Shown here: positions 1-64,000 of the stretch, in pieces
Layout: the number at the start of each line of letters is the position of its first letter
Numbering within the stretch: the stretch's first letter is position 1
NCBI GenBank assembly: GCA_043765195.1
Contig: JAYUJN010000001.1
Coordinates: forward strand, 134,171 to 198,170
Reading direction: 5' to 3'
DNA from: Bacteroidota bacterium
Lineage (GTDB): Bacteria > Bacteroidota > Bacteroidia > UBA7662 > JAYUJN01
Length of the DNA: 64,000 nucleotides
The notes under the pieces: generated by a model
The model's database searches: none
The model's input: only the letters and a program-made list of their open reading frames with translations
Told to the model about the DNA's origin: nothing
Translations under genes and position numbers: made by a program

Positions 1-1
1 T

Positions 2-598
2 TTGAAGGGCAATTTGAACCCGAGTATTTGGCTGAATTATTTGTTTTTTGAAAAAAATTGTTGGTTGAATTTTAAGGATTTTTACGATTATTACTGGAAA
101 AACAACCAATTTGCCTTAGAAAAACAAGTACCAAACCTAAGCCCAGCGCAGCTAAAAAAAGGCTTGGAGGCTCGCCTGTACCGCACGCAGTTTGGTATGC
201 TTACGGAGTACCATGCTTTTTTTTTGTGTAGGGAGGTTTTTGGGCAAGAAAATGTGCTGCGCCACCCCGATTTGGACCGAATAGGCGTGGATTTTCAAAT
301 ATTTTTTGAGCAGAAATGCCACCACATTCATATCTTTGTGGATACCAAACGGGCGTGGCATTTTAGGCAAATAAAGGCGCAATATAAGAACAGCAACCAG
401 CTCACGGGCATACATATCAATGTGCCGTACAGCCTCGAGGCTAATCGTTTTAACTCGCTGCATTTTTTGCCCAATGGTTTTGGCATTTACCAAAAAAGCT
501 ATTTTGAGTACCTAAAAAACGAACTTTTAGCCCAAAAAATAACCAATGACAACATAATAGCCACTACACAAAACGGATTTATTTATAAAAATGACTGA
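2..598 (+). CDS. Hypothetical protein, possible type II restriction endonuclease partner of the downstream methyltransferase. The 5' end may lie outside the window.
   Basis: The ORF runs from the window edge, where the only start is TTG at 2. Its stop (596-598) overlaps the ATG of the methyltransferase (591) by 8 nt. The segment HPDLDRIGVDFQI could be a PD..(D/E)xQ/K-type nuclease core. I recognise no family. Confidence 0.5.
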   Translation: MKGNLNPSIWLNYLFFEKNCWLNFKDFYDYYWKNNQFALEKQVPNLSPAQLKKGLEARLYRTQFGMLTEYHAFFLCREVFGQENVLRHPDLDRIGVDFQIFFEQKCHHIHIFVDTKRAWHFRQIKAQYKNSNQLTGIHINVPYSLEANRFNSLHFLPNGFGIYQKSYFEYLKNELLAQKITNDNIIATTQNGFIYKND

Positions 599-1616
599 AA
601 ACCAGCACGCAGCCAGCGCCAAGCTATTTAATACCTCGTGCTATGGCTTGCCCCACTTAGCGCAGGGCAGCATAGATGCGCTACTGACCGACCCGCCCTA
701 CGGCATTTCGTACCAAAACAACTACTGGGACAAGGATTTGCCCGACAAACAAATATGGGCAGATGCGCTAAATGTGCTTAAACCTGGCGGTTTTGGGCTG
801 GTTTTTTCGGCGGTGCGCCTCATGCACCGCCTGATGGTGGACTTGGAGGACAGCGGTTTTTTGATAAAAGATGTGCTGATGTGGGGTTTTTTGAACGGAA
901 TGCCTAAGAGCCGCAATGTGGCTCTGGATATAGACAAAGTGCTGGGCGTGGAAAGTGCGGTGGTGGGTACGTACAACTACGTGCAAGGCTATAAAAAAGG
1001 CGGTGCGGAGCATTATTACAACCAAGCTCAAAAGTTAAAATTAGAACCGAAGTCGGAGCTGGGTATGCGCTATGCGGGCGCAGGTTTGGGTATAAAGCCC
1101 GCTTATGAACCCATTATTTTGGTGCAAAAACCCATAGAAAAAGGGCTAACCGTGGCAGAAAATGTGGTAAAATACGGCACGGGCGCACTAAACCTGGAGC
1201 AAACCCGAATGCCGTACCAAGCGGGCGAAGAGGGAAAGGTGGGGCATAATCCGCACCCTTTGGGTAGGGTAACCGCCAATATTTTGCGCACCGATGCGCA
1301 CGAGGACGGCTACGACAAGTTTTTTTTGGTACCCAAGGTGCGGCAGCACAAAGACGATTTTAACCTGCACCCAACCCTAAAACCCGTAGATTTGATGATG
1401 CACCTGACGAAGCTCATTAGTTTTTCGCCGCAGACGATACTCGACCCGTTTATGGGTAGTGGTAGCACGGGCGTGGCGGCTATGGAGCTGCAAAGAAATT
1501 TTGTGGGCTACGAAACAGAAAATGCTTACTACGAAATAGCAAAAAAACGCCTCGAAAACCAACAAAATCCTCCCTCCAAAAAAAACCAAAAAATAGATTT
1601 AACTTTACTTTTTTAG
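591..1616 (+). CDS. Site-specific DNA methyltransferase, beta-class amino-MTase (N6-adenine/N4-cytosine)
   Basis: The catalytic motif TDPPYG is near the N-terminus. HPTLKP and the AdoMet motif DPFMGSGSTG are near the C-terminus, which is the beta-class circular permutation. Confidence 0.9.
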   Translation: MTENQHAASAKLFNTSCYGLPHLAQGSIDALLTDPPYGISYQNNYWDKDLPDKQIWADALNVLKPGGFGLVFSAVRLMHRLMVDLEDSGFLIKDVLMWGFLNGMPKSRNVALDIDKVLGVESAVVGTYNYVQGYKKGGAEHYYNQAQKLKLEPKSELGMRYAGAGLGIKPAYEPIILVQKPIEKGLTVAENVVKYGTGALNLEQTRMPYQAGEEGKVGHNPHPLGRVTANILRTDAHEDGYDKFFLVPKVRQHKDDFNLHPTLKPVDLMMHLTKLISFSPQTILDPFMGSGSTGVAAMELQRNFVGYETENAYYEIAKKRLENQQNPPSKKNQKIDLTLLF

Positions 1617-1626
1617 TGATTATAAA

Positions 1627-2235
1627 ATGATTTTAGATTTTAAAGAAACCTATATTTTAGAAGATGATTTTGTGCTGCTGCGCCCGCTGGCGGAGGCAGA
1701 TTTTGAACATTTGCTGTACTATGCGGTGCATGAATCCGACATTTGGCAGTACAATACTGGTGCGCCCAACAGTGCCGAAAACCTGAAAAAATACATTGAA
1801 AATGCGATAGCAAACCGAAGTTTGAAGAAAGAATATGCGTTTGTTGTGTTTGACAAAAGAGCGAACAAATACATTGGTAGCACACGGTTTTACGATGTTT
1901 TTTTGGAGGCAAAATGCCTGGAAATTGGTTATACTTGGTACGGAAAATCGTTTCAGGGAACGGGCATAAATAAAAATTGTAAATACCTGTTGCTCAGTTT
2001 TGCGTTTGAGCAACTGGGCATGGAGCGTGTGGGATTTAGGGCAAATAATAAGAATACAAGGAGCAAAAATGCGATGAAAAGCATCGGTTGTGTGGAGGAG
2101 GGCGTGCTGCGGAGTTTTAACACAGACCCGCAAGGCGGTAGGTTAGATGCCGTGGTGTTGAGCATTTTGAAAAACGAGTGGGCTGAAAGTGTAAAAGAAA
2201 ACTTAAAAGCAAAAACGCTTCAATTAATTGGTTAA
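1627..2235 (+). CDS. GNAT family N-acetyltransferase (RimJ/RimL-like)
   Basis: About 200 aa with LRPL..ADFE at the N-terminus and a GNAT-like core (IGYTWYGKSFQGTGINKNCKYLLLSFAFEQLGMERV). Confidence 0.8.
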   Translation: MILDFKETYILEDDFVLLRPLAEADFEHLLYYAVHESDIWQYNTGAPNSAENLKKYIENAIANRSLKKEYAFVVFDKRANKYIGSTRFYDVFLEAKCLEIGYTWYGKSFQGTGINKNCKYLLLSFAFEQLGMERVGFRANNKNTRSKNAMKSIGCVEEGVLRSFNTDPQGGRLDAVVLSILKNEWAESVKENLKAKTLQLIG

Positions 2236-2289
2236 AAGGTAGTTAAATATATTTTTATACGTAATAAATTTCAATTAAAAAATAAAATC

Positions 2290-3009
2290 ATGGAAAATTT
2301 TGTGTTACACAAATCGGAAACTCGTGGGCGGGCTGACCACGGTTGGTTGAAGAGCTACCACAGTTTTAGCTTTGCAAACTACCACAACCCCGAAAAAATG
2401 CACTTTGGGGTGCTGCGTGTGCTAAACGACGATGTGGTGGCTGGGAGCATGGGTTTTGGTACGCATCCCCACGACAATATGGAGATTATTACGATTGCGT
2501 TGCAGGGTGATTTGGCGCACAAAGACAGTATGGGCAACGCCACGGTGATTCACGAGGGCGATGTGCAGGTGATGAGCGCAGGCACGGGCATACAGCACAG
2601 CGAATACAATAATAACAAGGATAGAGCGGTGGAATTGTTGCAGATTTGGCTTTTTCCCAACAAAAGAAATGTAACGCCACGCTACGACCAAATTTCGCTC
2701 GATGCCAGCCATAGGCACAATAAATTGCAGCAAATACTCTCGCCAAACGAAGGCGATGAGGGCGTGTGGATACACCAAGATGCGTGGTTTCACTTGGGCA
2801 AGTTTGAGGCGGATTTTGCGGTGGATTACCAACTGAAAAACCCCAAAAATGGCGTGTATGTGTTTGTGGTGCAAGGTAGTTTTTTGGTAGAAAACCAAGC
2901 GCTGGCGCACAGAGACGGTTGCGGTTTTTGGAGCGGAGACAGGCTGGCGATGCAAGCCACCTCGAGCGATGCAGAAATACTGGTGATGGAGCTGCCGATG
3001 GAAATTTAG
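2290..3009 (+). CDS. Pirin family protein
   Basis: RGRADHGWLKSYHSFSFANYHNP and HPHDNMEIITIALQG are the typical pirin cupin metal-site motifs. Confidence 0.9.
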   Translation: MENFVLHKSETRGRADHGWLKSYHSFSFANYHNPEKMHFGVLRVLNDDVVAGSMGFGTHPHDNMEIITIALQGDLAHKDSMGNATVIHEGDVQVMSAGTGIQHSEYNNNKDRAVELLQIWLFPNKRNVTPRYDQISLDASHRHNKLQQILSPNEGDEGVWIHQDAWFHLGKFEADFAVDYQLKNPKNGVYVFVVQGSFLVENQALAHRDGCGFWSGDRLAMQATSSDAEILVMELPMEI

Positions 3010-3123
3010 GAGTAAATGCCCGAAAGTAGTAAAAAAACCCGCTTTAAATTGGTGAAAATAACTGACGAAAAAGACCAATTTGAGAAATATATTTGCGGTT
3101 AATTAAATTTTAGATACAATACC

Positions 3124-4659
3124 ATGTTTGAACAAACTTTTAAAAACATAGACGACATTCTTTTTAAAGATGCTGGAGCAGATAGCGAGCTGGATTATAT
3201 AGGGCAAACTTCTTGGGTTATGTTTTTGCGTTATTTGCACGATTTGGAGCAAGACAAAGCCGATGAGGCTGGCTTGATGGGCAAAGGCTACAAACACATT
3301 ATAGATGAAGAATACCGATGGACAAACTGGGCAATGCCCAAAAATGCAGATGGCAAGCTGGATATTCACAAAGCCACAACGGGTATAGATTTGGTGGAAT
3401 TTGTGGATACAAAGCTATTTCCGTATTTGGCGGGGTTTAAACTAAAAACCGACAATCCGCAGACGATTGAGTACAAAATTGGTGAAATTTTTAGCGAACT
3501 AAAAAATAAAATACAAAGCGGATACAGCCTCAGAGACATTATAGAGCTGGCTGACGGCTTGCCTTTTCGCAGTAGCAAAGATAAACACGAACTGAGCCAC
3601 CTGTACGAAACCAAAATAAAAAACATGGGCAATGCAGGGCGAAACGGTGGGCAATACTACACGCCCCGCCCGCTTATACGTGCCATGATAGAAGTAATAC
3701 AGCCCAAAATTGGCGAAAAAATATACGACGGCGCTTGTGGTAGCGGCGGCTTTTTGTGCGAGGCTTTTGACTATTTGACCAAAGACAGACAAGCACTAAG
3801 CACCACCGATTTGCAAACGTTACAAACCAACACTTTTTATGGAAAAGAAAAAAAGAACCTGGCGTATGTAATAGGCATTATGAACATGATACTGCACGGC
3901 ATAGAAGCCCCCAATATTATACACACCAACACCCTTGGCGAAAACATTAGGGACATACAAGAAAAAGACCGCTACCATGTAATATTGGCTAATCCTCCTT
4001 TTGGTGGAAAAGAAAGACCCGAGGTGCAGCAAAATTTTGACATAAAAACAGGCGAAACAGCTTCGCTTTTTTTGCAACATTTTATAAAAAGCCTAAAAAC
4101 TGGCGGACGTACAGCCATTGTGATTAAAAATACTTTTTTGAGCAATAGCGACAATGCCAGCGTAAGCCTGCGCAAGCATTTGCTCGAAACCTGCAACCTA
4201 CACACCGTGCTGGATATGCCAGCAGGCACATTTACGGGTGCGGGCGTAAAAACGGTGGTGCTGTTTTTTACCAAGGGCGAGCCTACCACCAATATATGGT
4301 ATTATCAAATGAATGCTGGGCGTAGCATGGGCAAAACCTCACCCCTGAACGACGACGATATGGCAGAGTTTGTAGCCCTATCCAAGGAAAGGGCTGCCCT
4401 TGCGGCTGCCCCTACGGCTGCCCCTACGGCTGCCCCTACGGCTGCCCCTACGGCAGCCCCTGCGGCTGCCCCCAATACCGATAAAAGCTGGAGCGTAGCT
4501 ATCGCCGACGTGCCAACCCACAACTACGACCTAACCGTAAAAAACCCCAACCAAAAACAAGAGCAGGTGTACCGAAAGATGGAAGATATACTGGCAGAAA
4601 TGCAAATGCTGGACGAAGAAACCAACGAAATTTTGTGGGCTATAAAACAAAAGAGATAA
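3124..4659 (+). CDS. hsdM: Type I restriction-modification system methyltransferase subunit HsdM
   Basis: HsdM_N-like N-terminus. YYTPRPL, motif I DGACGSGGFL and motif IV NPPFGG are present. It is followed by specificity and restriction subunits. Confidence 0.95.
   Translation: MFEQTFKNIDDILFKDAGADSELDYIGQTSWVMFLRYLHDLEQDKADEAGLMGKGYKHIIDEEYRWTNWAMPKNADGKLDIHKATTGIDLVEFVDTKLFPYLAGFKLKTDNPQTIEYKIGEIFSELKNKIQSGYSLRDIIELADGLPFRSSKDKHELSHLYETKIKNMGNAGRNGGQYYTPRPLIRAMIEVIQPKIGEKIYDGACGSGGFLCEAFDYLTKDRQALSTTDLQTLQTNTFYGKEKKNLAYVIGIMNMILHGIEAPNIIHTNTLGENIRDIQEKDRYHVILANPPFGGKERPEVQQNFDIKTGETASLFLQHFIKSLKTGGRTAIVIKNTFLSNSDNASVSLRKHLLETCNLHTVLDMPAGTFTGAGVKTVVLFFTKGEPTTNIWYYQMNAGRSMGKTSPLNDDDMAEFVALSKERAALAAAPTAAPTAAPTAAPTAAPAAAPNTDKSWSVAIADVPTHNYDLTVKNPNQKQEQVYRKMEDILAEMQMLDEETNEILWAIKQKR
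4393..4473. repeat. 12-bp in-frame tandem repeat (gctgcccctacg-like, about 6.5 units) inside hsdM, encoding (AAPT)n
   Basis: Direct reading shows gctgcccttgcg, then gctgcccctacg x4, then gcagcccctgcg, then gctgccccc. It translates to ALAAAPTAAPTAAPTAAPTAAPAAAP. Confidence 0.9.
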
Positions 4660-5438
4660 TGCAAAAACTGCAATTGATAAAAACCGACCTTTTGCCCCAA
4701 TATTTGGAACAACTAACGGGTTTAGAAACCAAGTTTGAAGCCCTGCACGATGCTGAAATAAGCACCGATACCTTTAGTTTTTATACCTCGGTATCTGCTA
4801 TGGCAAGTAGTAAAATAGAGGGCGAATCGCTAGAAATAGACAGCTTTGTAAAGTACAAAATGCTAAATATAGATTACAAAAAAGAAATGGTAGAAAAGCC
4901 AAACGACCTTTATAATGCTTATTTGTATGCTCAAAAAAACGAATTAAGCGAAAAATATTTTTTAAATGCACATAAAATTATTGCTACTCATTTATTAGCC
5001 AAAAACAAACAAGGCAAATACCGTAAAGTAAATATGCTGGTAATGGAGCATAAAACATTTAGGGTACAATATGAAGCAGCACTGTTCGAAGAAGTAAATG
5101 GATTAATGAAAAAACTTTGGCAAGATATTACCACACTAATTAAAGCAAACTTAACCCATGAAGAAGTATTTTATTACGCCTCATTTATACACATTGCTTT
5201 TGTAAATATACACCCCTTTGAAGATGGTAATGGCAGAAGTGGCAGGCTGATAGAAAAATGGTTTATTGCCCAAAAACTGGGCGAAAAAGCTTGGTACCTA
5301 CAAAGCGAATTAAACTATTATAGAAACATAAACGACTATTACAAAAACCTAAACCGATTAGGAATTTTTTATGAACAACTCGACTACACCCAAGCCCTGC
5401 CTTTTTTATTAATGCTACCAAAAACATTTGAACTATGA
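4659..5438 (+). CDS. Fic/DOC family protein (probable AMP-transferase) with an N-terminal inhibitory-helix motif
   Basis: The canonical Fic motif HPFEDGNGRSGR is present. SSKIEG matches the (S/T)xxxE(G/N) autoinhibition motif. The ATG at 4659 overlaps the hsdM stop (TAATG), and the stop overlaps the hsdS ATG (ATGA). The track ORF begins at a GTG at 4635. Confidence 0.9.
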   Translation: MQKLQLIKTDLLPQYLEQLTGLETKFEALHDAEISTDTFSFYTSVSAMASSKIEGESLEIDSFVKYKMLNIDYKKEMVEKPNDLYNAYLYAQKNELSEKYFLNAHKIIATHLLAKNKQGKYRKVNMLVMEHKTFRVQYEAALFEEVNGLMKKLWQDITTLIKANLTHEEVFYYASFIHIAFVNIHPFEDGNGRSGRLIEKWFIAQKLGEKAWYLQSELNYYRNINDYYKNLNRLGIFYEQLDYTQALPFLLMLPKTFEL

Positions 5439-6586
5439 AACAAGATTGGCAAATAAAAAAATTGGGGGAGGTGTGCGATAAGGCTTCTTCTAATGTTTCT
5501 CAAAATAAATTAGAAAATGACAATGGTGAGTATCCAATTTATGGTGCAAGTGGGTTTATAAAAAAGGTTAGTTTTTATCATCAACCAAAACCTTACTTAT
5601 CTATTGTAAAAGATGGCTCGGGTGTGGGTAGAATTACAAAAATGGACGCTTTTACTTCTGTAATCGGTACACTTCAATATATTTTACCAAAAGAAGGAAT
5701 TGATTTAGATTATTTGAATTACTCCTTGATGTCTGTTGATTTTAAAAAGTATGTAGCAGGTGCTGCCATTCCACACATTTATTTTAAAGATTATCAAAAC
5801 GAACCTTTTTTGTGGGTTCCCCTCGCCGAGCAGCAGCGCATCGTAGCGTATTTAAACGATACCTTTGGCAAGCTAAACCAAGCCAAAGCCAATATTGCCC
5901 AAAACCTACACAATGCCAAGCAGCTTTTTGAAAGTGAACTCAATAGAATTTTTACCGAAAAAGGCGATGGCTGGCAAGAGAAAAAGCTGGGGGGAATTTG
6001 TGAAACGGGTGCAGGAGGCACACCATTGAAACAACATAAAAGCTATTATGAAAATGGCAATATACCGTGGCTAAGAAGTGGGGAAGTTTGTGAAAAAGAA
6101 ATTCATAAATCAGAATTAAAAATAACTGAATTGGGTTTAAAAAACTCTTCTGCAAAAATGTTTCCAATAAATACTGTTTTAATAGCAATGTATGGTGCAA
6201 CCGCAGCACAAGTAGGAATTTTAAAATTTGAAGCCTGTACGAACCAAGCAGTTTGTGGAATTTTACCAAATAAAAATTCAATTCCAGAATATATTTATTA
6301 CTGTTTTTTATCAAAAAAAGAAGAATTAATAAGCAAAGCCGTTGGCAATGCGCAGCCTAATATTTCGCAAGAAAAAATTAGAAATACTTCAATTCCGATT
6401 CCACCTCTTGCGACCCAAGAAGCCATAGTTTTGGAGTTAGATGCGCTATCTGCCCACACGAAACAATTAGAAAAAGTGTACCAACAAAAATTAAATAACA
6501 TAGAAGAATTAAAAAAGCGTATATTAGCAGATGTTTTTTCAGTCGGGGCAAGTGTGGGGGCAACCCTTGCGGTTGCCCAAAAATGA
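5435..6586 (+). CDS. hsdS: Type I restriction-modification system specificity subunit HsdS (two target-recognition domains)
   Basis: There are two TRD halves, each followed by a conserved coiled-coil spacer (LAEQQRIVAYLNDTFGKLNQAK... and LATQEAIVLELDALSAHTKQLEK...). The last 14 codons and the stop lie in repeat sequence. Confidence 0.9.
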   Translation: MKQDWQIKKLGEVCDKASSNVSQNKLENDNGEYPIYGASGFIKKVSFYHQPKPYLSIVKDGSGVGRITKMDAFTSVIGTLQYILPKEGIDLDYLNYSLMSVDFKKYVAGAAIPHIYFKDYQNEPFLWVPLAEQQRIVAYLNDTFGKLNQAKANIAQNLHNAKQLFESELNRIFTEKGDGWQEKKLGGICETGAGGTPLKQHKSYYENGNIPWLRSGEVCEKEIHKSELKITELGLKNSSAKMFPINTVLIAMYGATAAQVGILKFEACTNQAVCGILPNKNSIPEYIYYCFLSKKEELISKAVGNAQPNISQEKIRNTSIPIPPLATQEAIVLELDALSAHTKQLEKVYQQKLNNIEELKKRILADVFSVGASVGATLAVAQK

Positions 6587-6790
6587 TAAAGGGGCAACCA
6601 AAGATAAGGGCAACCAAAGATAAGGGCAACCGCAAGGGTTGCCCCCACAGATATACCCAAATGATGAAGATAAGGGCAACCCTTGCGGTTGCCCAAAATG
6701 ATAAAGGGGCAACCGCAAGGGTTGCCCCCACAGATATACCCAAATGATGAAGATAAGGGCAACCCTTGCGGTTGCCCAAAATGATAAATA
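6542..6790. repeat. REP/REPIN-like array: five copies of a 21-nt hairpin (GGGCAACC-CTTGC/GCAAG-GGTTGCCC) in alternating orientation, including an 83-bp unit duplicated in tandem
   Basis: The hairpins lie at 6558-6578, 6624-6644, 6674-6694, 6707-6727 and 6757-6777. Units 6624-6706 and 6707-6789 are identical at 82/83 positions. Two half-sites (gggcaaccaaagataa) lie at 6592-6623. The array sits directly upstream of a RAYT-like gene. Confidence 0.9.
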
Positions 6791-6800
6791 AAATATTAAA

Positions 6801-7322
6801 ATGGCATATAACCCAGCAATTCATCACCGCAGGTCTATCCGACTAAAAGGCTACGACTACTCTCAGGCAGGGCTGTATTTTATAACCATTTGCTGTGAGT
6901 ATAGAACGCACCGTTTTGGAAAAATTGAAAATAGTGAAATGAAATTAAATGAATTTGGAAACATTGCATACAATCAATGGATAAAATTGGCGGAGCGGTT
7001 TGCAAATTTTGAATTAGATGTATTTCAAATAATGCCCGACCATATTCACTGTATAATACTGTTGAATAAAGGTGAAGGTGCAACCGTCGGGGCAACCCCC
7101 ACACTTGCCCCGACGATGGGCGACATTGTAGGGGCATATAAATCGTTGGTATTTAATGAATGTTTGAAAACTTGCAAACTAAAAAACGAAATAATGGGCA
7201 AGCTGTGGCAACGCAATTATTACGAAATTATAATTAGAGATGAACGAGCCTACCAAAACATTGCGAACTACATCATTAATAATCCTGCAAAATGGACGAA
7301 AGGCAAATTTAGCAACCAATGA
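6801..7322 (+). CDS. REP-associated tyrosine transposase (RAYT), IS200/IS605-like Y1 HUH transposase family
   Basis: The N-terminus HHRRSIRLKGYDYSQAGLYFITIC, the HUH motif PDHIHCII and the Tyr motif WQRNYYEIIIRDE match my recollection of the RAYT/Y1_Tnp family. The gene is immediately preceded by the palindromic repeat array. Confidence 0.85.
   Translation: MAYNPAIHHRRSIRLKGYDYSQAGLYFITICCEYRTHRFGKIENSEMKLNEFGNIAYNQWIKLAERFANFELDVFQIMPDHIHCIILLNKGEGATVGATPTLAPTMGDIVGAYKSLVFNECLKTCKLKNEIMGKLWQRNYYEIIIRDERAYQNIANYIINNPAKWTKGKFSNQ
7085..7115. repeat. Perfect 11-bp-stem hairpin inside the RAYT coding sequence
   Basis: CGTCGGGGCAA (7085-7095), loop CCCCCACAC, TTGCCCCGACG (7105-7115). Positions 7096-7114 are the exact reverse complement of 6542-6560 at the hsdS 3' end. 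Confidence 0.9.
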
Positions 7323-9709
7323 ACGAACAAGAAACCAGAACCCAATATATATTACCCGCTTTGCAAAAAGCAGGCTGGGGCATTGTGCAAGGCAGTAGCA
7401 TACGAGAGGAGTTTCCTATATCAAAAGGCAGGCTAATTGGGCATGGGCAGTGCACCAAACCCGACAAAGCCGATTATGTATTGCAATACAAAAACCGAAA
7501 CTTGGCGGTTATAGAAGCCAAAAAAAGAGATTTGTATTATACCGAAGGCGTGGCACAAGCCAAAGATTATGCGGGGCGGCTACAAATTCGGTTTACGTAC
7601 AGCACCAACGGTTTGCAGATTTATGAAATGGATATGCACCAAGGTACGGAGGGCGATGTGTTGGCTTTCCTTAGCCCAGATGAGCTGTGGAACAGAATTT
7701 TTGGCGAAGAAGAAAAAGCAAAACCGCAGGTAGCCAAGTTGCAAGAAAACTTACACAGCATTCCGTTTGAAACCAAAAACTTAACCAAACCGCCCCGTTA
7801 TTACCAAGAAAATGCCATTAACAATGTAAGCCAAGCCATTGCCGAGGGTAAAACCCGCATATTGCTAACCCTTGCCACGGGCACGGGCAAAACAGCCATT
7901 GCTTTTCACATTGCTTGGCGGTTGTTTAAAGCCAAATGGAACATAAAAGGCGACGGACAGCGCAGCCCACGCATATTGTTTTTAGCAGATAGAAATATAT
8001 TGGCAAACCAAGCCTTTAGTTCTTTTAGCGAATACAATGCTTTCGATGAAGATGCCTTGGTGCGTATTAAGCCGAGTGAAGTGAAAAAGAAAGGCAAAGT
8101 GCCTAAAAATGGAAGTATATTTTTTACCATATTTCAGAGTTTTGTTTCTGAAAACAATGGCGAAACAAATTTTGGGCAATACGAAAAAGACTTTTTTGAT
8201 TTTATAATTATAGATGAGTGCCACCGTGGCGGTGCCAGCGACCAAAGTAGTTGGAAAGCCATTTTAGATTATTTTAGCCCAGCCGTGCAATTGGGTTTAA
8301 CGGCAACACCCAAACGAAATCAAAACGTAGATACTTACGATTATTTCGGCGAGCCAGTGTACGTATATTCGCTAAAACAAGGCATAAACGATGGCTTTTT
8401 AACACCATTTAAGGTAAAACAAATAGCCACCACAGGCGATAGCTATATTTATAGCCCTGACGATGAAATAATACAAGGCGAAGTAGAAGAAGGCAGAGAG
8501 TATAACAGAAATGAACAAAACCGAGTAATACAAATCATGGAAATTGAGCGCTATCGGGTTCAAACGTTTATGAACTTGATAGACCAAAACCAGAAAACAT
8601 TGGTTTTTTGTGCCACACAAGCCCACGCTTTGGCAGTGCGTGATTTGATTAATCAGCTTTCAAAAAGTAAAAATACCAACTATTGCCACAGGGTTACGGC
8701 AGACGATGGCGAACGGGGCGAACAACATTTAAGAGATTTTCAGAACAATGAGAAGAATATTCCAACCATACTTACTACATCGCAAAAATTGAGTACGGGC
8801 GTAGATGCACCCGAAATAAGAAATATCATTTTGATGCGACCCGTAAAACAAATCATAGAATTTAAACAAATTATAGGCAGAGGTACTCGGTTGTACGATG
8901 GCAAAGATTATTTTACGATTTATGATTTTGTAGAAGCCTACAAAAACTTTCAGGACGATGAGTGGGACGGACCACCATTAGAACTCGAAACACCAGACTT
9001 GAAACCTGAGCCAAAACAATGCAAAGACTGTGGTCAAAATATTTGTATATGCCTTAAAGAACCAGAGCAGCACTACTGCTTTTGTAACCAAGAGCCTTGT
9101 GTGTGCGATAACCCACAAAAGCGAATGATAAAAATAAAACTGGGCGACGGAAAAGTGAGAGAACTCGATAGTACGGTTAGAACCCTGTTTTATAGTGCCG
9201 ATGGCACGCCAATTAGTAGCGAAGAATATTTGCAAAACTTGTTTGGTGCATTGCCCGAAATTTTTAAAAACGAAGACGAATTAAGAACAATTTGGAGCAA
9301 ACCCGACACAAGAAAAAAATTATTAGAGGAACTGAAAGAAAAAGGATTTGCAGAAGAGCAATTAGAAGCCTTTCAAAAAATATTAAATGCCCAAAATAGC
9401 GATTTATACGATGTTTTGGCGTATGTGGCTTTTAAATCCCCCATTTTAGAAAGAACTGAAAGGGCGAAAAATGCAAGAATACATTTGTATAATTACGATG
9501 CAAAGCAACAGGAGTTTTTAAACTTTGTGTTGAATAAATACGTTGGTTCTGGCGTTTATGAATTAGACGAAGAGAAATTATCGACGCTGCTTATATTGAA
9601 ATACAACGCCATAGACGATGCAAAACAAGTGCTTGGCGACATTGATTTGATTAGAAATACATTCACGGGTTTTCAAACTTATTTATACGGAAAAACGATT
9701 TTGATATAA
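7319..9709 (+). CDS. hsdR: Type I restriction enzyme R subunit HsdR (SF2 helicase/nuclease) with an EcoEI-R-like C-terminal domain
   Basis: N-terminus MNEQETRTQYILPALQKAGW, Walker A LATGTGKTAIAF and the DEAH-box variant IIIDECHRG are present. The ATG overlaps the RAYT stop (ATGA). Confidence 0.95.
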   Translation: MNEQETRTQYILPALQKAGWGIVQGSSIREEFPISKGRLIGHGQCTKPDKADYVLQYKNRNLAVIEAKKRDLYYTEGVAQAKDYAGRLQIRFTYSTNGLQIYEMDMHQGTEGDVLAFLSPDELWNRIFGEEEKAKPQVAKLQENLHSIPFETKNLTKPPRYYQENAINNVSQAIAEGKTRILLTLATGTGKTAIAFHIAWRLFKAKWNIKGDGQRSPRILFLADRNILANQAFSSFSEYNAFDEDALVRIKPSEVKKKGKVPKNGSIFFTIFQSFVSENNGETNFGQYEKDFFDFIIIDECHRGGASDQSSWKAILDYFSPAVQLGLTATPKRNQNVDTYDYFGEPVYVYSLKQGINDGFLTPFKVKQIATTGDSYIYSPDDEIIQGEVEEGREYNRNEQNRVIQIMEIERYRVQTFMNLIDQNQKTLVFCATQAHALAVRDLINQLSKSKNTNYCHRVTADDGERGEQHLRDFQNNEKNIPTILTTSQKLSTGVDAPEIRNIILMRPVKQIIEFKQIIGRGTRLYDGKDYFTIYDFVEAYKNFQDDEWDGPPLELETPDLKPEPKQCKDCGQNICICLKEPEQHYCFCNQEPCVCDNPQKRMIKIKLGDGKVRELDSTVRTLFYSADGTPISSEEYLQNLFGALPEIFKNEDELRTIWSKPDTRKKLLEELKEKGFAEEQLEAFQKILNAQNSDLYDVLAYVAFKSPILERTERAKNARIHLYNYDAKQQEFLNFVLNKYVGSGVYELDEEKLSTLLILKYNAIDDAKQVLGDIDLIRNTFTGFQTYLYGKTILI

Positions 9710-9730
9710 CCTCCAACCCAAAAAAACAAG

Positions 9731-11005
9731 ATGAGTAACGAAACAAAAATAAAATGCCCCAATTGCCACACCGAAATAGATGTGAACAATGTGCTGTCGA
9801 GCCAGGTGAGGGCGGAGCTTCAATCGGAGTTTAGTGCGGGATTTGAAAAGGAGCAAGCCGAACTCAAAAGAAAAGAAGCCGAGCAGGCGAGAAAAGAAGC
9901 GGAGTTTGAGCAGAAACGAGCCAATCAAAATGTGATTTTTCGGGAGCAAGTGGATAAACAGCTCAAAGAAGAACGGAGCGTGCTGGAATTGAGCCTAAAA
10001 ACGAAATATGAAAAAGAAAAATCAGAGGAGTTTTATAGCTTACAAAAAGAACTAAAAGAAAAATCAGAGCAGGTAATAGAATTGAATGCCAGCAAGGCGG
10101 AAATTGAAAGGCTAAAACGAGCCAATGCGGAGGCTAAATCGTTGGCGGATGCCGAAGCCCAAAAAATGATAACCGAAACCTTGAATACTGAAACAGAACG
10201 GATAGAAAAGCAAGTACAAGACAAAAAGGAGTTAGAGATTAATAAGCTGGTAAAGCAACTGGACGACCAAAAAAGGCTGACCGAAGAAATGAAACGCAAG
10301 CTAGAGCAAGGCTCGATGCAGCTACAAGGCGAGGTGCAGGAGCTGGCGATTGAAGGTTGGCTGGCGGATAATTTCCCGCTGGATACCGTTGTGCCAGTGG
10401 GAAAAGGCGTGCGGGGCGGCGATTGCCGCCAGATTGTAAACACAAGGTCCAAAGAAAACTGCGGCACAATATACTACGAGAGCAAGCGCACCAAGGATTT
10501 TGGCAGGGACTGGATAGAGAAATTTAAAAACGACATTCGGGAGCAAAACGCAACCGTGGGCGTGCTTGTAACCACCGCCATGCCGCCAGGCATGGACCGC
10601 CTGGGCTTGCGAGATGGCATCTGGATTTGTAGCTACGAAGAGTTTAAGGGGCTTTGTTTTGTGCTTCGAGAAAACATTATTGCCCTCGACCTCGCCGTGG
10701 CTTCGCAAGAAAACAAGGGCGATAAAATGCAAATGCTCTACGATTATTTGACCAGCAATGAGTTTAAATTGCAGGTGGAGGGCATTATGGAGGGCTACAA
10801 ACAAATGCAAGACGACCTAATTAGCGAGCAACGTGTGATTACGGGAACTTGGAAAAAGCGGGAAAAACAACTGCAAAAAGTGCTGAACAACACCACTTAT
10901 ATGTATAGTTCGCTGCGGGGCATAGCGGGCAATGCCATACAAGCCATAAAATCGCTGGAACTGCCCGAGGCGGAGGCGGAGGATACTGACTTTGAAGAAG
11001 CCTAA
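9731..11005 (+). CDS. DUF2130-like protein: N-terminal CxxC, long coiled coil, and a C-terminal nuclease-like domain
   Basis: IKCPNCHTEIDV lies at the N-terminus, followed by a roughly 200-aa E/K-rich coiled coil. The C-terminal segment GGDCRQIV...GTIYYESKRTKDF..W matches what I recall of DUF2130. The gene starts 21 nt after hsdR. Confidence 0.75.
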   Translation: MSNETKIKCPNCHTEIDVNNVLSSQVRAELQSEFSAGFEKEQAELKRKEAEQARKEAEFEQKRANQNVIFREQVDKQLKEERSVLELSLKTKYEKEKSEEFYSLQKELKEKSEQVIELNASKAEIERLKRANAEAKSLADAEAQKMITETLNTETERIEKQVQDKKELEINKLVKQLDDQKRLTEEMKRKLEQGSMQLQGEVQELAIEGWLADNFPLDTVVPVGKGVRGGDCRQIVNTRSKENCGTIYYESKRTKDFGRDWIEKFKNDIREQNATVGVLVTTAMPPGMDRLGLRDGIWICSYEEFKGLCFVLRENIIALDLAVASQENKGDKMQMLYDYLTSNEFKLQVEGIMEGYKQMQDDLISEQRVITGTWKKREKQLQKVLNNTTYMYSSLRGIAGNAIQAIKSLELPEAEAEDTDFEEA

Positions 11006-11111
11006 AACGTAAAAATTTTTGCGCCGCCGACCATTTTAGTTGCTACAAAAAACCTGCGATTTGCCTAAAATATTTGGCTAAAATATAGTACTTTTGGGCT
11101 GAGAATACACC

Positions 11112-12083
11112 ATGAAAAAACTGAAAATAGGCGTAATGGGCTGCGCCGACATAGCCCAAAGGCTGGTGCTGCCCGCCATAGCCCAATGCCCCGAGCTACA
11201 ACTGGTAGCCATAGCCAGCCGCACCCAAACCAAAGCCGAGCTGTTTGCCACGCAGTTTGGTTGCCTGCCCGTAGTTGGTTACGAAAACCTACTAAAACTC
11301 GACATAGATGCCGTGTATATGCCCCTGCCCACGGGTTTGCACCACGAGTTTATACTCAAAACCCTGAATGCGGGCAAGCACATTTTGGCAGAAAAATCGC
11401 TGGCGAACAGCCTCATTTCGGCAAAAGAAATGGTAGAAACCGCCCGAAAAAACGGCTTGATGCTCATGGAAAACTTCCAGTTTCAGTTTCATAGCCAGCA
11501 CCAATACATAAAAAACCTGCTGCAAACGGGCGAAATAGGCAGCCTGCGCCAGGTGCGTGCCGCCTTTGGGTTTCCGCTCATGGCGGGCGATAATTTTAGG
11601 TACAGAAAACAAGACGGCGGCGGCGCACTGCTCGACACAGGTGCGTACATGGCTAAAATAGCGCAGTTTTTGCTCGGCGAAACCGTGCGTGCCACCACCG
11701 CACAGTTTTGGCACAGCCCCGAGTTTGGGGTGGATATGGGCGGCTCGGCTACCTTCCAAAACCAGCAGGGCATCACGGCACAAGTCGCTTGGGGTTTCGA
11801 TAATTTTTACCAATGCAACTACGAGCTGTGGGGCAGCCAAGGCAAAATTACCGCCGAACGAGCCTACACCGCCTCGCCCACCATTGCCCCAAAAATAACC
11901 GTGGAAAAACAAGGCAAAAAAGACGAAATCGTACTGCACACCGACAACCATTTTGTAAACATACTATCCAGCTTTGCCCAAAACATAGCCCAAAACAGCA
12001 TAGAACCCGAACTCCAAAAAATAGAACACCAAGCCCAACTGCTACACCAAATGCTACAACACGCAAACTACCAACTCACATGA
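11112..12083 (+). CDS. Gfo/Idh/MocA family oxidoreductase
   Basis: MKKLKIGVMGCADIAQRLVLPAI is a Rossmann N-terminus, and EKSLA is the typical family motif. Confidence 0.85.
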   Translation: MKKLKIGVMGCADIAQRLVLPAIAQCPELQLVAIASRTQTKAELFATQFGCLPVVGYENLLKLDIDAVYMPLPTGLHHEFILKTLNAGKHILAEKSLANSLISAKEMVETARKNGLMLMENFQFQFHSQHQYIKNLLQTGEIGSLRQVRAAFGFPLMAGDNFRYRKQDGGGALLDTGAYMAKIAQFLLGETVRATTAQFWHSPEFGVDMGGSATFQNQQGITAQVAWGFDNFYQCNYELWGSQGKITAERAYTASPTIAPKITVEKQGKKDEIVLHTDNHFVNILSSFAQNIAQNSIEPELQKIEHQAQLLHQMLQHANYQLT

Positions 12084-12976
12084 ACGCAGCCATCATCGGT
12101 AGCAATGGCTACATCGGTCGCCACCTATCCAAATATTGGCTCGAGCAAGGCTACCAAGCCCGTTTTTTTGATGTAAATGAGCAAAGCACAGACCATTTGC
12201 CCAACTATTCCTCCCTCAATTTAAAGGATTTAGACGCAATAAAGCAACTAAACTTTGAAGGCACAGACCTCATTTTTTTGCTTGCGGGGCTTACAGGCAC
12301 AAGCCAAGCCTTTGCTAATTTTAGCCAGTTTATAGACTTAAACGAAAAAGCGCTGCTCGGTATTTTGGAGCAAATGCGTGCCACCAACCCCAAGGCTCGC
12401 ATCATTTTTCCGTCCACACGCTTGGTGTACAAAGGCGCAGAAAACACGCCGCTCAAAGAAGATGCGCCCAAAGAATTTAAAACCATTTACGCCCTAAACA
12501 AGTTTGCCTGCGAGCAATACCTCCAAATGTACGCCCAATATTTTGGCATAAACCACACGATAGCCCGCATTTGCGTACCCTACGGCAACGAAATGGACAA
12601 CAGCTACTCGTTTGGCACAATCGGTTTTTTTTTGAACAAAGCCCTAAAAAACGAAGACATAACAATTTACGGCAGCGGCAACCAAAAACGCTCGCTCATA
12701 CACATACACGACCTCGTGCGGGCGCTCACTTGCGTAGCCCTGGCACCCGAAGCCGCCAACCAAACCTATAACCTCGGCGGAAACGATACCCTAAGCATAG
12801 CCGACATAGCCCAAGCAATCGCAAAAAAGTACGACGTAAAGTTACAAAATACCGACTTTCCGCCCTTAGATGCAGCCATAGAATCGGGCGATACCATTTT
12901 TGATTCGAGCTATTTCGAGCGCAGTTTTGACTTTGAGTACCTCCAAAATTTCAAAAATTGGCTCAATGCCATCTAA
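12080..12976 (+). CDS. NAD-dependent epimerase/dehydratase family protein
   Basis: MNAAIIGSNGYIGRHL is a GxxGxxG motif. The ATG at 12080 overlaps the upstream stop (ATGA). The track ORF start at 11813 is an overlap artefact. Confidence 0.85.
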   Translation: MNAAIIGSNGYIGRHLSKYWLEQGYQARFFDVNEQSTDHLPNYSSLNLKDLDAIKQLNFEGTDLIFLLAGLTGTSQAFANFSQFIDLNEKALLGILEQMRATNPKARIIFPSTRLVYKGAENTPLKEDAPKEFKTIYALNKFACEQYLQMYAQYFGINHTIARICVPYGNEMDNSYSFGTIGFFLNKALKNEDITIYGSGNQKRSLIHIHDLVRALTCVALAPEAANQTYNLGGNDTLSIADIAQAIAKKYDVKLQNTDFPPLDAAIESGDTIFDSSYFERSFDFEYLQNFKNWLNAI

Positions 12977-12978
12977 CC

Positions 12979-13938
12979 ATGAAAATTCTGATAATTCGGT
13001 TTAGCTCCATCGGCGACATTGTGCTTACCACGCCCGTGGTGCGCTGCATAAAGCTACAAACCCAAGCAGAAATCCATTTTTTGACCAAAAAAAAGTACCA
13101 AAACATACTCCAAAACAACCCATATATCAGCCAAATTTTTGGGTTAGATGCGCGCATAAGCCAACTGCTGCCCGAGCTAAAAGCGCAAAACTACGACCTA
13201 ATCATAGACCTGCACAACAACCTGCGCACGCTTTGGGTAAAGTTGTTTTTGGGCAAAAAATCGGTTTCGTTCCAAAAGCTAAACCTCGAAAAATGGCTGC
13301 TCGTCAATTTTAAAATAGACCTGCTACCCAAGCTACACATTGTAGATAGAAACCTAAAAACCGCACTTGGTTTGGGTGTGGTAAACGACGAACAAGGGCT
13401 CGATTTTTTTATAGATGCCCAAAATATAGTAAATGCCCAAGCCATTTTTGGCAAAAAATACATTGCTTTTGCCGTGGGGGCGCAGCACGCCACCAAGCGG
13501 CTGCCCACACCCAAAATAATAGAAATATGCGACCAGCTACCCATGCCCGTGGTGCTTCTGGGCGACAAAACCGACTATGAAACCGCCCAAAAAATAGCCC
13601 AAAAATCCAGGAATACGCACATTTTTAATGCCTGCGGCGGCTACAATTTACAGCAATCTGCCAGCATCGTGCAGCAAGCCCAGCGGCTCATCACCCACGA
13701 CACGGGGCTGATGCACATCGCCGCCGCCCTGCGCACGCCCACCACCAGCGTTTGGGGCAGCACCGTGCCAGCCTTCGGCATGGCACCCTACAAAACGCCG
13801 CACACCGTGGTGCAAAACCTCGGTTTGGGTTGCCGCCCTTGCTCCAAAATAGGGTACAGCTCCTGCCCAAAAACACACTTTAAATGTATGCAAAACATTG
13901 ATATTCAGGAGGTATTGGCATCTGTGTCGCTGCCATAA
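12979..13938 (+). CDS. Glycosyltransferase family 9 (heptosyltransferase-like)
   Basis: MKILIIRFSSIGDIVLTTPVVRCIK is a typical GT9 N-terminus, and THDTGLMHIAAAL is present near the C-terminus. Confidence 0.85.
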   Translation: MKILIIRFSSIGDIVLTTPVVRCIKLQTQAEIHFLTKKKYQNILQNNPYISQIFGLDARISQLLPELKAQNYDLIIDLHNNLRTLWVKLFLGKKSVSFQKLNLEKWLLVNFKIDLLPKLHIVDRNLKTALGLGVVNDEQGLDFFIDAQNIVNAQAIFGKKYIAFAVGAQHATKRLPTPKIIEICDQLPMPVVLLGDKTDYETAQKIAQKSRNTHIFNACGGYNLQQSASIVQQAQRLITHDTGLMHIAAALRTPTTSVWGSTVPAFGMAPYKTPHTVVQNLGLGCRPCSKIGYSSCPKTHFKCMQNIDIQEVLASVSLP

Positions 13939-15083
13939 ATGTTCTTTGTGATTTTGCGCACCACCTGATAGCCCATAAAAAACTCTCGAGCCGTAACCCG
14001 CAAAATGGTGTAAACAGGTATCGCTAAAAACATACCAAACGCCCCGCCCACCCTCGAACCCATCAGCACCACTATAAAAATTTCGAGCGGGTGCGCATTC
14101 ACCGTTTTCGAAAAAATGGTCGGCTGCACTATCCAGTTGTCCAAAAGCTGCACGCCTATAAGCACCATCGCCATTTGGGTGAGGAGCGGCACAAGCTGCG
14201 TATCAAAATTCAGGTTTAGATTGGTGGTGATGCCCACAAAAAGCGCAAAAAGAATGCCCGTAACAGGTCCGATGTACGGCACTACGTTGATTACGCCCGC
14301 AAAAACGCCAATCAAAAGCGCATTTTTGATGCCAATGCCCCACATACCCAGCGCAATAAGCGTGGCTACAATGGTACTTTGGGCTATAATGCCCAAAAAA
14401 TACCGAGATAGCAGCTCCTCCACCCGACTAAAAGCGTTGCGAGCGGGTTCGGTGTAGCGGTCGGGCAGCAGGCTATCGCTGGCTTCCCGCAGCAGGCTTC
14501 GCTCTTTTACAATAAAAAATGTCATAAACAGCACCGCAAAAAAACCAAAAACAAAGCTACCAGCCGCATCGGTAGCGTTTTGCACCAACGTATTTACGCT
14601 GTTGCTGCCCAAAGTATCGCTTATTTTGGCTATGATGGTTTTTTCGAGCAGCCCTTTTTGGTTTTCTAAAAGGTGGAATGAAACCAATGTTTTCTCTATT
14701 TTTTGTAAAAAAGGATTTAACGCCACCAATATTTCTTCGGGCGTGGTGTTGCGTATTAAGCTCCATTGCTGACCTATAAGCGGCGCAAAAAGTGCAAAAA
14801 AACCGTAAATTAGCCCAAAAACCACCGCAAAAGCCACAAAAGTAAGCAACCAACGGGGCAAGCCAATGCGCTTTATTTGAACTTTTGCCAGCACATTCAC
14901 CAGCGGATTGAGTATGTAGCTAAGTATGATGGCGAGCAGCAGGTACAGCACTATGTTTTGAAAATACCAAACAAAGCAACAAAAAATTGTAAGCGGTAAA
15001 ATTGCCCAAAGGATTTTAATCCTTTCGTCGGTGGTTGTTTTGGTAGAAGCCATGGTTGTGTATTTTTTTTGGAACAGATACAA
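13905..15083 (-). CDS. AI-2E family transporter (PerM/YhhT-like)
   Basis: Multi-pass membrane protein with an AI-2E-like C-terminal half (VINVVPYIGPVTG, HPLEIFIVVLMG). The start could instead be the ATG at 15053 (MASTK). Confidence 0.8.
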   Translation of the reverse strand: MYLFQKKYTTMASTKTTTDERIKILWAILPLTIFCCFVWYFQNIVLYLLLAIILSYILNPLVNVLAKVQIKRIGLPRWLLTFVAFAVVFGLIYGFFALFAPLIGQQWSLIRNTTPEEILVALNPFLQKIEKTLVSFHLLENQKGLLEKTIIAKISDTLGSNSVNTLVQNATDAAGSFVFGFFAVLFMTFFIVKERSLLREASDSLLPDRYTEPARNAFSRVEELLSRYFLGIIAQSTIVATLIALGMWGIGIKNALLIGVFAGVINVVPYIGPVTGILFALFVGITTNLNLNFDTQLVPLLTQMAMVLIGVQLLDNWIVQPTIFSKTVNAHPLEIFIVVLMGSRVGGAFGMFLAIPVYTILRVTAREFFMGYQVVRKITKNIYGSDTDANTS

Positions 15084-15186
15084 ATGTACAAAAATATTAT
15101 TTTGTAGCCCTAATTTGTTTTTTGACGCAAGAGGTCAAATGCGGGCAATACATTTGTATTATAATTTTTTTTAAACCAAAACGACC

Positions 15187-15441
15187 ATGACCGAATTACA
15201 AATTAACCACATTTTAAAAAACTGTTTGAGGTTAGGCATCGCAGCCCGAAGCGTTTTTAATGCAAAAACCTACGAGTACGAAATTTTGATGCAAAACGGC
15301 ACTTTGATAGACGATTATTACATCGCCGTGATGTTTATAAACCGATACGCAAAGCACAAACAAGAAAACAGCCACTTCGCCCCCGATTTGATGCTAAGTG
15401 TAATGCAAGAAATAAGCGGTAAAATGCCCGCTTGCGCCTAA
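15187..15441 (+). CDS. Hypothetical protein (84 aa)
   Basis: ORF only. It lies in an intergenic position with no competing ORF, and I recognise no family. Confidence 0.4.
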   Translation: MTELQINHILKNCLRLGIAARSVFNAKTYEYEILMQNGTLIDDYYIAVMFINRYAKHKQENSHFAPDLMLSVMQEISGKMPACA

Positions 15442-15468
15442 ATTTAAAAAATAAAAACAAAAACAAAC

Positions 15469-15636
15469 ATGGAAAATCACGCATATAAAAGCCGCTATCA
15501 GCCGCTCATCGACCACAAATATTTGCAACAAAACCCCAAGGCTGCGGCGTTTGAGGCGTACCTGCGCATCGGTTACAGCCAGCAAGATGCAGCTCGGCTC
15601 TCGGCAGAAATAAAAAGTTTGGGGCGGGCATCATAG
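15469..15636 (+). CDS. Hypothetical small protein (55 aa; MENHAYKSRYQPLIDHKYLQQNPKAAAFEAYLRIGY...)
   Basis: I translated this ATG-to-TAG ORF by hand because it falls below the track length cutoff. It starts 27 nt after the previous small ORF. Confidence 0.25.
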   Translation: MENHAYKSRYQPLIDHKYLQQNPKAAAFEAYLRIGYSQQDAARLSAEIKSLGRAS

Positions 15637-15644
15637 CCACGGGT

Positions 15645-16244
15645 TTAGGCTTCGGCTTGGTTTTGGCGGGCAATTTCGGTTTTTACGAAGTTTTGCAAAT
15701 CCCCAAAAAACACCGAAAACTCGTATTCGTATTGCTCGTAGTTTTGGGTAAGTGCCTCGGAGGCAAACTCCATATTCGACTCAAATTTGGCTCGTTTAGC
15801 CATGCCGCTCAGTGCTTTGTGTATGCCGTCTATCTCGGCATAAGAGTGTAGCCAGTCGTATTTTTGCATATAAACGAGCATATTTTGTGCTTTTTCTGGC
15901 AAAAGTACGGCGTTGGCTTGCATATCTTTATACACCTGTGCCGAAAAATCTTTTAGCGGCTGTGTGTGGTAGTTTGCCCAGTTTTTGGCTAAAAAATGGT
16001 CGTAAAAAATGTCGGTGATTACGGGCGCATACTTATGAAAACGCCCGTGCAGCCTACGCACGCCTACATCTACCAGCGGGTGCGCATCGGTAAAAGCATC
16101 TATGTTTCTGTGGAGCAAAACGCCTTTTAGCACGTCGCCCTCGTAGTTTTGTATTTCTTTGCCCCGTATGTGGTCGGCTATAAAATTACCAATTCGCAAA
16201 CCCATATTGTCGCCTGCGAGGTACAAGTGCGCTAAATAGTTCAT
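15645..16244 (-). CDS. acpH: Acyl carrier protein phosphodiesterase (AcpH family)
   Basis: The N-terminus MNYLAHLYLAGDNMGLRIGNFIADHIRGK is characteristic of AcpH. Confidence 0.8.
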   Translation of the reverse strand: MNYLAHLYLAGDNMGLRIGNFIADHIRGKEIQNYEGDVLKGVLLHRNIDAFTDAHPLVDVGVRRLHGRFHKYAPVITDIFYDHFLAKNWANYHTQPLKDFSAQVYKDMQANAVLLPEKAQNMLVYMQKYDWLHSYAEIDGIHKALSGMAKRAKFESNMEFASEALTQNYEQYEYEFSVFFGDLQNFVKTEIARQNQAEA

Positions 16245-16266
16245 TGGTTTTGAGCGGTTATTTTAA

Positions 16267-17034
16267 TCAAAAACCAGTTTTTTGCTCCACATCTAAGAAA
16301 GTAATTTCATCTTCATCTGGCAGTTCGGCATCTATTTGCATTAATACACCAAGTGTGATTAGGTACAAACCCAAGGCATAGCACAAAAAGTAACCAGCCT
16401 CAAAGTAAACAAAATACGATTGGTAATCCTCGGAGTTTATAAACGAATAATTTTTAAAGGCATAAACGATAAATGAAAGTACCAAGAGAAAAGTTCCTCT
16501 CAAAACAGTGTTGAAACTGGCATCTTTTACGTTGTATTTGCGGTTTAGGGCTGCAAAAATAATTATTACGCAACCTACTTCGCACGCCATTACTGGAAAG
16601 TTTACAAAGCCTAAGGTGCGAATGAGCATGGCGTGCATACCCAAAAACAAAAACGGTACTACGAGCAATATGCCCAAGTTTTCGGCTAAATAGGGTCGTT
16701 CGTTTTTGAAGTTGGAGCTGCGCCCAAATGCCATGGCAAAAATAACCATTGCCAAAAAATACAAGCCTTTTTGGGCAATATCCACGCTGCTGCCCAAGGC
16801 TGCTATGCCGCATACCAGCAGAGCGGTGGAAGTAAGCAGGCGCAACCCGCCGAGCCTGGCACGCTCCACGCTTTGGCGCTGGGTAACGGCAAAAAAGAAA
16901 AATGCTAAAACCAAAGGCAATGCCGCCACTACACCATTCAAATACGGAATTTGTGGTACAAATGCCGAAGCGATGCCAACAATGGCTAAAACCACATAGA
17001 GTGGCGTAAATTTAGACATACTAAGTTTTTTCAC
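16267..17034 (-). CDS. Multi-pass membrane protein of unknown function
   Basis: The 255-aa ORF has roughly 8 hydrophobic segments. I cannot assign a family confidently. Confidence 0.6.
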   Translation of the reverse strand: MKKLSMSKFTPLYVVLAIVGIASAFVPQIPYLNGVVAALPLVLAFFFFAVTQRQSVERARLGGLRLLTSTALLVCGIAALGSSVDIAQKGLYFLAMVIFAMAFGRSSNFKNERPYLAENLGILLVVPFLFLGMHAMLIRTLGFVNFPVMACEVGCVIIIFAALNRKYNVKDASFNTVLRGTFLLVLSFIVYAFKNYSFINSEDYQSYFVYFEAGYFLCYALGLYLITLGVLMQIDAELPDEDEITFLDVEQKTGF

Positions 17035-17138
17035 GGTTTTTTGTTTTGTTTAGTGTTTTTTTGTGTACCCATAATTTTGTGGCAAATTTACAAGAAATAA
17101 AAGGTATTTTTGCAAAAAAAATCAATTCTTTTATATAA

Positions 17139-19130
17139 ATGCACACATCTACCCAAAAACTCATTGCCGAAATCAAAGGTTTGGTCATGGACGCTACCCG
17201 CAAAGCCAATTCTGGGCACCCAGGCGGTGCTTTTTCTTCGTCCGATTTTGCCGCTATTTTGTTTAGCGAGTACCTCAGTTTTTCGCCTAAGCACCCCAAG
17301 TGGCACAATAGAGATAGGTTTGTGCTGTCGGCAGGGCATGAAAGTATGCTGCTGTATGCGCTGCTGCACTTTGCTGGCTTACTTAGCACCGACGACCTAA
17401 AAAAGTTCAGGCAAATAGGCAGCCTTACCCCTGGACACCCCGAAAACCACCTTACACCTGGCGTGGAGGCTACCACGGGTCCGCTGGGGCAGGGCGTGAG
17501 CATGGCGGTGGGCATGGCTATGGGCGAAAAAATTACGGGTGCGCAGTTTGGCACCGAGTTTTGTAACCACAAAGTATATGCGTTGGTTTCCGATGGTGAT
17601 TTGCAAGAATCCGTGGCGCTCGGCACGTGCGCCATTGCGGGGCATTTGTGCTTGAACAACCTTGTGGTGTATTACGACAAAAACGACATTCAAATTTCGG
17701 GCAAAACCTCACGTTCGGATTCTACCGATTATAAAAAACTTTTTGAAGCCCTGCAATGGCAGGTAATGGAAATAAACGGGCATGACCACGAGCAAATTCG
17801 TGGCGCATTGAACCAAGCCAAGGGCGCAGATAGGCAAAAACCGCTGCTCATTATAGGCAATACCATCATGGCTAACGGTGCGGCTACGCTGCAAGGAAGC
17901 CACAAAACGCATGGCGAGCCGCTACCCGAAGCCGAAATAGCGGCTACCAAATCGCTTTTGGGTTTAGACCCAAATGAGTACTTTTTTAGCTCCACGGAAA
18001 CGAAGCAGTTTTTTTATAAAAACCTCGAAAAAAGCGACCAGATAGCCGCAGCCGACCAAATAAAAATAGCCGAAATGCGTAAAATTTCGTCAGATTTTGA
18101 CAAAAAATTCTCGCAGTTTTACGGAAAACCTACGGTTGAGCTGGCTTATCCTGTGTTTGAGCAAGGCAGCAGCTTGGCTACACGGGAGGCTTTTGGTAAG
18201 GTGCTTACGCACTGGGCTACTGAGCTACCCAACCTTGTGGGCGGCAGTGCCGACCTGGAACCGAGCAACAACACGGCGGGTTTTATGCAAGCCGTGGGCG
18301 ACTTTACGGCACAAAACAGGCTGGGGCGCAACATCGCTTTTGGCGTGCGGGAGTTCCCTATGGCAGCCATTATGAATGGTTTGGCGTTGTACGGCGGCAT
18401 TTTGTCGTTTGGGGCTACGTTCCTTACTTTTTCCGATTATTGCCGTAATGCCATACGCATGAGCGCCATACAGGAGCTGCAAACGCTCTATGTTTTTACG
18501 CACGACAGCATTTTTTTGGGTGAAGACGGACCCACGCACCAACCCATAGAGCATATAGCCAGCCTGCGAGCCATGCCCAATTTGCTGGTAATGCGCCCCG
18601 CCGATGCCCACGAAACGGTGGCGTGTATGCAGGTTTTTTTGCAAGAAAAAAAGCGACCCAGTTTGCTTGCGCTATCCCGCCAAAAGCTGCCCACGCTGCC
18701 GCAGCACATCGCACAAAATGCGGTAAAGGGAGCGTATATTTTGCAGCAAAGCCAGCCAGAAAATGCCCAAACCGATGTGGTTATTTTTGCCACGGGTTCG
18801 GAGGTGCATTTGGCGGTGAGCGTAGCCGAAACGCTAAAAATCCACTTTGAACATAATATTACGGTGGTATCTGTGCCTTGTTGGGAGCTATTTTTTGAGC
18901 AAACGCCCGCTTATATCCAGCAGGTTTTACAGCTCGATGCAAGCATAAAAATAAGCATAGAAGCTGGCACAACTTTTGGGTGGGAACGGTTTGTGGGGCA
19001 AAATGGCATAAAAATTGGTATAGATACTTTTGGGCTATCTGCACCACAAAAAGACTTAGAGGCGCATTTTGGGTTTGAAACCGATGCGATATGTAAAAAA
19101 ATAATTAACCATAAACAAAATCAAGCATGA
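17139..19130 (+). CDS. tkt: Transketolase
   Basis: SGHPGGAFSSSD, the GHESMLLYALLH ThDP-binding region, GEDGPTHQPIEH, and a length of 663 aa. Confidence 0.95.
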   Translation: MHTSTQKLIAEIKGLVMDATRKANSGHPGGAFSSSDFAAILFSEYLSFSPKHPKWHNRDRFVLSAGHESMLLYALLHFAGLLSTDDLKKFRQIGSLTPGHPENHLTPGVEATTGPLGQGVSMAVGMAMGEKITGAQFGTEFCNHKVYALVSDGDLQESVALGTCAIAGHLCLNNLVVYYDKNDIQISGKTSRSDSTDYKKLFEALQWQVMEINGHDHEQIRGALNQAKGADRQKPLLIIGNTIMANGAATLQGSHKTHGEPLPEAEIAATKSLLGLDPNEYFFSSTETKQFFYKNLEKSDQIAAADQIKIAEMRKISSDFDKKFSQFYGKPTVELAYPVFEQGSSLATREAFGKVLTHWATELPNLVGGSADLEPSNNTAGFMQAVGDFTAQNRLGRNIAFGVREFPMAAIMNGLALYGGILSFGATFLTFSDYCRNAIRMSAIQELQTLYVFTHDSIFLGEDGPTHQPIEHIASLRAMPNLLVMRPADAHETVACMQVFLQEKKRPSLLALSRQKLPTLPQHIAQNAVKGAYILQQSQPENAQTDVVIFATGSEVHLAVSVAETLKIHFEHNITVVSVPCWELFFEQTPAYIQQVLQLDASIKISIEAGTTFGWERFVGQNGIKIGIDTFGLSAPQKDLEAHFGFETDAICKKIINHKQNQA

Positions 19131-19507
19131 ATAAAGCGTATGAAGACGTAGCGGTTTTTCACCAAAAATTTAACCACCCAACAGCAGAAAAGCCACTGTT
19201 TATGCCCGAGCTGCGGGCGCAAGCTCGCAGCAAATGGATGCGTGAAGAAATACAGGAGTTTTTAGATGCCGAAAATATATACGACCAAGCCGATGCCATG
19301 ATAGACCTCATTTATTTTGCGCTGGGTACGATGGTGGAGATGGGCGTAAAACCCGATGCGCTTTTTGACATTGTGCATCAAGCCAATATGCAAAAACTGT
19401 GGAGCGATGGCAAGCCGCATTACAACGCCGACGGTAAAACGATAAAGCCCGAGGGCTGGCAAAATCCTTACCCATTACTTAAAGCAGAAATAGATAAAAA
19501 TACGTAA
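19127..19507 (+). CDS. MazG-like all-alpha nucleoside triphosphate pyrophosphohydrolase family protein
   Basis: VFHQKF..P, a REEIQEF..A pattern, ADAMIDLIYFALGT and VHQANMQK resemble the small MazG/HisE-like family. The ATG overlaps the tkt stop. Confidence 0.6.
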   Translation: MNKAYEDVAVFHQKFNHPTAEKPLFMPELRAQARSKWMREEIQEFLDAENIYDQADAMIDLIYFALGTMVEMGVKPDALFDIVHQANMQKLWSDGKPHYNADGKTIKPEGWQNPYPLLKAEIDKNT

Positions 19508-19541
19508 CTTTGCAGCCCAAAAACACTGATAAAACATAAAA

Positions 19542-20558
19542 ATGAAAATAATAATACCCATGGCGGGCATCGGCAAACGTATGCGCCCGCACACCCTTAG
19601 CGTACCCAAACCGTTGGTGGTGGTGGCTGGAAAACCCATTGTGCAACACCTCGTAGAGAGCATAAGCACCGTGTGCCAAGAGCCAATTACGGAGATAGCC
19701 TATATTTTGGGCGACAGCGAAATGTTTGGTAAAGCCGTGCAGCAAAGCCTGGTGGAGCTGGCACAAAGTTTGGGCGCTACCGCCAGCCTTTTTGTGCAAA
19801 AAGAACCCTTGGGTACTGCCCACGCCATACTTTGTGCCGAAGCCAGCCTTAGCGGAAAAGTAGTGGTGGCTTTTGCCGATACGCTTTTTAAAGCCGATTT
19901 TGTACTCGACTCGGAGCAAGACGGCATTATTTGGGTGAGTAAAATAGAAGACCCACGGGCTTTTGGGGTGGTAAAGCTAAACGAAACGGGCAACATAACC
20001 GATTTTTATGAAAAACCCGAAACTTTTGTGTCCGATTTGGCGATTATAGGCATTTATTACTTTAAAGATGGCGAAAACCTGAAAAAAGAACTGCAATACC
20101 TCATAACCAACGACATAAAAGAAAAGGGCGAATACCAGCTCACCAACGCCCTCGAAAACATGAAAAACAAAGGGCTGAAATTTACGGCATCTGCCGTAAC
20201 CGAGTGGCTGGATTGTGGCAACAAAAATGCGACCGTTTACACCAACCAACGAATGCTGGAAATACTGCACCAACAGCAAAAAAACACCGTTTCGGCAAAC
20301 ATACACACCGAAAATGCGCACATCATCGCTCCATGTTTTATAGGCGAGGGCGTTACCATAAAAAATTCGGTGGTGGGCCCGCACGTGAGCATAGGCGCAG
20401 GCACGCTGGTAGAGCGCAGCGTAATATCCAATAGCATCATTCAAAACCACAGCCACATAGCCAACACCGTACTGCACAACAGCATGGTGGGCAGCCACAC
20501 CATACTTGCGGGCAAGCCGCTCGATGCCAGCATAGGCGACTACAACGAAATTGGTTAA
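19542..20558 (+). CDS. Sugar-phosphate nucleotidyltransferase with a C-terminal left-handed beta-helix
   Basis: MKIIIPMAGIGKRMRPHTLSVPKPLV is the NTP-transferase signature. Hexapeptide-like repeats fill the last roughly 100 aa. Confidence 0.85.
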   Translation: MKIIIPMAGIGKRMRPHTLSVPKPLVVVAGKPIVQHLVESISTVCQEPITEIAYILGDSEMFGKAVQQSLVELAQSLGATASLFVQKEPLGTAHAILCAEASLSGKVVVAFADTLFKADFVLDSEQDGIIWVSKIEDPRAFGVVKLNETGNITDFYEKPETFVSDLAIIGIYYFKDGENLKKELQYLITNDIKEKGEYQLTNALENMKNKGLKFTASAVTEWLDCGNKNATVYTNQRMLEILHQQQKNTVSANIHTENAHIIAPCFIGEGVTIKNSVVGPHVSIGAGTLVERSVISNSIIQNHSHIANTVLHNSMVGSHTILAGKPLDASIGDYNEIG

Positions 20559-20690
20559 AAAAAGTTAATAGTTGGTTTGACTACGCATTTATTTCACACA
20601 AACGTAATAATGGTATAATTTTTAATTAAACCAACTATTGTACATTTGTATCCGTTCTTAAAGGTACTATACTCAAAACCAAACCAAGCC

Positions 20691-21335
20691 ATGTCGAACC
20701 TACTCACACTCAAAGTTAAATTACAAAGTGCACATTTGCCAATATGGCGCACCATAAAAATAGATAGCTCACTTAGCTTTCTTGACTTTCACCACGTTTT
20801 GCAGGCAGCCATTGGCTGGCAAAATGAGCACCTTTTTCAGTTTGAAATAATGCAAGGCACAAAAGAAACGCAAGAAACGATACGCATAAGCGACCCCGAG
20901 TTTTTGGAAGACGACTCGATATTAGACGCAAAAACGGTAAAATTAAGCAGTTTTTTGACCGCCAAAGGCAAGGTTTTGGAGTATATTTACGATTTTGGAG
21001 ACTACTGGCAACACCGCATAGAACTAACCGACATAGAACCCCAAGCCGAAGAAAAGGTAATGGCGCAGTGCGTGGCGGGAAAGTCGGCTTGCCCACCCGA
21101 AGACTGCGGCGGCGTGTATGGCTACCAAGATTTGGTGGAAGCCATAGCCGACCCCAAAAACAAAGAACACGCAGACCTTTTGGATTGGTTGGGCTTAGAA
21201 AAAGCCTCGGATTTTGATGCCAAAGCATTTAATGTGGCAGATGCCAACAAAGCCGTACAAAAGTATTTTTCGCAAAAAACAAAGAAGAACCAAAGCTCTG
21301 CGAACAAAAACTTTATGTTTAGTTGGTTGTTTTAA
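20691..21335 (+). CDS. pRiA4b ORF-3-like family protein
   Basis: LTLKVKLQSAHLPIWRTIKI...FHHVLQAAIGWQNEHLFQFEI and ACPPEDCGGVYGY are typical of this family. The ATG at 20691 is preferred over the TTG at 20646. Confidence 0.75.
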   Translation: MSNLLTLKVKLQSAHLPIWRTIKIDSSLSFLDFHHVLQAAIGWQNEHLFQFEIMQGTKETQETIRISDPEFLEDDSILDAKTVKLSSFLTAKGKVLEYIYDFGDYWQHRIELTDIEPQAEEKVMAQCVAGKSACPPEDCGGVYGYQDLVEAIADPKNKEHADLLDWLGLEKASDFDAKAFNVADANKAVQKYFSQKTKKNQSSANKNFMFSWLF

Positions 21336-21367
21336 GCCCCTTGCGCCTTGCCCCACCAACTTTTTAG

Positions 21368-22105
21368 ATGCCCAAACCAACCATTAGTATCGTAACCGTA
21401 GTATATAACGGCGAAAAACTGCTCGAAAAAACCATATTGAGCATTGTAAACCAAAGCTATAAAAACATAGAGTATTTGGTTGTAAACGGCGCATCTACCG
21501 ACGACACGCACCAATTGATGCAAACCTACGCCGACAAAATTAGCTATCAGGTTTCGGAGCCAGATGCGGGCATTTACCATGCCATGAACAAGGCACTGCG
21601 GGCAGCCACAGGCGATTTTGTTTGGTTTATAAATGCTGGCGACCAAATTTACAGCCCCGATACGCTCACACAAATTTTTGACAACGAACACAGTTTGGCG
21701 GACATTTACTACGGCGAAGCTGTGGTTATAAACCAAAACGACGAAGTGCTGGGCTACCGCAAACACCGCCCGCCCGCTGCGCTACACGCCCGTAGCCTGC
21801 GCCGAGGCATGGTGGTGAGCCATCAGGCTTTTATAGTGCGGCGCAGCCTTGCGCCACTTTACGACCTCCAATACCGCATTTGCGCCGACGTAGATTGGGT
21901 GATAAATTGCCTCAATGCTACCAAAAACGTGCGGAACACAAACGCTGTTTTAGCCAAATTTTTGGAGGCGGGCGTTTCACAAAAAAAGTATAGGCTCGCC
22001 TGGCAAGAACGCTACAATGTATTAAAAAAACACTATGGCGTGGCGGCAAACCTATACAATCATTTTTTTATTGCGCTGAATTATCTGGCAAAAAAGCGAT
22101 TTTAA
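21368..22105 (+). CDS. Glycosyltransferase family 2
   Basis: ISIVTVVYNGEKLLEKTILSIVNQSYKNIEYLVVNGASTD is the GT2 N-terminal signature. Confidence 0.9.
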   Translation: MPKPTISIVTVVYNGEKLLEKTILSIVNQSYKNIEYLVVNGASTDDTHQLMQTYADKISYQVSEPDAGIYHAMNKALRAATGDFVWFINAGDQIYSPDTLTQIFDNEHSLADIYYGEAVVINQNDEVLGYRKHRPPAALHARSLRRGMVVSHQAFIVRRSLAPLYDLQYRICADVDWVINCLNATKNVRNTNAVLAKFLEAGVSQKKYRLAWQERYNVLKKHYGVAANLYNHFFIALNYLAKKRF

Positions 22106-22112
22106 GCCAAGT

Positions 22113-22619
22113 TTACTGGATTTTGCTCACAAAACTGCCTTTTATTTGCTTAGAAGTGCTGGTAACGCTGTCGTTTACGAGCTTAAAAAGCGTGAGGTCG
22201 TAGCTGCCTTTTATTTCTTTGGCTGCCGTATCTATCGCCGAAATAACCACGCTGCCCGTACCCAAGGTACTGCCGCCGCCGTTCGAGGCAAAAATGGTGG
22301 TGTTTTCGGTGTAGCTCGCAAAGTTTCCCTTTTTCGAAATGTCGTAGGTGCGTAGCTTAGTGCCAGTGGTATCCACGAGGTTTATAAGCACCGTGCGGGC
22401 ATCGCTGCGAGAGGCAAAAACGCCCGTAATTTCTACCGCCGATGCGCCCGCCACCTGCGTAAAGCCCAGCGTGAGGCAAGTTGCCGCCGAAAAACTCGAG
22501 CCATCTACCATCAAATCCATGGTGCCCAGTTTCTTTTTGATGCCGTCGGTGATGAGGCTGCATTGCCCCAAACCCAAGCCAGCCACCAAGAGCAGGCACA
22601 CAAGTTGTAATTTTTTCAT
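22113..22619 (-). CDS. Hypothetical lipoprotein
   Basis: The signal peptide has a lipobox-like cysteine (LLLVAGLGLGQCS). I recognise no family. Confidence 0.6.
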   Translation of the reverse strand: MKKLQLVCLLLVAGLGLGQCSLITDGIKKKLGTMDLMVDGSSFSAATCLTLGFTQVAGASAVEITGVFASRSDARTVLINLVDTTGTKLRTYDISKKGNFASYTENTTIFASNGGGSTLGTGSVVISAIDTAAKEIKGSYDLTLFKLVNDSVTSTSKQIKGSFVSKIQ

Positions 22620-22848
22620 TGTTTTAAGTGTTTAGTTGTAAGTTAGTTTTGTTTTTAGTAACGCAAAAATAGAACCGTTTTTTATAAAAAAGGGGATAAA
22701 TAACAAAAAATTGCACGGTTTTTGTATTAAAAACACTAATAACCAACGAATTATAAATTTTTTTCGTATAATAATGCGAAACTACAAAAAAAATGTATAG
22801 ATTTACAGCGTGTTTTACTCCTAACATAAACAATTTAAAAGCAAAACA

Positions 22849-24066
22849 ATGAAAAAGACACTTTTAATCGCCAGCGCACTGATAGGTGCTACCGTGGCAA
22901 TGGTGGCGTGCCAAAAATACGAAAACACCGATGTGAAGGCGCAAAAGCTCGTGCTGCCCGCCCAACTGGCGAACTATAAGACGGAGTATCCAGCGCATTT
23001 TTTGCAAGAAATAACGCAGATAACAACCGTAACCGATGCAAGCGGAAATATGAAAATAGATACCGTGCAAGGAAACGCCCAAAACCCCAAAATAACCAAT
23101 GCGGGTGCTACGCTGGGCAGGGTGCTTTTTTACGACCGTGCGCTGTCTATAAACAACTCGGTGGCTTGCGCCTCTTGCCACTTGCAAGCGAATGCTTTTT
23201 CGGACAATGTAGCCCATAGCAAGGGTTTTGCGGGCAGTATTACGCCCCGAAACTCCATGGCAATTGTAAATGTGGGCATAAACAACAACCTTTTTTGGGA
23301 CTCGAGGGCGCAATCGGTGCCAGAGCTGGTGAGCCAGCCCATACTAAACCACATAGAAATGGGTATGGAAAACACCGAAGACCTGATAAATAAACTCAAA
23401 AAAATAGCGTACTATGCGCCGTTGTTTGAGGCAGCATTTGGCACTGGTCCTATTACAAGCGAAAAAATAGCCGACGGCATGAGCCAGTTTTTAACCTCCA
23501 TAAAAAGCACCAACTCTAAGTTTGACCAAGGCGTGGCGAGTAATTTTGCCAATTTTAGTAACTTGGAGCTTACTGGAAAAAACATTTTTATGAGCGACCG
23601 TGCGCAGTGCGTACAATGTCATGCGGGCGTTAATTTTTCCGCACCCGACAACAATCCGATGATTTTTAATGGCGGCTCAGGACCGATTATAGACCCTGGT
23701 TTTCCTGGCGGCGGCGGCGGATACGGCTCGCCCGAGGTTAGAGGAACGGCGAACATCGGTTTAGACCTTATTTATGCCGACCAAGGCAAATCAAATGGCA
23801 AGTTTAAAATACCGAGCCTGCGCAACATTGCGCTAACTGCGCCTTATATGCACGACGGCAGGTTTACTACGCTCGCCCAAGTGATAAATCATTATAGCCA
23901 AGATATAAAACCGCACACCAGCTTAGACGATAAGTTTGTGGGCAAAAACGGTTTGAATTTTACAGATGCCGAAAAGAAGGCTTTGGTGGCGTTTTTAAAT
24001 ACACTAACCGACCACTCGATGGTAGGCGATGCCAAGTTTTCGAACCCGTTTGTGGTACAAAACTAA
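22849..24066 (+). CDS. Di-haem cytochrome c peroxidase family protein
   Basis: Signal peptide and two CxxCH haem motifs (CASCH, CVQCH). PSLRNIALTAPYMHDG is the typical CCP/MauG motif. Confidence 0.9.
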   Translation: MKKTLLIASALIGATVAMVACQKYENTDVKAQKLVLPAQLANYKTEYPAHFLQEITQITTVTDASGNMKIDTVQGNAQNPKITNAGATLGRVLFYDRALSINNSVACASCHLQANAFSDNVAHSKGFAGSITPRNSMAIVNVGINNNLFWDSRAQSVPELVSQPILNHIEMGMENTEDLINKLKKIAYYAPLFEAAFGTGPITSEKIADGMSQFLTSIKSTNSKFDQGVASNFANFSNLELTGKNIFMSDRAQCVQCHAGVNFSAPDNNPMIFNGGSGPIIDPGFPGGGGGYGSPEVRGTANIGLDLIYADQGKSNGKFKIPSLRNIALTAPYMHDGRFTTLAQVINHYSQDIKPHTSLDDKFVGKNGLNFTDAEKKALVAFLNTLTDHSMVGDAKFSNPFVVQN

Positions 24067-24083
24067 GGCTGGTATAAAACCAA

Positions 24084-24121
24084 AAATGAGGGCAAATTTA
24101 ATTTGCCCTCATTTTTTTTTT
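24084..24121 (+). terminator. Rho-independent terminator after the cytochrome c peroxidase gene
   Basis: The sequence aaatgagggcaaat-tta-atttgccctcattt is followed by a run of 10 or more T. Confidence 0.85.
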
Positions 24122-24139
24122 CAGGTAAAAGCACGTACC

Positions 24140-24322
24140 TTTGGGGCGTTATGTTGGTTTTGGGCAAGTGTTAAAAGCCCAAATGAAAAGGGAATGCCGT
24201 GAAATTCGGCGACAGTACCCGCTGCTGTAAGTTCTATAAAAAATGTATGAGATTGCACCACTGAATTATAAAATTTGGGAAGGTTCATACACAGAACGAG
24301 TCAGAAGACCTGCCAAGATAGC
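24140..24322 (+). promoter_or_regulatory. Cobalamin (B12) riboswitch
   Basis: The conserved core is aaagggaatgccgtgaaattcggcgacagtacccgctgctgtaa, then gcaccactg...tgggaaggt, then the B12 box gagtcagaagacctgcc. It lies directly upstream of a TonB-dependent receptor. The boundaries are approximate. Confidence 0.85.
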
Positions 24323-24393
24323 TCAAAGTTATGCAACCTACGGGAGTTTGGGTGGTGTATCGAGTTTTTTGTGGTTACTTATTTTTTTTACAG

Positions 24394-26280
24394 ATGCAAC
24401 GTTACAAAGTTGCTTTGGTGTGCCTTTTTTTGGTATTTTTTTGCCAAGAAACCCAAGCCCAAACCGATAGTTTGGTGCGCAGCCTTGCGCCGCTGGTGGT
24501 TACGCAGTCGTATTACAAGCAAGCGTATGGCATCAGGGTCGTTTATTTGGATAGCCTAAATACCCAAAACGGCAGCCTGGACGCAGCACTAAACGCCCAA
24601 ACCAATAGTTTTGTGCGCAATTATGGCTCTGGTACGCTGGCGCTGCCCGCTTTGCGTGGCACGGGTTCGTCGCACACGGCGGTGGTTTGGAATGGCATAA
24701 ACCTACAAAGTGCCATGAACGGTGCAGCCGACCTTGCGCTGCTGCCCAATTATTTTTTTGAAAATGCGAGCCTTATACTGGGCAGCACGAGCAGCTTGTA
24801 TGGCAGCGGCGCAGTGGGTGGCACCATTGTGCTAAACGACAAACAGCGGCTCGAGAGCCAGCCCTCGAGCCTCGAAATAAAACCTGTTTTGGGTAGTTTT
24901 GGCTACCGTTTTTTGGGTACAAAATACCAATTGGGTACAAAAAAACTGTACATCAAAGCCAAGGCATTGACCCAAAAAACCCAAAACAATTATAGCTACC
25001 AAAGCCTCGATTTTGGATTGCCCCAAAAAACGCTGCAAAATGCCCAAAGCCATCAACTGGGCTACATGGTAGAAATGGGCTACAAACCCAACGAAAACAA
25101 CGTGCTGAACCTAAAAATATGGCAGCAGCTCGCCCAGCGGCACATACCGCCCACGCTCACCAGTGCGCCCACCAAGGCATACCAAACCGACAGCACCACC
25201 CGAGCGGCACTGAGCTGGCAGTACCAAAACCGAAATTTTTTGGTGAAGCTGCAAACGGCGTACACCAGCGAAAAAATATTTTATACCGATAGCCTCATTA
25301 GTTTATTTGCCCGCAACCGAGCCATAGCCACCATAAACGAACTGGAAATAAAGCAGGTTTTGGGCAAAATAACGCTCATGGCAGGCACGCAATATAGCTT
25401 GGTGAAGGCAAATTCTACCTCCTATCAGGCGGCGCATACGCTAAACCAAATGGCGGTTTTTGGGCAAATAAATGCCAAAATAAATGCCAAAATAAACGCC
25501 TCGCTGGTGGTGCGCAGGCAGTTTGTGGATTTTAAACCACAGGCTACCACGCCCAGTTTTGGGTTGCATTGGCAAGCCACCAACGAGCTGGAACTCGATG
25601 TAAATGCAGCCAAGAGCTACCGTTTGCCAACGCTGAACGACCTTTTTTGGCAAGACAGCGGCGCAAAGGGAAACCCAGAACTGCTGCCCGAAAGTGGTAA
25701 TAATTTTGGGTTTGGGGCGGTTTTTAGCCGAAAAAATGTGCAGTTTTATGGCAATTTTTTTTATTACCGCATAAAAAACAACATTATATGGCTACCCAAC
25801 CCACAAAATATTTGGCAGCCCGAGAACATACAAATTACGCAAAGCAAAGGCGTGGAGCTGGGCGCAAAGTACGAAAAATCTTTTTTTGAAAATAGCCTGT
25901 GCCGTCTTTCGGTTAAATACACGCATACCCAAGCCACCGATTTGCTAACCCAAAAACAGCTCATTTATACGCCCAAAAACCAAGCCAGTGCCGAGTTTGA
26001 TTTCATTTATAAAAACCTAAAAATGACCTACCAGCACCAATACACAGGTTTGCGCTACGCCACCGCCGACAATTTGAACGGCGTAAAACCCTACCAAATT
26101 GCTTCGTTGGGTGTGCATTATAGGCTAAAAATAAAAGAAAACCACGTGGACATTCAGCTACAAACCAACAATTTATACAACACAAAATACCAAGTGCTGG
26201 CATACAGAATAATGCCGCCACGCAATTTTTTGTTGGGCGTTGGCTTCAATTTTAAAACAAAACAAACAACAATACAATGA
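24394..26280 (+). CDS. btuB: TonB-dependent receptor, BtuB-like vitamin B12 outer-membrane transporter
   Basis: Signal peptide MQRYKVALVCLFLVFFCQETQAQ, a plug domain (GSGTLALPALRGTGSSHTAVVWNGINLQ) and a C-terminal beta-barrel ending in an aromatic-rich segment. It is preceded by a B12 riboswitch. The track start at 24331 would fall within about 10 nt of the riboswitch 3' boundary. Confidence 0.85.
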   Translation: MQRYKVALVCLFLVFFCQETQAQTDSLVRSLAPLVVTQSYYKQAYGIRVVYLDSLNTQNGSLDAALNAQTNSFVRNYGSGTLALPALRGTGSSHTAVVWNGINLQSAMNGAADLALLPNYFFENASLILGSTSSLYGSGAVGGTIVLNDKQRLESQPSSLEIKPVLGSFGYRFLGTKYQLGTKKLYIKAKALTQKTQNNYSYQSLDFGLPQKTLQNAQSHQLGYMVEMGYKPNENNVLNLKIWQQLAQRHIPPTLTSAPTKAYQTDSTTRAALSWQYQNRNFLVKLQTAYTSEKIFYTDSLISLFARNRAIATINELEIKQVLGKITLMAGTQYSLVKANSTSYQAAHTLNQMAVFGQINAKINAKINASLVVRRQFVDFKPQATTPSFGLHWQATNELELDVNAAKSYRLPTLNDLFWQDSGAKGNPELLPESGNNFGFGAVFSRKNVQFYGNFFYYRIKNNIIWLPNPQNIWQPENIQITQSKGVELGAKYEKSFFENSLCRLSVKYTHTQATDLLTQKQLIYTPKNQASAEFDFIYKNLKMTYQHQYTGLRYATADNLNGVKPYQIASLGVHYRLKIKENHVDIQLQTNNLYNTKYQVLAYRIMPPRNFLLGVGFNFKTKQTTIQ

Positions 26281-27374
26281 ACAAAACACGATTAAACATA
26301 GCCATTTTGGCTGCAATGAGCTTATTTTTGGGTAGCTGCGGTCCCGAAGTGCCTACAACACCTGTAAATGTGTATGAAAAAGGCGTTTTTTTGATGAACG
26401 AGGGCGCATTTTCGGGCGGTAGCGGCACGGTAACGCACTACAACCCAGATAGCAGCAAGGTGCGCCAAAATATTTTTGAAACAGAAAACGCACGCCCTTT
26501 GGGCAACGTAGGGCAAAGCATGGCTGTGATAGGCGAAAACACCTATTTGGTAGCCAACGGTGCCAACAAAATAGAGATAGTAGATGCCAAGTTTAAATCG
26601 GTGGGCGTAATAAATGCGGCTCAAATAGCGCAGCCACGCTACATTTTGGGCATAAATGCCAGCACGGCTTACGTGAGCCAGTGGGGCAGCGATGGTATTT
26701 CGGGCAAGGTTTTGGTGGTGGATTTGGCTACCAAACAGGTAACCAAAAGCATAGAAACGGGCAGCGGCTCGGAGCAGATGGTGCGTGTGGGCAACTTGGT
26801 TTTTGTGGTAAATGCTGGCGGTTTTGGCGTGGATAGCACCGTTGCGGTGATAGATGTAACGACCAATAGCCTCACCCAAAAAATTGTGGTGGGCAAGCAA
26901 CCTAACAGCATTTTGGTGGACAAAGCGGGTACGACCATTTGGGTGCTGTGCGGCGGCACGCAAGATTTTATGAACCCTGCCAACGATACCAAAGGCAGCA
27001 TTTGGCGCATAAATGCGGCTACAGCCGCTGTGATAGACCACCAAGATATGCCCACAAACACGTTTCACCCCGCCAAAATGGTGCTGGGCAATGAGTTTAG
27101 TGCGGTTTATTTTTTGAGCAATTATTATGGCGGCGAGGTGTTTAGTTGCACCCAAAACCCGTTGCAAATAAGCACATCGCCCGTAGTGCCTGGCAGCTTT
27201 TTGGTTATAGGCATAGACCCCGTGCGCAACAACCAACGCAATTTGTACGCCGCCAAAGGAAACTTTACGAGCAATGGCACGGCATACAAATACACCATAA
27301 CGAGTGCAAGTGCCGCCACCAAAACCGACAGTTTTGCGGTGGGGCTGATACCAACTTACTTTTTATTTAAGTAA
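26277..27374 (+). CDS. Beta-propeller surface lipoprotein (YncE/DUF5074-like), possible BtuG-type B12-capture protein
   Basis: The lipoprotein signal is LFLGSCGP. GVFLMNEGAFSGGSGTVTHYNP and repeated blade-like segments are present. The ATG overlaps the btuB stop. Confidence 0.7.
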   Translation: MNKTRLNIAILAAMSLFLGSCGPEVPTTPVNVYEKGVFLMNEGAFSGGSGTVTHYNPDSSKVRQNIFETENARPLGNVGQSMAVIGENTYLVANGANKIEIVDAKFKSVGVINAAQIAQPRYILGINASTAYVSQWGSDGISGKVLVVDLATKQVTKSIETGSGSEQMVRVGNLVFVVNAGGFGVDSTVAVIDVTTNSLTQKIVVGKQPNSILVDKAGTTIWVLCGGTQDFMNPANDTKGSIWRINAATAAVIDHQDMPTNTFHPAKMVLGNEFSAVYFLSNYYGGEVFSCTQNPLQISTSPVVPGSFLVIGIDPVRNNQRNLYAAKGNFTSNGTAYKYTITSASAATKTDSFAVGLIPTYFLFK

Positions 27375-27442
27375 AAAAGGTGTGCTAAAATATTAGCTTA
27401 CTACCTGCGCCCTACGCCCACCGAAAAAAAACATCAGAATAG

Positions 27443-27843
27443 GATTACGGGATTTTGGGATTTTCAGGATTGCAATAATCATGTCCACCTTTTAAACCAA
27501 CGGCTAAAGCCGTCGGCTATTGATTTTTATTCACAATTGCAATGAATTAATTATACCACAAACGTTTTTTCAATAGCCGACGGTTTTAACCGTTCGATTA
27601 CGGAATTATTGAAAAAAATAAATTTGTACAGACGTTGCAGTGCAACGTCTGTACAGCCAAAAAATCCACGTTCGTTGAGCGTAGCCGAAACGAACAATGC
27701 CCAGCAGCAAAAAATGTCGGAACAAGATTACGGGATTTTGGGATTTTCAGGATTGCGATGGAAAATCCTGTGCAGATAAAGAGCGTTTCGGCTACGCTCA
27801 ACGACCAAAATCCACGTTCGTTGAGCGTAGCCGAAACGAACAA
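27443..27843. repeat. Intergenic nest of at least four different small palindromic/direct repeat families
   Basis: A 31-nt direct repeat lies at 27443-27473 and 27726-27756. An imperfect inverted pair lies at 27495-27522 and 27571-27596. A 31-nt perfect palindrome lies at 27625-27655. A 37-nt direct repeat lies at 27661-27697 and 27807-27843, with an inverted 20-nt partial copy at 27785-27804. Confidence 0.9.
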
Positions 27844-27853
27844 AACACCCCAC

Positions 27854-29164
27854 TTAACCCTTTTTTGCCCAGCTTTGGCGGTCGGCGGCGGCAAAAGCCC
27901 AGGGTGCGCCGTTGTTCTCTATGTTGCCAAACATACCCGCCCACTCGCTCGGCACATTGCTTTCTTCCATCATGTTGTAGCGGCGCAGCTCTATTATAAT
28001 GTCCAGCGGATTTATTAAAATCGGGCAGGCTTCCACGCAGGCATTGCAGGTGGTGCAGGCTCTAATTTCTTCGGTGCTGATGTAATCGCCGAGCAAAGAT
28101 TTATTGTCCGAATAATTTTTGCCGTTTTTGGCTATGAGGTCGCTTACTTCCTCCAACCTATCTCGGGTATCCATCATTATTTTGCGTGGCGACAGCTTTT
28201 TGCCCGTAATATTGGCGGGGCAAACGCTGGTACAACGCCCGCACTCGGTGCAGCTATATGCGTCCATGAGGTTTTTCCAGCTCAGGTCCAGCACATCTTT
28301 TGCCCCAAAACGCTCGGCGGGTGCTGCCTCGCCAGTGGCGGCATAAGGGTTGGCATTGGGGTCGAGCATCAGTTTTACCTCTTGGGTTACGCTTTGCATA
28401 TTGCTAAGTGCGCCCAAGGGCTCGAGGCTGGCATAGTACGTGTTCGGAAAAGCCATAACGATGTGAAAATGCTTGCTGTACGGCAAGTAATTTAAAAACG
28501 CAAAAATGCCCAAAATGTGCGCCCACCAAGTGGCACGCTCTACTATGTGCAGCGTTTCGGGGCTAATGCCCGAAAAAACCAACGCCATGTATTGGCTCAC
28601 CAAAAAACCGCCCGTTTGGTAGCCATTGCCTTGTAGGTTGGCTTCGGCGGCGTTCATGAGCAGGAGCGCACCCATCAGTATTACTTCTACTATGAGTATA
28701 ATGTTGGCATCGGTGCGGGGAAACATGGTAAGCTCGGGGCTGCGGAAACGAGCCAGTTTTTGTATGTTTCGCCTCCAAAAGAAAACCACGCAAGCCACAA
28801 TAACCAGCAACGCCAGCACCTCAAAAAAGCTGATGGCTACATAATAAAAACCGCCCAAATACGGCGCAAAAAAGCGGTGTGTACCCAGCGCACCGTCTAT
28901 AAAAATTTCGGCTACCTCCACATTTATAAGCACAAAACCCACGTATATAAGCACATGAAAAAACGCCGCCACGGGTCTCGTCGTCATTTTACTTTGCCCC
29001 AAAGCCACTCGAGCCATTTGCGCCCAGCGTTTTATTTTTTGGTCGGAGTGCGGCGTGGCGGTAGGTCTGCCCAAAAAAATATTTCTCCTTATTTTGGCTA
29101 CTTTACGCCCAAAAAGTGCTATTGCCGCCGTGGCTAACAGTACGAATATAATTTGTTGTATCAT
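27854..29164 (-). CDS. Membrane-anchored (Fe-S)-binding protein with two 4Fe-4S ferredoxin motifs
   Basis: The N-terminal half has several TM helices. CTECGRCTSVCP and CTTCNACVEACP cluster motifs lie in the C-terminal half. Confidence 0.85.
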   Translation of the reverse strand: MIQQIIFVLLATAAIALFGRKVAKIRRNIFLGRPTATPHSDQKIKRWAQMARVALGQSKMTTRPVAAFFHVLIYVGFVLINVEVAEIFIDGALGTHRFFAPYLGGFYYVAISFFEVLALLVIVACVVFFWRRNIQKLARFRSPELTMFPRTDANIILIVEVILMGALLLMNAAEANLQGNGYQTGGFLVSQYMALVFSGISPETLHIVERATWWAHILGIFAFLNYLPYSKHFHIVMAFPNTYYASLEPLGALSNMQSVTQEVKLMLDPNANPYAATGEAAPAERFGAKDVLDLSWKNLMDAYSCTECGRCTSVCPANITGKKLSPRKIMMDTRDRLEEVSDLIAKNGKNYSDNKSLLGDYISTEEIRACTTCNACVEACPILINPLDIIIELRRYNMMEESNVPSEWAGMFGNIENNGAPWAFAAADRQSWAKKG

Positions 29165-29198
29165 TTTATGCTACAATTTAGTGTTTAAAATATGCTAT

Positions 29199-29513
29199 TT
29201 ACAAAAACCCCAGTTCCAACTGCGCCTCCTCGCTCATCAGGTCTTTGGTCCAGGCTGGCTCAAAGGTAAGCTCCACCTTCGCCGATTTTACGCCCGCCAA
29301 ACCCTTTATTTTGTCCTCTACCTCGAGCGGCAGCGTGCCAGCCACAGGGCAGCTGGGCGAAGTAAGCGTCATCACCACCACCACATTGCTATCCGTATCC
29401 ACGTTCACCTCGTACACCAGCCCAAGCTCAAAAATATTTACGGGTATTTCGGGGTCGTAAACGGTTTTTAGTATCTCTATAACCGAATTTTTTATTTGTA
29501 TAAATGATTGCAT
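29199..29513 (-). CDS. DUF59/SufT-like Fe-S cluster assembly protein
   Basis: VYDPEIPVNIFELGLVY and MTLTSPSCPV are typical DUF59 motifs. Confidence 0.85.
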   Translation of the reverse strand: MQSFIQIKNSVIEILKTVYDPEIPVNIFELGLVYEVNVDTDSNVVVVMTLTSPSCPVAGTLPLEVEDKIKGLAGVKSAKVELTFEPAWTKDLMSEEAQLELGFL

Positions 29514-29526
29514 AGTGCGTTTTGTT

Positions 29527-30549
29527 TTAATAAATTCCTTTTTGATTTAAAGCCGCCTGGTACTTTTGCGCATTTACCAAATGCTCGGCGTAGGTTACTG
29601 CAAAATTATGATGCCCCGAAAAGTCTTGGCTGGCACAAAAATACACATAATTATGCGTTTCTGCATCTAAAACCGCATCTACACTGGCTATCGAGGGCGT
29701 ACAAATGGGCGAAGGCGGCAAACCCTGCACCATGTAGGTATTGTAGGGCGATGCAAACTGCGTCATGGCAGTAGTAATGCGTTTAATGGCAAAATTGTTT
29801 AGGGCAAATTTCACCGTAGGGTCGGCTTGCAGCGGCATTCCCAGTTTTATTCTGTTCAAATACACGCCCGCAATGCGCTGTTTTTCGTCGTTTTGGTTGG
29901 TTTCTTCCTCCACAATGGCTGCCAGGCTCAGGGCTTGGTTTTGGGTCAATGAGTTGTTTTTTAGTTTTTCTAAGCGTTCTGCATTCCAAAACTTTTTGTA
30001 TTCTTTGTGCATTCGGCGCATAAACTGGTCGGGCGTGGTGGTCCAGTACATTTGGTAGCTGTTGGGTACAAACATACCCAGCACCGTTTGGCTATCCAGC
30101 CCAAACTGGCTCAAATACGCATTGTCGTAGAGCAAAGCGGTAAATGCGCTGCTGTCTTGCTCCAATTTTTTGGCAACTGCCTTGCCCAGCTCGTCCAGTT
30201 TTCTGAACTTTACAAAAGTAAGCGTAACTTCGTCTTGCTCGCCGTTCATCAGTTTTTTTAAAAATGCGTAGGTGCTCACGCCTCCTTTGAGTAGGTATTT
30301 GCCCGCTTTTATATGGCTCGGATACTTCATTTTGTTGGCTAAAAACACAAACTCCGCCTCGTTTTTCAGCAGTTTTTGTGCGTTTAAACTATCCAGCACC
30401 TGTGCAAAACTGGCGTTGGTAGGTATGTATATGTAGGTTTTTTGGGCAGGATTTAGGTTTGCCTTAAAAAAATAATTGTACCCAAACCAACCGCATACCA
30501 AGGCTACAACGGCTATAAAAATGGCGAAGAGCCTAAATATTTTTCTCAT
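29527..30549 (-). CDS. mltG: Endolytic murein transglycosylase MltG (YceG-like)
   Basis: N-terminal TM anchor, an ASIVEEE-like LAAIVEEETNQNDE segment, and LQADPTVKF plus SPYNTY motifs. Confidence 0.9.
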   Translation of the reverse strand: MRKIFRLFAIFIAVVALVCGWFGYNYFFKANLNPAQKTYIYIPTNASFAQVLDSLNAQKLLKNEAEFVFLANKMKYPSHIKAGKYLLKGGVSTYAFLKKLMNGEQDEVTLTFVKFRKLDELGKAVAKKLEQDSSAFTALLYDNAYLSQFGLDSQTVLGMFVPNSYQMYWTTTPDQFMRRMHKEYKKFWNAERLEKLKNNSLTQNQALSLAAIVEEETNQNDEKQRIAGVYLNRIKLGMPLQADPTVKFALNNFAIKRITTAMTQFASPYNTYMVQGLPPSPICTPSIASVDAVLDAETHNYVYFCASQDFSGHHNFAVTYAEHLVNAQKYQAALNQKGIY

Positions 30550-31108
30550 TTCGTTTTTTGTTTTTAAAAAAAATCTTTTTTATAATAAAGTAAAAAAGTG
30601 CGCACACCGCCGCCGCCGTAACCAGCGGAATGGCAATAGCCACAACCGAAAGCGTGGCAGCCAAGCCGTTTTCGGCGGTAGAAAACGCTGCGTTGCCCGT
30701 GCCGCCCGTAAATGCACTGAGCTTGGCACGGATAAAGCTGGTGCCAGCCTGCACCACGCCTGCGCTGCCGCCGCCCACCACCGCACCCAAGCCCCATTGT
30801 ATGAGTGGGTCGTTTGTGCCTGTGAGCATCGATGCCGAGAGCATCGTGCCAGCCGCCAGCGACAGCGGCGTGGTGATGGTATCCAGCAAATTATCTACAA
30901 ACGGAATGTAGTACGCCGCCACTTCTATGACCGCCGCCGTAGCAAAGCAAGCCGTAGCCGCCCAGCTACCCATCCACGCCAGGTTGGCGGTGAGCGGCAC
31001 AATGCCCCAATGCGATGCCAAACTGGCGGCAAGCAACGGAATAAACACCCGAAACCCGCACGCCGCACTCAGTGCTATACCCAAACAAATGCTTACTATC
31101 CAGCTCAT
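30533..31108 (-). CDS. DUF4126-like membrane protein
   Basis: GIALSAACGFRVFIPLLAASLASHWG and the glycine-rich TM pattern are as I recall for DUF4126. Confidence 0.7.
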   Translation of the reverse strand: MSWIVSICLGIALSAACGFRVFIPLLAASLASHWGIVPLTANLAWMGSWAATACFATAAVIEVAAYYIPFVDNLLDTITTPLSLAAGTMLSASMLTGTNDPLIQWGLGAVVGGGSAGVVQAGTSFIRAKLSAFTGGTGNAAFSTAENGLAATLSVVAIAIPLVTAAAVCALFYFIIKKIFFKNKKRNEKNI

Positions 31109-31112
31109 TTTT

Positions 31113-31793
31113 TTATGTTTTGTGTTTGTTTTCGTTCAAAATCACTTCCGCCAAAAGCATATCCAGCGGTTCGGTTATTTTTATGTTTGTAGCCTCGCCT
31201 GCCACCAGCCTAATTTCTTGCCCCAATGCCTCCACCACCGAAGCATCGTCGGTAAAGAGCGGCGAGTACGCTTGGTTATACGCTTTTTTTAGCAGCTCCA
31301 ACCCAAAAACCTGCGGCGTTTGTACCAGTTTAAAGGCACTTCTGTCGGCGGTGCGGTGCGTTACGGTGCTACGTATGCTGTCTTTTAGAGCCACCACGGG
31401 TATGGCGGCGGCGTGTTCTTTTGCTGCGTGGTACAGCTCGTTTATCAGTTTTTGGCTCACCAGCGGGCGCACGCCATCGTGTATGGCTACCAAGCAGTTG
31501 GGCGTTGGTTTTATGCTATCTATGGCATTTTTTACCGAAAAAAATCGCTCCGAGCCACCCACCACAAGGCTGTGCGGCGCATAAAAAGCGTATTTTACGC
31601 ACAATTGTTGCCAGTAAGCCACATAGTCGCTGTGCAGAATTAGCACAATTTCGGTGGCGGTATCGGCATCAAAAAACGCTTGCATGGTGTGCATCAAAAC
31701 GGGTTTGCCGCCCAGCACCAAAAACTGTTTTGGTATCTGGCTTTGCATTCTGCTTCCGATACCTGCGGCTACCACCAAAGCTATTTTTTTCAT
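31113..31793 (-). CDS. ispD: 2-C-methyl-D-erythritol 4-phosphate cytidylyltransferase
   Basis: MKKIALVVAAGIGSRMQSQIPKQFL and VAIHDGVRP are the IspD signatures. Confidence 0.9.
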   Translation of the reverse strand: MKKIALVVAAGIGSRMQSQIPKQFLVLGGKPVLMHTMQAFFDADTATEIVLILHSDYVAYWQQLCVKYAFYAPHSLVVGGSERFFSVKNAIDSIKPTPNCLVAIHDGVRPLVSQKLINELYHAAKEHAAAIPVVALKDSIRSTVTHRTADRSAFKLVQTPQVFGLELLKKAYNQAYSPLFTDDASVVEALGQEIRLVAGEATNIKITEPLDMLLAEVILNENKHKT

Positions 31794-31881
31794 TTACGCT
31801 GCTAAAATAAGCCTCAAATGTACAAAAATATATGGTTTTTTTATACAATATTTCACACAAAATTTATGGTTGAGTGCGGCT

Positions 31882-31927
31882 ACAAAAACACACGACCAAG
31901 TGGTTTGCGGTGCAGTACTTGGTCGTG
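31882..31927 (-). terminator. Probable rho-independent terminator downstream of the glutamate dehydrogenase gene
   Basis: An 11-bp perfect stem (cacgaccaagt at 31891-31901, acttggtcgtg at 31917-31927) is followed on the minus strand by tgtttttgt. Confidence 0.65.
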
Positions 31928-31962
31928 TAAATGTATTTAATAAAAGAAATAAATGCGCAAAA

Positions 31963-33417
31963 TCATGGGAAAATGCCGAGTGATTCGTAGCTAACGGCTA
32001 TTTTTCTGATGGCTGTGGCAAATGCTGCCGTGCGGTAGTCGGGTATGCCCAGCTCGTTTTTGGTAGCCCTTATGGCGTGGTAGGCGTTAATCATGGTTTC
32101 TTCCAAGCCCGAATATACAAAGTCCAGCTCGTCTGCGCCTCGCTCTATTTGTGCGTGTTGGTCGGCACTAAAAGTTTTGCCCGTCATGTCTTCTACGGCA
32201 CTCAAAATATTGCGGTTCATATTGCCTTCGTAGCGCTTGCCCAACCTACCAAAGCGCACGTGCGACAGGTTTTTGAGCCACTCGAAGTAAGATACCGTTA
32301 CGCCACCTGCGTTTAGGTAAATATCGGGTATGATTACAATTCCTTTTTCTATCAAAATGGCTTCGGCTTCGGGTGTGGTGGGTCCGTTGGCGGCTTCGGC
32401 TATTATTTTTGCTTGTATTTTATGGGCATTGCCTACGTGCAGTTGGTTTTCGAGGGCTGCGGGTATGAGTATGTCGCATTTTAGCTCGAGCGCATCGGCG
32501 GAGTTGGCTATGTTTGTGCAGTCTTTAAAATTGAGCAGCGATTTGGTGGCTTGGCGGTGCTGAAATGCCTCTTCGTAATTGATGCCGTTTTCGTTGTAAA
32601 TTGCGCCCTCTGCCTCGGCTATGGCTATTATTTTTGCGCCCGCCTCATGAAAAAACTTGGCGGAGTGGTAGCCCACATTGCCCAAGCCTTGCACCACAAT
32701 GGTTTTGCCAGCCACGCCTGTGGTTAGCCCCAGTGCGTCCATGTCTTCTTTTACGTCGCATACTTCTCTGATGCCGTAAAAAACGCCCAAGCCCGTGGCT
32801 TCTTTCCTACCCCTGATGCCGCCTTGTGTAATCGGTTTGCCCGTTACGCAGCCCAAGCTGTTTAGCTCTGGGTTAAAAGTGGCGTAGGTGTCGGCTATCC
32901 AAGCCATTTCTCTTTCGCCTGTGCCGTAGTCGGGGGCTGGCACATCTACTGCTGGTCCTATAAAGTTCTTTTTTACCAATTCGGCTGCGTAGCGGCGGGT
33001 AATGCGCTCGAGCTCGCCCACCGAATATTTGCGTGGGCTTATGGTTATACCGCCTTTTCCGCCGCCAAACGGCACATCTACAATGGCGCATTTGTAGGTC
33101 ATGAGGGCGGCGAGCGCCATTACCTCATCTTGGGTTACAAACTGCGAGTAGCGTATGCCGCCCTTGGTGGGCAATTTGTGGTGGCTATGCTCGGCTCGGT
33201 ATGCCTCTATGGTTTCTATGCTGCCATCGTCACGTTTTATCGGAAAACGCATTTGATACACGCTGTTACAGTATTTAATTTGTTCCAGTAACCCATCGGG
33301 GTACTGTAAGTATTGGGCTGCCTTATCGAAATAGTGCAGTACGTCCTGAAAAAAACTATGTGTACGCAATTCTTCTAATTTAGATTGTGCCACACCTTTT
33401 GGTGTTCCTTTTGACAT
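31963..33417 (-). CDS. Glu/Leu/Phe/Val dehydrogenase family protein (glutamate dehydrogenase-like)
   Basis: The catalytic-lysine motif [10 protein letters not shown] and the NAD(P) Rossmann motif [10 protein letters not shown] are present. Confidence 0.9.
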
Positions 33418-33469
33418 TTTTTTGGTGGTATTTTAGGGGTTGATGATGTATAAAATGTTTTTTATTAGG

Positions 33470-33622
33470 CTATTCTTTCTCTAATTTTTGTATTTTTTTG
33501 TCCAGCCTTATCAGGTACAATATTAAGCCAAAAAATATTAATAACAAAATAGCAATTACGACAAATATTTTTCCTTGGCTGCGCATCAGGTCTGCCATTT
33601 CTACGGTGTTTTGCAGGTTCAT
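33470..33622 (-). CDS. CcmD-like small membrane protein (50 aa)
   Basis: Hand translation gives MNLQNTVEMADLMRSQGKIFVVIAILLLIFFGLILYLIRLDKKIQKLEKE. It has a single TM segment and starts 2 nt after the stop of the CcmC-like gene. It is below the track cutoff. Confidence 0.55.
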   Translation of the reverse strand: MNLQNTVEMADLMRSQGKIFVVIAILLLIFFGLILYLIRLDKKIQKLEKE

Positions 33623-33624
33623 TT

Positions 33625-34452
33625 TTAGTTGTTTTTATTTTTTTCTATGGAGATATTTTTTACACGCACCATAAGCTCCGCTACCCAAATACCCAGCATC
33701 GAAAACCCAATAATGGCGGGATAAAACACGGTGCGCATGGTGTTGTCGAGGTCGTATTTGCCAAAGGCTGGGTTGCCGCCGTTGCCTGGGTGTAGGCTGT
33801 CGGTGAGGCGTGGCAGTATAAACAGCAAGGGTATCATGGCTGAATAGGCAAAAATGTTGTAAATGGCGGCTATTTTGGCTCTTTGTTGGTCTTCTTTTAT
33901 GCTGCCACGTAGTATTATGTAGGCGGCGTAAATGAGCAGGCATATCGCTGCCGAGTTTTGCTTGGGGTCGCTGCTCCAATACTCACCCCAAGTGAATTTA
34001 GCCCAAACTGCGCCCGTAACAATGCCCAAAAGGCCCAAGATAAACCCAATTTTTGTGGTGGCTTCGGCTAAGTAGTCGGTGTTTTGGTTTTTGAAAACCC
34101 GAAGTGTGAAGTAATAAAAAAGGCTGGTGCCGCCGATGGTGAGTGGCGCTTGAAATCCTTTTTGCTTAAACAAAACCATAATGGCTGCGATGCCGAGCGT
34201 GGCGATGTTAAAAAAGTTGAGGTTGCGCAGCAGCGTGGGCGATGTGGTGCTGGTGCCAGCCAACTGCATGATGCTGTAACCGCAGGCACTGGTGAGTATG
34301 AGTATCATGCCAAACCACATGGGTACGTGAAAGTACAGCGCACGAATGGTTTCGTTTAGGACTTCTAAGCGTGGCACGGGCAGCAAAAAGCCAGCTACAA
34401 TGGTGTAGGTGAGCAATAAAACTGTGGTGATTTTATAGGTTTTGTTTTTCAC
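33625..34452 (-). CDS. Cytochrome c biogenesis haem-handling protein (CcmC/CcsA family)
   Basis: Multi-pass membrane protein with the W-rich haem-handling motif region WGEYWSSDPKQNSA. Confidence 0.75.
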   Translation of the reverse strand: MKNKTYKITTVLLLTYTIVAGFLLPVPRLEVLNETIRALYFHVPMWFGMILILTSACGYSIMQLAGTSTTSPTLLRNLNFFNIATLGIAAIMVLFKQKGFQAPLTIGGTSLFYYFTLRVFKNQNTDYLAEATTKIGFILGLLGIVTGAVWAKFTWGEYWSSDPKQNSAAICLLIYAAYIILRGSIKEDQQRAKIAAIYNIFAYSAMIPLLFILPRLTDSLHPGNGGNPAFGKYDLDNTMRTVFYPAIIGFSMLGIWVAELMVRVKNISIEKNKNN

Positions 34453-34479
34453 GGTATGTCTTTTTATGTAAAATGAATT

Positions 34480-36060
34480 TTAGACGTTTATGGTTTCATC
34501 TTGTTTGTTAAAAAAAGCATATTGGGTGAGGTGGTAGGTTTTTTCGGGGGCTATGCGCACCCAGTTTTTGTATTTTAGCAGCCACTTTACCTGTTTGCTG
34601 GCTATGCCTTTGGTTAGGTAAGCGGCTACAAATGGGTTTACGTGCAGTTTTATGTTTTTTTCGTTTTGCTGCTGCAATATGTGCCTTAGGTTTTCTTCTA
34701 TTTGGTCTATGATAAGCCCTGTGGGGCGCACTTTGCCCGTGCCTGCGCAATCGGGGCAGGTTTCGGCTACGGCTATTTCTATTTCGGGGCGCACACGCTC
34801 TCGGGTTATTTGCATCAGCCCAAACTTACTAATGGGCAGTATGGTGTGCCTGGCACGGTCGGCAGCCATAAAATCCTGCATTTCTTTTTGCAGTTTGTTG
34901 CGCAGGGCGGGCGTTTTTAGGTCTATAAAATCTATGACTATAATGCCGCCCATGTCTCTTAGTCGGAGCTGGCGTGCTATTTCGGCGGCGGCTTCCACAT
35001 TTACCTGATACACGTTTTCCTCTCGGTTGGTTTTGTCTTGGTTGCCGAGCTTACTGCCACTGTTTACATCTATTACGTGCATGGCTTCGGTATGCTCTAT
35101 AATGAGGTAAGAGCCGCCGCCCATGGTTACATTTGTACCAAACAAGCCTTGAATTTGCTTGTCTATACCAAAGTTTTCGAAGAGCGTTTGTTTGGCATTT
35201 TTGTGTAGTTTTACAATGTTTACCTTATCGGGCGCAATGTTGGAAATGTAGTTTTTTACCTCCCCAAAAATAATTACGTCGTCGGTTACTATCTGGTCAA
35301 AAGAGTCGTTTAGCAGGTCTCGGAGTATGCCCGAGGTGCGGTCTATTTCACGCAGCAGGCGTGTGGGCGCTACGGCGGTGTTGGCGTTTTGCAGCGAGTC
35401 TTCCCAGCGTTTTGCCAGGTCTCTAATGTCTTTGCTTAGTTCTTCGCTGCTTATGTTTTCGGCTGCGGTGCGCACTATCACCCCAAAGTTACGGGGTTTT
35501 ATGCTTTGTATCAAGTTTTTTAGGCGTTTGCGCTCGTCGAGGCTTTTTAGCTTTTTCGATATAGATATTACATTGCTAAATGGTACTAAAACCACGTACC
35601 TTCCCGCCAGCGATAGGTCGCACGAGAGCCTCGGTCCTTTGGTAGAAATCGGTTCTTTGACCACTTGCACCAGCACATCTTGGCTTTTGTTTATGAGTTC
35701 GCTTATTTTGCCATTTTTATTTATTTCGGGCAGCAGCACAAACTCATTTAGCATCGGGTTTTTGCGTGAGCCGCTTAGTAGCTCGGTGCTGTATTTGCGC
35801 AGTGAGGCGTACTGTGGTCCGAGGTCGAAGTAGTGCAAAAAAGCATCTCGCTCGTAGCCTATGTCCACGAACACGGCGTTTAACGATGTATTTATTTTTT
35901 TTACTTTACCTAAGTAAATGTCGCCTACCGAAAATTCTTTTGAGTTTGCTTCTTGGTGTAGTTCTACCAGTTTTTTGTCTTCCAAAAGGGCTATTTGTGC
36001 GCCTTTTAGCGATGAACTTATATATAGCGATTTGCTTATTTGAGGATTGTTGTCGGACAT
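34480..36060 (-). CDS. rng: Rne/Rng family ribonuclease (RNase G-like)
   Basis: N-terminal S1 domain (VGDIYLGKVKKINTSLNAVFVDIG), the catalytic region VIDVNSG, and a C-terminal Zn-link-like CPDCAGTG. Confidence 0.9.
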   Translation of the reverse strand: MSDNNPQISKSLYISSSLKGAQIALLEDKKLVELHQEANSKEFSVGDIYLGKVKKINTSLNAVFVDIGYERDAFLHYFDLGPQYASLRKYSTELLSGSRKNPMLNEFVLLPEINKNGKISELINKSQDVLVQVVKEPISTKGPRLSCDLSLAGRYVVLVPFSNVISISKKLKSLDERKRLKNLIQSIKPRNFGVIVRTAAENISSEELSKDIRDLAKRWEDSLQNANTAVAPTRLLREIDRTSGILRDLLNDSFDQIVTDDVIIFGEVKNYISNIAPDKVNIVKLHKNAKQTLFENFGIDKQIQGLFGTNVTMGGGSYLIIEHTEAMHVIDVNSGSKLGNQDKTNREENVYQVNVEAAAEIARQLRLRDMGGIIVIDFIDLKTPALRNKLQKEMQDFMAADRARHTILPISKFGLMQITRERVRPEIEIAVAETCPDCAGTGKVRPTGLIIDQIEENLRHILQQQNEKNIKLHVNPFVAAYLTKGIASKQVKWLLKYKNWVRIAPEKTYHLTQYAFFNKQDETINV

Positions 36061-36196
36061 ACGGATTTATTTGAATTTTTTGGGTGCAGTGCGCTGGTTG
36101 TTTTTTATTGTTTTTGGATTGGCTTTCTGCATTTTACAAAACTACTGCTTTTTTGGCTAAAAACAAAAGATAAAGTAAAATCTTATTGATTTTCAG

Positions 36197-36742
36197 TTAA
36201 TTGAGTGGGTTGTTGGTGGCTACATTATCAAAAAAATGCCCCATTTGCCCAAACAAATCTTTGGCATAAGGCAGCAAAAAGCCCGCATAGTGCAGCAATG
36301 TGGGTGCTAAGGTAATGAGGAACTCGAAGCTAATGGACTTTTGGGCGGTTTCGGGCGAAATAACGCCTACTTTGTTAAACAGCCAAACGATGATGCTGCT
36401 CAAAAAAGCGGCTTTTAGCAGCCCAAAGGCTGCGCCCGCCAGATTGTTTACAAAACCGAGGTGTACGGCTTTGAGCAGTTTTTCTATGCTTTTTGTAAAA
36501 AAATGAATGCCCACCACCAGCAGCACAAATACGGTGAGGAAGGCTATCATGGGCAAAAACTTGCTGTGAATGCCCAGGTTTGTAGCCATAAATGTGGCGG
36601 CGGTGTTGGTTAGTTTGAATGCGCCCGTGATGCCTATGAGCAGGGCGAGCAGTGTGGCTATTTCTACCAAAAAGCCTTTGCGCCAGCCAGATATTAGCCC
36701 CCAAGCCATGGGTGCGAGTACGATGTAATCTAAGGTCGTCAT
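36197..36742 (-). CDS. CvpA family membrane protein
   Basis: The N-terminus DYIVLAPMAWGLISGWRKGFLVEI and a 4-TM layout are typical of CvpA. Confidence 0.75.
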   Translation of the reverse strand: MTTLDYIVLAPMAWGLISGWRKGFLVEIATLLALLIGITGAFKLTNTAATFMATNLGIHSKFLPMIAFLTVFVLLVVGIHFFTKSIEKLLKAVHLGFVNNLAGAAFGLLKAAFLSSIIVWLFNKVGVISPETAQKSISFEFLITLAPTLLHYAGFLLPYAKDLFGQMGHFFDNVATNNPLN

Positions 36743-36769
36743 TAATTGGGTTGGGTGGTTTTTTGTGGG

Positions 36770-39304
36770 TTAAATGTCGTTTTCTTTTAAAAATACCTCG
36801 AGGCTGGCTATGCTATCGAACATGACCTCTCGGGCTTTGCTGCCCTCGAACTTGCCTACAATGCCCAGTGCCTCGAGCTGGTCCATGATGCGCCCCGAGC
36901 GTGCGTAGCCCAGTTTTAGTTTGCGCTGTATGAGCGAGGTAGAGCCTTGTTGGTTGTTTACGATGGTGCGGGCTGCGTCGGCGAGCATTACGTCGTATTC
37001 GCCTATGTTTTCCATTGATTTGTGGCTTTGGTCGCCGTCTTTGCCCACAAACTCAGGCAGTATAAAGGCGCTTTCGTAGCCTTGTTGTTCGCCTATAAAG
37101 TTGGCTACTTGCTCTACTTCTTCGGTGGTAATGTAGGCGCATTGTATGCGTATCACGTCCGAGCCTTGTGCCAGTAGCATATCGCCACGCCCTACGAGCT
37201 GCTCTGCGCCTTTGGTATCGAGTATGGTGCGTGCGTCTATTTGTGAGCTTACTTTAAAGGCTATACGGGCGGGGAAGTTGGCTTTTATTGTTCCCGTAAT
37301 GATGTTTGTACTGGGGCGTTGGGTGGCTATGATAAGGTGTATGCCCACGGCACGGGCGAGCTGCGCCAGCCTGGTGATGGGCTGCTCTACTTCTTTGCCT
37401 GCGGTCATCATTAGGTCGGCAAACTCATCTACCACCAGTACAATGTAGGGCAGGTAGCGGTGTAGTTTTTCGGGGTTTAGCCTTCGGGCTACAAATTTTT
37501 GGTTGTATTCGGCGATGTTGCGCACGCTGGCATCTTTTAGCAGGTCGTAGCGCAGGTCCATTTCTATGCAAAGGGAGTTTAGGGTGTTTACTACCTTGGC
37601 GGTGTCGGTGATTATGGCATCGTCTTCGTTGGGTAGCTTGGCGAGGAAGTGCCGCTCTATGGTTTTAAAGATGGATAGTTCTACTTTTTTGGGGTCGACG
37701 AGTACGAATTTTATTTGGGAGGGGTGTTTTTTGTAAATGAGTGAGATGAGTATGGTGTTTAATCCCACGGATTTGCCTTGCCCCGTAGCGCCTGCCATGA
37801 GTAGGTGGGGCATTTTGGCGAGGTCGGTTACAAATACTTCGTTGGATATGGTTTTGCCCAGTGCTATGGGCAGTTCGTAGGTGCTGTTTGTAAATTTTTC
37901 GCTGGCTAATACGGTGCTTATGCTTACGGTTTCTTTGTTGTGGTTGGGTACTTCGATGCCTATTGTGCCTTTGCCTGGCATTGGGGCTATTATTCTGATG
38001 CCGAGTGCGGCGAGGTTTAGGGCGATGTCGTCTTCGAGGTTTTTTATTTTGGAGATGCGCACGCCTGCGGCTGGCACTATTTCGTAGAGTGTTACGGTGG
38101 GACCTACGGTGGCTCTGATGCGTTCTATTTCGATGCCGAATTGTCGGAGGGTTTCTAATATTTGTTTTTTATTTCGGTTTAGCTCGTCTTCGTCCATTTT
38201 TAGTGGGTTGCTGGTGGGCGGGTCGAGCAGGCTTAGGGTTGGGTATTGGTAGTGCGAGAGTTCGGCTGTGGGGTCGTAGGGCTGGGTGGTGGCGGGCAGG
38301 CTGGGGTGCATGGGCGGCAGCTCGGGTGCGGGCGTGCTTATGAGTTCGAGCTCTGGCTCGGGTGTGGGCGTGAGTTCGAGCTCTGGCTCGGGTATGGGCG
38401 TGCGGAGTTTGTTGCGGGGCGGCACTTCGTCGGCGGGCGTGAGGTAAGGCTCGGGGCTGGGGGTGTGTACTTCGAGCGGGAGGTCGCCTATGGGCGTGCG
38501 GGTGTGCGTGGGCGCAAATGTGGGTGCGGGCGCAAGTGTGTGGTCGAGGGTGGAAGGCTCGGGCGTGAATAGCGTGGAGGCAGACGTGGGCGAGCTACCA
38601 CGTGCGGGCGTGCGCAGTGGCTCGGGCGTGCTATCACGCCTAAAACCCTCGAACAAACCCTCAAAATCAAATTTTACCCCGAAATAAACCCTCAAAACCA
38701 AAAACCAAGCAAAAACCAGCACCAAAAATGTACCAAAAACACCCAAAAAACCCATCAGCCAGCTGCTGCAAAAATACCCAAACATTCCGCCCCAAATGCT
38801 CCATTTACCCAACAAAAAACCGAGTGTAAACGAAACGGCGACCATGAGCACAAAGGCATTGACGTAATTTTTTTTGTAGTTAATGGCAAAAGTGTAGCCC
38901 AAAATGCGCAAACCAAACAAACCCAACATATACGCCAAGGCAAACGAGCCAAAGCCAAAACTGCCATGAATAATCAAATGCGAGAGCAGCGCACCAAAAC
39001 GCCCAAGTAAATTGTGCGCCACGAGGTCTTTGTTGGTCAAAAACTCAAAAATGCCGCTGTCCGCCACCAAATTTTGGTCGTTTTGCCACACAAAAAGGTG
39101 CGAAAAAAAAGCCACAAACATACAGCCAGCCAGCAGCACGCACAAGCCGCCCAAAACCAAACGCACACGCTCCGTAGGCTCAAAACGCACCCACGCCAGC
39201 GGGCGTGGCGCACTTGTGCGCTTGTTTTCGGGCTTCAACCTATTTTTTTCGGTGGGTGCACTCGTTGCCTCCTCCACCTGAACACTGCGTAATTTATTTG
39301 CCAT
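36770..39304 (-). CDS. ftsK: DNA translocase FtsK
   Basis: N-terminal TM domain, a Pro/Thr/Glu-rich linker, a motor domain with Walker A AGATGQGKSVGLN, and a C-terminal gamma domain (SLIQRKLKLGYARSGRIMDQLE). Confidence 0.95.
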   Translation of the reverse strand: MANKLRSVQVEEATSAPTEKNRLKPENKRTSAPRPLAWVRFEPTERVRLVLGGLCVLLAGCMFVAFFSHLFVWQNDQNLVADSGIFEFLTNKDLVAHNLLGRFGALLSHLIIHGSFGFGSFALAYMLGLFGLRILGYTFAINYKKNYVNAFVLMVAVSFTLGFLLGKWSIWGGMFGYFCSSWLMGFLGVFGTFLVLVFAWFLVLRVYFGVKFDFEGLFEGFRRDSTPEPLRTPARGSSPTSASTLFTPEPSTLDHTLAPAPTFAPTHTRTPIGDLPLEVHTPSPEPYLTPADEVPPRNKLRTPIPEPELELTPTPEPELELISTPAPELPPMHPSLPATTQPYDPTAELSHYQYPTLSLLDPPTSNPLKMDEDELNRNKKQILETLRQFGIEIERIRATVGPTVTLYEIVPAAGVRISKIKNLEDDIALNLAALGIRIIAPMPGKGTIGIEVPNHNKETVSISTVLASEKFTNSTYELPIALGKTISNEVFVTDLAKMPHLLMAGATGQGKSVGLNTILISLIYKKHPSQIKFVLVDPKKVELSIFKTIERHFLAKLPNEDDAIITDTAKVVNTLNSLCIEMDLRYDLLKDASVRNIAEYNQKFVARRLNPEKLHRYLPYIVLVVDEFADLMMTAGKEVEQPITRLAQLARAVGIHLIIATQRPSTNIITGTIKANFPARIAFKVSSQIDARTILDTKGAEQLVGRGDMLLAQGSDVIRIQCAYITTEEVEQVANFIGEQQGYESAFILPEFVGKDGDQSHKSMENIGEYDVMLADAARTIVNNQQGSTSLIQRKLKLGYARSGRIMDQLEALGIVGKFEGSKAREVMFDSIASLEVFLKENDI
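38342..38401. repeat. 30-bp tandem duplication in the FtsK linker-coding region
   Basis: gagttcgagctctggctcgggtgtgggcgt (38342-38371) and gagttcgagctctggctcgggtatgggcgt (38372-38401) match at 29/30. They encode PEPELEL repeats on the minus strand. Confidence 0.85.
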
Positions 39305-39497
39305 AACTTAATATTTTTTGCAAGCGATACATAAAACTTGCCAACGCACAAAATTACCCAAAATAAGTTTGCCATAATCCTTTCGGGGTTTTTTTGTGGA
39401 TAAAACACCCGCAGTACGCCCACCACAAACCAAAACTGGTGTGGAGAATAACCGTTATTTTTTAGTAATTTTGCCCCCACAATACCCAAACCCAACC

Positions 39498-39869
39498 ATG
39501 CAAAACCCCAAAAACACCTTGGTAATAGGTGCCAGCCCCAACCCCGAGCGGTACAGCTACAAAGCCATAAGCGCACTTATAGCCCACAAACACCCCGTGC
39601 TTGCCCTCGGCGCACGCCCCGCCACGGTGCTGGGCGTGGAAATCGCCAACGATTTGCCCACGGCGCACGCCCCCATACACACCATCACCCTGTACCTAAA
39701 CCCCAGCGCCCAAGCGGCATTTTACGAGCGCATTGTAGCCCTAAAACCCGAGCGCATTATTTTTAACCCTGGCACCGAAAACCCAGCGTTAGAAGCCATT
39801 TGCATACAAAACAACATAGAACCCCTGCAAGCCTGCACGCTCGTTTTGCTGGCTACCAACCAATATTAA
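39498..39869 (+). CDS. CoA-binding domain protein (YccU-like)
   Basis: NTLVIGASPNPERYSYKAISAL is the typical CoA_binding_2 N-terminus. The ATG at 39498 is preferred over the upstream non-ATG track start. Confidence 0.75.
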   Translation: MQNPKNTLVIGASPNPERYSYKAISALIAHKHPVLALGARPATVLGVEIANDLPTAHAPIHTITLYLNPSAQAAFYERIVALKPERIIFNPGTENPALEAICIQNNIEPLQACTLVLLATNQY

Positions 39870-39978
39870 GCCCAATTTCGGCGGCTTTTTTGGGTTTTAT
39901 GCCACATTTTTGGTAGGAAAATGACAAATGTGGTGCGCCCACGCATAATTTTTGTACCTTTGCGCTTTATAAACCCAA

Positions 39979-41895
39979 ATGAGCGACTCTATAAAACACG
40001 AATGCGGCATCGCATTTATTCGCCTTAGAAAACCCCTGGATTTTTACCTCCAAAAGTACGGCACAGCACTTTACGGCTTAAATAAACTGTACTTGCTCAT
40101 GGAAAAACAGCACAACAGAGGGCAAGATGGCGCTGGATTAGCCACCATAAAACTACAACCCGAACCTGGCAAACGCTACATAAGCCGCCTGCGCTCCAAC
40201 GCACAGCAGCCGATAAAAGACCTTTTTGAGCAAATAAATAGCCGCCTGCAACGGGGATTTGAGCTGCAACCCGAGCTGCATACCAACGCCGAGCTGCTCA
40301 AACAAACCCTCCCCTACACGGGCGAGCTGCTGCTGGGGCACCTGCGCTACGGCACACACGGCGGCAACAGTTTGGAGTACTGCCACCCTTTTTTGCGGCA
40401 AAACAACTGGCTTAGTCGCAACTTGCTGCTGGCGGGCAATTTTAATTTTACCAACGTAGATGAGCAGTTTGACGCACTCGTAAAACTGGGGCAACACCCC
40501 AAAGAAAAAGCCGATACCGTGCTGGCTCTCGAAAAAATAGGGCATTTTTTGGACGAAGAAAACATAAAACTCTTCGAAAAATACCGCAACGAAATGGGCG
40601 AAAAAGACCTATTTAACGGCGATAGAAACATTATTATAAACCAAAAAATACACCAAAGTTTGGACATAGCGCACATACTGCGCAAGTCGGCAAAAAGCTG
40701 GGACGGCGGTTTTAACATGGCGGGCATGATGGGGCATGGCGATGCTTTTGTGATGCGAGATGCCGCTGGCATACGCCCAAGCTACTTTTATGCCGACGAT
40801 GAGGTGGTGGTATCTGCCTCGGAACGCCCAGCGATACAAACGGCTTTTGACCTAAAAACCGAACAAATACAAGAACTTAGCCCAGGGCAAGCCCTGATAG
40901 TGCGCCAAAACGGCAGCTACGAAACCACCGAAATACTAAAACCAGCCGCCAAAAAACCCTGCTCCTTCGAGCGCATTTATTTTAGCCGTGGCAGCGACAC
41001 CGACATTTATAAGGAACGCAAAAAACTGGGCGCACTCGTTACCACGCAGCTCCTCCAAGTGATAGACTACGACATAGAAAACACCGTTTTTTCGTACATA
41101 CCCAATACCGCCGAAATAGCCTTTTATGGCATGATAGAGGGCGTGCAAACCTACCTCGACGAATACAAAATAGCCCAACTACTCAAAGGCGGATACGATG
41201 CCGACGGGCTAAAAAAGCTGATGAGCCTGCACCCACGCATCGAAAAAGCAACGATAAAAGACGCAAAGCTCCGCACTTTTATCACCAGCGACAACAGCCG
41301 CTCCGAACTCGTAGCCCACGTTTACGACATTACCTACGGCATTATTACGCCCCAAAAAGACAATTTGGTAATCATAGACGACTCCATAGTGCGTGGCACT
41401 ACCCTGCGAGAGAGCATTATTAGGATGCTGGATAGGCTCAAACCCAAAAAGCTGCTCATTATATCGTCCGCACCCCAAATACGCTACCCCGACTGCTATG
41501 GCATAGATATGTCGAGGCTCTACGAGTTTGTGGCGTTTCAGGCTGCCATAGCCCTGCTCCAACAGCACAAACTTACCCACATCATAGACGAAGTGTATGA
41601 CCTCTGCAAAAACTCAAGCATGGAAATGCTGAAAACCGAAAATTTTGTAAAAAAAATCTACGAACCCTTTGTTACCCAAGAAATATCCAACAAAATAGCC
41701 GAGCTAATTACGCCGCCCCAAACCACCACGCCCGTAACCATCATTTACCAAAGCATAAACAACCTGCACGAAGCCTGCCCCGACCACCAAGGCGACTGGT
41801 ATTTTTCGGGGGATTACCCCACGCCAGGCGGCAACAAGGTAGCAAACCAAGCCTTCGTAAATTTTTATGAAAACCGAAAAGAACGTGCTTACTAA
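39979..41895 (+). CDS. purF: Amidophosphoribosyltransferase (long-form, class II glutamine amidotransferase)
   Basis: A short propeptide precedes the nucleophile Cys (KHECGIAFI). NRGQDGAG is present, and a PRTase motif (LVIIDDSIVRGTTL) lies in the C-terminal half. Confidence 0.85.
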   Translation: MSDSIKHECGIAFIRLRKPLDFYLQKYGTALYGLNKLYLLMEKQHNRGQDGAGLATIKLQPEPGKRYISRLRSNAQQPIKDLFEQINSRLQRGFELQPELHTNAELLKQTLPYTGELLLGHLRYGTHGGNSLEYCHPFLRQNNWLSRNLLLAGNFNFTNVDEQFDALVKLGQHPKEKADTVLALEKIGHFLDEENIKLFEKYRNEMGEKDLFNGDRNIIINQKIHQSLDIAHILRKSAKSWDGGFNMAGMMGHGDAFVMRDAAGIRPSYFYADDEVVVSASERPAIQTAFDLKTEQIQELSPGQALIVRQNGSYETTEILKPAAKKPCSFERIYFSRGSDTDIYKERKKLGALVTTQLLQVIDYDIENTVFSYIPNTAEIAFYGMIEGVQTYLDEYKIAQLLKGGYDADGLKKLMSLHPRIEKATIKDAKLRTFITSDNSRSELVAHVYDITYGIITPQKDNLVIIDDSIVRGTTLRESIIRMLDRLKPKKLLIISSAPQIRYPDCYGIDMSRLYEFVAFQAAIALLQQHKLTHIIDEVYDLCKNSSMEMLKTENFVKKIYEPFVTQEISNKIAELITPPQTTTPVTIIYQSINNLHEACPDHQGDWYFSGDYPTPGGNKVANQAFVNFYENRKERAY

Positions 41896-42011
41896 ACTTT
41901 AATCGTTTTTAAAGGGAATAAATCCGTTGCAGCTTCACAAAAAATGTTATGTATTAAGCAGCCAAATAAAAATGACAAAATAAAATAAAATAAAATACTA
42001 ATTTTGTACCT

Positions 42012-42881
42012 ATGCAAGAAAAACAGAGCCGCAAGGAGCAAATTTTAGAAAAACTAAAAAACAAATACCGCCTCGTGGTATTGGACGAGGATACTTTCGA
42101 GGAAAAAGCCGTTTTTAAACTCAACCGCCTAAGCGTAATTGTGGGTTTGAGTATGTTTTTTGTGGTTTTAACGTCTGTCATCGTAGCCACCATCGCATTT
42201 ACACCACTAAGAGAATACATACCAGGCTATGCCGACGTAAATACCAGCCGAAACCTGCGCAAATTATACAACCGAGTAGATTCGTTGGAGGGGGCAATAG
42301 AAGACCGCTACGCCTACATAGAAACGATACAGGAAGTGGTAAAAGGCGATTTTAAAGACAAACGCACCAACAAAACCGACGTAAGAGATAGCATATACAA
42401 CCCTGCCATCATGGACGAAATACTGGAAAACGAAAAAATACTAAGAAACAACCCCAACATACAAAACGTAGATGTAGCCACAGGCAAACAAAACGGCGGC
42501 TTGCAGCGCATCGCCTTTTTTAAACCCACCGACGGCGGCGTAATATCCACACCATTTAGCCCCGCAAACCAACGGTACAGCATTACCATAGCCACACCCC
42601 AAAACCAACCCATAAGAGCCATACTGGACGGCACCGTAATTATGGCAAATTACAGCATAGAAACAGGATACACCATAGGCATACAGCACCAAAACAACAT
42701 CATATCTTTTTATAAAAACTGCCTTAGCCTAATGAAAAAGAACAACAACTTTGTGAAAGCGGGCGAAACCATAGCCACCACAGGCAGCACCCGCCCCAAC
42801 GCAAAGCCACAGTTTCAGTTAGAACTTTGGTACAACGGCATCGCATTAAACCCCGCTGAATTCATCAGCTTTAAACAATAA
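42012..42881 (+). CDS. Bitopic LytM/M23-domain protein with degenerate metal-binding motifs
   Basis: There is one TM helix (LSVIVGLSMFFVVLTSVIVATIAF). The C-terminal M23 fold has the expected HxxxD replaced (YSITIA) and HxH replaced by QFQ (KPQFQLELWYNG). Confidence 0.8.
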   Translation: MQEKQSRKEQILEKLKNKYRLVVLDEDTFEEKAVFKLNRLSVIVGLSMFFVVLTSVIVATIAFTPLREYIPGYADVNTSRNLRKLYNRVDSLEGAIEDRYAYIETIQEVVKGDFKDKRTNKTDVRDSIYNPAIMDEILENEKILRNNPNIQNVDVATGKQNGGLQRIAFFKPTDGGVISTPFSPANQRYSITIATPQNQPIRAILDGTVIMANYSIETGYTIGIQHQNNIISFYKNCLSLMKKNNNFVKAGETIATTGSTRPNAKPQFQLELWYNGIALNPAEFISFKQ

Positions 42882-42913
42882 AACACTAACACACACACTA
42901 ACACACTATTAAA

Positions 42914-43342
42914 ATGTTCGGTAGAAAACCCCAAAACAACAACGACGCAAGCACCCAACCCAGCGGCTCATTTGATATGCTAAACCACGTAGGCAAAGGC
43001 ACTTCGATAGACGGCGGCATGGAATCAAACAGCAGCCTACGCATAGACGGCAAAATAAAAGGCACAATAAGCGTAAAAGAACGCCTCATTTTGGGTCCGA
43101 CGGGCATCATAGAAGGCAAAATACAATGCAAAGATGCCGACATAGCTGGCACCGTAAGGGGCGACATAGAATCGTCGGGCGTGCTTAGGCTGCTCGCAAC
43201 CGCAAATGTAAACGGCGACCTAAAAGTAAGCCAAATAAGTGTAGAAGCAGGCGCAATATTCAACGGCAACTGCATTACAAATAGAGGCAGCATAGGCGAA
43301 TTTTTGAATGAAAATACAGAAACCAAAGCCATCAAAGCCTAA
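42914..43342 (+). CDS. Bactofilin (polymer-forming cytoskeletal protein)
   Basis: A DUF583-type beta-helix repeat pattern: SSLRIDGKIKGTISVKERLILGPTGIIEGKIQCKDADIAGTVRGDIES. Confidence 0.85.
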   Translation: MFGRKPQNNNDASTQPSGSFDMLNHVGKGTSIDGGMESNSSLRIDGKIKGTISVKERLILGPTGIIEGKIQCKDADIAGTVRGDIESSGVLRLLATANVNGDLKVSQISVEAGAIFNGNCITNRGSIGEFLNENTETKAIKA

Positions 43343-43538
43343 CCAAAACCCCAACGAAATACTCCGATACTCAGGCTTGGCTTTTCAAATGATAGCCACA
43401 ATTTGTCTCGGAGTGTTTTTGGGCAATCGGTTGGATAAATACCTGCACACGCCAAAACCCTATTTTACAGGGTTATTTGCCGTGATTTTTGTGGTTTTAG
43501 CCGTGTACAACAGCATCGCCGATTTTTTAAAAAAGTAA
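43308..43538 (+). CDS. AtpZ/AtpI family small membrane protein
   Basis: ILRYSGLAFQMIATICLGVFLGNRLDKYL is the typical AtpZ core. The protein has two TM helices. Confidence 0.7.
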   Translation: MKIQKPKPSKPNQNPNEILRYSGLAFQMIATICLGVFLGNRLDKYLHTPKPYFTGLFAVIFVVLAVYNSIADFLKK

Positions 43539-43900
43539 TGGAATACAAAAAGAAATTAGCCGCACTGGCACTGGTTTTTGTTTTGGTAAATCTGGCTATG
43601 AACCAAGTTTTGGGCATTCAGTGGCAATGGTACATTTGGGCAATGCACCCGTTTTTTTGGTTGGTAAGTCTGCTAATTCACGGCTATTTAACCAGCCCCG
43701 CCCTCACGCCACAGCGTTTTGTAAACTCATTTATGGCTTCTACGGGCATAAAACTGGCGGCGTGCGCCGCAGCCATCGGCGTTTTGGTGTATTTCAACAA
43801 ACCACAAGCCCGAAGCATCGTAATTTGGTTTATGCTGCTTTACTTCGGCTTTTCTACCTTCGAAACCATCGTTTTGAGCAAACTCGCACGCAAAAAATGA
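43538..43900 (+). CDS. Hypothetical membrane protein (about 4 TM)
   Basis: This hydrophobic ORF starts where the AtpZ-like gene ends. Its stop overlaps the next ATG. Confidence 0.55.
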   Translation: MEYKKKLAALALVFVLVNLAMNQVLGIQWQWYIWAMHPFFWLVSLLIHGYLTSPALTPQRFVNSFMASTGIKLAACAAAIGVLVYFNKPQARSIVIWFMLLYFGFSTFETIVLSKLARKK

Positions 43901-45132
43901 CCTTTTTCTTGCGACTTTTTGTAGGTTTACTCGTCGTTTTTGTAGGCATTGAGCTGGCGTTGCTACCCAAAAAAACCGACTACGTACTCGCTGCCGACGA
44001 GGGCATCTACCTCGAGCAAGTAAATACCCTGCTCACACACAACCCAATAGCGGGCGTGCGCATAGCCACCGAAAACTACATAAACACCGCCACACTGCAC
44101 CAAAAACCGCACCCGCTGCGGGTAGGCTACCTCTGGTTTTGTATGCCATTTGTGGGTTGGGTGGGCGTTTGGGGTCTGAGCTTGGCTTCCATCGCACTTT
44201 TTGTGGGCTTGCTCTACGCCAGCTATGTATTCGGCACGAGGGTTTACAGCCACGGTTTTGCGCTTATTTTTGTGGTTTTACTGGCGTTTTCGCCGCTGTA
44301 CATGGGCTTGTGCCGCCGTGCCTTAGCCGACATAGCTACTTACACCTGGGTTTTGTTGCCGCTCATGGCATTTATTTTTTACCTAAAAAATCCCGTTGCC
44401 AAAAACTATTTTTTGTTTCTGCTCCTACTCACCTTTTCTGGTTTGGTCAAAGAATCGAACTACTTTTTTGCGCCGTTTTACAGCCTTTACCTCGGGTTTT
44501 GGGCATTTACACAAAAAAAACATACGCTCCACGCCATTTTTCAGAGCATAATTACCACTGCGCTACCTGCCTTGTGTAGCATTTTATTGTACGTATTTTT
44601 GGTAGGAGCGCAGCGTTTTGTAGCCGTACTCAGCATTTTAAAAAACGTAGAAATAACCAGCGTGTGGCACTACGGCGCAGGCGGTTGGTACATGAATTTA
44701 ATCAATTTTGGGCTGCTATCGCCCATTGTTTTTGGCTTGTTTTTGGCTGGTATTATTACCCAAAAAAAAATCACAACCGAAACTTCTGTACTCATTGCTT
44801 TTTACATTTTTACAATAATTATGTACGCTTTTTTGCCCAAAAACGTGCGCTACGTCGGTTTTTTGGATTGGATACACTGCCTTTTTGCCGCATCTTTTGT
44901 GGTAAATTATTTTGATAAAGAAAAAATAACGCCAAAACGTTTATTAATTAAATGTTTATGGGTAACTTTGCCCATCATAGCCCTAAATTTTGCAAATTTC
45001 AACCGCATTTTTATAAAATACAGGGTGTATGAGCCACTAAGCTACTACGTTTGGTTGGGGCAAATGTACGTACCCATCGACAGTAGTTTTGCGGCAAAAA
45101 TGACCATCGCCCCCGAAAAACGCTTGAAATAA
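43897..45132 (+). CDS. Polytopic membrane protein, possibly a GT-C (ArnT/PMT-like) glycosyltransferase
   Basis: About 411 aa from the ATG at 43897 (ATGA overlap), with many TM segments. The family call is weak. The track start at 43621 overlaps the preceding gene out of frame. Confidence 0.55.
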   Translation: MTFFLRLFVGLLVVFVGIELALLPKKTDYVLAADEGIYLEQVNTLLTHNPIAGVRIATENYINTATLHQKPHPLRVGYLWFCMPFVGWVGVWGLSLASIALFVGLLYASYVFGTRVYSHGFALIFVVLLAFSPLYMGLCRRALADIATYTWVLLPLMAFIFYLKNPVAKNYFLFLLLLTFSGLVKESNYFFAPFYSLYLGFWAFTQKKHTLHAIFQSIITTALPALCSILLYVFLVGAQRFVAVLSILKNVEITSVWHYGAGGWYMNLINFGLLSPIVFGLFLAGIITQKKITTETSVLIAFYIFTIIMYAFLPKNVRYVGFLDWIHCLFAASFVVNYFDKEKITPKRLLIKCLWVTLPIIALNFANFNRIFIKYRVYEPLSYYVWLGQMYVPIDSSFAAKMTIAPEKRLK

Positions 45133-45149
45133 GCCTAAAAAAAGATAAA

Positions 45150-46649
45150 ATGAAGCATATTATTGCAGCTCTGTGTGTTGTTTGTGGTGTTTTTGCAGGT
45201 TGCAAAACGGATATAACTGGCGGCGCAACGCCCAACCGCACACCCGAAACCTACACCACCGTGGATACCATAATCCGCAACGGCAACAACCGACTAAGCA
45301 CGCAAATAGGCATAAATTGGTGGGCAACCGACCCCGACGGGTACGTAACTGGCTACGAATATAGCTTCGAAAACCCAATTACAGCGGCTACAATTTGGCG
45401 GTTTACGTCCAAGACCGACAGCGTATTTTTGATAAATCTGCCGCTGGGCGCAGATACCGCCGACATTCGGTTTTCGGTGCGTGCCATAGACAACCTCGGC
45501 GAAAAAGACCCAACGCCAGCGCAGCTCGTTTTGCCACTAAAAAACACAGCCCCAACCATCGCTTTTAGGTACATAAAAGCGGGCGGAAACCCTTTGGCGG
45601 GCGGCAATGTGTTGGTGGGCTTTCCGATACTGCGCTACAACTGGACAGCCACCGATGCCGACGGCGCAGCCAACCTGCGAGGCTACGAACTTACGCTAAA
45701 CGACACGGCTCGCACGCCCGTTTTTTTGGGCAATGTGTATAGCGGCGCAACTTTGGTGGCGGACAACCCAAATGCCACCAGCAGCGACTGCTCCATTTTG
45801 GCAGGCAACAGCAACCAAGCCCAACCCAACAAGCTGCAAGGGCTTAACTTAAACGATACCAACGTGTTGTACATACGAGCCATAGACCTTTCAGGCGCAA
45901 AATCGGCTTATATTGCAGCCAAAAAAGTTTTTGTAAAGCGGCTCACCTCCAACATTGTGCTGGTAAATGCCTACGCAAACGGCATTTTGGCAATTGACCA
46001 GTTTTACAACACACAGCTCAATGGCATTGGGATAACAAATGTAGAAAAGATACAAATACTGCAAAAAAACGCACAGTTTGAGTTCACCCAACTTGCGCCC
46101 GACTACGCCACCCAAAACCGAATTTTTGGTTTGTTTAAGCACATTATTTGGGTAAGCGACGATATGAATTTTAGTATGGTGTACGCCCAAGGCGTGTTAA
46201 ACACGTTTTTTAACAACGGTGGCAACCTGCTCATGAGCTGCCGCCCAGGCGGCGAAGACCTATCCAAGTCGCCCTTTTACGAGTTCACGCCCATCGATAG
46301 TTTGCAGCAACCGCCCGCAGGCAAGCTGTTTTTACTCGCCGATACCAGCACCATCGCTCCTTTGGCGAGCGGCTACCCGATGCTCCAAAACGAAGGATTT
46401 TTGACCGTGCCACGCCCCATAAAACTTTTGGCGGGCTGCACGCCGCTGCTAAGAGCCAACATTATACTGCGAGACGGCGCATCGTTTACGCCTTACACAG
46501 GCAATTCGGTGGTGATGGGCATAAAAACAAACGGCATCACGGGCAGCAAAATCGTGTTTAGCAGCCTACAACTACACAAAATAAACGCCAACAACGCCAT
46601 AGGAACATTACTAACCAAGGTTTTGCGTGGCGAGTTTGGGATTATGTAA
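45150..46649 (+). CDS. Hypothetical lipoprotein with repeated W-x-ATD-x-DG motifs
   Basis: The lipobox is VFAGC. Repeated segments INWWATDPDGYVTGYEY and YNWTATDADGAANLRGYEL are present. I recognise no family. Confidence 0.65.
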   Translation: MKHIIAALCVVCGVFAGCKTDITGGATPNRTPETYTTVDTIIRNGNNRLSTQIGINWWATDPDGYVTGYEYSFENPITAATIWRFTSKTDSVFLINLPLGADTADIRFSVRAIDNLGEKDPTPAQLVLPLKNTAPTIAFRYIKAGGNPLAGGNVLVGFPILRYNWTATDADGAANLRGYELTLNDTARTPVFLGNVYSGATLVADNPNATSSDCSILAGNSNQAQPNKLQGLNLNDTNVLYIRAIDLSGAKSAYIAAKKVFVKRLTSNIVLVNAYANGILAIDQFYNTQLNGIGITNVEKIQILQKNAQFEFTQLAPDYATQNRIFGLFKHIIWVSDDMNFSMVYAQGVLNTFFNNGGNLLMSCRPGGEDLSKSPFYEFTPIDSLQQPPAGKLFLLADTSTIAPLASGYPMLQNEGFLTVPRPIKLLAGCTPLLRANIILRDGASFTPYTGNSVVMGIKTNGITGSKIVFSSLQLHKINANNAIGTLLTKVLRGEFGIM

Positions 46650-46651
46650 TT

Positions 46652-47296
46652 TTATTCAAAAGCGGCTATTTTTTGGTCGTACATTTTGCGGCTTTCATCA
46701 ATGGTAGCCGTAAGCTCCGCCATAATGGCTGGCACTTGCGCCTCTATGTCCGCCAAACCTTCTTTGATGGTAGAAATTTCGCCGAGCGCCACGGCTACCT
46801 CCAAGGCTTTAATTACCTCCAAACCCTGTGCGTGCACCTTGCGCAGCTTACCTATGGCAGTTTCGGTTTTGGTGAGCGTAGGCGTGTAGCCATTTTGGGT
46901 TTTTGAAATGGCTTTGAGCAACTGATTTTTTGTTTTTTGGTCGCTTAGGCTGTTCGTTTGGCGGCGCATTGCCTCAAAAAGGCTGTCGGAATCCGCACGC
47001 AGGTCGTCGTAGGTATTGCTTAGGCGGTTCACATCTTTGTCTATTCTGTACCATTTTGCGTACAAGTTCTTAAACTCCTTGTCTTTGTTCGCCGCACTTT
47101 TTAGGGCATCTTGTATCGTACCCAGCCGCTGCAAACCGTCTTCAAGCGATTGGTTTGTAGTTTCTTTTTGCGACTCGAGGCTGGCTATGTTTTTTGCAAA
47201 CTTGGTTTTTAGGCGTGGCAAGTTTTCTGGTCCACGGTAGCAAGAAGAGGCTACAATGCCTAAAATAAGGGTGAGAACAAGGGTGATTTGGCGCAT
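46652..47296 (-). CDS. Coiled-coil lipoprotein, possibly DUF2959-like
   Basis: The lipobox is VASSC. The protein is helical and charged throughout. Its overall layout resembles my recollection of DUF2959, but this is not verified. Confidence 0.6.
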   Translation of the reverse strand: MRQITLVLTLILGIVASSCYRGPENLPRLKTKFAKNIASLESQKETTNQSLEDGLQRLGTIQDALKSAANKDKEFKNLYAKWYRIDKDVNRLSNTYDDLRADSDSLFEAMRRQTNSLSDQKTKNQLLKAISKTQNGYTPTLTKTETAIGKLRKVHAQGLEVIKALEVAVALGEISTIKEGLADIEAQVPAIMAELTATIDESRKMYDQKIAAFE

Positions 47297-47514
47297 TGTA
47301 CTTAAATATTTGGTTGGATAATGGCTACAAAGCTAACCAATATCGGGGGCATTTGCAAATAATTATTTGGCAACCCAAAAACCACCAAATCTATTTAAAA
47401 AGGAGGAAAAACAAATTAAGATATTTTTAATATGATTTTTTGGCAAAACTGGTTCATAAACCCATTTTTTTTGTATCTTTGTCATACTAAATTTAAAACC
47501 ATTTAACCTGTAAA

Positions 47515-49935
47515 ATGAAAGATATTATACCACCTATTATAACTACATCGAAAACCGAAACACACACGCCAGGCAAAGCCATACGCTATACGAGGCAAAA
47601 CAACCAGTTTTTTATTTTTACGCACAACGAAGCCGTGCTATGCGTTACGGTGGTTTCGGATAGGGTAATTAGGCTTAGGTTTAGCACCGATGGCGATTTT
47701 GAAAAGGACTTTTCTTATGCAATCGATAAAAAATTTGAGGGCGGCTACAACAATTTGGAGTTTCAGGAACTTTCGGATACTTACGTGATAAAAACGGCAA
47801 AATTGATTTGTAAAATATCGAAAGACGGGTTGAAAACACGCTTTTTAGACCTAAACGGCACGATTATAAACGACGACGAAAAGGGATTTAGCTGGCAAGA
47901 GAACACCGAATACGGCGGCAACAACGTAAAAATGAGCAAACGGGCGCACGCCGCCGAGTACTTTTATGGTTTGGGCGACAAGCCAAGCAACCTCAACCTG
48001 CGTGGCAAAAAGTTTTTGAACTGGAACCACGACAACTACGGTTTTGCCAAAGATGCCGACCCGCTGTATAAATCCATACCCTTTTATTTGGGCTTGCACA
48101 ACAGCACGGGCTACGGCATTTTTTTTGACAATACGTTTAAAAGCGTGTTCAATTTTGGGGAGGACAAGCGGGATATTTGCACCTTTTCGGCAGATGGCGG
48201 CGAAATGAACTATTATTTTATATACGGTCCGTCGTTGCTGGAAGTGGTAGAAAACTACACGCACCTCACGGGCAAGCCCGAGCTGCCGCCGCTGTGGGCG
48301 CTGGGCTACCACCAATGCAAGTGGAGCTATTACCCCGAGAGCTTGGTAAAAGAAGTAACCAAAAAAATGCGGGACGAGCGCATACCCTGCGATGCCATTT
48401 ATTTGGACATAGATTATATGAACGGATTTAGGTGCTTTACCTTCGACCCCGACCGTTTCCCCGACCCCAAACGCATGGTAGATGAGCTGAAAAAAGACGG
48501 CTACAAAACCATCGTGATGATAGACCCAGGCATAAAAATAGACAAGGATTATTGGGTTTACAACGAAGCGTTGGAAAACGGGTACTTTGTGCGCCGTGCC
48601 GACGGTCCGCTGATGAAGGGCAAAGTGTGGCCTGGCGAGTGCAATTTCCCCGACTTTACACACCCCGACGTGCGCCAGTGGTGGGGCGGGCTGTACAAAG
48701 AATTGATACAAGACATAGGCGTGGCTGGCGTGTGGAACGACATGAACGAACCCGCTTTTTTTGAGGTAGAAAGCAAAACCGCCCCGCACGATGCCCGCCA
48801 CAACTACGACGGCAACCCCGCCAGCCACCGCAAAGCCCACAACATTTATGGTATGCAAATGGCTCGGGGAACATATCACGGCGTGAAAAAAGCAGGCTAC
48901 CCCAACCGACCATTTGTAATTACGAGGGCTGCTTACAGCGGCACGCAACGCTACGCCAGCGCCTGGACAGGCGACAACATAGCCACTTGGGAACACCTTT
49001 GGGTAGCCAATATGCAGGTGCAGCGCATGGCTATTTCGGGCTTTTCGTTTGTAGGCTCGGACATAGGCGGCTTTACCGAACACCCCACCAGCGAACTGTA
49101 CGTGCGCTGGATACAATCGGCGGTTTTTCACCCTTTTATGCGCACGCACTCCTCGGGCGAACACGGCAACCAAGAGCCGTATAGCTTTGGCGAAGCCGCC
49201 ACCAACATCATACGTGAGTTTATAAACCTGCGCTACCAGCTCCTGCCCTATTTGTACACTACTTTTTGGCAATATACCACGCACGGCACACCCATGATAC
49301 GCCCGCTTTCACTGCTGGCGCAGCAAGACCCGCACACCCAATACCGCACCGACGAATATTGCTACGGCGACAACATACTCGTTTGCCCAATTATGCGCCC
49401 CGAACAAACCGAACGCCGAATGTACCTACCCATCGGCAACCGCTGGTTTAACTTTTGGGACGATAGCATACAAGGCGGCGGCTACGAATTTAGCATCGCC
49501 GCAAGCATAGAGCGCATACCCATTTTTGTAAAAGAAGGCTCGGTAATACCCATGTACCCAACCATGCAGTACATCGGCGAAAAACCCATAGAACAACTCA
49601 CCCTACACCTATACTACACCGAAGGCGAACACACCAGCGAACTATACGAAGACGCAGGCAACGGCTACGCCTACCGCAAAAATGATTATAGCCTAAAAAA
49701 GTTTAAAGTACTCGGAAAACCCACCGCACTTAGCCTAATGCAAATAAAATCGGGCAAATGGGCGGACGAATACCAAAGCGTAAAACTAATTATTCATGGC
49801 TTGCCATTTATACCCAATGTATGCAAAATAGACAAGGAACTGGTAAGCATTGCCCAAAGCACCTTTTATGATGCAGCGGTGTATGAGGTAGAAATAAGCA
49901 ACCATTTTTCGGAGTTTTATTGCAGAGCCGAATAG
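47515..49935 (+). CDS. Glycoside hydrolase family 31 (alpha-glucosidase-like)
   Basis: The catalytic nucleophile region is GVWNDMNEP. YLDIDYM and GSDIGGF are present, and the length is about 800 aa. Confidence 0.9.
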   Translation: MKDIIPPIITTSKTETHTPGKAIRYTRQNNQFFIFTHNEAVLCVTVVSDRVIRLRFSTDGDFEKDFSYAIDKKFEGGYNNLEFQELSDTYVIKTAKLICKISKDGLKTRFLDLNGTIINDDEKGFSWQENTEYGGNNVKMSKRAHAAEYFYGLGDKPSNLNLRGKKFLNWNHDNYGFAKDADPLYKSIPFYLGLHNSTGYGIFFDNTFKSVFNFGEDKRDICTFSADGGEMNYYFIYGPSLLEVVENYTHLTGKPELPPLWALGYHQCKWSYYPESLVKEVTKKMRDERIPCDAIYLDIDYMNGFRCFTFDPDRFPDPKRMVDELKKDGYKTIVMIDPGIKIDKDYWVYNEALENGYFVRRADGPLMKGKVWPGECNFPDFTHPDVRQWWGGLYKELIQDIGVAGVWNDMNEPAFFEVESKTAPHDARHNYDGNPASHRKAHNIYGMQMARGTYHGVKKAGYPNRPFVITRAAYSGTQRYASAWTGDNIATWEHLWVANMQVQRMAISGFSFVGSDIGGFTEHPTSELYVRWIQSAVFHPFMRTHSSGEHGNQEPYSFGEAATNIIREFINLRYQLLPYLYTTFWQYTTHGTPMIRPLSLLAQQDPHTQYRTDEYCYGDNILVCPIMRPEQTERRMYLPIGNRWFNFWDDSIQGGGYEFSIAASIERIPIFVKEGSVIPMYPTMQYIGEKPIEQLTLHLYYTEGEHTSELYEDAGNGYAYRKNDYSLKKFKVLGKPTALSLMQIKSGKWADEYQSVKLIIHGLPFIPNVCKIDKELVSIAQSTFYDAAVYEVEISNHFSEFYCRAE

Positions 49936-50030
49936 TTTTAGCCACACAATACCAACCAAACAAGTATTTTACTTTTAACCCAAAGTTTTAATACCAAAAC
50001 ACCTAACAAAACAGCCATAAATTAGCTTAA

Positions 50031-51431
50031 ATGACCCAAAACAAGCCGCAAATACAGTTAGAAACCATACACAACATTTTTTTTATAGGCATAGCAGGCT
50101 CTGGTATGAGCGCCATAGCGCAGTATTTGGCTGGGATAGGCAAGCAAGTGGCTGGCTCCGACCGCAGTTTTGTGCCATACACACCCAACAACATACGCAA
50201 ACAACTGCAAGACGAGGGCATTGCCTGCCATTTTGAGAACGGAACGGGCGTAAGCAAAACCACGCAATTGGTGGTGGTTTCGACTGCCATAGAAGACAGC
50301 AGCCCCGATGTGCAGCGGGCGCAGCAGCTCAACATACGCATTGTAAAAAGAGCCGAACTGCTCGCCGCAATTTGCGCCACAAAACGTGGCATAGCCGTGG
50401 CTGGCACATCTGGCAAATCCACGACCACAGCCATGCTGTTCGATATATTGTCGTTTGCGGGCTTAGAGCCGAGCCTAATTACGGGCGCAGGGCTTATTAG
50501 GCTGCAAAAACAAGGCAAAATAGGCAATGCGGTGGTGGGCAGAGGCAGTTTTTTGTTGTTTGAGGCAGATGAATCCGATGGTAGCTTGGTGCATTACAAA
50601 CCCGAAATAGGCTTGATAATGAACATAGACAAAGACCACAAAGAAATAAAGGAGCTTGTGGGCATTTTTGATAAGTTTAGAAAAAATGTGCAAAAAACCC
50701 TCGTGGTAAATGCCTCCAACCGATATACCATGCACCTATCGCAGCACACGCTAAACGATTACAGCACAAATGTTCGGAAAAAAGCGGGCTATCGCCTGCG
50801 CAATTTTGTTCAAAATGGCTTTAATGTTCAGTTCGATATAAACCGTGTGCCGTTTGAGCTACCCAATGTGGTGGGGCTGCACAACGCCGAAAATGCCTTG
50901 GCTGCCACCGCCGTAGCGGCTCAGTTGGGCATTGGTTTGGCTACCTGCGCCGAAGCGTTAAAGACCTTATACCAAGGCATTTATAGGCGAAACCAGGTTT
51001 TGGGCTGCACCAAAGGCGTGTGGGTGATAGACGATTTTGCGCACAACCCCGCCAAAGTGCGGGCAGCTATACATAGCTGGCAGCAGCTAAGTGACAGCGT
51101 GTGGGCGTGGTTTCAGCCACATGGTTTTGCGCCCACCAAGTTTTTGCGCCACGATTTTGTAAAAGAAATAGCCGAAGTGCTGCGCCCGAGCGACCACATC
51201 ATTTTCTCAAAAATTTACTATGCGGGCGGCACCGTAGATGCCAACATTTCGGCAGAAGATTTGGTAAATGACTTGGTAAAAAAAGGCGTATCGGCGCATT
51301 ATATAGAAGACAGAAAAGACTTATCCGCCTACTTAAAACCGAAACTAAAACCAAACGATGTTGTGCTTTTGATGGGTGCCCGAGACCCGAGTTTAGACGA
51401 ATTTGCCAATGTATTGTACCACCAAATTTAA
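50031..51431 (+). CDS. Mur ligase family protein (MurC/Mpl-like)
   Basis: FFIGIAGSGMSAIAQYL...GSD is a Rossmann N-terminus. The P-loop AGTSGKSTTTAM, EADESDGS and NIDKDH motifs are present. Confidence 0.85.
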   Translation: MTQNKPQIQLETIHNIFFIGIAGSGMSAIAQYLAGIGKQVAGSDRSFVPYTPNNIRKQLQDEGIACHFENGTGVSKTTQLVVVSTAIEDSSPDVQRAQQLNIRIVKRAELLAAICATKRGIAVAGTSGKSTTTAMLFDILSFAGLEPSLITGAGLIRLQKQGKIGNAVVGRGSFLLFEADESDGSLVHYKPEIGLIMNIDKDHKEIKELVGIFDKFRKNVQKTLVVNASNRYTMHLSQHTLNDYSTNVRKKAGYRLRNFVQNGFNVQFDINRVPFELPNVVGLHNAENALAATAVAAQLGIGLATCAEALKTLYQGIYRRNQVLGCTKGVWVIDDFAHNPAKVRAAIHSWQQLSDSVWAWFQPHGFAPTKFLRHDFVKEIAEVLRPSDHIIFSKIYYAGGTVDANISAEDLVNDLVKKGVSAHYIEDRKDLSAYLKPKLKPNDVVLLMGARDPSLDEFANVLYHQI

Positions 51432-51441
51432 CCAAAAATTG

Positions 51442-53283
51442 ATGAAAAAATCCATTTTAACGAGCGTTTTTGGGCTGCTATGCGTGCTGTGCCAAGCCCA
51501 AACCATGACCATACAACGGGTAGAACCTGTGAGCTGGTTTGTAGATATGCAAAACCCTGAGGTAGAGCTACTTGTGTATGGCAAAGGCATTGGGAATGCC
51601 AAAGTAAGCCTGCGCTACAAGGGCGTAAAAATAGTAAAAACCGCCAAAGTAGCCAACGAAAACTATCTTTTTGTAACGCTGAACATAGCCAAAAATACAG
51701 AGGCAGGCAATGTGCCGCTGGTGATTCGTTTGGGCGAAAACAAAACGATATACAACTATCCGCTGCAAAAAAAGAATGTGCAGGGCGCACAAACCCTGAC
51801 CCCAGCCGACCTTGTGTATTTGATTATGCCCGACCGCTTTGCCAACGGAAACCCCGAAAACGACAACATAGCCACTGCCAAAGAGCCAACCTCCGACCGC
51901 AAAGGGCTAAAAACCCGCCACGGCGGCGACCTGCAAGGCATCACCAACAACTTGGATTACCTAACAAAACTGGGCGTAACTGCATTGTGGCTCAACCCCG
52001 TGCAAGCCAACGACCAGCCCAGCGAGTCGTACCACGGCTACGCATTTACCGACCATTATGCCATAGACCCACGCCTGGGCAGCAATGCCGACTACCAAAA
52101 TTTGATAGACAAATGCCACGAAAAGGGCATGAAAGTAATTATGGATTATGTGCATAACCACACGGGCAACGAGCATTTTTTTATAAAAGACCTGCCCAGC
52201 CCCGACTGGATTCACCAAACGGATACCTTTGTGCGCACCACCTACCGCACCAGCACGCTGCTGGACCCGCACGCCGCCGCCAGCGACCGCAACCAGTTTG
52301 CAAACGGCTGGTTTGACAAGCACATGCCCGACCTAAACCAACAAAACCTGCACGTAGCCAACTATTTGATACAGAACAACTTGTGGTGGGCAGCCAAAAC
52401 GGGCATAGACGCTTATAGGGTGGATACGTACAGCTACCCCGACATGGCGTTTATGAGCCGCTTTGCGCAAACGATGCACGACGAGTTTCCGACAATGTCC
52501 ATTTTTGGCGAGGTTTGGGTGGATTTTGTGCCTACGCAAGCCGCATTTACAAAAAACAACAACCTATTACCCAATTACAACTCGAACTTGGGCGGCGTTA
52601 CCGACTTTAACCTTTATTATGCCATGACCAAGGCACTAAACCAAAATTTTGGTTGGGATACTGGTTTGATGCAAATTTATCAGTCGCTGGCGCAAGATTT
52701 TATGTATGAAAATGCAGATAGAAACGTCGTTTTTTTGGACAACCACGACCTTAGCCGCTACCTAAGTGTGGTGAACGAAGACGTGAAAAAACTGAAAATG
52801 GCGATGGCTTTTTTGCTTACCACACGTGGCATACCGCAAATTTATTACGGCACGGAGGTTCTCATGAAAAATTATAGCAACCCCGATGCGCTGGTGCGAG
52901 AGGATTTTTTGGGCGGGTGGAAAACCGACAGCGCAAATCTTTTTTTGGAGAGCGGACGCTCAAAAGCGCAAAACGAAATGTACGACTACATAGCCACCAT
53001 AGCCCAGTGGCGCAAAACAAACGATGCCATAAAAAATGGTGCGCTGATGCAATTTGTGCCTCAAAATGGCGTTTATGTTTACTTCCGCTACCACAAAAAC
53101 TCGAGCGTAATGGTGGTGATGAACCAAAATGAAACCGAAATTAGTTTGGATAAAAATCGGTTTAGCGAACGGCTGAACGGCTATAAAAATGCCAAAAACA
53201 TTGTGTCCAAAGCCAGTTTTGGGCTACAAAACGAACAAATAAAGGTTGCTGGAATGACCACGTCTATTTTTGAACTAAATTAA
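51442..53283 (+). CDS. Alpha-amylase family glycoside hydrolase (GH13)
   Basis: A signal peptide is present. GH13 regions I-IV are present: DYVHNH, GIDAYRVDT, FGEVW and FLDNHD. Confidence 0.9.
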   Translation: MKKSILTSVFGLLCVLCQAQTMTIQRVEPVSWFVDMQNPEVELLVYGKGIGNAKVSLRYKGVKIVKTAKVANENYLFVTLNIAKNTEAGNVPLVIRLGENKTIYNYPLQKKNVQGAQTLTPADLVYLIMPDRFANGNPENDNIATAKEPTSDRKGLKTRHGGDLQGITNNLDYLTKLGVTALWLNPVQANDQPSESYHGYAFTDHYAIDPRLGSNADYQNLIDKCHEKGMKVIMDYVHNHTGNEHFFIKDLPSPDWIHQTDTFVRTTYRTSTLLDPHAAASDRNQFANGWFDKHMPDLNQQNLHVANYLIQNNLWWAAKTGIDAYRVDTYSYPDMAFMSRFAQTMHDEFPTMSIFGEVWVDFVPTQAAFTKNNNLLPNYNSNLGGVTDFNLYYAMTKALNQNFGWDTGLMQIYQSLAQDFMYENADRNVVFLDNHDLSRYLSVVNEDVKKLKMAMAFLLTTRGIPQIYYGTEVLMKNYSNPDALVREDFLGGWKTDSANLFLESGRSKAQNEMYDYIATIAQWRKTNDAIKNGALMQFVPQNGVYVYFRYHKNSSVMVVMNQNETEISLDKNRFSERLNGYKNAKNIVSKASFGLQNEQIKVAGMTTSIFELN

Positions 53284-55376
53284 TGATGAATAAATTATTA
53301 TTGGCTTTTTTTATAAGCTACGGCTTTGCCACCCAACTCATGGCACAAATACAAACGCCTGTAAAATGGAGTTTTTATAGCAACAAACTATCCGAAACGG
53401 AGGCGGAGCTGGTAGCCAAAGCCACGATAGACAAGAAATGGCATATTTACTCACAGTTTTTGAGCGGCGATGGTCCGATACCGACCACGTTTAAGTTTGC
53501 GCCGAGCGCAGGCGTAACGCTGGTGGGCAATGCGGCGGAAAGTGGCGGCAAAATATCGATGTACGAAAAAATGTTTGAAATGCAGCTTACGTACTTTGAG
53601 GAAACAGCTATTTTTACCCAAAAAGTGCGGCTATCACAGCCCAATGCCACGGTAAAAGGCAGCTTAGAGTTTATGGCGTGCAACGACAGAACCTGCATAC
53701 CGCCCGAGGAAGTGGCTTTTGAACACAAGCTCACGGGCTACCAAGCCACGCCCGCCCCGCCCAGCACGCCCACCGAAAATGCGCCGCCCGCACCCAGCAC
53801 GCCCGCCAACAAAATCATTATAGAAAAAAACATAGAGATAAAAAACGGCGACACCATACGCAACGAGCAGCTCATTATCCAAGAAAACGAAACCGCCACC
53901 GACCCCGCTGCGCCGCTGCCCAAAACCACCCAAACCACCAACGCCGAACCCAAAGACAGCCTAAGCACCATCTTTGGCAAAGGAATACTGGGCGGCTTTG
54001 CCGCCCTAATTATGCCCTGCATTTTTCCGATGATACCTCTAACCGTGAGCTTTTTTACCAAACAAAACGACCACAAAAACCGCAAAAAAGGCATTTTTCA
54101 GGCGTTGGTGTACGGGCTGAGTATCGTTTTAATTTATGTGGGTTTGGGCTTGCTCATGACCTTTTTCTTCGGTTCAGATGCCCTCAATAGCCTAAGCAGC
54201 AACATTTGGTTCAACCTAATTTGCTTTGCGCTGCTCATACTGTTTGGCGCATCGTTTTTGGGCGCATTCGAAATTCAACTGCCCAGCGCATGGGCTAACT
54301 TCACCGACAAAAAAAGCAACAGCAGCGGCTGGCTGGGCATATTTTTTATGGCAGCCACGCTCGCCATCGTATCGTTTAGCTGCACCGTGGGCATCATCGG
54401 CTACCTGCTCGTAGATGCCGCAAAAGGTCAATTTTTTGCGCCCGCCGTGGGTATGCTCGGCTTTTCGCTGGCTTTGGCGTTGCCATTTACGCTGTTCGCC
54501 ATTTTTCCATCGCTCATGAGCAGCCTACCCAAAAGCGGCGGCTGGCTCAACGCCGTAAAGGTCGTTTTGGGCTTTTTAGAAATCGCCTTCGCCTTCAAAT
54601 TCCTCTCCAACGTAGATTTGGCTTACCACTGGAATTTGCTGGACAGAGAAGTATTTTTGGTGATATGGATAACCCTATTTGCGCTGCTGGGCTTGTACCT
54701 TTTGGGCAAAATCCGCTTCGCACTCGATAGCCCGCTGCCACACCTATCCGTGATGCGTTTCGGGTTTGCGGTAACCTCGCTGGCATTTGCGATATACCTC
54801 GTTCCTGGGCTTTGGGGCGCACCGCTCAACGCCGTAAATGCGTTTTTGCCGCCAATTGGCTCGCAAGATTGGGTTTTGAACACCACCAAAATAACAAACA
54901 CCACCACAGAAATAACGCCAAAAAAATACAGCGGCATCTTTCATTGCCCGCACAATTTAAACTGCTTTTTTGACTACGACGAAGCCTTGGCTTACGCAAA
55001 ACTGCAAAAAAAGCCGCTCTTTGTGGATTTTACGGGGCATAGCTGCGTAAATTGCCGCAAAATGGAAGCCTCGGTTTGGGCAAACCCCGAGGTTTTAAAA
55101 CGGCTGAACGACGACTACATCGTGGTTTCGCTGTATGTAGATGACAAAACCGAGCTGCCTGTCGGCGAGCAATACACCTCCAAGTTTTCGGGCAAAAAAA
55201 TAACGACCTTGGGCAAAAAATGGAGCGACCTACAAGCCACACGCTACAACTCGAACGCACAACCGCAGTACATTTTGCTGAACCACAACGAAGAAACCCT
55301 CGCCCTGCCGCAAGGCTACAACGAAGATGTATCTAATTTTGTGGCGTTTTTGGAGGCTGGCAAAAAAGCATTTTAA
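53283..55376 (+). CDS. dsbD: Thiol:disulfide interchange protein DsbD family
   Basis: N-terminal periplasmic domain, a central multi-TM domain, and a C-terminal thioredoxin-like domain with CVNC. The ATG overlaps the upstream stop (TAATG). Confidence 0.85.
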   Translation: MMNKLLLAFFISYGFATQLMAQIQTPVKWSFYSNKLSETEAELVAKATIDKKWHIYSQFLSGDGPIPTTFKFAPSAGVTLVGNAAESGGKISMYEKMFEMQLTYFEETAIFTQKVRLSQPNATVKGSLEFMACNDRTCIPPEEVAFEHKLTGYQATPAPPSTPTENAPPAPSTPANKIIIEKNIEIKNGDTIRNEQLIIQENETATDPAAPLPKTTQTTNAEPKDSLSTIFGKGILGGFAALIMPCIFPMIPLTVSFFTKQNDHKNRKKGIFQALVYGLSIVLIYVGLGLLMTFFFGSDALNSLSSNIWFNLICFALLILFGASFLGAFEIQLPSAWANFTDKKSNSSGWLGIFFMAATLAIVSFSCTVGIIGYLLVDAAKGQFFAPAVGMLGFSLALALPFTLFAIFPSLMSSLPKSGGWLNAVKVVLGFLEIAFAFKFLSNVDLAYHWNLLDREVFLVIWITLFALLGLYLLGKIRFALDSPLPHLSVMRFGFAVTSLAFAIYLVPGLWGAPLNAVNAFLPPIGSQDWVLNTTKITNTTTEITPKKYSGIFHCPHNLNCFFDYDEALAYAKLQKKPLFVDFTGHSCVNCRKMEASVWANPEVLKRLNDDYIVVSLYVDDKTELPVGEQYTSKFSGKKITTLGKKWSDLQATRYNSNAQPQYILLNHNEETLALPQGYNEDVSNFVAFLEAGKKAF

Positions 55377-55476
55377 CGCCAAAAAAAACTGCTATCCAAG
55401 TCGAAAATCACCTCACATTCAGGTTCACCAACACCCAAAAACCAACCGTTTTACCCACCCAAAAGCTCCGTACTTT

Positions 55477-56274
55477 ATGCCATTTTACACCAACCTGAAA
55501 CGCAAGTTTTATAAATTTTTAGCCAAAAAACCTATTTTTGAACCATTTGAAATGGATACCGAGTTTTTGGGTACGCAATACGGCGGCTGGACCATACCAA
55601 AAAACTACCTAAACGCCAGCTCCGTTTGCTACCTCGCTGGCGCAGGCACCGATATTTCTTTCGACATTGCTTTGGTGGAAAAATACGGGTGCAAGGTACA
55701 CATCTTTGACCCTACGCCCAAGGCATTGCAGCATTATTTGGACTTGATGAACGCCACCAAAAATGGCGAAAAAATGGCGATTAATACCACCGAAAACTAC
55801 GATTTTAGCCCAAAAAACCTGCACTTGCCCCAGTTCCACGCACTCGGCGTGTGGAACGAACCCGACAACATCAGGTTTTATGTACCCAAAAACAAAAGCC
55901 ACGTGTCGCACTCGGCGGTGAACCTGCAAAAAACCAGCGATTTTTTTGAGGCGGAGGTAGAAACTGTGCAAAACATCATGAAGGAGCTGCGCCACACCAA
56001 AATAGACCTGTTTAAAATAGACATAGAGGGCGCAGAATACAAAGTGATAGACAATATATTGGAAACCAACCTAAATATTGGCGTGCTGTGCGTGGAGTTT
56101 GATGAGGTGAACCAGCCGCAAGACCGAAATTATATGCAAAGGGTAAACGACTACATACTTAAAATACAAGACCACGGCTACCTTTTGGTGGCGATAGATG
56201 AAGTTTATAATTGTAGTTTTGTAAAAATAAAAACTTACGACCGACTAACAAAGAACGCCCCCAAAGAAGCATAA
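55477..56274 (+). CDS. FkbM family methyltransferase
   Basis: CYLAGAGTDISFD (SAM site) and IDLFKIDIEGAEYKVI are FkbM-type motifs. The ATG at 55477 is preferred over 55327, which overlaps dsbD. Confidence 0.75.
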   Translation: MPFYTNLKRKFYKFLAKKPIFEPFEMDTEFLGTQYGGWTIPKNYLNASSVCYLAGAGTDISFDIALVEKYGCKVHIFDPTPKALQHYLDLMNATKNGEKMAINTTENYDFSPKNLHLPQFHALGVWNEPDNIRFYVPKNKSHVSHSAVNLQKTSDFFEAEVETVQNIMKELRHTKIDLFKIDIEGAEYKVIDNILETNLNIGVLCVEFDEVNQPQDRNYMQRVNDYILKIQDHGYLLVAIDEVYNCSFVKIKTYDRLTKNAPKEA

Positions 56275-56282
56275 CACATTCG

Positions 56283-57965
56283 TTACCAATCTATACCAAG
56301 CCCAAAGGTTTTTTGGAGCGCAATTAAATCGGGGTTTTGCAACGCCATTTCTTTATAAATATCGTTGGGTTTAAGCGGCTCTACTTGCTGCGACTGTGCG
56401 GCTTCGTTGAGTACAAAACCCAGCCCCACGGCTACGTTGAGTTTGGCTTTTAAACCTTCGGCTATCTCGGCTCTATGTTCGTCGAGCAGGGCTTTTTCTA
56501 CGGTATTCACCACTTCTATTTCTATGCAATTGTCGGTTATTTGCGGTATTTGCCTGTTTAAAATGGCATAAATAGACGGTTTTCGTTCTTTTACCTGTGC
56601 CGAAAACGTGTACCAAGCCGCCTCAAAGTTTGCTTGCGTGGCTTTTTCGGTGGATAGTGGCACAGCAGCCAGTTCGGGGCTGCTCTGCTGGGCTACGGCA
56701 TTAATATTAGGTTCTACCTTGTTTTTTTGGAGCAAATAACTGCCCGCTGCGTTCTTTGCCGCTGGCTGCGGCGTATAGCTAACCGCCACTTCTTGCACCA
56801 CTTCTTGCACCGCATTTTGGGTGCTATTGGTCGTCAGTTTTTTTTTTTCGGGTTGGGCTTGTGGCAGCTCCGACAGCAAATAAGCCGCATTTAAGTAGCA
56901 GATTTTCATCAGTGCCAGCTCCACATGAAAGCGTATGTTTTTTACATTTCGGTGGTTTACCTCAAACTGGTTGCACACATTGAGCGTGGCGAGCAGCCAC
57001 TCCACGCCTATTTGGCTGCCTTGCTCCACGCATTTTTGGCGGATATTGTCGCTGGTTTCGAGCAGTACGGCGGTTTGGGGTTTGCTGGCAAGCAACAAAT
57101 TACGGAAATGCTCGGCGATGCCCACCAAAAAGTTTAGCGGCTCAAAACCACGCTGCACCACCTTGCTAAATTGCAGCAAAACCTCGGGCAGCTTGCCCGT
57201 GTGCAGGCTTTGGGTGATGGTATAATAGGTATCAAAGTCGATGATGCTCAAATTTTCGGCAACAGCGGCATAGGTCAGGTTGGCGTTGGTAAAGCTAACC
57301 ATTTGGTCGAAAACACTGAGCGCATCTCGCAAACCGCCGTCGGCTTTTTGGGCAATGGCAAAAAGCGCATCTGGCTCAAAGGCGATGTTTTCTTTCTCAC
57401 AAATTTCGGCAAGATGCCGTGCTATGTCGTCTGTTTTGATGCGGTTGAACTCGAAAATTTGGCATCGGGACAAAATAGTGGGTAAAATTTTGTGCTTTTC
57501 GGTGGTAGCCAAAATAAAAATGGCGTAGGGCGGCGGTTCTTCCAGGGTTTTCAAAAACGCATTGAAAGCCGCCGTACTAAGCATGTGCACCTCGTCTATG
57601 ATATACACCTTGTGCGTGCCCACCTGCGGCGCAAAGCGCACTTGCTCCACCAAACTGCGTATGTCATCTACGGAGTTGTTGCTGGCTGCATCTAACTCAA
57701 ACACATTTAGGGCGGTTTCTTGGTCAAAAACGCCATACTCGCCCGATGCCAGCGCCGCTATGGGGTCGGGCATATTTATTATTTTTGCCAAAATACGGGC
57801 GCACGTAGTTTTGCCCACGCCTCTGGGTCCACAAAACAAAAAGGCTTGCGCCAGCTTGTTGGCTTTTATGGCATTTTGCAGGGTAGTAGTGATGTGCTGC
57901 TGCCCCACCACACTCTCAAAGGTTTGAGGACGATATTTACGTGATGATACTAAAAAGTTTTGCAT
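56283..57965 (-). CDS. dnaX: DNA polymerase III subunit gamma/tau
   Basis: RKYRPQTFESVVGQQHI, Walker A GPRGVGKTTCARI, IIDEVHMLS and the sensor SRCQ are present. Confidence 0.95.
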   Translation of the reverse strand: MQNFLVSSRKYRPQTFESVVGQQHITTTLQNAIKANKLAQAFLFCGPRGVGKTTCARILAKIINMPDPIAALASGEYGVFDQETALNVFELDAASNNSVDDIRSLVEQVRFAPQVGTHKVYIIDEVHMLSTAAFNAFLKTLEEPPPYAIFILATTEKHKILPTILSRCQIFEFNRIKTDDIARHLAEICEKENIAFEPDALFAIAQKADGGLRDALSVFDQMVSFTNANLTYAAVAENLSIIDFDTYYTITQSLHTGKLPEVLLQFSKVVQRGFEPLNFLVGIAEHFRNLLLASKPQTAVLLETSDNIRQKCVEQGSQIGVEWLLATLNVCNQFEVNHRNVKNIRFHVELALMKICYLNAAYLLSELPQAQPEKKKLTTNSTQNAVQEVVQEVAVSYTPQPAAKNAAGSYLLQKNKVEPNINAVAQQSSPELAAVPLSTEKATQANFEAAWYTFSAQVKERKPSIYAILNRQIPQITDNCIEIEVVNTVEKALLDEHRAEIAEGLKAKLNVAVGLGFVLNEAAQSQQVEPLKPNDIYKEMALQNPDLIALQKTFGLGIDW

Positions 57966-58079
57966 GATGCACAAATTTACGTATTTTTCGCTTGTATTTA
58001 AAATTATTTTTTAACACATAATTTTTATGAAAGAATGAAAAAAGTAATTAGCTTTGCTGAAACTTTAAATAAAATCAAA

Positions 58080-58661
58080 ATGAAAAAACCATTATTTGTT
58101 TTTGCCCTTTTTGTATGTAGTTTGCTGCAAGCCCACCAAGCCGCAGCACAATACAAGTATTTTGTAACTGGTAGCTACCAAAATTATATCTACAAGAGTG
58201 ATTATAATGCTTCCACAAGTGTAACGAACACATTAAGCCCAACGATTGGTTACCAGTTAAACGAAAACTGGGCTTTGGGTGCTACCGTTGGAATGACAAG
58301 AGATGTGGACAAATACCGAGATTTTCCGAACCAAAATAAAAGCAGCATAGCACTTGGGCTATCCCCTTTTATTCGATATCAAACGCCAGTAATAGGTAAA
58401 ATTAGTGTTTATTCTGATGCAAGTTTTGGCATATCACGTGTGTTTGAAACTGGCTCAAAAGCAAATTTTGGGCTTATGTTGGAGTCTGGCTTGCTTTACC
58501 CGATTTTACCCCGATTGTTTTTGACTACCTCCTTAGTTCAAGCAGCGTTTAACCCCAAAGACGGGGCTTTTAACCTATATAGTGATGGTTTTACGGCTTT
58601 ACCTGCAAGTATCGATATTAAATTTAATTACTGCTTCAATTTCAAAAAAGAAAAAAACTAA
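58080..58661 (+). CDS. Small outer-membrane beta-barrel protein (copy 1)
   Basis: Signal peptide MKKPLFVFALFVCSLLQAHQAAAQ and alternating beta-strand pattern. The C-terminal segment is YCFNFKK. It is a paralogue of the next gene. Confidence 0.7.
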   Translation: MKKPLFVFALFVCSLLQAHQAAAQYKYFVTGSYQNYIYKSDYNASTSVTNTLSPTIGYQLNENWALGATVGMTRDVDKYRDFPNQNKSSIALGLSPFIRYQTPVIGKISVYSDASFGISRVFETGSKANFGLMLESGLLYPILPRLFLTTSLVQAAFNPKDGAFNLYSDGFTALPASIDIKFNYCFNFKKEKN

Positions 58662-58673
58662 ACAGCACAAACA

Positions 58674-59249
58674 ATGAAAAAATTTATTTTAATAGTATTT
58701 CTACTGCCAAATATTCTGTTGGCTCAAGATGCCGTGGTGCAAAAAAAGTTTTTTGTAAGCGGTGCATTACAAAACTATGGCTACAAAGCCACAGATTTGG
58801 CACAAACTAAGATGTACAATATGACCAACTTGCTATCGGTTGGGTACAACATAAATCAAAAATGGGTGGCGGGCGTTGCCGTGAGTATAGATAGAAATAA
58901 CACCACACGCTCAAACAGCCAAAAGGTTTCTACGATGGCGTACCGACCGTTTGTGCGCATGATGCAGCCCATAAACAAACGACTTAGCTACTATGTAGAG
59001 GGTTCTTTGGGTTTCAAATTATACAACGAGCCGTTGTTTAGAGAACAAACCTATTCTTTGAACTTGCAGCCAGGTTTGTTTTATCAAATTACGCCACGCT
59101 GGGCATTAAATACTGGTGGCAGTGCGCTAAACTATACCAGAACAAAGAGTACGCTTGGCATCGAAGTAACCAAACAAAGCAATCTAAACCTTTCTTTGAG
59201 CGCTTATTTCAATGTTGGAGTGATTTATTGTTTTAATTTAAAAAAATAA
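58674..59249 (+). CDS. Small outer-membrane beta-barrel protein (copy 2)
   Basis: It has a signal peptide and is collinear with the previous ORF (KKFFVSGALQNYGYKA versus YKYFVTGSYQNYIYKS). The C-terminal segment is YCFNLKK. Confidence 0.7.
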   Translation: MKKFILIVFLLPNILLAQDAVVQKKFFVSGALQNYGYKATDLAQTKMYNMTNLLSVGYNINQKWVAGVAVSIDRNNTTRSNSQKVSTMAYRPFVRMMQPINKRLSYYVEGSLGFKLYNEPLFREQTYSLNLQPGLFYQITPRWALNTGGSALNYTRTKSTLGIEVTKQSNLNLSLSAYFNVGVIYCFNLKK

Positions 59250-59302
59250 GTAGTCGTTTTTTGTGCTTGGCTTGGCGTATCTTTGAAAAAAATTTAGTAG
59301 CA

Positions 59303-60454
59303 ATGTTTAACGAATTTTCAGCAAAAGATGCCACCGACTGGCTCGAAAAAATAGCGCAAGAGCTGCAAGAAAAATCCGTGGAGAGCCTCGTGTGGGAGAA
59401 CCAAAACGGATTTTTGTTGCAGCCTTTTTATACCCAAAAAGATACCGAAAGCCTAAAAACGCTGCCCCAGCGTGTGGGCGAGCCGCCCTACCTGCGCACC
59501 AACTCGCACCTGAGCAACACATGGCAGGTGGCATGCCAAGTGCCCGAGCGCACTGCCGCTGCCGCCAACAAAACTGCCATAGATGCGCTGGCAAACGGTG
59601 CTAGTGCGCTTATGTTTGAGCTTGTACCCGAAAACCAACGTAGTTTTAACGGGTTATTTAAAGGCATTTTGCCACAGCACATTGGCTTTTTTTTGGCTAC
59701 GAGTGATGTACTAAGCACCATAAATTTTTTGGAAAAGTTTTTGAAAAAGGAAAAAATAGACCCAACTACGGTGCGGGGCAGTTTGATGTTTAATCCGCTA
59801 CAAAACAAAAAAAGCTACAACAACACCAATCTGGCACTGGAAGACGCTGGCGTGAGTTTGGCTTCGCTCAAAAACAGCCTACCAAACTGCAAACTATTTT
59901 ATATAAACAGTGTAGCAACGGAGCAAACGGCGGCGCAAGAACTGGCGGAGCTGCTGCACACCGCCAACCAATACTTGCACTACCTCACCGAAACCGACGG
60001 CTGGGAAATAGACGAAATTGCGCCACATTTTACGTTTGAAATGCGGTTGAGCAGCGATTTTTATGAGCAAACAGCCAAACTAAGGGCGTTTCGGCTCTTG
60101 TGGGCAAACCTGATAGATGCCTACAAACCGCAGGATTTGTGCAGCAAGGCGTGCTTTGTTTTGGCTCGCACAAGTGTACAAACCACAACGGAAACGGCGG
60201 TAGAAACCAATATTTTGCGCAATACAACGCAGGGCATTTCGGCGGTGCTGGGCGGTGCCAATGCGCTGCTGGTGCAGGCGCACAGCCCCGAAAACCGAAG
60301 GTTTTCGGGGCGCATCGCTCGAAACATACAGCTTATTTTGCAGCACGAGAGCTACTTAGACCAAGTAGCCGACCCCACGGCTGGCTCTTATTTTTTAGAA
60401 ATATTTACCCAAAAAATGGCAGATGCTGCCTGGAAGACTTTTCAGAAAATGTAG
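59303..60454 (+). CDS. Methylmalonyl-CoA mutase family protein (small-subunit-like, no B12-binding domain)
   Basis: AAQELAELLHTANQYL, FYEQTAKLRAFRLLWA, RNTTQGISAVLGG and VADPTAGSYFLE are MCM-family motifs. The protein is only about 383 aa. Confidence 0.8.
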   Translation: MFNEFSAKDATDWLEKIAQELQEKSVESLVWENQNGFLLQPFYTQKDTESLKTLPQRVGEPPYLRTNSHLSNTWQVACQVPERTAAAANKTAIDALANGASALMFELVPENQRSFNGLFKGILPQHIGFFLATSDVLSTINFLEKFLKKEKIDPTTVRGSLMFNPLQNKKSYNNTNLALEDAGVSLASLKNSLPNCKLFYINSVATEQTAAQELAELLHTANQYLHYLTETDGWEIDEIAPHFTFEMRLSSDFYEQTAKLRAFRLLWANLIDAYKPQDLCSKACFVLARTSVQTTTETAVETNILRNTTQGISAVLGGANALLVQAHSPENRRFSGRIARNIQLILQHESYLDQVADPTAGSYFLEIFTQKMADAAWKTFQKM

Positions 60455-60478
60455 CCAAAACCAGCAGCGCAAGCCGCA

Positions 60479-62923
60479 CTAAAACTCTATTTTGTAGTAA
60501 AAAACGGGCAAAAACCCAAGTTGATAATCTTCACGGATAGCCGATGCGCCAGGCACTTTGCTCGGCGCATAAGTGAGCGTGAGTATGTTTTGGGTGTTCA
60601 GCACATTTACCAAATCTATGGCTATTTCGTGGGTAATGCCTCTTTTCTTGGCATTTATGATGTAATTTAGCCTAATATCGGTTCGGAAATAGGGCTTAAA
60701 TTGCTGGGTATTTCGGTTGTTGTCCACAAAAATAACCTCCAATGCCCGAGCAGATGCCACCGTATCTACGGCTCCGTACCACCTGCCGCCCACGCTCGTA
60801 ACCTTGCCACCCACGGAAAACCTCGACTTTTTATTTATCGTAAACTCTTTGGTAGCCAATAGATTAAGGGCGTACCTGCCGTTGTAGTCGGTGTTGCGCA
60901 GCACGCCGTCGCTACCCTTGTACTTGGCATCAAACACCGAAGCCGAAAGCATATAAAAATAACCATTGCTAAAAAAACGCTCGAGCGTAAACTCCGCTCC
61001 ATAGTTGCGCCCAGTGCCTGTGTTCACCAAATTGGTATCGGGAAAAATGCGGGAAAAACCAGAGCCAGCATTCACCATCGAAAACGAACTTGGATATACT
61101 TTTACGGGTATTTTGCTCAAACTTTGGTAGTAAACCTCCGTTTTCATGCGCACCTTGGGCGTGAGCATTCGGTTGTAACCCGCCACAATGTGGTTGCTCT
61201 TGGTCAAGCCCATTTGTTGGTTGTTTTTGCCTTTTGCGTACTCATAAAAATAGGCGTAATTGCTCTGTATTTGGCTGTGCCTGCCCACGCCCACATCAAA
61301 TTTGCTGCCGTCTGCCAGTTGGTAAGTAAGCGCCACACGTGGCTCAAAGGGCGAAAAACTGTTTGAATTTAGGCTATAATACAAAGCTGTAACGCCTGCA
61401 TTTAGGGTCAGATTTTCGGTGAGTTTGTGTTTTATTTGTATGTAGGGCTGCGCCAAAAAAGCGGTCTTTTGAGCGTTCCAGCGGGTGCGCCACGGGCTTA
61501 TTTGCAGGTTTACGCCATCTACGATGCGTGCGCTGTCGTTGTATTGGAGCTGGTTTATGTCCAAAAACGTACCGTATTTTAGGGTCGTTTTGGCACTTAT
61601 TTTTTTGTTTACAAATGCGGTTACGCTGTACTTTTTTTCGTCGAAAGTATAATTCAAAATTGGGCGCAGCGAGTCGAGAACAAACCGCCCGTCGCTGCCC
61701 ACAATTTCGTTTCCGAGGGCATCGTTCTTAAAAAATATCTTGTCGTGGTTGGCGGCTACCACGGTTTTTGAGGCAGAAACCACGGTTTTAAAGTACGTAT
61801 TTTTGTCTATGGCTTTGGTGTAGCTTGCGCCAAGTACGCCCATATTACTGGCAAAATATTGGTCTCGGTCGTTGCTACCAAAGATATTGCGCTCGGCGGC
61901 GAGCTGTTTGCTTATAAGTATGGCGGTGTTGCTTTCGCCCCCAATGCCAAAAAAGGAGAGATAGGCTTCGTTTTTGAGCGGAAAATTGAGCCTAAATGCG
62001 CCATCTTGGTATTTGGGTACGGCGGTAGTGCCTAAGTTCAGCCCGAGGTTTTTGAACAGCGTAAAGTTTGAGTAGCGGTACATGGCTAAATACGACGATT
62101 TTGTTTTTTTATTTATCGGTCCTTCGGCTATGAGGTCGGTACCAAAAAGCCCAAACTGACCGCCAAACTCGTGCTTTTCGTTGTTTCCGTTGCGCATTTT
62201 TAGGTCAAAAACGCCCGCTATGCCGTTGCCAAACTCGGCGGGAAATGCGCCCGTAAAAAAATCGGAGTTGCCCAAAAACTTGTTGTTTAGTATCGTTACG
62301 GGTCCGCCGCTGGTGCCAGGTATGGCAAAGTGGTTTGGGTTGGGTATGTTCACGCCCTCGAGCCTGTACAGCAAGCCTTGGGGCGTATTTCCCCGAATTA
62401 CGATGTCGTTTCGGCTGTCGTCTGCGCCCTGCACGCCCGCAAAATTGCTCGCCATACGGGCTGGCTCGCCACGGCTACCAGCGTAGCGGTCGGTTTGCTC
62501 CACGCTAAACTCACGTGCGCTCACGCTCGCCATTTCGTTCACCGCCTCGCCGTTTCGGGTGGCAGATATTTGCACGCCTTGCAGTTCTATACCGCTTTCT
62601 TCCATTTCCACGTTCAAAATGGTTTCTTTGCCCGAGTTAAAAATGATGTTATCGAGCAATATTTCTTTGTAGCCGATGTAGCTCACCTTAATGGCTTGCC
62701 TGCCTACTGGCACGCCCGCAAGCCTATAATTTCCACGCTCGTCGGTAACGGCAGCCACCAGTTTGTCGCTGTTTTGCAGCCGAATGTTCACGCCGATGAG
62801 CGGATATTTGCTTTCTTTGTCCACCACCTTGCCTCGCATGGTTTGGGTGGGCTGGGCTTGCGCCACCGACCAAGCGCAAACCGCCAGGATAGCCAGCAGT
62901 TTACAGATTATTTTTTTGTTCAT
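60479..62923 (-). CDS. TonB-dependent receptor with an N-terminal carboxypeptidase-regulatory-like domain
   Basis: Signal peptide, a CarboxypepD_reg-like segment (MRGKVVDKESKYPLIGVNIRLQ), a plug domain, and a C-terminal barrel ending YYKIEF. Confidence 0.9.
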   Translation of the reverse strand: MNKKIICKLLAILAVCAWSVAQAQPTQTMRGKVVDKESKYPLIGVNIRLQNSDKLVAAVTDERGNYRLAGVPVGRQAIKVSYIGYKEILLDNIIFNSGKETILNVEMEESGIELQGVQISATRNGEAVNEMASVSAREFSVEQTDRYAGSRGEPARMASNFAGVQGADDSRNDIVIRGNTPQGLLYRLEGVNIPNPNHFAIPGTSGGPVTILNNKFLGNSDFFTGAFPAEFGNGIAGVFDLKMRNGNNEKHEFGGQFGLFGTDLIAEGPINKKTKSSYLAMYRYSNFTLFKNLGLNLGTTAVPKYQDGAFRLNFPLKNEAYLSFFGIGGESNTAILISKQLAAERNIFGSNDRDQYFASNMGVLGASYTKAIDKNTYFKTVVSASKTVVAANHDKIFFKNDALGNEIVGSDGRFVLDSLRPILNYTFDEKKYSVTAFVNKKISAKTTLKYGTFLDINQLQYNDSARIVDGVNLQISPWRTRWNAQKTAFLAQPYIQIKHKLTENLTLNAGVTALYYSLNSNSFSPFEPRVALTYQLADGSKFDVGVGRHSQIQSNYAYFYEYAKGKNNQQMGLTKSNHIVAGYNRMLTPKVRMKTEVYYQSLSKIPVKVYPSSFSMVNAGSGFSRIFPDTNLVNTGTGRNYGAEFTLERFFSNGYFYMLSASVFDAKYKGSDGVLRNTDYNGRYALNLLATKEFTINKKSRFSVGGKVTSVGGRWYGAVDTVASARALEVIFVDNNRNTQQFKPYFRTDIRLNYIINAKKRGITHEIAIDLVNVLNTQNILTLTYAPSKVPGASAIREDYQLGFLPVFYYKIEF

Positions 62924-63136
62924 TTTGGTTTTAGGGTTAAATTGGTTTTGGTAGGCGTAAAGTTAAAAATAAAATCTTAAATTTATGTTTTTATTTCACA
63001 AAAAGTGATTGAAAACCCAAGCAATATTTTTTGGTTGGTGGTAGGTAGTAATTGAGTAACTTTACCACTCGAATACAAAAGGCAATTTGTATGAAATGCA
63101 AAAATAAAAATAAGCAAAAACTTAAAGTAAAATACC

Positions 63137-64000
63137 ATGAACATGAGAATAGAAAGCATCAAAATTGAAAACTATAAAGTTTTTAAAGATGCACATATAA
63201 AAAACTTACCAAGAATGGTGGTTTTAGTTGGCGCAAATGGCTCTGGGAAAACATCTTTTTTTGACGTTTTTGGGTTTTTAAGCGATGCACTACAAAATAA
63301 TGTTACAATTGCTTTGAACCAACGTGGTGGTTTTAAAGAAGTTATTTCGAGGGGTTGTAATCTAGCCAAAGATTTGATTAAATTTGAGATAAAATTCAGA
63401 AATGACCAAAAAGGCAACGACAAACCTCCCCTTATAACTTATGCCATAGCCATAGGTCAAAAAGAAGGCAAGGCATATATCCAGCGTGAAACACTGAAAT
63501 ATAGGCGTGGTGACTCGGGGCGACCATGGCATTTTTTAGATTTTAAAGGTGGTGAAGGTTCTGCAATATCCAATGAAGAAGAATATGGTAAAGAAGGTGT
63601 TGAACAAAAACGCATTAATCAAAAAGTAACAAATCCCGATATTTTAGCCATCAAAGGACTTGGTCAATTTGAACAGTTTAAAGCCGTAAGTGCCTTCCGA
63701 TTGTTGTTAGAGAAATGGTATGTTTCAAACTTTAAAATTGAGTATGGAAGAAATATTTCAGATACAGGCATTTCAAATCACCTTTCGGTTACGGGCGATA
63801 ACTTAGCACAAGTAACTAAATATATGTACGATTATCATAGAGAACTGTTTGACACCATTTTAAATAAATTACCCCAACGCATACCTGGTATAAATCAGGT
63901 AGAAGCAAAAGAAACAGAAGACGGTAGAATTGTACTGCGCTTTAAAGATGAAAGTTTCAAAGACCCTTTTGTGGCACGGTATGTTTCTGATGGCACTATA
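63137..64000 (+). CDS. AAA15/SMC-like ATPase (COG4637-type), 3'-truncated by the window end
   Basis: This ORF is not in the supplied track. Hand translation from the ATG at 63137 is open to position 64000 (288 codons). It contains IESIKIENYKVFKD, Walker A LVGANGSGKTSFF, RGGFKEVISRG, GDNLAQV and VSDGTI. Confidence 0.8.
   Translation, partial: MNMRIESIKIENYKVFKDAHIKNLPRMVVLVGANGSGKTSFFDVFGFLSDALQNNVTIALNQRGGFKEVISRGCNLAKDLIKFEIKFRNDQKGNDKPPLITYAIAIGQKEGKAYIQRETLKYRRGDSGRPWHFLDFKGGEGSAISNEEEYGKEGVEQKRINQKVTNPDILAIKGLGQFEQFKAVSAFRLLLEKWYVSNFKIEYGRNISDTGISNHLSVTGDNLAQVTKYMYDYHRELFDTILNKLPQRIPGINQVEAKETEDGRIVLRFKDESFKDPFVARYVSDGTI

Follow-up and report, generated by a model that had tools for sequence, protein, structure and literature searches.

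The type I restriction-modification (R-M) operon in the 64-kb window, that is, the whole stretch of DNA that was analysed, is probably an EcoAI-type operon in which three independent single-gene cassettes, encoding a Fic protein, a REP-associated tyrosine transposase (RAYT) and a DUF2130 protein, have become lodged, with Fic self-inhibited and the passengers likely expressed by read-through. Each passenger is tied to defence loci recurrently and non-obligately, and the passengers are independent of each other and of hsdR. Because each of them occurs independently in other defence loci, we interpret the arrangement as gene accretion in an immune locus and not as a new integrated system. The passengers may be toxic or active in defence.

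Table 1. Features of the R-M operon and its surroundings in the window
Feature	Position	Strand	Basis
Type II R-M pair: TaqI-like endonuclease (truncated by window start) and N6_N4 methyltransferase (591-1616)	2..1616	+	N6_N4_Mtase 2.3e-30
Candidate Bacteroidota -7 promoter box TATATTTG, 28 nt upstream of hsdM ATG	3088..3095	+	TAnnTTTG scan
hsdM, type I methyltransferase subunit, 511 aa	3124..4659	+	N6_Mtase 5.3e-60, HsdM_N; PADLOC MTase_I 1.7e-158
fic, class II Fic protein, 259 aa	4659..5438	+	PF02661 1.5e-14; PADLOC SoFic 3e-23
hsdS, specificity subunit, 383 aa	5435..6586	+	Methylase_S 6.5e-46, two stretches
REP-like hairpin array	6545..6788	.	hairpins 6558-6578, 6624-6644, 6674-6694, 6707-6727, 6757-6777; orientation alternates
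RAYT, 173 aa	6801..7322	+	Y1_Tnp 3e-6
hsdR, type IB (EcoAI family) restriction subunit, 796 aa	7319..9709	+	NCBIfam NF046051; ResIII, Helicase_C, EcoEI_R_C
DUF2130 protein, 424 aa	9731..11005	+	PF09903 2.8e-67

The open reading frames bore out the six + strand genes listed in an earlier note on this DNA, and in profile searches the Fic, Y1_Tnp, DUF2130 and hsd assignments all held. HsdR scored 789.9 bits against the EcoAI/FtnUII equivalog (cut-off 550). Judged from the sequence, this is probably an ordinary EcoAI-type (type IB) operon, predicted to be active, in a variable defence island of a member of the Bacteroidota, probably one of the Chitinophagaceae. The region was regarded as a defence island because a type II R-M pair neighbours the operon; RE_TaqI is annotated on a contig identical to the window (L002), and in strain variants this pair is replaced by GmrSD and a DDE transposase. 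The GC content is 0.35 in 4500-6500 versus 0.44-0.50 in the flanks.

Direct reading also confirmed the junctions, namely TAATG at 4657-4661, ATGA at 5435-5438 and 7319-7322, and a 21-nt gap at 9710-9730, as well as the description of the hairpin array between hsdS and RAYT as the only real spacer of the operon (6587-6800, 214 nt). The fic gene, whose start was placed at the ATG at 4659 (a GTG at 4635 is likewise open), overlaps hsdM by 1 nt and hsdS by 4 nt. Stop/start codon overlaps of this kind are commonplace in operons. The box upstream of hsdM, which follows the Bacteroidota promoter consensus TAnnTTTG, has no other intergenic counterpart on the + strand from 3009 to 11088. Since the passengers point the same way as the host genes and show no obvious promoters of their own, read-through from the hsdM promoter would most likely drive their expression, which would account for the overlapping or minimal junctions. 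However, within the operon the motif recurs four more times on the + strand (3386, 5860, 6426 and 9480), at about the chance rate; these sites are possible internal promoters. The six genes may share one transcript and be tightly coupled in translation.

Fic had been proposed as an effector guarded by the R-M complex. Its translation contains the active-site motif HPFEDGNGRSGR, intact as claimed, and an N-terminal inhibitory motif, SSKIEG (S50-G55), of which S50xxxE54G55 is invariant in alignment A1. PDB profile and fold matches were to the class II Fic proteins CbFic2, FICD, SoFic and BT_2513, and the protein also matched the PADLOC embedded-candidate family PDC-S04 (3e-14). The score against the NCBIfam SoFic equivalog was 33.8 bits, with a cut-off of 550, and the N-terminus of the AF2 model had a pLDDT <55. 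Given the wide distance from validated SoFic, the defence activity of the window Fic is extrapolated. We propose that it acts autonomously as a self-inhibited toxin of the class II AMP-transferase type, most likely a SoFic-like abortive-infection effector on its own; as it possesses its own inhibitory motif, it would need no partner for latency and would not be held latent by the R-M complex.

A PrrC-like arrangement, in which the assembled type I R-M complex keeps Fic, and perhaps DUF2130, inactive until an anti-restriction protein of a phage disables the complex and frees the abortive-infection toxin, is unlikely. The PrrC precedent, the overlapping position of fic between hsdM and hsdS and its intact catalytic motif are consistent with such a guard, as is the presence of Fic relatives inside type I R-M operons, again with tight junctions, in 8 of 80 genome loci. 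This rate, about 10%, is far above chance and could mean, against our main reading, that the embedded members interact functionally with R-M. In contrast, the other 72 relatives lie outside any R-M operon, including the closest one (88% identity, L166), a solo gene whose locus shares DNA homology with the window only at 4640-5440, ending at the borders of the Fic ORF. Embedded members are scattered through the neighbour-joining tree, on which parsimony gave at least 7 state changes (gains or losses) for the eight of them. Because their position within the operon varies (M-Fic-S, M-S-Fic-R or Fic-R) and their operons include type IB as well as type IC ones (type IC with an EcoR124_C HsdR in L029), a specific Fic-R-M protein-protein interface can be argued against, and the inhibitory motif of Fic itself likewise speaks against a guard. 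Sister Fic-bearing R-M operons carry other passengers (PDDEXK_3, 23S_rRNA_IVP and YhcG/DUF1016), which suggests that accretion is the rule in such operons. Neither Fic nor DUF2130 showed homology to PrrC or a PADLOC PrrC match. According to Payne et al. (bioRxiv 10.1101/2024.01.29.577857), PrrC is found almost only inside type I R-M, and PMC3458546 describes prrC as always R-M-linked. Thus, of the earlier proposal, the link to defence hinted at by embedding, the intact motif and the SoFic and PDC-S04 matches was retained, and the guard by R-M was not.

The DUF2130 protein has a CxxC, zinc-ribbon-like start, a long helix in the AF2 secondary structure (residues 18-193) and a C-terminal PD-(D/E)XK-like core (model pLDDT <55), in which D231, E250 and K252 are invariant in alignment A2. 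DUF2130 has been assigned to the PD-(D/E)XK superfamily (PMC3424549). About one quarter of 80 relatives, from metagenome loci, lie beside varied defence genes, the neighbours being HerA/SIR2 (~9), AAA_13 (3-4), OLD-like AAA_15-TOPRIM, nSTAND3-Mrr, RhuM, Schlafen/AlbA_2 and type I R-M. Among 55 upstream genes on the same strand, 18 stop no more than 30 nt ahead of the DUF2130 start. PADLOC v2 gave no match except for a weak coiled-coil one to LmuB (6e-5), and the literature searched contained no mention of DUF2130 in a defence context. From these features DUF2130 is predicted, probably, to be an independent defence-island nuclease: a coiled-coil PD-(D/E)XK protein that recurs as an addition at the 3' ends of unrelated defence operons. 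Against a guard by R-M, DUF2130 mostly accompanies non-R-M systems and outlasts the loss of hsdR. In the related contig L167, an intact RAYT (RAYT') is followed through an ATGA junction by a 23-codon in-frame hsdR remnant (MNEQETSTEYI joined to QTYLYRKTIFT and a stop), then by an intact DUF2130 (92%) and a GFO gene (98%). On the other side, most Fic and most DUF2130 relatives adjoin housekeeping-looking genes, which would fit non-defence roles too.

RAYT matched NCBIfam REP_Tyr_transpos at 1.8e-18 (66.8 bits, below the cut-off of 80) and has both the HUH motif (HIH) and RNYYE. Upstream of it, the spacer holds four hairpins of the form GGGCAACC-N5-GGTTGCCC in alternating orientation, with a fifth in the 3' end of hsdS; the pattern gave 11 matches, compared to 0.03 expected. 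The array includes half-site repeats at 6592-6631 and two copies, 100% identical, of an 83-bp doublet unit. Hairpin-repeat DNA (repeats D3 and I1) supplies the codons for the last 13 HsdS residues (GASVGATLAVAQK, 6545-6586), and PADLOC Specificity_I matches to HsdS stop at residue 368-370. The stop codon of hsdS was overwritten when RAYT inserted, and the insertion abuts the start codon of hsdR. A degenerate hairpin is found inside the RAYT ORF itself (7085-7115). All nine sampled relatives are co-oriented with their upstream gene. RAYT and its hairpins probably represent a domesticated HUH ssDNA transposase, which in its own family habitually settles directly downstream of a co-oriented host gene. 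RAYTs also occur in three further type I R-M contexts, and two of the nine sampled relatives lie inside operons of other type I R-M families. The recurrent embedding of RAYT in R-M operons and DUF2130 as a defence-island gene are both modest leads.

The RNA fold of the spacer is -135.8 kcal/mol (z = -12.2), so stable that the array would probably reduce or buffer expression of RAYT, hsdR and DUF2130 relative to hsdM-fic-hsdS. Whether the passengers as a whole serve to tune R-M, with the array as an mRNA barrier or attenuator that keeps HsdR low relative to HsdM and HsdS, and/or with Fic modifying an Hsd subunit for restriction alleviation in a new host, is quite doubtful. The location of the array exactly between the modification genes and hsdR, its fold and the lack of a T-run after the + strand hairpins, terminator-like matches being on the - strand only, agree with this reading, as do the further R-M contexts of RAYT, since in L181 it lies again between hsdS and hsdR. 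However, in L170 RAYT lies between hsdM and hsdS and not ahead of hsdR, the hairpin of relatives is mostly in frame inside the RAYT ORF and not in a spacer, seven of the nine sampled relatives are outside R-M operons, and no link of Fic to Hsd proteins as substrates was found. Array copy number also differs between otherwise identical strains (one in L001 and L003, two in the window and L002), but this could be assembly collapse of the repeat.

That the passengers are functionally irrelevant, tolerated or spared since imprecise deletions in an R-M operon are counter-selected, is similarly improbable: their combination is unique to one lineage among surveyed loci, the RAYT insertion cost hsdS its stop codon and R-M decays in relatives (hsdR deleted in L167, split in L006), but all three ORFs are unbroken, retain conserved catalytic residues and are identical across contigs of several separate assemblies, and each passenger family is large, conserved at >60% identity across families of Bacteroidota and found in defence contexts well above chance.

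Accretion of independent cassettes remains our preferred reading. The survey found no conservation of this gene order (80 Fic and 80 DUF2130 loci). None of the other surveyed loci had two of the three passengers within one R-M operon, RAYT and DUF2130 being absent from surveyed Fic-bearing R-M loci and RAYT from surveyed DUF2130 loci; Fic, RAYT and DUF2130 therefore form a non-conserved architecture. The novelty proposed earlier holds for the combination, which is new, and not for the system, which is a one-lineage accretion; embedded genes in type I R-M have already been described.

The rlo genes of Campylobacter are accessory genes embedded in type I R-M. Embedded genes are common in such operons, and 'guilt by embedding' hints at a defence function (Payne et al., bioRxiv 10.1101/2024.01.29.577857). 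As with PrrC in EcoprrI, the window has co-oriented extras nested among hsd genes, some known or candidate defence genes and some mobility genes, and its Fic matches PDC-S04; unlike these cases, the trio is conserved nowhere else in our surveys, and unlike PrrC, no passenger is obligately R-M-linked. REP/RAYT systems of Proteobacteria were reportedly described by Nunvar in 2010. The window gene resembles them in being a HUH Y1 transposase of the RAYT clade, with relatives annotated 'REP element-mobilizing transposase RayT', and in adjoining GC-rich palindromes arranged as inverted doublets. It differs from the REPtron/REPIN systems (Bertels & Rainey, PMC3116915, PMC5581495) in that its hairpins lie on one side only, are not dispersed elsewhere in the 64-kb window or in the sequence flanking 180 loci, and occur in frame within the RAYT ORF of relatives, and in that RAYT is inside an R-M operon. 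SoFic, a class II Fic, is reported to be validated in defence through AMPylation-mediated abortive infection (Millman et al. 2022, as cited in PMC11514479; PMC12249575). The window Fic shares its fold, the canonical HxFx(D/E)GNGRxxR motif, the N-terminal (S/T)xxxE(G/N) inhibitory motif and the habit of a single-gene module in varied contexts, but has 259 aa, belongs to a separate Bacteroidota subfamily and is without the C-terminal domain, since only positions 46-242 of 361 of the PADLOC SoFic profile are matched. Finally, DUF2130 shares the invariant D...ExK signature and the adjacency to defence genes with PD-(D/E)XK accessory nucleases such as PDDEXK_3 and YhcG of the sister loci, and is distinguished from them by a single long helix of ~175 residues and an N-terminal CxxC element.

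Profile searches against Pfam, NCBIfam and PADLOC, together with the ORF list, confirmed the six co-oriented genes and the families named in the earlier note, and direct reading of the junctions returned exactly the TAATG, the two ATGA overlaps and the 21-nt gap that it had described. HsdR matched NF046051 with 789.9 bits (cut-off 550) over residues 1-790, and an HsdM with an N6-adenine methyltransferase domain shares the operon with an HsdS carrying two target-recognition domains. From these profile matches, the operon is predicted to encode a type I R-M system of family IB (EcoAI-like). A sigma-70 promoter and terminator scan was dropped: its counts were no different from those of shuffled sequences, and the underlying model does not apply to Bacteroidota. 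A scan for TAnnTTTG, which we take to be the Bacteroidota-type -7 box, was used in its place and found a sole intergenic + strand copy between the upstream and downstream genes, at 3088-3095, directly 5′ of hsdM. This single box is compatible with one operon, without proving it.

Coordinates of the operon genes, hairpins and passengers, with gene orders in the comparison loci (L numbers, loci or contigs from the database surveys)
Feature	Locus	Position	Strand	Match or gene order
hsdM	window	3124-4659	+	N6_Mtase 5e-60
fic	window	4659-5438	+	PF02661 1.5e-14; motif HPFEDGNGRSGR
hsdS	window	5435-6586	+	Methylase_S, two stretches
RAYT	window	6801-7322	+	Y1_Tnp; NCBIfam REP_Tyr_transpos 1.8e-18, under cut-off
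hsdR	window	7319-9709	+	EcoAI/type IB equivalog, ~790 bits vs cut-off 550
DUF2130	window	9731-11005	+	PF09903 2.8e-67
Hairpin doublet, two units	window	6624-6788
Hairpin doublet, one unit	L001	11966-12060
Hairpin doublet, one unit	L003	6634-6728
In-ORF hairpin (degenerate)	window	7085-7115
In-ORF hairpin	L170	4512-4616
In-ORF hairpin	L173	6282-6312
In-ORF hairpin	L177	5286-5308
In-ORF hairpin	L183	670-690
In-ORF hairpin	L175	5293-5313
Embedded RAYT relative, 66%	L170-L172			hsdM-RAYT-hsdS-hsdR
Embedded RAYT relative, ~74%	L181-L182			hsdM-hsdS-RAYT-32aa-RhuM-hsdR
Embedded Fic	L006, L007			M-Fic-S
Embedded Fic	L016, L031, L042, L029 (type IC)			M-S-Fic-R
Embedded Fic	L061			Fic-R
Embedded Fic	L021			hsdR remnant only
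Small passenger, Fic-bearing operon	L016	4823-5218
Small passengers, Fic-bearing operon	L031	945-1337, 2603-3034
Small passengers, Fic-bearing operon	L029	8124-8528, 10824-11249
Small passenger, Fic-bearing operon	L006	11068-12168
DUF2130	L090, L098, L114, L112			directly 3′ of HerA/SIR2
DUF2130	L110, L116, L152			directly 3′ of AAA_13
DUF2130	L159			directly 3′ of OLD-like gene
DUF2130	L111			directly 3′ of nSTAND3-Mrr
DUF2130	L101			directly 3′ of RhuM
DUF2130	L120			directly 3′ of Schlafen/AlbA_2

The locus recurs at 99-100% protein identity on contigs of several separate assemblies. GC content falls to 0.35 within the operon (window 4500-6500, fic and hsdS) as against 0.44-0.50 in the flanks, a pattern that fits acquisition from a foreign source or frequent swapping of the segment, and the region as a whole is a variable defence island that differs at strain level. 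A type II R-M pair, comprising a TaqI-like endonuclease and an N6_N4 methyltransferase, lies upstream (window 2-1616). In the strain variant L001 the endonuclease is missing, and a GmrSD-type gene and a DDE transposase stand in its place (3147-5805).

The claim that the Fic protein carries a catalytically intact motif was borne out. Residues 185-196 are of the HxFx(D/E)GNGRxxR type, and H185, F187, D189, G190, N191, G192, R193 and R196 are invariant in the alignment of Fic relatives. The family as a whole is large, with 4728 proteins at E <= 1e-5 (the best 120 of these at 65% identity or more). The same chain holds, N-terminal to the Fic core, the inhibitory (S/T)xxxE(G/N) motif as S50-S51-K52-I53-E54-G55; S50, S51, I53, E54 and G55 are likewise invariant, and SSKIEG aligns with TSAIEG of 8cil. 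The invariant active site combined with an N-terminal SxxxEG motif thus points to a class II, self-inhibited Fic protein. PDB profile and fold matches were class II proteins (CbFic2, FICD, SoFic and BT_2513), the fold matches with TM scores of only ~0.4. The AF2 model has a good core but an unreliable N-terminal inhibitory region (residues 29-80, pLDDT <50), whose helix would be expected over the ATP gamma-phosphate site; the fold search confirms the Fic fold only. Matches to the PADLOC profiles SoFic and PDC-S04 agree with a defence-type role. The protein nevertheless differs from SoFic itself, as it covers positions 46-242 of the 361 in the PADLOC profile and reaches 33.8 bits against NCBIfam NF046030, far from the cut-off of 550 for a full-length match. 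A literature search on Fic in type I R-M returned no description of this subfamily or architecture.

The earlier note had proposed that Fic and DUF2130 might be effectors of the PrrC kind, kept latent by the R-M complex and freed by a phage anti-restriction factor. Obligate linkage to type I R-M is the defining trait of PrrC and the one point on which this model can be tested here, and Fic lacks such linkage: only 8 of the 80 genome loci surveyed place a Fic relative within a type I R-M operon, in several gene orders (see the table), the remainder adjoining porins, DUF2851, RNase T, 2-oxoglutarate dehydrogenase and similar genes. The eight embedded members lie dispersed across the tree and require seven or more state changes. 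The nearest relative (88%, locus L166) is solo; it comes from a metagenome sample in which the window locus is present too. DNA homology between L166 and the window is limited to 4640-5440, indicating that Fic moves as a one-gene cassette. A 36-codon ORF at L166 948-1058 has a 4-nt overlap with the Fic stop, as hsdS has with fic in the window, and could be either what is left of hsdS or a small partner gene. Embedding at ~10% greatly exceeds chance and, by 'guilt by embedding', speaks for a role of the defence type. Sister type I R-M operons that bear Fic also hold PDDEXK_3 (sometimes twice), 23S-rRNA-IVP/bAvd-like and YhcG/DUF1016 nuclease genes, and passenger accretion is general in these operons.

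The DUF2130 protein scored 227.2 bits against PF09903 (gathering score 26.7). It consists of an N-terminal CxxC, a single long helix (residues 18-193) and a core in which D231, E250 and K252, invariant in the alignment of its relatives, form the D...(D/E)xK signature. The family has been assigned to the PD-(D/E)XK superfamily (PMC3424549). In the AF2 model the order of secondary structures fits the alpha-beta-beta-beta-alpha-beta restriction-endonuclease-like fold, but the core has pLDDT <55; Foldseek with this poor core found no match at E <0.09 (weak top matches to Cas4, a splicing endonuclease and DXO), and a PDB sequence search gave nothing meaningful.

Genes directly 5′ of DUF2130 in 80 metagenome loci included HerA with SIR2 in about nine and AAA_13 in three to four, along with OLD-like ATPase-TOPRIM, nSTAND3-Mrr, RhuM, Schlafen/AlbA_2, AAA_23 and type I R-M genes. 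Defence genes lay upstream in roughly a quarter of the loci, the remaining loci having LysR, META and methyltransferase neighbours, and 18 of 55 same-strand upstream genes ended within 30 nt of the DUF2130 start. Given these varied defence neighbours, DUF2130 behaves as a gene of defence islands that is attached 3′ of diverse systems, and not as an accessory of type I R-M. Between 3 and 7 of its 80 relatives have type I R-M nearby, a count that goes against a PrrC-like guard for this protein. Searches of Pfam and PADLOC gave no PrrC or AAA_13 match for either Fic or DUF2130. All in all, a PrrC-type guard acting on the embedded passenger copies seems distinctly improbable. PADLOC holds no model for the DUF2130 family, and a literature search returned incidental mentions only, none on defence.

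A relative of the locus that has lost hsdR, L167, provides a natural experiment. Its DUF2130 and downstream GFO gene are 92% and 98% identical to those of the window, and its order is a RAYT 48% identical to that of the window, an ATGA junction, a 23-codon ORF and an intact DUF2130. The ORF (L167 456-527, MNEQETSTEYIYQTYLYRKTIFT and a stop) joins the first 11 and last 12 hsdR codons in frame, a clean in-frame deletion of ~2.3 kb. DUF2130 has therefore been kept without the restriction subunit, and the loss of hsdR with retention of the passengers argues against R-M dependence of DUF2130. Since the ATGA junction persists next to so divergent a RAYT, the RAYT-hsdR junction predates the strain split, and a very recent one-off insertion of RAYT was rejected.

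The RAYT itself has an HUH motif (PDHIHCII) and a catalytic tyrosine motif (WQRNYYE), both conserved among its relatives. It reached 27.8 bits against Y1_Tnp (cut-off 23), 66.8 against REP_Tyr_transpos (cut-off 80) and 22.2 against IS200; a score well above IS200 yet under the REP_Tyr_transpos cut-off suggests a RAYT-like protein of a divergent lineage. RAYTs are usually viewed as housekeeping-like domesticated transposases. The 214-nt spacer before the gene carries hairpins of the form GGGCAACC-N5-GGTTGCCC in alternating orientation (11 matches against 0.03 expected), with five intact hairpins 24-243 nt upstream of RAYT and none downstream. The first hairpin repeat (window 6545-6586) codes for the 13 C-terminal residues of HsdS (GASVGATLAVAQK) and supplies the hsdS stop codon, so insertion of RAYT and its hairpins overwrote the original hsdS 3′ end. 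An 83-bp hairpin doublet is perfectly duplicated in the window and in contig L002, and present once in the otherwise identical L001 and L003; contigs L004 and L005 break within the array, and the difference in copy number is either genuine or due to collapse of the repeat during assembly. No dispersed copies of the hairpin occur elsewhere in the 64-kb window, and among 180 loci with scanned flanks it was found only at RAYT genes, so that these sequences give no sign of a classical REP population. RAYT relatives also contain a 21-nt hairpin (often the identical 21-mer GGGCAACCCTTGCGGTTGCCC) in frame within their own ORF, some 280 nt into the gene and directly behind the HUH motif, where it encodes VGATLAVA(P/Q); the number of units accounts for their protein lengths of 167-260 aa. 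The array region folds as RNA with z = -12.2, and regulation of R-M expression by the array is a minor alternative.

All nine RAYT relatives sampled are co-oriented with the gene directly upstream. Seven of them follow housekeeping genes, and two lie within type I R-M operons of other kinds (L170 and L181). Counted with the window and L167, four alleles are embedded, and together they span three R-M families. That this lineage with its in-ORF hairpin is a genuine repeated partner of type I R-M rather than an accidental arrival is, in our estimate, unlikely; if it were so, the module may set the ratio of HsdR to HsdMS expression, or may mobilise or shuffle hsd modules. As a companion to this unlikely reading, DUF2130 would be an uncatalogued defence nuclease riding on many systems. 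A scan of viral contigs found no RAYT relatives, and a literature search for RAYT together with R-M found nothing. The recurrence in R-M operons and the self-encoded hairpin could inform how RAYTs recognise their substrates and persist.

On the best-supported reading, three independent cassettes have probably gathered in a type IB R-M operon, where their expression is likely to come from read-through. Fic would be a candidate toxin of the SoFic type that works autonomously, DUF2130 a candidate nuclease of defence islands, likewise autonomous, and RAYT with its hairpins a putative domesticated hitch-hiker that may, as a side effect, damp hsdR expression. That the passengers are functionally irrelevant is a further minor reading, to be weighed against the invariant catalytic residues of Fic and DUF2130. 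A conserved module of Fic, RAYT and DUF2130 was rejected, because no other surveyed locus pairs two passengers within one R-M operon. The combination of the three is absent from the other loci of the neighbourhood survey and is lineage-specific; genes embedded in type I R-M operons are already known as a kind, as is Fic as a defence effector. The defence neighbourhood of DUF2130, RAYT in R-M operons and the in-ORF hairpin are modest new leads and no new kind of system. DUF2130, a large, conserved and uncharacterised family, would be a sensible choice for defence screens. The whole locus is a further case of a known pattern, in which immune operons gather extra genes.

Follow-up and report, generated by a model that had tools for sequence, protein, structure and literature searches.

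The hairpin array directly upstream of the RAYT gene described here is very probably a BIME-like REP cluster, part of a REPtron made up of a RAYT/TnpA_REP gene of subclass 2.4 (group 4) and its cognate REPs. This module has been inserted between hsdS and hsdR in a type IB restriction-modification (R-M) operon, where it replaces the last hsdS codons and is packed against hsdR by an overlap of stop and start codons (Table 1). RAYTs of this subclass are strongly tied to type I R-M operons, an association that is apparently unreported. A first-pass annotation of the 64-kb stretch of DNA analyzed here (hereafter the window) had proposed a REP/REPIN-type array cognate to the adjacent RAYT. We arrive at the same reading, since the neighboring gene encodes a Y1 HUH protein, the hairpins have canonical REP anatomy and the REP type goes with the gene.

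Layout and folding of the REP array

Five exact copies of the 21-nt element GGGCAACCCTTGCGGTTGCCC start at 6558 (+), 6624 (-), 6674 (+), 6707 (-) and 6757 (+). Each has the geometry given in the first-pass annotation, an 8-bp stem and a 5-nt loop that reads CTTGC or GCAAG according to orientation. By chance, only 0.01 matches to the hairpin are expected in the window even at 3 mismatches, and in 100 shuffles, 0 gave as many as observed. A motif scan bore out the earlier statement that the full motif is confined to this locus within the 64 kb, and no other GGG-footed perfect 8-bp hairpin of REP sequence was found in the window. The arm GGGCAACC recurs once, at 7090 inside the RAYT gene, and a relative with 3 mismatches is found at 4391 inside hsdM.

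The hairpins have the canonical anatomy of the subclass, with GT[AG]G as the 5′ tag, three G-C pairs (GGG) at the foot of an 8-bp stem, and an arrangement in inverted doublets. The tetranucleotide GTGG stands 5′ of the element on the CTTGC strand in three of the five copies (copies 1, 2 and 4), and ATAA takes this place in the other two. When folded as single-stranded DNA, the array region forms two long hairpins and one single hairpin (dG -75.7 kcal/mol, z = -13). The long hairpins are pairings of the REPIN type, between 6553-6578 and 6624-6649 (26 bp) and between 6674-6694 and 6707-6727 (21 bp). The five hairpins are all upstream of the RAYT gene, at 23-243 nt from it, and no REP lies downstream, making this a one-sided REPtron.

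Table 1. Coordinates of the REP array, the RAYT gene and the surrounding R-M operon in the window
Feature	Position	Strand	Description
hsdM (methyltransferase subunit)	3124..4659	+	N6_Mtase domain
In-frame REP-like insert in hsdM	4391..4472	+	hairpin GGGCTGCC-CTTGC-GGCTGCCC (7/8 pairs), then ~6.8 copies of GGCTGCCCCTAC
Fic-domain guest gene	4635..5438	+	between hsdM and hsdS
hsdS (specificity subunit)	5435..6586	+	Methylase_S domain
Left boundary GTCGGGGCAAGTGTGGGGG	6542..6560	+	within hsdS 3′ end
REP copy 1	6554..6578	+	GTGG tag and hairpin GGGCAACC-CTTGC-GGTTGCCC; read as HsdS C-terminal tail
Half-site repeats	6592..6623	.	2 exact 16-nt copies of GGGCAACCAAAGATAA
REP copy 2	6624..6648	-	GTGG-tagged on minus strand; 26-bp REPIN-type long hairpin with copy 1
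Tandem duplication, 83-bp unit	6624..6789	.	REP(-), 29-nt spacer, REP(+), 12-nt spacer
REP copy 3	6674..6694	+	untagged, ATAA replaces GT[AG]G; 21-bp long hairpin with copy 4, 12-nt loop
REP copy 4	6707..6731	-	GTGG-tagged on minus strand
REP copy 5	6757..6777	+	untagged; RAYT start codon 23 nt further downstream
RAYT / TnpA_REP gene	6801..7322	+	173 aa, Y1 HUH enzyme, subclass 2.4 / group 4
Degenerate double-foot REP	7086..7115	+	GTCG-GGGCAACC-CCCACAC-TTGCCC-CGAC, inside RAYT gene
hsdR (type IB restriction subunit)	7319..9709	+	ResIII and EcoEI_R_C domains

Two kinds of repeat pointed out in the first-pass annotation were found again as described. The units 6624-6706 and 6707-6789 are identical at 82/83 positions, with G6706 versus T6789 as the sole difference, and the two truncated half-sites are exact copies of one 16-nt sequence. 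Read on the minus strand, the latter appear as REP copy 2 followed by two extra units of spacer plus 3′ arm, and the same anatomy is present after 24 of the 140 exact 21-mer copies in other genomes, among the matches listed. The 19-mer at the left boundary of the array, itself unique in the window, has an exact inverted match at 7096-7114, inside the RAYT gene.

The number of 83-bp units varies: three other assemblies of the locus have one, while one other assembly has two, as does the window. Assemblies that differ in this way are 99.8-100% identical. Slippage or the collapse of repeats in short-read assembly could also be the source of this difference. The label "active or recently active", which the first-pass annotation gave to the pair, rests only on the perfect identity of the repeats and on the one-versus-two-unit difference. 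The array appears to be dynamic, judging from the difference in unit number together with the insert in hsdM, which an ortholog lacks.

A Y1 HUH protein and its probable cognate REPs

As read from its sequence, the RAYT gene encodes an intact Y1 HUH enzyme with all catalytic residues kept. The HUH motif is at H81-I-H83, WQ at 136-137 and the catalytic-tyrosine motif at Y157-IINNP (YIINNP 157-162), and the residues H81, H83, W136, Q137, R138, Y157, N161 and P162 are invariant in 30 homologs. The nearest homologs come from Pedobacter and other Bacteroidota. Subclass 2.4 was defined by Quentin et al. 2018 (PMC6006769) by the motifs NH[IFV]H, WQ and YIxNNP and by canonical long or double-foot REPs. 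The protein carries this signature with D for N in the first motif, reading DHIH where 28 of the 30 aligned homologs read NH.H.

The protein scores 27.8 bits against Pfam Y1_Tnp (cut-off 23), and its top NCBIfam family is REP_Tyr_transpos (E = 1.8e-18), at 66.8 bits, below the curated cut-off of 80. Among solved structures, E. coli TnpA_REP (4ER8) matches it best in sequence, and H81-I-H83 and Y157 align with the HuH and Tyr motifs of 4ER8. The top 30 PDB fold matches of its AlphaFold model (pLDDT 71, pTM 0.68) are all IS608, ISDra2, IS200 or TnpA_REP; 4ER8 gives the highest query TM-score, 0.52, with 22% identity over the structural alignment. The gene is present in one copy in the window.

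The same REP type, in degenerate form, is embedded in the variable loop of the RAYT. This double-foot REP encodes a loop modeled with low confidence (residues 92-101) between the HUH strand and the next helix, and homologs read VGATLAVAQ...RATARVAPT at this point. Insertion of REPs in frame between HuH and Y is described for subclass 2.4 (PMC6006769).

Across loci, sequence comparison shows the REP type to co-vary with the RAYT gene. Upstream and intragenic hairpins have a stem arm in common in 14 of 19 related loci, where 3.1 are expected and 0 of 2000 shuffles reached 14. The orthologous operon L216 illustrates this co-variation: its HsdR and HsdM are 81% and 88% identical to those of the window but its RAYT only 46-56%, and its REP, GTAG-GGGCGAAT-CGC-ATTCGCCC, is found both upstream of and within its own RAYT gene. 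In 80 related loci, the hairpin positions were inside the gene (65), up to 400 nt upstream (23), downstream (7) or elsewhere in the flanks (5).

The first-pass annotation had named an absence of copies from related genomes as the observation that would count against a dispersed REP family. In fact, exact copies of the 21-mer are present in at least 120 genome stretches, which represent many phyla, and in one other genome, a MAG, they lie on several contigs. Among the matches listed, 105 of 120 REP-bearing stretches (up to 8 kb fetched for each) have no RAYT, so the element is dispersed elsewhere. The copies in other genomes mostly carry a different tag: among the 140 exact 21-mer copies in the matches listed, GTAG precedes 106 (76%) and GTGG only 1.

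By analogy with the TnpA_REP proteins of E. coli, S. maltophilia and Marinomonas, the RAYT would bind the folded, tagged strand of each REP in single-stranded DNA and, with the 5′ tetranucleotide as a guide, would cleave and rejoin nearby. Such cleavage and rejoining may seed new REP copies, preferentially near the enzyme's own gene, which would explain the cluster upstream of the gene, the copy within it and, probably, the insert in hsdM that derives from a REP. Secondary tandem amplification would be the simplest origin of the 83-bp duplication and of the half-site repeats. It would have come about through slipped-strand or unequal exchange involving identical 21-nt hairpins, or else through a RAYT that cut and religated the DNA at the feet of the hairpins.

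It is possible, if on balance doubtful, that the whole array is instead a local product of slippage or unequal recombination between identical hairpins, with a RAYT that is inactive or acts elsewhere and has no present role at this locus. Tandem units at 100% identity (83 bp x2, 16 nt x2.5), a copy number that varies among near-identical assemblies, two copies without a tag, the lack of any other copy in 64 kb and the low copy number of group 4 repeats all fit such an origin. But slippage amplifies a REP and leaves its presence unexplained. Nor does it explain the occurrence of the same stem arm inside the RAYT gene, the locus-by-locus co-variation of upstream and intragenic REPs, or the dispersal of exact, GTAG-tagged copies of the 21-mer among many genomes. 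The catalytic residues of the RAYT, moreover, are all intact. A cluster of cognate REPs next to their RAYT, later amplified in part, remains our preferred reading.

Several other identities of the array were considered and rejected. A CRISPR array is at odds with the alternating orientation of the repeats, with spacers (45, 29, 12 and 29 nt) that are themselves repeated and with the lack of a cas gene nearby. An insertion sequence of the IS200/IS605 type would not fit a locus with no downstream hairpin, a stop codon that overlaps hsdR, and neither tnpB nor a second copy within the window. Rfam returned only hairpin look-alikes below threshold (best 33.7 bits, gathering score 50), which speaks against a known RNA family, and a phage origin was set aside, since the viral collection has the tagged 25-mer in only 4 stretches, on 3 contigs.

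Insertion of the module into a type I R-M operon

The genes hsdM, hsdS and hsdR are all on one strand and form a type I R-M operon, whose HsdR shares 70% identity with proteins that bear the name EcoAI/FtnUII-family R subunit. The hsdS frame runs through the first hairpin to a stop at 6584-6586, and its last 14 codons (VGASVGATLAVAQK) come from the left boundary and REP copy 1. At the other end of the module, the RAYT stop codon overlaps the hsdR ATG (ATGA). The slot is empty in loci L218 and L219, which read hsdS-TAA-C-ATG-hsdR, and holds RhuM-Fic in the orthologous operon L213. The in-frame insert in hsdM amounts to 26 aa, composed of Ala, Pro and Thr, and is missing from an ortholog that is 83% identical; the number of its 12-nt units differs in L122.

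Orthologous operons form a series in which the slot is empty, occupied by RhuM-Fic, or occupied by another RAYT that is accompanied by a REP type of its own.

The embedding of a RAYT in a type I R-M operon is not peculiar to the window: we observed it in 25 of 80 related loci, as compared with 2 of 105 controls (odds ratio 23, p = 1e-8), and HSDR_N and Methylase_S are the top neighbor families. In 10 loci, a small sample, the pairwise identities of RAYT and HsdR show no correlation (rho = -0.06, p = 0.63), and this lack of co-divergence suggests repeated recruitment. On the same 10 loci, which provide weak evidence, we rejected a single ancient RAYT/R-M fusion inherited together. We found no report of a RAYT within an R-M operon in the literature searched, which included few subscription-journal papers, and the word "restriction" has 0 occurrences in the main text of PMC6006769.

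We tentatively propose that subclass 2.4 modules, rather than being random passengers, may be specifically recruited to, or may specifically target, type I R-M junctions (mostly hsdS|hsdR), where they would be co-transcribed and translationally coupled with hsdR and would have a function tied to restriction, or else that the mobile R-M cassette serves them as a vehicle between phyla. If true, the restriction-tied function could be the tuning of hsdR expression by REP stem-loops or that of an accessory single-strand DNA nuclease. The R-M cassette as a vehicle would account for the patchy distribution of the RAYT group and for an identical 21-nt REP in distant phyla.

The stable stem-loops probably affect hsdS/hsdR mRNA, because the array would be co-transcribed with the operon. 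It seems unlikely, however, that the array has taken on the role of an RNA element within the operon, one that shields the hsdM-hsdS message from 3′ exonucleases, or lowers read-through into hsdR or its translation, and so holds restriction below modification. Differential mRNA stabilization is a classical role of REPs. The array also has a very stable fold and sits within a tight, same-strand operon where hsdS enters the array and the RAYT stop overlaps the hsdR start, and other loci embedded in R-M operons, too, have REPs between hsdS and RAYT. Yet an upstream REP is missing from many such RAYT loci, orthologous operons work with the slot empty, and no T-tract follows the sense-strand hairpins. 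Terminator-like sites are found on the antisense strand only, and we likewise discarded the hairpins as intrinsic terminators of the operon. A scan for promoters of the sigma-70 type, as distinct from Bacteroidota-type promoters, found none in 6540-6800.

PrrC in EcoprrI is an example of a guest gene in a type I R-M operon. A comparable role for the RAYT, as a single-stranded DNA nuclease that acts as an accessory defense or back-up effector while the REPs serve as regulatory or decoy substrates, appears improbable to us. The recurrent association with R-M genes (25/80 versus 2/105), the lead of HSDR_N and Methylase_S among neighbor families, the same-strand and often overlapping placement of the RAYT, the presence of RhuM-Fic in the same slot of an orthologous operon and the repeated recruitment suggested by the absence of RAYT/HsdR co-divergence (in a small sample) would all agree with such a role. 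The enrichment could, however, come from mobile R-M cassettes that carry the RAYT along, or from a slot that tolerates insertions. Many close RAYT homologs are found away from R-M genes, and the protein has all the features of a REP-processing enzyme, with REPs of its own that co-vary with it. The RAYT is matched by no PADLOC model, and we therefore also rejected its identification as a component of a known defense system. Finally, a shufflon or phase variation of hsdS driven by the hairpins was dismissed, as the 64 kb contain no second copy or fragment of hsdS and no second RAYT.

Relation to known REP systems and significance

The REPtrons of subclass 2.4 (PMC6006769), which correspond to RAYT group 4 (Bertels et al. 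2017, PMC5581495), resemble the module in protein motifs (H-u-H, WQ, YIxNNP), in a variable insert between HuH and Tyr that stems from in-frame REP insertion and has short repeats there, and in long REPs with three G-C pairs at the foot, a 5′ GT[AG]G tag and double-foot variants. Their hosts are Bacteroidetes, Cyanobacteria and scattered other phyla (PMC6006769, PMC5581495). The module differs from them in having DHIH rather than NH[IFV]H, a degenerate intragenic REP and REPs upstream only, and above all in its place inside a type I R-M operon with an hsdR overlap, a context absent from PMC6006769 and PMC5581495. Group 4 RAYTs are reported to have only low-copy associated repeats, about 14 per replicon, unlike classical REPIN-RAYT systems (PMC5581495).

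The REPtron and BIMEs of E. coli (Ton-Hoang 2012, PMC3333891; Messing 2012, PMC3479197, PDB 4ER8; Corneloup 2021, PMC8266576) likewise combine a Y1 HUH enzyme with clustered REPs of alternating orientation and a 5′ tetranucleotide tag at the hairpin foot, and their TnpA_REP recognizes the folded single-stranded hairpin in a strand-specific manner (PMC3333891, PMC3479197, PMC8266576). In E. coli the REPs are bulged, imperfect palindromes that number in the hundreds and stand on either side of the gene, whereas the stems here are perfect over 8 bp with a 5-nt loop, and the RAYT, unlike E. coli TnpA_REP, is without the group-2 C-terminal tail. The REPIN-RAYT systems of Pseudomonas and enterobacteria (groups 2 and 3) also have inverted REP pairs that form a long hairpin and lie beside a RAYT, itself single-copy there. 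A genome there has tens to hundreds of REPINs, which are passed on vertically, whereas here none occurs elsewhere in 64 kb and the exact REP sequence recurs across phyla.

Further parallels exist with the super-family of GTAG-tagged REPs (Di Nocera et al. 2013, PMC3733652), in which the tag is joined to a stem-loop, REPs form head-head dimers and occur inside genes, clusters of dimers are tandemly reiterated with flanking DNA, and a GTGG tag variant is known. The text of PMC3733652 does not list the present stem sequence and reports no GTAG families in Bacteroidetes. IS608 and ISDra2 of the IS200/IS605 family have the same Y1 HUH fold, and their subterminal hairpins are recognized as single-stranded DNA with a 5′ guide tetranucleotide; the present gene differs in having no flanking hairpin pair and in being fused into a host operon.

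With other guests of type I R-M operons (PrrC; RhuM, Fic), the RAYT shares its position as an extra same-strand gene between hsd genes, but it is a REP-processing HUH enzyme that comes with its own repeats. A repeated co-location with one rapidly diversifying gene system is also seen for TnpA_REP near prochlorosin genes in picocyanobacteria (Laurenceau et al., bioRxiv 10.1101/2020.03.09.984088). There too, the neighboring partners are phylogenetically unlinked, as in our small RAYT/HsdR comparison, although the partners are lanthipeptide precursors in another host group and there is no insertion within an operon.

Taken alone, the array is a textbook REP cluster beside a RAYT, a Bacteroidota-type example of an already described subclass. 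More value comes from the tie to R-M systems, from the series of orthologous slots and from the in-frame inserts that hsdS and hsdM have gained from REPs. In addition, the locus provides a compact set of substrates for biochemistry, with tagged and untagged copies, half-sites and a double-foot remnant. It is this context that adds value, as it makes the role of RAYTs in the cell, and the spread of the non-classical groups between phyla, testable.

The REP array and its transposase gene

The first-pass annotation described a REPIN-like array directly upstream of the RAYT gene, and that description was accurate in copy number, coordinates, duplication and half-sites. The palindrome GGGCAACC-CTTGC-GGTTGCCC (21 nt) occurs in five exact copies, and the two repeat units are identical at 82 of 83 positions, the sole difference being G6706/T6789. 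Only 0.01 matches to the 21-mer are expected by chance in the 64-kb window, even when up to three mismatches are allowed. The motif had also been said to be confined to this locus, and we indeed found no further copy of the 21-mer, nor other hairpins of its sequence, elsewhere in the 64 kb. This absence is uninformative, because group 4 RAYTs are linked only to low-copy repeats, with ∼14 occurrences per replicon (Bertels et al., 2017, PMC5581495). A GTGG tag lies directly 5' of the hairpin (CTTGC strand) on three of the five copies, and ATAA on the other two. Folded as single-stranded DNA, the array forms 26-bp and 21-bp REPIN-type hairpins and one single hairpin (dG -75.7 kcal/mol, z = -13).

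Features of the operon, the array and their surroundings (window coordinates)
Feature	Position	Strand	Remark
N6_N4 DNA methyltransferase	∼591-1616		left of operon
hsdM	3124-4659	operon strand	
Insert in hsdM	4391-4472		in frame, 26 aa
Fic gene	4635-5438	operon strand	between hsdM and hsdS
hsdS	5435-6586	operon strand	
REP array	6542-6800		between hsdS and RAYT
REP copies	6558(+), 6624(-), 6674(+), 6707(-), 6757(+)		exact matches
Half-sites	6592-6623		two exact copies of GGGCAACCAAAGATAA
Repeat units (83 bp)	6624-6706, 6707-6789		
RAYT (Y1_Tnp gene)	6801-7322	operon strand	173 aa
Intragenic REP	7086-7115		within RAYT
Inverted match (19 nt)	6542-6560, 7096-7114		exact
hsdR	7319-9709	operon strand	
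DUF2130 gene	9731-11005	operon strand	directly 3' of hsdR
Tandem repeat (30 nt)	38320-38409		∼2.7 copies, TRF score 111-117, unrelated to REP

The RAYT protein scores above the Pfam cut-off for Y1_Tnp; its best NCBIfam family is REP_Tyr_transpos (66.8 bits, under the curated cut-off of 80) and its best sequence match among solved structures is E. coli TnpA_REP (4ER8). Its AlphaFold model (pLDDT 71) adopts a Y1 HUH fold, and 30 of its 30 top PDB matches are IS608, ISDra2, IS200 or TnpA_REP. The family is very large (7,988 of 8,000 scored candidates at E <= 1e-10; lengths of 167-263 aa among the 120 best matches), and several sources label its members "REP element-mobilizing transposase RayT". 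The core is highly conserved in a 30-member alignment, including H81, H83, W136, Q137, Y157, N161 and P162. Beyond the HUH strand comes a hypervariable insert (residues 92-101, of low confidence in the model), and in many members it reads VGATLAVAQ...RATARVAPT, the translation of the window's REP in both orientations. The window's own gene carries a degenerate double-foot REP, GTCG-GGGCAACC-CCCACAC-TTGCCC-CGAC, whose 5' arm is that of the array REPs. The two halves of the exact 19-nt inverted match, GTCGGGGCAAGTGTGGGGG, enclose an interval comprising the array and ∼295 nt from the 5' end of RAYT. This is consistent with both the left boundary of the array and the remnant in the gene having been copied from one double-foot REP; the inverted repeat may represent two such copies or mark where an earlier unit began and ended.

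Quentin et al. (2018, PMC6006769) define TnpA_Y1 subclass 2.4, equivalent to RAYT group 4 of Bertels, with motifs NH[IFV]H, WQ and YIxNNP, canonical long REPs with a 5' GT[AG]G tag and a stem foot of three G-C pairs, "double-foot" REPs, and an in-frame REP insertion between the HuH and Tyr motifs that is unique to this subclass; its hosts are Cyanobacteria, Bacteroidetes and a scatter of further phyla. Both the protein and the hairpins of the window match this description. GTAG-tagged REP families, REPtrons, intragenic REPs, the GTGG tag variant and clusters made of dimers tandemly reiterated along with flanking DNA were described by Di Nocera et al. (2013, PMC3733652).

REP copies in other genomes and their pairing with RAYT

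When one genome per species was scanned, at least 120 stretches from many phyla contained the exact 21-mer (L001-L120; L-numbers denote loci, stretches or assemblies from other genomes). Hosts among the matches listed include Chloroflexota, Bacteroidota, Planctomycetota, Acidobacteriota, Desulfobacterota, Clostridia and Chlorobi, and some MAGs carry the 21-mer on several contigs. The GTAG tag is found on the CTTGC strand in 106 of the 140 exact occurrences (76%) in these listed matches, an inverted, tagged partner within 150 nt in 48, and extra 3' arm copies after the REP, resembling the half-sites of the window, in 24. Since a RAYT was found in only 15 of the 120 listed stretches (8 kb or less each), other genomes do carry the 21-mer as a dispersed REP. 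Viral contigs seldom have it. That one REP sequence is identical in so many phyla suggests spread by horizontal transfer or tight constraint imposed by the enzyme. In the listed matches it often adjoins other GGGC...GCCC REP variants, and tandem units of a short spacer plus 3' stem arm follow the hairpin in the window's half-sites as well as in L006, L032, L056, L059, L077, L103, L116, L120 and L216/L217. Such units recur in this REP family and may arise either by slippage or through the enzyme.

GGG-footed perfect hairpins were mapped in 80 RAYT loci chosen by protein similarity alone. They lie within the RAYT gene in 65 loci, <=400 nt upstream in 23, <=400 nt downstream in 7 and elsewhere in the flanks in 5. 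Upstream and intragenic hairpins share a stem arm in 14 of the 19 loci that have both (3.1 expected under shuffled pairing; >=14 reached in 0/2000 shuffles). REP and RAYT thus appear, on sequence grounds, to be cognate. The shared arm and the subclass-2.4 fit support the earlier interpretation of a REP/REPIN array paired with a RAYT.

RAYT genes within type I R-M operons

The array sits within one same-strand operon. Its first hairpin is translated as the end of hsdS (tail ...ADVFS-VGASVGATLAVAQK), and the hsdR start codon overlaps the RAYT stop codon (ATGA). HsdR falls in the EcoAI/FtnUII (type IB) family. The Fic-domain gene, a further guest of the operon, matches the PADLOC SoFic and PDC-S04 models and is also found in the orthologous operon L213; the DUF2130 product has a long coiled-coil N-terminus and a weak LmuB-like match (PADLOC, E = 6e-5). 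The setting to the left (window 1-3100 and left flank, L121:1-6300) is defence-island-like, with a GmrSD_N/HNH gene and a DDE transposase directly left of the window.

Homologs of hsdM, hsdS or hsdR were present in 25 of the 80 protein-selected loci (L135-L212), nearly all directly adjacent and all on the RAYT strand, as against 2 of 105 control stretches bearing REPs without a RAYT (odds ratio 23, p = 1e-8). The genes most commonly run hsdS-RAYT-hsdR, in many cases with stop and start codons that overlap, and some loci read hsdM-RAYT-hsdS; like arrangements occur in L004, L120, L130-L132 and L216/L217. In an unbiased Pfam survey of the 121 ORFs that immediately neighbour RAYT, the commonest families were HSDR_N (15), Methylase_S (14) and SWI2_SNF2 (5), all others reaching at most 3. 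Subclass-2.4 RAYT genes are repeatedly found as guests in type I R-M operons, on the operon strand and for the most part placed between hsdS and hsdR, with stop/start overlap. RAYT and HsdR identities are uncorrelated (10 loci, rho = -0.06), which weakly disfavours a single ancestral RAYT/R-M fusion, and two of the closest RAYT homologs lie outside R-M contexts.

Comparison with orthologous type IB operons, whose HsdR and HsdM share 79-81% and 83-88% identity with those of the window, reveals four configurations of the hsdS|hsdR junction. It is empty in L218/L219 (hsdS TAA-C-ATG hsdR), filled by a RhuM-Fic gene in L213-L215, and occupied in the window (6500-7330) by the RAYT with its GGGCAACC-type REP. 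In L216/L217 it holds a RAYT only 46-56% identical to the window's, with a REP of its own, GTAG-GGGCGAAT-CGC-ATTCGCCC, that occurs both upstream and intragenically; half-site repeats of the form (GGTACGGGCGAT)n are present too, and the gene overlaps hsdR by ATGA as in the window. The hsdS stop of L216 is the TAG of the GTAG tag; the window's hsdS continues through the hairpin because its tag is GTGG, not GTAG. The REPtron module is an insertion and the junction an insertion hot slot, and the REP type follows the RAYT.

The same RAYT is present in five other assemblies, whose shared DNA is 99.8-100% identical to the window. Array length varies at this identity, with one 83-bp unit in L121, L122 and L123 and two in the window and L125. 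A REP-like hairpin, GGGCTGCC-CTTGC-GGCTGCCC, together with ∼6.8 copies of GGCTGCCCCTAC specifies the Ala/Pro/Thr insert of HsdM, which an ortholog with 83% identity lacks; L122 has one 12-nt unit fewer (HsdM of 507 aa versus 511 aa in the window). Such variation points to repeats that are still turning over, the alternative being short-read assembly collapse.

Origin and significance of the array

Very probably, the array represents the REP cluster belonging to a REPtron of subclass 2.4. In the model of Corneloup et al. (2021, PMC8266576), the enzyme binds folded single-stranded REP strand-specifically, is guided by the tetranucleotide, and carries out cleavage and strand transfer at CT or CA sites close by. 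The RAYT would seed REP copies near its own gene, secondary tandem amplification would give the 83-bp unit and the half-sites, and the stem-loops could affect the operon mRNA. Rival readings make the RAYT a defence-linked guest nuclease (no PADLOC model matches it), or the array a co-opted RNA element or the product of slippage alone.

The REP array and RAYT belong to an already described class of element, and no report of their position inside type I R-M operons was found in the literature searched. It is this recurring placement that is worth pursuing.
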